Below are positions 1-20,000 of a stretch of 20,000 nucleotides of DNA, piece by piece. Each line of letters starts with the position of its first letter. Position 1 is the stretch's first letter. This DNA comes from Catajapyx aquilonaris (taxonomy: Eukaryota). A program made the translations under genes and the position numbers. The DNA is taken from contig KZ538699.1 of NCBI GenBank assembly GCA_000934665.2, positions 45,403 to 65,402 of the forward strand, written 5' to 3'. The notes beneath the pieces are model-generated. The model ran no database searches, was not told the origin of the DNA, and worked only from the letters and a program-made list of their open reading frames with translations.

Positions 1-150
1 GGGTGCCTTAAAAGTCGCACATTATAATCTGTGGGTTTCAGCTGGCATTGACATTAGTGATGGTGGCAGCTAAGTTAAGGCTGAATCAGCTGTGTACCAA
101 ATCGCCCAGCTCATGTAATTAAGACTAATGAGGATATTTAAAATTTTTAG

Positions 151-754
151 GATCCTAATTGGATAAAACCTCGTGGTGTACTGCAACGCAACACAGCCCT
201 TCAGTGGTTGAGGGAACACTTGGACCCAGCTCAGGATACTGGTGTGGTGTACTTTGCAGATGATGATAACACATACTCGCTGAAACTGTTTGATGAGATG
301 AGATGGATCAAGGGAGTTGGAGTGTGGCCTGTTGGGCTTGTGGGTGGACTCATGGTGGAGAGGCCAAAGCTTGACTCAAAGGGTAAAGTGTCAGGATGGC
401 TGGCGGGATGGAGGCCTGAACGCCCATTTGCAATAGACATGGCTGGATTTGCAGTCAATGTGGGACTATTGCTTAGTCGGCCAAAGGCAAAGTTCTCGTT
501 TGAGGTTGAGCGGGGTTATCAGGAATCAGAACTTCTAAAAAACTTGGTCACCTTGGACCAACTCGAAGTAAAGGCTGGAAACTGCACACAGGTAAGTGCA
601 AAAGCACTGGGTTCTTGACATTTAATGATTGACAATTATTGTATCTACTTTTAAGGTATACGTGTGGCACACAAGAACTGAAGCACCAAAGCTAAAGCAA
701 GAAGAAGCATGGAAAAAAGCTGGGCATCCATCTAATGTTGGGATCGAAGTGTGA
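151..754 (+). CDS. GlcAT-I: Galactosylgalactosylxylosylprotein 3-beta-glucuronosyltransferase (GT43, GlcAT-I/B3GAT-like), last two coding exons (151-591, 656-754); 5' part lies upstream of the window
   Basis: Acceptor tttttag|151. The exon translates DPNWIKPRGVLQRNTALQWLR...VVYFADDDNTYS...VWPVGLVGG...RPFAIDMAGFAVN...GYQES...NCTQ. A GT-AG intron spans 592-655 (gtaagt...ttaag). The last exon reads VYVWHTRTEAPKLKQEEAWKKAGHPSNVGIEV* (TGA 752-754). FADDDN, DMAGFA and VWHTRT are hallmark GT43 motifs. Assignment to the GlcAT-I paralog is from recall, not a search. Confidence 0.93.
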
Positions 755-1810
755 TGGCAGACACTAGTGACAGGTGAAGTGAAATATTTTTTACAGCAGT
801 GCATTTTGAGTGCATTATTTTCGTGCAATATTTTGTGCATAGTGCCACATGCACATGCTGACTTGAAGTTGCTTCAACAAACAGTGCTTCTTTTTTGGAA
901 ATGAGACTATTAAGACCCATTTACATTGTGCCACTGCTAACAAAACACAAGTGAGGCCTGCCAATCAGCATGGAGATTGTTCTGCCAACTGTTACTATCT
1001 GCATGTTGTGTTGGGCCAATCTCCACTCTCATTGGTACGTTCTTGTGTTTCACTAGCAGTGACCTGGTGTAAATGGGCCTTTGGGGACTGGTGACTGGCA
1101 TTGGTGATGAGTGTGGACTTGGTAGGTGGACTGGGCTGCAAATACCTACTGGAGCATCTCAGTCATCGTTAAGAGTGTAATATTGTCTCATTACAGGTAA
1201 TGGTTGTAGCCTATTCTTTCAGGTGCACCACAAATGCTAAAGAGATTTTGAAATGTCACAACTAACTTACAGTCTAGAGCAGTGTTTCTGAAACCTTGGT
1301 CCATTGCCATTTAGTGGACTGAACTTGTGAGTAAAAATCTGTTGTTATACCTGATCAAATGCGACTATGTGCAGACACTGATTCACTAACAGTCCGTTCC
1401 ATGTGGTTGTGGAAAAATATGGTTCCTGTGAAATAGGAGCCTGATTAGGGCAAAATAGTGTGGGTGATGTGTCGATGCAAAGAAACAGAGATTATTCTAT
1501 GTTAACAGTATAGCCAGTGAGAATTTAGTAGCCTTTTATAAAATGTCTTTTCGATACTTTTTCTATTTTGGTAATTGAATTGTGAAAGAGGGTCAGTTCA
1601 TAAATACACACATGTTTCAGTATTTGGTACTTGGAATTTATGCTGTTTCTAGTTTTTCTTTTGTGAAGTTTGAATACAGTCCGCAATAGAAGATTATTAG
1701 TTCCCTGATGTTTGCAGGTAATTAGATGTTGTTACGCGATTGGGAGGGCCCTCTCCTAGTGTGGACCTAGTGGTCCAGATTTCACGAAAATTTATTTGTA
1801 GGGTCCCTGG

Positions 1811-1856
<46 letters not shown>
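1811..1856. repeat. Compound (GT)n(GA)n microsatellite
   Basis: gtgtgtgtgtgt followed directly by about 17 GA units. Confidence 0.95.
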
Positions 1857-1859
<3 letters not shown>

Positions 1860-2481
1860 GGAGAGGTGGACAGAAGGGGCTATAGTCCAGGTCAGTGACA
1901 GTGGCTTAGACTTGGAAAAATGGAGAGAAATGCTACAAAAATTATTTATTTTAATAGGAGAGAGAAAATGGATATTGGGCATCTGTGCAGGGTTTGCTAC
2001 TCCCATTCCTGTAGTTTTCTTTTCAGATAGGTACCAGTAATGTAAGGCTGGGTACAAACTAGGTTATATGGCGACATTGGGCTGAAGGGTTCCCTATCCC
2101 CATCCATCACAGTAGCATTGCCATTTTCCAATTCAAGCACTGCTTGAATTTCAATTCAAATTGCATAGGTGTAGCTACAACTTCCAGGAATTATTATATT
2201 CCTCCCACTGCAACATCCAAAATGGCACTACACAGGGTGAAATGGACAAAAAATTAGGATGTGAATTGATCTATGGCTGGGTGCAAACTAGGCAGTAGGT
2301 GACGATGACAGGTGTGTATGTGCATTGCATTTCTGAAGCTTTTCAGCATGATATCACATCACCTTGTTTGTGATGGGCCTAAGGGATGATTTGAGCTACA
2401 TTGGTGCAGTTAGCATGTATCACTTGGTTCCAGCTTTCAGATTCATCATCCGGAAGAAATCAGTAATGAATAGAGCTGGTA

Positions 2482-2520
2482 GGTGCCACACGTGGGTGCC
2501 ACATGTGGGTGCCACATAGA
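2482..2520. repeat. 13-bp tandem repeat, about 3 copies (GGTGCCACAYGTG)
   Basis: ggtgccacacgtg ggtgccacatgtg ggtgccacataga. Confidence 0.85.
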
Positions 2521-3132
2521 GGGATTAATTATTTAGAGGAGGCATGAATGGATTTCTCCTAGGAAAGAAAGCAAAACAAGTTAATTGTAAAGCTCTAATT
2601 AATGCAAGAAAGTGAAGACTCATTATGCTAAATTAACATGAGTTCATAGGCAATTTCCCTTGATATCCATCCATCGATCTTCCGTTGATGCTTAGATTAC
2701 CTGAAGATGGCCTTCGTGTTACTAGAAATATATAAGGTCAAAAATGTGTGCCAGCACTTAGATGCATGACATTTATTTAATTAATTACAAATTTTAAGTA
2801 CACAGGCTTTACAGTGAAATTAATCCATTGTATAATACTCTATCAACAACCTGATAACAATATATAAATTTTTACATTCTGCACTATAACTCACTACCTT
2901 TTGGATGTCAGCAATATATGCAGATTGTTACTATTTTTCTACATGCAATAGATAATGAGTATTAAGTTGGCAGCATGGAATTATTTTGTACTACTATTTG
3001 GCAAAATAATCTGCATTAACATGAATATAAACTGTTTTCAAGACATGATTGATATGTTGGGTTAGCTTGCATCTCCCTTCATCGCTGACTACCCCTCATA
3101 GGGAAATGTCGTGATGTTGTTGTTGTTGTTGT

Positions 3133-6100
3133 TCAAGACATGAGGTTGGAGATAATCCTGGATTTGAAGGATTTCCTCCTTGTTGCTTGACTGAGAGATT
3201 CTTCATCCAGGAGTTCAGGGCCGATGTCATCAACATCAATCTCATTCTCAAACATGCGGTGAAGCAGTCGTTCCAGATTGTAATGACCTGTAAACAGTTA
3301 GATTGATGTTATGGTTCTTTCATAAGTTGCAATGTCAGTTCGTACGGCTTGTTATGTAGAATCTAATGTCTGTCTGCTTGGACATATCAGGTAACATGGT
3401 GGTTGGCACTGCCATTTCTGGATCCATTTGACGGGTGTCATGGTCAGCATCTACTTCGTCCCCTTCCATGTTGGAAACCAGTTCCTCTGAGTCATCTGTG
3501 GATTTCTTCAGAGGCTTGCTGTAAAGGTTGGTATTTAACAAAATTTTATACTGCATAATTTTGGTATAGTGTATTCGGGACAATGTGCTTACCTTCCCAG
3601 TCCTAATCCCATTTCATTCAGCTTCACCTCAACTGCATTCTCGTAACGACCTTTGGATAAGGTGTACTTCAGCAGGAAGACTTCTAAGACAAATGCAGTG
3701 AATATGCTGCAACAAATTAATTGCAATGAAACAGTGTTACACGTGTAACATATAAAATTGGTTTCAATCTCACTTTAGTATTATGACGACACAGCTTATG
3801 TGGAACGTGAAGAAGTAGATCCGTGCGAATGTACTGGTCACCTTCACAAATCCTGCTGTTATCAGTGGTCAATTGTTAAGGTGCAATATTTTTAATAGAC
3901 AAAATTTAATTGCTGTATTTAAAGATTGTACAAAAGGATATCATGCCATTGATTAACTACTGTCAGTGTGAACATAAGCATCATTGCTTGAAGTATATCA
4001 TTGAAGTTGTTGCTGCAGTAGTGAAGTCTCCAGAACTCTGTTCCATTTAGGTTAGAATTGCCACAGAATAGGTCATGTTCATCCATAATGCTGGTGTTAT
4101 AGCCACGATTGGCCACAAGTCCATTGAATAGTTCCATTCCAATGATGGCATACATGTAGTAGAATACCTGCATCAATATGATCAATTTTTATTCCATGTT
4201 GGTAATCCAAAGTACTTCTTCACTTACCAAAACGACACCACCATAGAGGATAATGGAAGGTCCTAATGCCAAGATAGTTTCAACGATGACTTGAAAGCGC
4301 TCGATGCTACCCATTATTTTCACCAAGCGGAGAACCCTGAGCACCAGAAGGACATCCAGAGAAACGCGGCTTCCATGATCTGAGCAAGCAAGGTGTAAAA
4401 TTACTTTTGAAATATTGCTATTGTACTTGGATCACTTTACCGTGGTGCTGGATTTCTTCAGCTAAGGCAATGATAAAAGCTGAGCCTATTACAAAAAAAT
4501 CGAATCTGCAAAGAGTACACATTGGATTTATTAATAATTGCTAGGGGAAGCAATGCAAATATGTATGGTCCTTATTGAATAACAGGGTCACGTTCTAGCA
4601 GTTGCATGAAAGTACGCAATGAGAAGCCAAAAAGCAAGTGGTGAATAGTCCAATCATTTGAAATAAATTATTACACGCAATGAAGGTGGCTCAAATACAA
4701 ATCTTTCAGCTGTAAATACAGCTAACCATTAAATTACAGAATAGGAAGAAGTCATGAATGACTACACGACAAGGCTTCCCCATACTTACATGTTCCAGAA
4801 GCGCTTGAAGAACTCACGGCCCCCAAATGAGTAGAATTTCAGGATAATTTCCAACATGAAGATTGTAAGGAAAAACCATTCTGCGGCATCCAAGTCCAGA
4901 GCAATGAAAATTGCATTCATTACTATGATGCTGTCAAACAGGTATCTGAAGTACCTGCAGTTTGATAAGACACGTCAGTGAAAATGCAGAATGCGAATTT
5001 AAAATATCTCAGCCATCCCACCTGTGCCTAACACACTTCCTGATGAGTTTTGAGGTGTCTGAGTTATACATGTTTGGGAAGAATTTTTCTATTAAGGTAG
5101 TTCGGTCACGCACTTCTGACAGCTCCACATTAAGCAATCCTTCCAACTGCAGAAACTCAGCCTTGCCTGTGAGAATTGTATTTCAAAATGAGGTGACACT
5201 TTGATGTTATCCCCACATACCTATGTAATCCTCTTGGGTTGAGTTCAGTACCACCCACAATACATTCTGATACATTTGATCTTGCTCAGGAAGGATCCTG
5301 TCAATCAAGGCATGAAATCTGTCTCTTAAAAGCACTCTCTTTCCTTGAACAGCTTCACTTAGAATATCAAATGCGTTAGATAACTGCCTCCTCTTTCGGT
5401 ACACACTCTTGATTACTTCATTCTGTAAAGGATTGCATTGTAAAATTGTTTCTTTGGTAAGACATAGTTTGACCCACTTTCAAGTGCTTCCGGAAGTTGT
5501 TGTACACCACAGCCAGGATAATGCTCATGAAAATATAAAGACTAATGATGAGGAATAGTACAAAGAATATAGCAAACCATCGGCTGAGATCATAGGCAGG
5601 AATCCTGAAATCAGTTTCATCATTAGTAAATGTGGCTGTAATTGTTCCAAGTAATAAGTGAAGCATTTATTACGCACATGACATCTGGGCTATTTGCAGT
5701 GGTCACAAACACATAGAGGTCAAATAAACTATCGCCAAAAGAATCAAAGTAGGAGTTCCCATTGGGATAGTGCAGATTCCTAAAGGGTGAGTTACGTAGC
5801 ATTAGTAATGTCTGAGGCACAGTACCAGTACATGAACTTCATACCTCTTGCTGAACAGCTTGAAAGCCATCAGTGAAAATATAGCAAGGGTCAAGAAGAA
5901 TAGCACCAAGACATTAATGATGTCTGGCAAGGTCCTTTGGATGTTCCTTAGTGTCCTCCGAATATGTTTCCCTTCCGGCACGCACGTTACAAATAATGGC
6001 CGCAGAGTACGAGACCACCTACATCATTTGCCACAGGTTAATCACTGAGTTGGTTTAATATTAATACATGAGTTAGCATGCTAGTAGCGGTGTCTCATAC

Positions 6101-7062
6101 TTGTCATTGTTAGGTGCTTGTTATGATGCAAGGGAATTAAACATACAACGTGACCATGCCATTGAATATCAAAGTGGAAAACGTGCAATTGGAGTCGCAA
6201 TGTGAGGGCTTACCGTATGCCTTCAATGCCATTGGCTTGCAGTACTAAGAACACTACAATATCAACAAAGGTTAACTGCAAAGAAATTGTAAATGCATTT
6301 CATTCTGGTCAGGTGCAGACACAAGCATGAACTCAGGAAGTCATGCTGCAGCCTTGCATGATGCAGTGATCAGGTTCAGTAACATAAATGGTCACTTACA
6401 CATAGCACCACCAGAAGTGCAATATTCTTCCTGTCAGCCCAGAAGAGATTGCTTTCACTGAAGTAGAGAGCATGGCAGAATCTGAATGCATAGAAGAGCA
6501 AGCAGAATGTCTCGACTATCATTGTTAACTGAAATGATAACCTCAACGTTACATGTGATTTTCAGACATCTCATGGTTTTTGTATACCCAGTATGCCAAT
6601 GCCAGTCCTTGAACAGCTGGTTTTTCAAAAAGGGCCAATGACAGGTGCAAAGCAATGCACAAACTGAGGGCCCATGCTAATGCTTCGTGATTGTAGAGTT
6701 CATAGTGTCTGAAATCAGAGCATCCAAATTATTCTGATTCAGCAGTGCTTTACTTAGCAATATCCGCACCTGACAGCCTTCTCATTTGGCTTGTAGTTAG
6801 AGTGCCTCCCCTTGCATGCATCCAACACATATGCCGCAGCCACCACAAAATCAGATTCAGTTGGCTGGGACTGTTTGCCCTGATTTACCATTTCTTGCCC
6901 AATTCCTGAAACTGTCAATTTTGATACTGGCGATAACAACATTGAGTCAAACGTGGTGACATAATTACCACTGGCAGCAGCATATGGCGCGTCGTCTGCT
7001 GCCACGATTTCATTGGGGGCGTCGTGGTCATCTGCTGGACCGCCTTCGGATGCAGCGTCCAT
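3133..7062 (-). CDS. TPC3: Two-pore calcium/sodium channel, TPC3 subtype (about 831 aa, 17 coding exons)
   Basis: Manually spliced exons (minus strand): 7062-6770, 6708-6588, 6528-6400, 6275-6214, 6018-5845, 5779-5678, 5604-5478, 5422-5221, 5166-5022, 4954-4790, 4505-4441, 4379-4228, 4167-3942, 3864-3774, 3706-3593, 3518-3346, 3287-3133. All phases are consistent and the total is 2496 nt (831 aa plus TGA). There are two 6-TM domains: LALFEKP, IS4 IRWSRTLRPLF, filter I VTTANSPDVMIPAY, IS6 LAVVYNNFRKHLKNE, IIS4 LRVLRLVK, filter II TVVNQWHV. TTANSPD and VVNQWH are the TPC3-type filters. The start Met (7062) is the least certain part. Confidence 0.92.
3865..3941 (-). other. U12-type (minor spliceosome) AT-AC intron, 77 nt, in TPC3
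   Basis: 5' end ATATCCTTTT (U12 consensus RTATCCTTT). Branch site ACCTTAAC at 3882-3875 lies 10 nt upstream of the terminal ...CCAC. Removing the intron joins CAT G|TG ATA and gives NQWH-V-ITAGF in frame. Confidence 0.92.
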
Positions 7063-7126
7063 CGTGGCCCAGGGGCCGGCGAAGGGCACTGTAGGGATTA
7101 CTGTGGGGAGATGACCTGGAGTCAAC

Positions 7127-7265
7127 CTGGTAGGGAAAACGTGGCCTGGCAGACGTACGCCCACCGGAGTTGTGTCGTGTATGACGTCCCTCGCAGATGA
7201 TACGTGCGGTATGTATGTCAACAGCACCGATCTCGGTATATGGACCAGTCGATACTGAATCTCAC
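7127..7265 (-). other. Probable 5'UTR intron of TPC3
   Basis: Donor GTG|gtgaga at 7265 and polypyrimidine acceptor gttttccctaccag| at 7127, 64 nt upstream of the ATG at 7062. No transcript evidence. Confidence 0.4.
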
Positions 7266-8755
7266 CACATCCACTGACCTCGGATGCGGTGGATGCCCAA
7301 GCGCGGAATTATTCCTCAAGGTCATTCCAGATTGGATGACCACAGAGGAATGCAGTCGCAGTAATAATTCACTAGTCATCAAGGTTTTTGGCAGTGTAAT
7401 TAATTACATTTAGGCATATTTTCTATATGTGTAGGGATGCAATTTGACGAATCTTAGTGTGAATTTTTTATCATAAAGTACGGTATTTCATGACCATTTT
7501 ATACCTGTGGTTGGAAGGATGTCTAAACTATAAGAGGATTTTTCCAGCATGAAGAGTTCACACTTTTATTGACGAAATACTTAGTTTTCTTTTTAAATCT
7601 TTTTTACATCGCGTGATACATATCTGAAAGTATACCTTTCGCTTTATTCAGGGCGCTGAGTACCGTGACTAGACTACACTTAAAAAAGAACATGATTGCT
7701 GCCACAATGATTTTTTTTTTCTTCCAACATACAGAAAATTCAAGATGGTAATATAGAGATGTCTCTGTGAAAAAGCAACTTATTTTTTTGACACCCCTTC
7801 CAATTTACGTTTGAACGTATATAATTATGATACTTGCATTATGCCCCGGTATAGATTGCACATGTTATAAATATAAATGAACACATGTTGAAACATAAAT
7901 TAGCTATAAGTTGCGCCTCATTCACATGAGACATCTCGGTCACGGTCAGAAATCCCGATGGACACAGGACAACTCGTGTTCCACACCTATAAAATGGCGC
8001 TAAAGAATCATGTCACTATATCATATAAACAAGTGTACAATCCGAGATTGCAACTGGTACGAATTTGCATGTACAGAACACCGAGAGGGGACACAAAGCA
8101 CCACTGTTGCCTTATTGGAGACAAGTCTTTGAGGCATCCAACCCACCCTCTCTGAATTTTTGAGGCGCACTGTATCCGTGATAGCTTACAAGGTGAATCA
8201 GATTTTAATATTTTTTAAAGTATTGGCTGTTACATTTTTAAAAAGAGTAACTGGCAACCAAATGGAGACATGTTAGTCTTTTTTCTGAATATCTTGTTAC
8301 TTTTCAATCACCTGACAACTGCAGATTTTACCCTAATCTTTGGGTGCGTTTAGCTTTAGGAACGGTATCTACAGGAAGTAATATGGGATAATCTTATCTT
8401 GGTTCACCATGTACAACCACATACACACACGGCGGTTTCTGGAGTTATAGGTTCGAATTTTGGTCTGGGTTTATACATCAGTGAGTGTTGGAGTCTGGAG
8501 ATTCTATTAGCTTCGGCTTATTCAAAATTGCCGTCTTCTTCCTTCACAGGTCCATGGTCGTTATTTGTCCTGTCCTGTCGCACGTGGAACCTCCAAGGTA
8601 AGGATGCTCACTTTTTTTCAATATTTTGAATTTAATGCACTAGAGTTCCTTTGGAACACCTTTGGCCCCTCCAAAAACACACACACTCACACACAATTGC
8701 CCCACTATAGACGGTCGGATTAAAGTCTTCAGTGGCGGAGATGGTGATCTCTTAG

Positions 8756-8798
8756 TTTATTTTTTGTTCTTTTTTTGAAATTTTTAAAAATGTTTATT
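8756..8798 (-). promoter_or_regulatory. Candidate polyadenylation signals for the Prop-like gene
   Basis: Two AATAAA hexamers on the minus strand (8798-8793 and 8761-8756), about 0.9 kb downstream of the stop codon. Confidence 0.4.
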
Positions 8799-9657
8799 AG
8801 AGCGGGAAGGGGGATAAGCCACGGCACATTACACCAGTAGCACATACACGCAATGAGGACACCGATCAACGTACAGCACAGCATTAATATAATATCATCA
8901 TCATTAGTAGTGTTATTATCCCGCTACTCTCTAGAAAAAACCCTGTACAATGGCAGAAATAACAAATCCTAGGTGAGCTACAGTACGCTACAGACTAACG
9001 AAGAATTTGTATCCTGGACCATCCTAGTCATAGGAACATTGGAGGCTATCAATCAGAAGACGATGACTTGGAGTGAGCCCTTGGGCATGTAGAGAGGGGG
9101 GTTTCTGGAGTCCAATTGGCGTAACATGGCTAGTGGACAGTCAGCAGGTGACATCCTTTCAAGATTTACCGGACATTGAGAATCTTCCCAGCATGTCGTC
9201 TGCACTGTAATTCATGACCATACGTGACCATGTACTGACTGTGACATGTGGCGACAATTGGACCGCATATGGCGAGAAGGGAAAAGGGGGGTGCGTCCCG
9301 TTGTAAATCACTAGAGGTGGGAGGGCATTGTCTTTCAATGCGTGCTGACCCAACCCGGATCTGGCAGAGCGGCGCCCGGTTGAACAGAGTCTGTGCCAGG
9401 TGAACCACACGAAGATGAAGAGCAGGTAGTAGACGTGGGTAAGGGCAGGGCAGAAGATGGCGGCGACTGAAGCGTGGAGGACGGGGACGATGAGGATGGC
9501 GCTGCCGCCGGCAACGTCGGGCTCGATCGTCACGTACCGGCGCCGCCTCCGCCGCTGGAGGAGGACGAGTTGTTGTTGTCCTCCTTGGCGAAGTAGTAGT
9601 CCGGGTAGGAGAAGGGATAGTTCGTTGCTTCCGGGTAGACTTGCGGGTAGGCCATGT

Positions 9658-10627
9658 TTACGTCTGGTATTGGAGCATCGGGGTAGACAAGTTTGGGTGA
9701 TGTGTAGTATTCATACGCAGGGCGGACAGGCTCTTGTTGTACCACTCGTCCTCCGGCGCCATCCCTGAAAGAGAGGCAGACTTCACGAATCACTCCCCTA
9801 GCCTTCTGGAGCTACCGACTGGCTCATAACCATTGGGACCTTCACACAACACAAAGTACCGTTTGTCCCCCCCAAAAAAATGTTTCGGACAAACGTAGGC
9901 TACCCAGACTCGGTGTAGTGTAAATGACCCCAATGATATAACAAGCAGTTGGTGAGGAGACCCGATTCCCAAGGCTTGTAACAGCAACTTTGGCAAAGTG
10001 AAGACGGATATAGGTGATATGGATCAATCACGGGGCAGGACACTTCCGGATAGTTGACAAAAACTGGGGGATGGGTAGAACTTCTCCCAGAAAGGTCCTG
10101 TCTCACGCTCAACTTTTACTATGCATATAGCCTACTGTAGTACTTTGCCAAAGGTGATGACATGCACTTCAATGTTTGAAAGACATTGAAATATTACTGT
10201 GCAATGTGTAAAAATACAGGGTGGTGCACTGCCCAATTCCTCAGTGCAAGAAACGGGCTTTTGAACTTCATCTTTATTATTTTTGTATAAGAATTTTGCC
10301 TTGCAGTAAGTTGGAGACATTTTGCACCGCACCCTGCCCATATCGGGCCATCAAGAGCAATCCGGAGCCCGCACTTACCCATGGCATCTTGACGCATTCC
10401 GGAAACTGGCGACATATTGGTGGCCGTATGCGGCATGGAAAAAGGTTGCGTCATGGCCGGGTAGGACGTGGACGTCATCTGCGGAGAAAGAAAAGAAGGT
10501 CGTTATATTTTTGATGCAGCGGTGCTACAAACTGCTGCGTTTTATGTGGCTGGCGAAACGTATGCAGGACAAAGATTGACAAAGCGAACTGATTTGCAAA
10601 GTGCCCGCTGCCGCTGGATGCTGCAGC

Positions 10628-10660
<33 letters not shown>

Positions 10661-11006
10661 CGCCTCGTCTCTTCATCACAAATTCCCCGTGATGCTGGCA
10701 GTACTTTGCGTACCTCCGCACACTTTGCGAGTTCGTTAGGCATGTATTTTGCACGACTACATTTGTGCCGTCTGTAGTGGGACACGCCTGCTGCCTAATT
10801 AATTTTGAAAGAATGAGCCGGACACAAGCTGGAGTACTGCGGAGCTGGTTACAATAGTATAATGAGAATGATTTTAACCGTTCTAAAATTTTATCGTGTA
10901 AGGTCTTGTTTATTCTTTAAACTTAATGTGAGACAGAAACGCACTGAAAATTATGACCCTGGATCAAATTAAAATTCCTCATTGGTGTATCCGGACAGGT
11001 TTTGCT

Positions 11007-11081
<75 letters not shown>

Positions 11082-12112
11082 GGCGGCCCTTGGTATCATA
11101 TCAAAATGGCCAACTCTCCGACCGGCTTGTGTCTAACATTCCCCGTGTGTGTATACCGTAAGGCTACATGTTTGTGCAAATGATTTGGTGGGTTTTAATT
11201 AAATTGGCCAATTTGTTAGTGACCTCAAAGAAAGTAATGAGAAGCTTTGGAATTTGAAGTGGAGGAAAGGGAGTGGCGGAATGTCGATCCGGAGTAAACT
11301 CGGTGGAACATGAATCGCAACACTACGGATTCCTGACTCATCGGTTATGTCTGAGACGAATTGAGTTTGCCATGGCCCGTGAGCATCCAAGGCACAAGAT
11401 GCGCGAGGGGGGAGGGGGGGAGCTGGATGCTGTGCCAGAGAGGAGGAAGGGAAAGAGATGAGAATCCTGAATGTCTCCTCCCGCGGGTGATACACAGGGA
11501 TTCACTTGGCGTCGTCATGTACTGTACAAGTCCAATTTTCTGTAAACTTTCAAAACCGGTTTGACGATTAATGCGAAATGTTACAAGTTGCATGAAATCT
11601 TTTCCTGCGACTCGCCTATATTCTGTATGTGGAAGATGCCGCCTTCAATTGCGACAACACGCGATACAACAAAGTCGATTGGGTTACCTGACTTCCAGGA
11701 TAGTCTCCATAAATCTACTGGTATCATACCCTAATTGCGCTGACGACATGCAGTGCTTTTGCACAGTCTGGCAACGGCCATTATGTCCCTCTGAGTGCAT
11801 CATATTAGTGCGCTCATCATTTACGGCGAATTTGTCCGACACAGTTCGTTCAGCATGAACTGTTTTCACGTATCATTGGCAACCCCACCACCGTTAAAGA
11901 ACTATTGAGTGACTCACCTGTGGATACCTATTCATGGTGTTGATGGAATTGATTGGGTTTGGATGCGGGTAGGGCTGATATCCTCTGGTGGCCGTCGGGT
12001 AAATGTTGCGCATCATAGCGCCATTGCAGGTGGGGATCACCGCAGGGGCCAGCGCCTTCTGCAGCTGCTTCTCCTGCTTCCGGTACTTGGCTCGACGATT
12101 CTGGAACCATAC
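9658..12112 (-). CDS. Prop: Paired-like (Q50) homeobox transcription factor, Prop/PROP1/unc-42/CG32532 family; last three coding exons (12112-11918, 10478-10379, 9764-9658); homeodomain helices 1-2 encoded upstream of the window
   Basis: Exon 12112-11918 begins at the classic paired-class intron position: VWFQNRRAKYRKQEKQLQKALAPAVIPTCNGAMMRNIYP...NRYPQ. Exon 10478-10379 reads MTSTSYPAMTQPFSMPHTATNMSPVSGMRQDAM. Exon 9764-9658 reads GMAPEDEWYNKSLSALRMNTTHHPNLSTPMLQYQT* (TAA). Splice sites are canonical GT-AG with consistent phases (0, 1). The C-terminal peptides resemble my recollection of arthropod Prop/CG32532 proteins. Confidence 0.85.
10633..10660. repeat. (GA)n microsatellite in Prop intron
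   Basis: About 14 GA units. Confidence 0.95.
11008..11081. repeat. (TAA)n microsatellite, about 24 units, in Prop intron
   Basis: Perfect TAA run; it produces the spurious poly-Ile ORF 10953-11183. Confidence 0.97.
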
Positions 12113-12728
12113 CTGTAATGCCAAAAAATCGAGGGGGTGAAACACCTGCAACAATGAATCAGACAATTTGAAGAAGAAAAAATTGTGCGACATGTGGCAG
12201 GGCGTGGATGATTGGTCCGAGCACATGTCCTGGTCGAAGTGGGTGACAAAGCACCCGATTGAGAGCGGAGGGTGAGCGAAGTGTGCACTTCACAACCCCC
12301 TTCCTCCTCCGCATTTCCATTTCAAATGCCTTTGGGCTATATGTTGGAAAGGGCTGGGGCCGCTCAGCACCTTTTCTATCCTCCCCTCCCGCTTCTCCGG
12401 GCCCGTATTCGTGCCCGGAATGCTCAACAGCATGCCAGCCAACCTTCATTTCCTGCACAAAACCTTACACCTACGTTTTCCGGGGCTCTTCTTGCTACTA
12501 AATGCTATAGAGTGAGACGTTGGATTTATCCCTAGAAAGTTGTGCGCTGCAGGCATTGTTAGAAGGGCGTATGGAGGTCTGGCTGGAGGGAAATCAGATG
12601 GGACTTGAAAATGAATGTGTGTTTAATTAAGATGAAGGTACTGGAATTTTGGCCAGTACGCAGTATTAAGAAAAATAAAAGGCACATTTTCAATACTTAC
12701 ATTATGTTAAATATAGCGCATATTCCTA

Positions 12729-12796
12729 CATCCATATGATTGTTTACACCGTGTGAACAATCATATGGATGGTACGTACTTCCGGAAGTAAGTACC
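12729..12796. repeat. Two adjacent near-perfect palindromes
   Basis: CATCCATATGATTGTTTACAC-c-GTGTGAACAATCATATGGATG (21-bp arms, 1 mismatch, 12729-12771), then GGTAC-g-TACTTCCGGAAGTA-a-GTACC (12771-12796). Confidence 0.85.
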
Positions 12797-15700
12797 GGTC
12801 AGGTGACATGTCATTTGAGTGCAGTATCCGTTGGCAAATGAGCAGTTTAGTCGGGCCTTAAACCCAGGGCAGGTTGGCAGGCGTGGTGTTCTCCGCAGAA
12901 GCAATTTGAGGCGGAATAGAATCCAGCGCACATTTCCAGATTTCCTCCCCCTGCACCGCTATCTGACGACTCTGATGTTCATTTGATTTATTTTCTTCAT
13001 TAGGCTCCCAATTTGAACTTTATGAACCCTATAATGGCTGGTAAATAATTTCAAATAATGAAATAATATCAGTTGCCATTCGGGGACAAACAAATCGGAT
13101 CAATTTAAAGGGAGTCGGCCCCTTAATCGAATCGCCAGAGTAAACAAATGTGATTTGGGCAATGGGGTTGAAGTTTCCAGTCCACAAGGAGTGTTTACTG
13201 CGGTGCGACAGGGGCGTTAGTGGGGTGCCTGAAGGACTCGGGGATGGTCAGGAAGTGTTGGTCTGGTGTTTCTTTGGGTGGTCGCGGATGTGTGTTAAAA
13301 GGAAGGGATTTTTAAATATTGCTGACAATTATCAGGATGTTGTGCTTATTACGAATTTTTTGGGTGGTGCAGGTGAATGATTGACAAGGTGGAACATTTG
13401 ACAAATGAGTTCGCGGGTTATACATGTGGCTCATCCATGAGACATTACCGATCATAATATATATTTTAATGGCGTTATTTTTCATAACTACAAAAATTAT
13501 ATGCCAATGTGATTATTTGGCTAATAAATTGATCAACGGTTTAAAATTATAGTTTTTAATGAAAATTAATTACCGTTTACAGTGTGTACCGTCCCAAAAA
13601 CTCAATTGAGTTGAAGGTTCTCCTCATCTGCACAACCTCCGCTATATACACTCAGGAGTCTGGTCATATACAGCTGAACATAACTGCATTGCGGAAAAAC
13701 TGGCATATCACCAAGAGGTAATGGCACTCTACTATGAATGTTATATTTGTGGGCAGCATTAATAAATAACCCGAACTCGCAGTCCCATTTTTGATAAACC
13801 TACACACAATAGGTCAGAACATCATTTTGGTGTCGAGGGATTCGTATGTAAAAAGCCTCTACCGGCAGGCTCATTATGTTTGGTTCACTGCACTTCGTTT
13901 GCCGCGAAGGCTACAATCAATATTTCACTCTATTGTGACCTTTTGGCAAATGCGATTCGCGACAGCGTAGTACACGTGATGGCTGATGTTCGCTCTGCAT
14001 TTTTGAGTAGCAGTTTTGGTTGCGCCGCGTGTGAGTTGCAAAATGACCAGCGAATTTGTCCATAAGTGTACACCTAACTGATGAGAGTTAAATATTGCAC
14101 GAGTGCGCTATATTTGCCTGCATAATACTATAGTGGGCAGATAGCGAGTTCAGTGCACTATAAAAATATGATGGATTTCTGAATAAATTAATAGTTTTTT
14201 CAGGCATCACATTCTGCCAAGTTTTAGTGAAATTTTTGTAACGTGTTGAAAGAGAAACGACAATGCAAACGCGTATCGGCTCTTTAAACTTATTGTTGAG
14301 ACTTGGTGGTGCACCACACTGTACACTCGTTTCATGTGTCTCATGAACACATTATGAAACCCATACTGTACAGTACATTCGCACTTAATCGCATGACGAA
14401 AAAACCATCAACAGCCTGTAAATTTTTAAGAGAAGCCTTTGCATTGTGCAAAGCACTGTAACGGTCATTTCTGGCTGGTGTTTTTTAAAGACCTAAACTA
14501 TTTTACCTCAGCTCGAACAAGTTGGAAGAGTAACTGTTTCGATACGTTCACATTTGGGTACACCAGCATGGCTAACACGGATGAAAGAACCGTAGTAGGT
14601 CTGTAAATCTGATTGGCCAATTTCTGATTGAACCAATCCTCATCGCTCGCTTCCCATTTTCATCAGTCGGAAAATGTGAACCCAGGAAATGTTCGCCTCT
14701 GGAACAAAAAAAAAAAAGTGAGAGAGAAGCACCCGCCTGTTGAAACCCAACGTGGTCGACAATTTTACGAGTGAACTATGAGAACCCAGAGTTACGTTGA
14801 TGAAAGGCCCTCCCCTGTATATAGTTTGGATTCTGAAAACTGTGCACAGCATTGTCGCTTTGATTGTCGCTCCCTTCATTTTTAGAAGCCGTGGCTCGAA
14901 ATGAGCTGTGCTGGCATACCCAGCCAGGCACATCGACTGTGCTCTAATGCCAGCCATAGCCAGCCAGGCAGCATCAGGGTCGGCCATTTCCATGAGAAAG
15001 AGTCGACTTCAAAGTGCAGGGGCCAGACCAGCCTTGAAAAAAGGTTCCCGAGTGCGAGAAGCGAAACGGAGCATGTTTATTTTTGTGAAGGAAAAGGGGG
15101 GGTTGTGTTATAACCTAGAGCTGCATTATAGCCCTGTTTCCATCCGCCATTTCGTGCTACCGGGGCCCTGCTCTACTGAGTGTGTGCACCAGTGTGCTGG
15201 CTGGGTGGGATGGGGGCGGGAAAGGGGGGATTAGAGGGTAGATGGGGAGGGGGGCGCCCCTCGCCCTCGCGCCCTCGGGAGGCCATCAAATGGATTCCGT
15301 AATTTGATTATCCACCCTATCACAGCGGCACGACGGTGATTCGGCGGCAGACGATTTTCAATTATCACTTTTTAACAAGCGGGAGATAACGTCTGTCGCG
15401 AAATCTTCCCTCTTGTACCCCTCCCAGCCACTAGTCTGTTGTGCACGGCATCATCCACATCAGGTGTATTACAATATTATTATTATGGAAGGATGGCTTC
15501 AACCATGCGAATAATGTGTGGTGTCGTATACTATAGTAGTGTGAGTGCAATTTACGCAGGCCTTTGAGAGGAGCAGGCTCTCTCAGGGCTGTAGGTGGGA
15601 TGCAAAGTGCCGCACATTGGCTGACCTAAATTACCTGAAATGTCTTGGCACACGACCGAGAACAGATTAGAGACTAATGCGATGTTGGGTTTGTAAATAG

Positions 15701-17287
15701 CGACCTGAAGTGAAAGCCCAATTTTTACACGACAATGACGCTTAATGATTTCGTAGCATAAGTTGCTATGCAAATCCTTGTAAAGGCAAGAAATAATTCG
15801 AGGGCTCGCCATCCCAATCTGATTTGCTGCCATATTCAGATCCTCCCCAACCTTTTCATCAACCGATTCATTACTCTCGGGTGTCTCCGTCGGATAATCC
15901 AATTGGGAAAGGGAGTGCGCCAATAATAAACAGTATTCAAATATGACGCAGCAGTTTTGTGTCATTACAAAAAAAAAGGCCCCTTCTTTTTTTTTGGTAT
16001 GCGACTTTTTTTATTGGACAAAAATATAGGTCCATAGTGGCTTACAGTTGCAAGTTGTGTCCTCTAGAGACCTGTTCACTTATAGTGTTTTTTTTAGAGT
16101 GGCACTTCCCGTATTGATGAGTCCAGGCAAAGTTTCCTTCACCCCAGTCCCTGAGCAGTGTGGGCCTGGAGTCAGGGTGACGCGAGGGACTTTCCAAATC
16201 GCTAATTAGATTAGGAGTTCTCGGTGAGGACAGATGCCGCTTCTATGGGAACCCCCTCCGAAATGGAGGACCTGCTCGTGGACATGTGCATTGACCTGTA
16301 GGGTTGTTATTCGTAGTTTTGTGGCGCGGATATGCACAGCGACTATTTGGAGAGACGGAGATATGTGGCCTGAATTTTGGTTTCATGCTGAAGAGAGCAG
16401 GTGGAAAAGTCACTTTTAGGTTAACAGAGCGTTGTGGAAGTCGTTGACTCATGAGACCACATCTGAAGTCATGACCACATTTTCTGGTTCAGAAAATTGT
16501 CTAAAGTTTCGCAATGAATCAGTCCGGAAATATTATACAATTGAATTGCAGGTATCAAAAAAATAGTGTAACTACCAGAATCATGAGTTTTACCTAAGAT
16601 TGAATATTCACACCACTTAGTGGCTTCGGACTCATTGACACGTGCTTCGACTATTTTACATGAACACAATCTCGAGATGTTAACTTCATCGTGAGGTTAC
16701 GTTGTTATGGTGTTATCATTACTTCGGCGGATATTTACCGTAAGAGGGAATAACCAATAGGTTGTTTGCATCATTGAGTAATAATTCGGCCGGACGTTGC
16801 ATGAAGCTCCAGGTATAGGGTAAACGGTATATTTTAATAATAAAGTGGGTTATAGACGATCATCTATTTGGTTTTTGGTGCGGCTTCATACGCCGTAAGC
16901 CATGCCCGTATGACGGCCTCATTTTGTAGTGTTACCGCGTTCTAGCGAATTTGAAAACATTGGACGCATTATAGTCTTACGAAGTGCATACATGATCCTG
17001 CAATGAAGAATCAGGTATATGTAATGCTAATGGAGTTGTCCATGCAAAACAAACTCGTTCCATTTTTGGAATTATGAGTGCACTAGTGGTGTAAGATACG
17101 TGCAATATTTTTTTTTGTGTATGCAGAACATGTATAAGAAGGAACGTGCAGGCAACTCGGCACTCGTAGTGCATTTCCACGGATAGTACAGTAAAGGGAA
17201 AATTGAGCATTCTCGGCACTTACTTGAGTTTGAGGGTAATGGAAAGTTTTTCCATTTATGCATATAGAATATACGCGTAGGCCTATA

Positions 17288-18044
17288 CAGGGCGGTCACG
17301 AATTCTTCTGCCAATATGTTACAGGTGGTAGGGGGTGAGTATGGAAGGGGCATGGCATGAGTTAGAAAAGTCGGCGACGATCCGTTTTGGAGAGGTCGAC
17401 CTTTGACATCGACAATGTCTATCCTGACAAGTACGGATACCCCCATGCTTGTCTGCATTGCTGGTTGCCTGGGTCAGGCGCTCGTACTGTCAGCCCCGTG
17501 GCGTGGGCAGACCATTGCTCAACCGCCTGACTCCGGCAACCAGCAATGCAGGCATATACGGGGACCACGACGGGGACCGTATCCATACCTGTCAGGATAG
17601 ACATTGGGGCCGTCCAGACGGGCCGACCTTAGCCGCGGCCAGCCGCGGCCGGTCGAGGCAGCGACGGTTCACACGGCAACGGCCACGGCCAGGCCACGGC
17701 TCAGAAGTCGGCCAAGTTGGCCGACTTCCTGGAAGTTGGCTCGCTGCTTGGCCACGGCTTGGCCTCGGCAACGGATACACTGCGCGTCACTTGTTTTTCG
17801 TCGCTGCCATGACTACCGGCCACTATTACTATTATTAAAATATGTGCCCGTCTGAACGGGTACCGTGGCCAGCCGTGGCTCCGCAAGCCGGTGCCGGCCG
17901 CGGCTAAGGTCGGCCCGTCTGGACGGCCCCATCGTCGACGTCAACGTCGCGTCGTCGCCGGCCTTTCGGGCCCATGCCATTCTTCTTCCGTATGCACCTC
18001 CTACCACCCATTTCTTTTTGTCATACAAATTCGTCACCACCCTG
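17288..18044. mobile_element. Non-autonomous fold-back MITE, Tc1/mariner-like (TA TSD, CAGGG termini), interrupted by a second MITE
   Basis: Left end TA|CAGGGCGGTCACGAATT and right end AATTCGTCACCACCCTG|TA (2 mismatches in 17). Imperfect inverted symmetry continues inward (GGTGGTAG...ATGGCATG...CGGCGACGA...TTGACRTCGAC) and through 17414-17605 (AATGTCTATCCTGACA / TGTCAGGATAGACATT; TGCATTGCTGGTTGCC / GGCAACCAGCAATGCA). No transposase ORF. Confidence 0.8.
17606..17930. mobile_element. 325-bp MITE with perfect 35-bp TIRs, PIF/Harbinger-like, nested in the fold-back element
   Basis: TIR GGGGCCGTCCAGACGGGCCGACCTTAGCCGCGGCC (17606-17640) has an exact reverse complement at 17896-17930. It is flanked by ATT/ATC (imperfect 3-bp TSD). 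There is an internal hairpin GAAGTCGGCCAA-g-TTGGCCGACTTC (about 17704-17728) and repeated GCCRYGGC motifs. The superfamily is inferred from the GGGGCC termini and 3-bp TSD. Confidence 0.8.
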
Positions 18045-18719
18045 TATAGGTGGAAAGAATATCCACTCAGAGTATAAGTGGAAGGAGTAATACTTTAGGT
18101 ATAGTATACTTATACACAATAAACAGTAGGATTTGTAAAGCTACATGGACAATGAAGAGATATAAACTGTTTTTCACTTAGACAATGGAATTTGTAAGAG
18201 AAATCATAGAAAATTCCTTCACATGATTTTGACTTTTCACATAAATTATGATGCTCCCATGTCCCATGTAAACATATCAATTTTCTACTGTAAAACTGCC
18301 CTTTCCATTTACTTACATTTTCCACGTATATTATTACTTGGAAAAGTTTAAGTGAGCAATTATTTATATGTGATAAGAGAAATTACACGAAGGAAAATGG
18401 GACGCTTTCAAATAGAAAAGGAGATTGATGTAAAAAAAAAAGCCTTCCCACAGTATGTTGTGCACAATAATTTTTCAACTTATTTGTGCCTGTGTTCTTC
18501 AGCGAATTCGAGAAACTTGAGCGTGAGTGCGGCAACTGGCTTCTGGCGAACACAACGTTATGAAAATAGTAACACCCCATATTTTAAATTGACTATAGAC
18601 TTTGAAATGGACAATTCTGATTTTGATGTAGCACACCACACCATCCTCTAAAAAAATTCCCCCCCCCCNTGCAAGGCAATAGGCCGTTTCCAGTTCCGGA
18701 TCCCGCTGAGTAGGCAGTC

Positions 18720-18802
18720 CTCTCAGCTTCTCTTTTCTCCCTTCTTTTTCTCCCCCGCCTTCCCCCTACTCTCTCTCTCTCTCCCTCTCTCTCCCTCTCT
18801 CG
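18720..18802. repeat. CT-rich / (CT)n low-complexity tract
   Basis: Polypyrimidine stretch with interrupted CT dinucleotide repeats; a similar tract lies at about 19013-19057. Confidence 0.8.
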
Positions 18803-20000
18803 TCTGGCCGTGCGGACGTGAGACGAAGTGGAAAGACGTTCTCCCCCCTCCACGCCGTGCCGAATCCCTAACAAGGTCCGGGGCTTCATAACGCATTCCG
18901 CACTGCATTTTAGATCAAACATTACCCAATCGCTAGGGATAGGGGAGCTTAATGATGATTGGCAGGCCGCCTAATGAACGATTCTTGGATGTCTCTTCAA
19001 AGATAGACCGGCCCTCTCTCTCTCTGCTCTCTCTCTCTCGCTCTCTTCCATCTCTCCCAGGCTGGTACTGATGCTGCGGCGAGCGGCCCCGCGCCCTGAT
19101 GCACGCTCTCGGCCTAGACAACAGGGCTTTCAACGTAGGCAAATTAGATTTCGCCAGCCAAGCTTAGAAATAATGGAGGTTTGCATGAAAGCCTTTTACA
19201 ACCTATAAGATACTCAAATGAGGGACCCAAACCCTCCCCCATCCCCCCACCTACTATCGTCTCAACCCCCCCGGTCCCCAGTACCTTTTCTGTTCACCCT
19301 CCCACTCTCAACCACCCCATGCTGCAGCATCTTGGATCGAAAGATAGATTATGGATTGTGTTGGCGAGGCCAATATCTTCAATTTCCGCCATATTTCATG
19401 CCGACTAAAAGATCCCTGTCTCGTCTCGTAAAATCTGCCACCCTGAGAGTTCCTTGGCGGAAAATTGCAGGCGGGGAGTATAGGCTAGGATCGAGTCTGG
19501 AGATGGAAGATGGGAGTAAGGTAAGGGGGGGGTGGGATGGGATGGGAGGTGGAGAAAAGAGAAGAAAAAAAAAAGGCAATGGAGGGATGCAACAAGCTAC
19601 TTCCATTCTGTGTCTATCAGCTTCCACTTATTGCGACTCGTTCTTGGGACGCTTGGTCTATTAATTCTGAGATATTTCGGGAATAAACTTGTCTAAGCGC
19701 AATTACCCTCGTTACAACGGCATGCTATCATTCTGAAACACTAGGGACAATTTGAAAACTGTAGGTATGCAATATTACCCACAAAGTATGGTTGGAAAAT
19801 GTCATCTCGGTCAAAGTTTATGATATCAAAGGGCATCGCCTATACTTTCTAGAAAGCCTAGAAAGTTTAGCCCCTACCAGTTAGTCCCACCCGCAAGGCA
19901 CAAAAGTCTGTTGGGTTGCGAACGAGTCAGGATGATTTGCCTTCCCAATTCTAAAACCTAAACAAAATCACAATTTGAAACCGATACATGACCTTAAGAA

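Follow-up and report, generated by a model that had tools for sequence, protein, structure and literature searches.

A putative dual-coding last exon in the unc-42/shaking hands homeobox gene of Catajapyx aquilonaris

The last exon of a paired-like homeobox gene in a 20,000-nt window of Catajapyx aquilonaris DNA (the whole stretch analysed; all features below lie on its minus strand) appears to serve two reading frames. The explanation that we hold to be slightly better than an even bet is a dual-coding last exon of the unc-42/skh/Prop gene that is entered by alternative splicing, most likely through an AG that precedes the normal acceptor by 16 nt. In this proposal, the main mRNA, with the junction 10379->9764, would end in the family-wide tail ...EDEWYNKSLSALRMN...LQYQT, and a second mRNA would enter the last exon one base out of phase and encode a tail of 77-83 residues containing a Tyr-rich acidic motif (NYPFSYPDYYFAKED) and a Ser/Gly run before the TGA at 9532-9530. 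The switch would consist of alternative splicing at the last intron, where an exon start at 9780 (+16 nt) would yield ...RQDAM-VCLSFR-DGAGGRVVQQE.... The first AATAAA past both stops, the likely poly(A) signal by consensus match, is at 8793..8798 and thus places both stops in one terminal exon, so that the second mRNA should escape nonsense-mediated decay.

Homology identifies the gene as the arthropod orthologue of C. elegans unc-42, Tribolium shaking hands (skh) and Drosophila CG32532, a member of the Prop family of paired-like homeobox genes. In the accessible text of the respective sources, CG32532 is grouped with PROP1 (PMC2211742) and skh, unc-42 and CG32532 are treated as the same gene (PMC8543150); the accessible literature also describes C. 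elegans unc-42/skh as a terminal selector of neuron identity and Tribolium skh as controlling axon outgrowth in the central complex. The exon at 11918..12112, which encodes the C-terminal part of the homeodomain followed by the linker (VWFQNRRAKYRKQEKQ...NRYPQ), runs from phase 0 to phase 0 between a ttacag acceptor and a gtgagt donor. In a search that returned 358 hits, its translation (P0001) shares 82-91% identity with arthropod unc-42, unc-42-like and prophet of Pit-1 proteins over 65 residues. Helix 3 of the homeodomain and a C-terminal flank typical of the Prop/unc-42/skh family are present (WFQNRRAKYRKQEKQLQKAL), and positions 46-57 of the Pfam Homeodomain are matched at 17.7 bits, a score that falls below the cut-off because the exon holds only 12 of the domain's residues. 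A six-frame motif scan of the window for the N-terminal two thirds of the homeodomain returned the C-terminal homeobox exon only; the homeobox exon upstream of 12112 probably lies beyond base 20000 or was missed by simple patterns. The family C-terminal motif EDEWYNKSLSALRMN...PMLQYQT, common to insects, myriapods, crustaceans and spiders, is present, and the orthologous proteins carry the canonical tail too. Any likeness of this tail to the OAR domain (Pfam PF03826) is a general resemblance; a search for that domain found none in P0003 at E<=10 and none in the full orthologue P0005 at E<=1, and a Pfam search of both tails gave no match.

The penultimate exon (10379..10478; MTSTSYPAMTQPFSMPHTATNMSPVSGMRQDAM plus G) is 100 nt long, is collinear with orthologous proteins, ends in phase 1 and closes with GCC ATG G, followed across the splice site by GTAAGTGCGG. 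Following ...ctctttcag, the last exon begins at 9764, and its canonical frame, (G)MAPEDEWYNKSLSALRMNTTHHPNLSTPMLQYQT with the TAA at 9660-9658, spans the putative dual-coding overlap (9658..9764) and ends in the family-typical ...EDEWYNKSLSALRMN...LQYQT before the stop. The alternative (-1) frame occupies 9530..9763 and comprises 77 codons and the TGA at 9532-9530, with 41 codons past the canonical stop. A preliminary description of this DNA, whose coordinates and sequences all proved correct on re-reading, had reported this frame as open for 128 nt beyond the canonical TAA, and the 77-residue peptide is as quoted there. The conserved Tyr-rich motif NYPFSYPDYYFAKED lies within it at 9578..9622 and is supported by both a profile match and BLASTP. 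Right after the TGA, the same frame continues for 64 codons (9335..9529; RSSPTLPAAAPSSSSPSST...), a stretch that displays strong 3-periodicity over about 170 nt with C at the second codon position.

The length of the open frame is, by itself, no more than chance would give. Of 2000 dinucleotide shuffles made from the 3' region, 780 leave a given frame open for at least 42 codons; the remaining two frames of the region, which is rich in C, are free of stops over 163 and 165 codons; and of 49 orthologous metagenome last exons, 24 have a -1 frame that extends beyond the canonical stop, mostly without any motif. All of this would be expected of a C-rich, stop-poor 3' UTR that resembles coding sequence by accident, but two further observations go against such an origin. 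GC at codon positions 1/2/3 past the canonical stop is 19/21/35 of 41 (Fisher p=7.5e-5), which bears out the earlier remark on codons ending in C or G; GC3 in the known exons of the same gene is 0.67-0.76. In addition, on a profile of the springtail (Collembola) tail end built with the window left out, exactly the alternative frame of the window scores 28.1 bits, a value reached by 0 of 500 shuffles read in six frames (best shuffle 6.0 bits), and 45 other loci score 1.9 bits or less. The chance reading is already disfavoured on these grounds and we regard it as extremely improbable.

Comparison with relatives shows that dual coding is real in Collembola-like loci. In the gene models of Allacma fusca (P0004) and Orchesella cincta (P0021), the last exon is translated in the same -1 frame, down to ...NYPFYY[AH]DYYFNKEDSS... 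and a stop; P0002 matches P0004 at 42.4 bits (E 5e-11), and the tail end matches P0021 in BLASTP at 28.5 bits (E 9e-6). The Tyr-rich motif is also borne by the protein P0124, and a profile of eight tails (A2) recovered at least four proteins (P0021, P0004, P0124 and P0006), with low-complexity words swamping the candidates. Among 50 metagenome loci found with an orthologous last exon, five Collembola-like ones (L007, L008, L010, L011 and L013) have the -1 frame open for 188-341 nt past the canonical stop and share the same terminal motif. The alternative end in the window, consisting of the Tyr-rich motif, a Ser-rich stretch and the stop, is homologous to the Collembola ends in the same frame, and the motif-to-stop distance is kept between the window and its relatives. 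Among the matches, RefSeq-type models, including those of Folsomia, orthopterans and decapods, have the canonical tail only. The alternative peptide alone gave 0 hits at E<=0.001 in a phmmer search of 1.84 billion representatives, and a word-indexed search of longer proteins gave 160 candidates with none at E<=10; neither result bounds the taxonomic range of the tail.

The pattern of substitution in the Collembola-like loci points to constraint in both frames. When L011 and L013 are aligned as nucleotides, blind to translation, differences past the canonical stop number 13/15/46 at alternative-frame positions 1/2/3 (about 90 sites each), the gaps measure 9, 6 and 3 nt, and the periodicity is lost after the alternative stop (10/16/12 of 23). 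The value of pN is below that of pS past the canonical stop in all 15 pairs (0.167 vs 0.712 for L011-L013), and the canonical-frame pS is 0.09-0.38 in the overlap vs 0.53-0.77 in the preceding exon, a 2-6 fold lower synonymous divergence. More distant pairs show weaker or no periodicity (25/29/32 at the alternative positions for L010-L013), and their alignments contain non-triplet gaps in the low-complexity middle. The third-position substitutions, the whole-codon indels in the closest pair and the lower synonymous divergence in the overlap together establish dual coding in the relatives. The comparison of orthologues proposed in the preliminary description came out in its favour for the Collembola-like loci, on synonymous divergence in the overlap as well as on pN and pS past the stop, and its view that the second frame behaves as protein-coding sequence is upheld by periodicity, Collembola homology and this constraint. 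Purifying selection on both frames is evident in the relatives; the window's own lineage is represented by one sequence, where selection is judged from composition and homology, and codon periodicity and motif homology indicate that the Catajapyx exon is probably dual-coding as well.

We consider an alternative 3' splice site the most likely switch. Its AG, at 9782-9781, lies within gtgaAG and ends 16 nt ahead of the normal acceptor. Use of this site would render exonic the 16-nt stretch tctgcctctctttcag (9765..9780), which together with the preceding G reads V-C-L-S-F-R in the alternative frame. That the switch would be located at the last intron follows from L010, which has two -1-frame stops in the penultimate exon. 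The nearest upstream AG is exactly 16 nt before the normal acceptor in 6/6 tail-bearing loci, window included, and is absent from this position in 6/6 tail-lacking loci with a last intron (L001, L002, L003, L005, L006 and L009), where the nearest upstream AG is found at 35, 35, 36, 3 and 3 nt and, in L009, no AG occurs in about 55 intron bases, as judged by eye. The gtgaAG context is shared by the window and three of the five relatives. Addition of the 16 nt leads into the alternative frame and reproduces the DAM-AWFTCR-DE junction of the P0004 and P0021 gene models, which are automatic and possibly ab initio. In the Collembola-like loci the 16 nt read (A)WFACR and differ among the five relatives only at two alternative-frame third positions (GCA/GCC/GCT and TGC/TGT). 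The sequences of the window (VCLSFR) and of Collembola (AWFACR) are dissimilar over this stretch, and the -16 site of the window is a weak AAG with purine-rich sequence upstream; with a pyrimidine tract situated between the two AGs, the normal acceptor would be favoured in the window.

A different switch had been put forward in the preliminary description, in which a +4 tandem donor, with the junction 10375->9764, would add GTAA (10378-10375) and yield ...DAMGK-DGAGG.... The last-intron donor GTAAGT (10373..10378) does contain a second GT (10374-10373, in GTGCGG) after the first (10378-10377), the added GTAA does shift the upstream frame into the -1 frame, and GTGCGG is also found at the likely donor of a neighbouring gene. 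With GT at +1/+2 and +5/+6 the donor meets the GYNNGY (delta-4) pattern, described in the accessible text of PMC4267661 as the most frequent class of alternative 5' splice sites, but the same text describes splicing at such sites as mainly noise or coupled to mRNA decay. Across the relatives, the second GT does not track the tail: it is kept in tail-bearing L008 and L010 and also in tail-lacking L001/L002, L005 and L006, but is missing in L007, L011 and L013 (donors GTAAGG, GTGAGG and GTAAGG), that is, in three of the five tail-bearing relatives. As GTAAGT is the donor consensus and always has GT at +5/+6, and any GTRAGT donor has the second GT, the tandem by itself is uninformative. The first site, TGG/GTAAGT, is moreover far closer than the second, TAA/GTGCGG, to what we take to be the consensus. 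The +4 donor is thus a rather unlikely route, and of the two isoforms with different C-termini envisaged earlier, the second coding frame is supported and this manner of reaching it is not. Finding GT at +5/+6 in a consensus donor does not amount to evidence for a tandem donor, and the comparative data point to another site.

Two further explanations were weighed. Translation of the alternative frame with no change in splicing, by reinitiation at ATG 9655-9653 or by -1 frameshifting at C CCA AAC (9697-9691), would draw on an alternative-frame ATG that lies two bases past the TAA and has A at -3 and G at +4, on the ATG that overlaps the TGA stop in L010, L011, L013 and Allacma, and on a heptamer that fits X XXY YYZ in the canonical frame. 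The Met in these relatives is, however, a simple consequence of the TGA stop and is replaced by Ile in L007, L008, Orchesella and P0124, all five relatives have T CCA AAC or T CAA AAC in place of the heptamer, and translation from the exon start is indicated both by the drop in synonymous divergence across the overlap and by the conservation of the 16 nt ahead of the acceptor, all of which makes this route very unlikely. We also consider it unlikely, if less so, that the tail is coding in Collembola and persists in Catajapyx as a relic that has ceased to be spliced in or translated. Such a state would fit the strong pyrimidine tract of the normal acceptor and the weakness of both candidate alternative sites, a tail shorter than in Collembola (41 vs 62-113 codons past the stop), the in-frame TGA with Ser/Pro-rich sequence continuing after it, and the loss or original absence of the frame in other arthropod loci (closed in L003, L004 and L009, short in L005/L006). 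It is less easily reconciled with 77 codons free of stops and frameshifts, with a GC3 of 0.85, which suggests selection that is ongoing or very recent, and with the retention of the motif, its distance to the stop and the -16 AG.

Several other routes were considered and rejected. If the 100-nt penultimate exon were skipped, the last exon would be read in the third frame, where a stop occurs 53 nt ahead of the canonical one. As for a frame switch one intron upstream, the -1 frame of the penultimate exon is open in the window; L010 carries two stops there, and conservation between L011 and L013 is poor. With the last intron retained, a stop would be met within 2-4 codons past the donor in L001, L010, L011 and L013; no stop is present in the few codons viewed past the donor for the window, L007 and L008, and the frame that continues in the window does not extend beyond 10194, which leaves about 430 nt to the acceptor. 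A UGCAUG motif at the Collembola acceptor, presumably of the RBFOX type, occurs in only three of five loci, and its variable base is an alternative-frame third position.

The arrangement proposed for the Catajapyx exon resembles the dual-coding isoforms generated by non-triplet splicing in C. elegans and human, for which the accessible text of PMC13247117 and bioRxiv 10.64898/2026.05.28.727796 describes one exon read in two frames, insensitivity to nonsense-mediated decay and, as here, greater conservation of the reference-frame wobble positions in the overlap. According to the same text, old dual-coding cases are concentrated in neuron-expressed genes, and the C. elegans and human cases rest on RNA-seq, RT-PCR or peptides, whereas the window case is known from sequence alone; neither this gene nor this lineage figures in the accessible parts of these two sources, where the word 'homeobox' has 0 occurrences. 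No mention of isoforms or of a second frame of unc-42/skh was found in the literature searched on the gene. In Collembola, Allacma fusca P0004/P0006 and Orchesella cincta P0021 share the gene, the -1 frame and the terminal motif with the window, and their stop follows 13-15 residues after KED; their tails reach 100-160 residues with Ala/Ser/Gly/His-rich spacers, whereas that of the window is almost without a spacer. These entries are unreviewed automatic predictions named 'hypothetical' or 'unnamed protein product', and none is described as an alternative frame. Among decapods, the models of Homarus americanus (P0028) and Halocaridina rubra (P0011) read the -1 frame of the same exon through the canonical stop, and about 270 further residues share the frame despite several indels, with 67% identity over 430 aligned positions. 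Both also read the penultimate exon out of frame. The decapod tail shows no significant similarity to the Collembola/window motif (-2.5 bits, no better than shuffles), and an ESM Atlas search with this tail gave a best score of 0.78, which is noise level, the model being disordered.

If the Catajapyx exon is translated in both frames, one gene would give rise to two transcription factors with the same DNA-binding domain and different effector ends, and the second C-terminus could explain context-dependent activity of unc-42/skh. It would also constitute a clean non-vertebrate case of a dual-coding exon in which both frames bear the mark of selection, recognised from sequence alone. More tentatively, and with less confidence than the dual-coding exon itself, an old regulated 16-nt acceptor may toggle a neuronal terminal selector between unrelated C-termini, one the family-wide inhibitory-type tail and the other the Tyr-rich acidic tail. 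Such a switch would predate the split between Collembola and the window lineage, with losses in several lines of insects and branchiopods, the decapods would have a parallel or extended version of about 270 residues, and read-through of the TGA at 9532-9530 into the Ser/Pro-rich stretch might occur in Catajapyx. As a separate observation, GTGCGG also occurs at 6769-6764, at the end of the ORF at 6754..7308, where it is likely the donor of the neighbouring gene, in agreement with the earlier remark on TPC3.

On the minus strand the homeobox gene includes an exon at 12112-11918 (VWFQNRRAKYRKQEKQ…NRYPQ), a penultimate exon at 10478-10379 (MTSTSYP…MRQDAM+G) that ends in ATG G and is followed by the donor GTAAGTGCGG, and a last exon that starts at 9764 behind the acceptor ctctttcag. 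The canonical frame of the last exon reads MAPEDEWYNKSLSALRMNTTHHPNLSTPMLQYQT and stops at TAA 9660-9658. The second open frame claimed in the preliminary description is present, and all of the coordinates assigned there are correct: this -1 frame has codons from 9763, encodes 77 residues and stops at TGA 9532-9530, 128 nt beyond the canonical stop. A protein search with exon 12112-11918 matched 358 proteins, the best of them 82-91% identical, with names including unc-42, unc-42-like and prophet of Pit-1 and sources spanning insects, springtails, crustaceans, myriapods and spiders. PMC8543150 equates skh with unc-42 and CG32532, and PMC2211742 groups CG32532 with PROP1. Comparison with orthologues identifies the canonical tail as the normal C-terminal end of the family; it is not called an OAR domain here because the Pfam OAR model did not match it. 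The window yielded no N-terminal homeobox exon. The nearest downstream AATAAA lies at 8798-8793 (minus strand), and both stops therefore fall in one terminal exon. Use of the alternative stop shortens the 3′ UTR, and by the general rule the resulting mRNA would be expected to escape nonsense-mediated decay.

The length of the alternative frame is not more than chance. When the 3′ region was put through 2000 dinucleotide shuffles, 780 kept 42 codons open, and the stretch is C-rich, with its remaining two frames open for 163 and 165 codons. The -1 frame also passes the canonical stop in 24 of 49 orthologous last exons from metagenomes, most of which have no conserved tail motif. The C/G-ending codons reported past the canonical stop are borne out by composition, with G or C at 19, 21 and 35 of 41 sites at alternative codon positions 1, 2 and 3 (Fisher p=7.5e-5); GC3 is 0.67-0.76 in the known exons of the gene. 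Past TGA 9532-9530, whose next base is C, the sequence stays strongly periodic in threes for about 170 nt. In this segment (9529-9335, minus strand) GC is 0.77-0.90 at the second codon position of the alternative frame, nearly all of it C, and that frame gives 64 codons rich in Ser, Pro, Thr and Ala (RSSPTLPAAAPSSSSPSST…). This could be a read-through extension or a recently truncated tail; it could also reflect GC3 in the third frame (IEPDVAGGSAILIV…) or nothing more than C-rich low complexity. No comparable periodicity follows the alternative stops of the Collembola-like loci.

The tail itself recurs in other species. Gene models of Allacma fusca (P0004) and Orchesella cincta (P0021) follow exactly this -1 frame along the path …RQD.M-AWFTCR-DE.GGR.VQQES…PYEYF… and terminate in …NYPFYY[AH]DYYFNKEDSS.SPPNST.SA. 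before the stop, where the window reads …NYPFSYPDYYFAKEDNNNSSSSSGGGGAGT and stop. BLASTP aligned the window peptide to the A. fusca model with 42.4 bits (E 5e-11) and the window's tail end alone to the O. cincta model with 28.5 bits (E 9e-6). Scanning metagenomes with aligned canonical last exons recovered 50 loci, five of which (L007, L008, L010, L011 and L013) are Collembola-like as judged by their canonical exons; in these the -1 frame is open for 188-341 nt beyond the stop and carries the same terminal motif. Another metagenome protein, P0124, brings the number with this motif to six. The terminal block of the seven Collembola sequences was made into a profile that excluded the window; it scored 28.1 bits against the window's alternative frame and at most 1.9 bits against the 45 other loci, and no score above 6.0 bits arose from 500 dinucleotide shuffles searched in six frames. 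The -1 frame is closed within the overlap in a mayfly-like locus (L003) and in L004 and L009, short in Daphnia-like loci (L005, L006) and open with the motif absent in ant loci (L001, L002). The ant frame, seen also in older models (P0085, P0091), stays open for as much as 251 nt beyond the stop, lacks the Tyr-rich motif and is similar only among close relatives, which is what a 3′ UTR would show; the ant models show that gene predictors can pick the -1 frame accidentally. Decapod models from Halocaridina rubra (P0011) and Homarus americanus (P0028) read the exon in the -1 frame for about 270 residues past the canonical stop and are 67% identical to each other across 430 aligned positions, between which several indels of whole residues fall; this suggests a second, much longer alternative tail in decapods. 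This tail has no significant similarity to the Collembola and window motif, and its Atlas model is disordered, with closest neighbours at noise-level scores.

In a nucleotide alignment of the closest pair of Collembola-like loci, L011 and L013, built without translation, 13, 15 and 46 differences fall at alternative codon positions 1, 2 and 3 past the canonical stop (about 90 sites each), the gaps measure 9, 6 and 3 nt, and periodicity is absent immediately past the alternative stop (10/16/12 differences of 23 sites). More distant pairs are noisier: the corresponding counts are 18/17/41 for L007-L010 and 41/45/60 for L008-L013, for L010-L013 (25/29/32) periodicity is not clear, and some gaps in the low-complexity middle are not multiples of three. 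Protein-guided codon alignments gave pN below pS in all 15 pairs (0.167 and 0.712 for L011-L013), but this method is biased toward low pN, and the case for selection therefore rests on the translation-free alignment. The lower synonymous divergence of the canonical frame that dual coding was suggested to leave in the overlap was found in the Collembola-like loci (0.09-0.38, versus 0.53-0.77 in the preceding exon), the same signature as is reported for dual-coding regions of C. elegans in PMC13247117. Selection thus acts on both frames in these relatives.

The preliminary description placed the switch at a +4 tandem donor, and use of the second GT (10374-10373) does add GTAA and bring the upstream frame into the alternative frame. 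GTAAGT is the donor consensus, in which a GT at +5/+6 is always included; the upstream donor GTGAGT (11917-11912) likewise has one. The donors of the five tail-bearing relatives read GTAAGG, GTAAGT, GTATGT, GTGAGG and GTAAGG, so that the second GT is missing from three of them, and it is present in the tail-lacking L001/L002, L005 and L006. Judged from these sequences the tail and the +4 donor do not go together, and in the window that donor is a weak site (TAA/GTGCGG). A conserved 16-nt alternative acceptor is the better candidate: in each of the six tail-bearing loci, the window included (AG 9782-9781), the first AG met going upstream from the normal acceptor ends at a distance of exactly 16 nt. 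In tail-lacking loci that have this intron the distance is 35, 35, 36, 3 and 3 nt, and no AG is visible by eye among about 55 intron bases of L009. Adding 16 nt shifts the frame by +1, as adding 4 does; read in the alternative frame, the added bases contain no stop and recreate the AWFTCR junction seen in both Collembola gene models. The relatives share the context (g)tgaAG or taaAG/cttggtttgcNtgYag/GG and vary at just two of the 16 nt (GCA/GCC/GCT and TGC/TGT), both synonymous third positions of the alternative frame. The window's context is gtgaAG/tctgcctctctttcag/GG, and its 16 nt are unlike those of Collembola in sequence. The window's upstream site is a weak AAG preceded by purine-rich sequence, with a pyrimidine tract between the two AGs, an arrangement that in 3′ splice-site choice should make the normal acceptor dominate. 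Whether entered through the -16 AG or the +4 donor, the isoform would be minor or regulated. All five Collembola-like loci have a conserved intronic block (…gTAATAAAAT… or TTAATAAAAT) about 8-25 nt upstream of this AG. The block includes AATAAA as well as a possible branch site, some 13 nt ahead of the AG; nothing in the window resembles it.

The -1 frame of the penultimate exon has two stops in L010 and is poorly conserved between L011 and L013, which places the switch at the last intron. In the window the -1 frame is open over 10375-10524 (minus strand; …DDVHVLPGHDATFFHAAYGHQYVASFRNASRCHG), across the entire penultimate exon, and with normal splicing runs on into the alternative frame of the last exon; given the stops in L010 or the lack of conservation in relatives, this openness is probably chance. 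Skipping of the penultimate exon yields the third frame, which is closed. The heptamer C CCA AAC (9697-9691, minus strand; His-Pro-Asn in the canonical frame) fits the X XXY YYZ register of that frame and is formally a -1 slippery pattern, at which a shift would link the canonical motif to the alternative tail; the five relatives do not conserve it. An internal start is likewise rejected: an alternative-frame ATG by the canonical stop is confined to sequences with a TGA stop, apart from the window, where it comes two bases past TAA.

The comparative evidence supports the original proposal of dual coding, and the +4 donor put forward as its switch is not supported. It is likely that the alternative frame is coding in the window's species, and the full reading, in which dual coding is reached through the acceptor 16 nt upstream, is only slightly favoured. 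Dual coding by non-triplet splicing is itself established, with 54 such events in C. elegans, more than 100 human regions constrained in both frames, and the oldest cases chiefly in neuronal genes, according to two sources (PMC13247117; bioRxiv 10.64898/2026.05.28.727796). In the papers searched for this gene neither isoforms nor a second frame are mentioned, with no occurrence of "isoform" or "splic" in PMC8543150 or of "isoform" or "splice" in PMC8225392. No family matched the alternative tails in a family search. As the preliminary description proposed, the tail may be an activation-type effector end, a reading that its aromatic/acidic motif behind a low-complexity spacer would fit.

The intron upstream of the penultimate exon contains a long trinucleotide microsatellite, with Tyr, Ile and Asn runs across its frames, and a CT/GA dinucleotide repeat (about 10975-11080 and 10640-10670), and the whole window has one N, near 18650-18700. 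By eye, open frames at 3300-7310 (minus strand) resemble exons of a two-pore-channel-type gene, termed TPC3 in the preliminary description, and translations of 151-618 (plus strand) resemble exons of a glucuronyltransferase-type gene.
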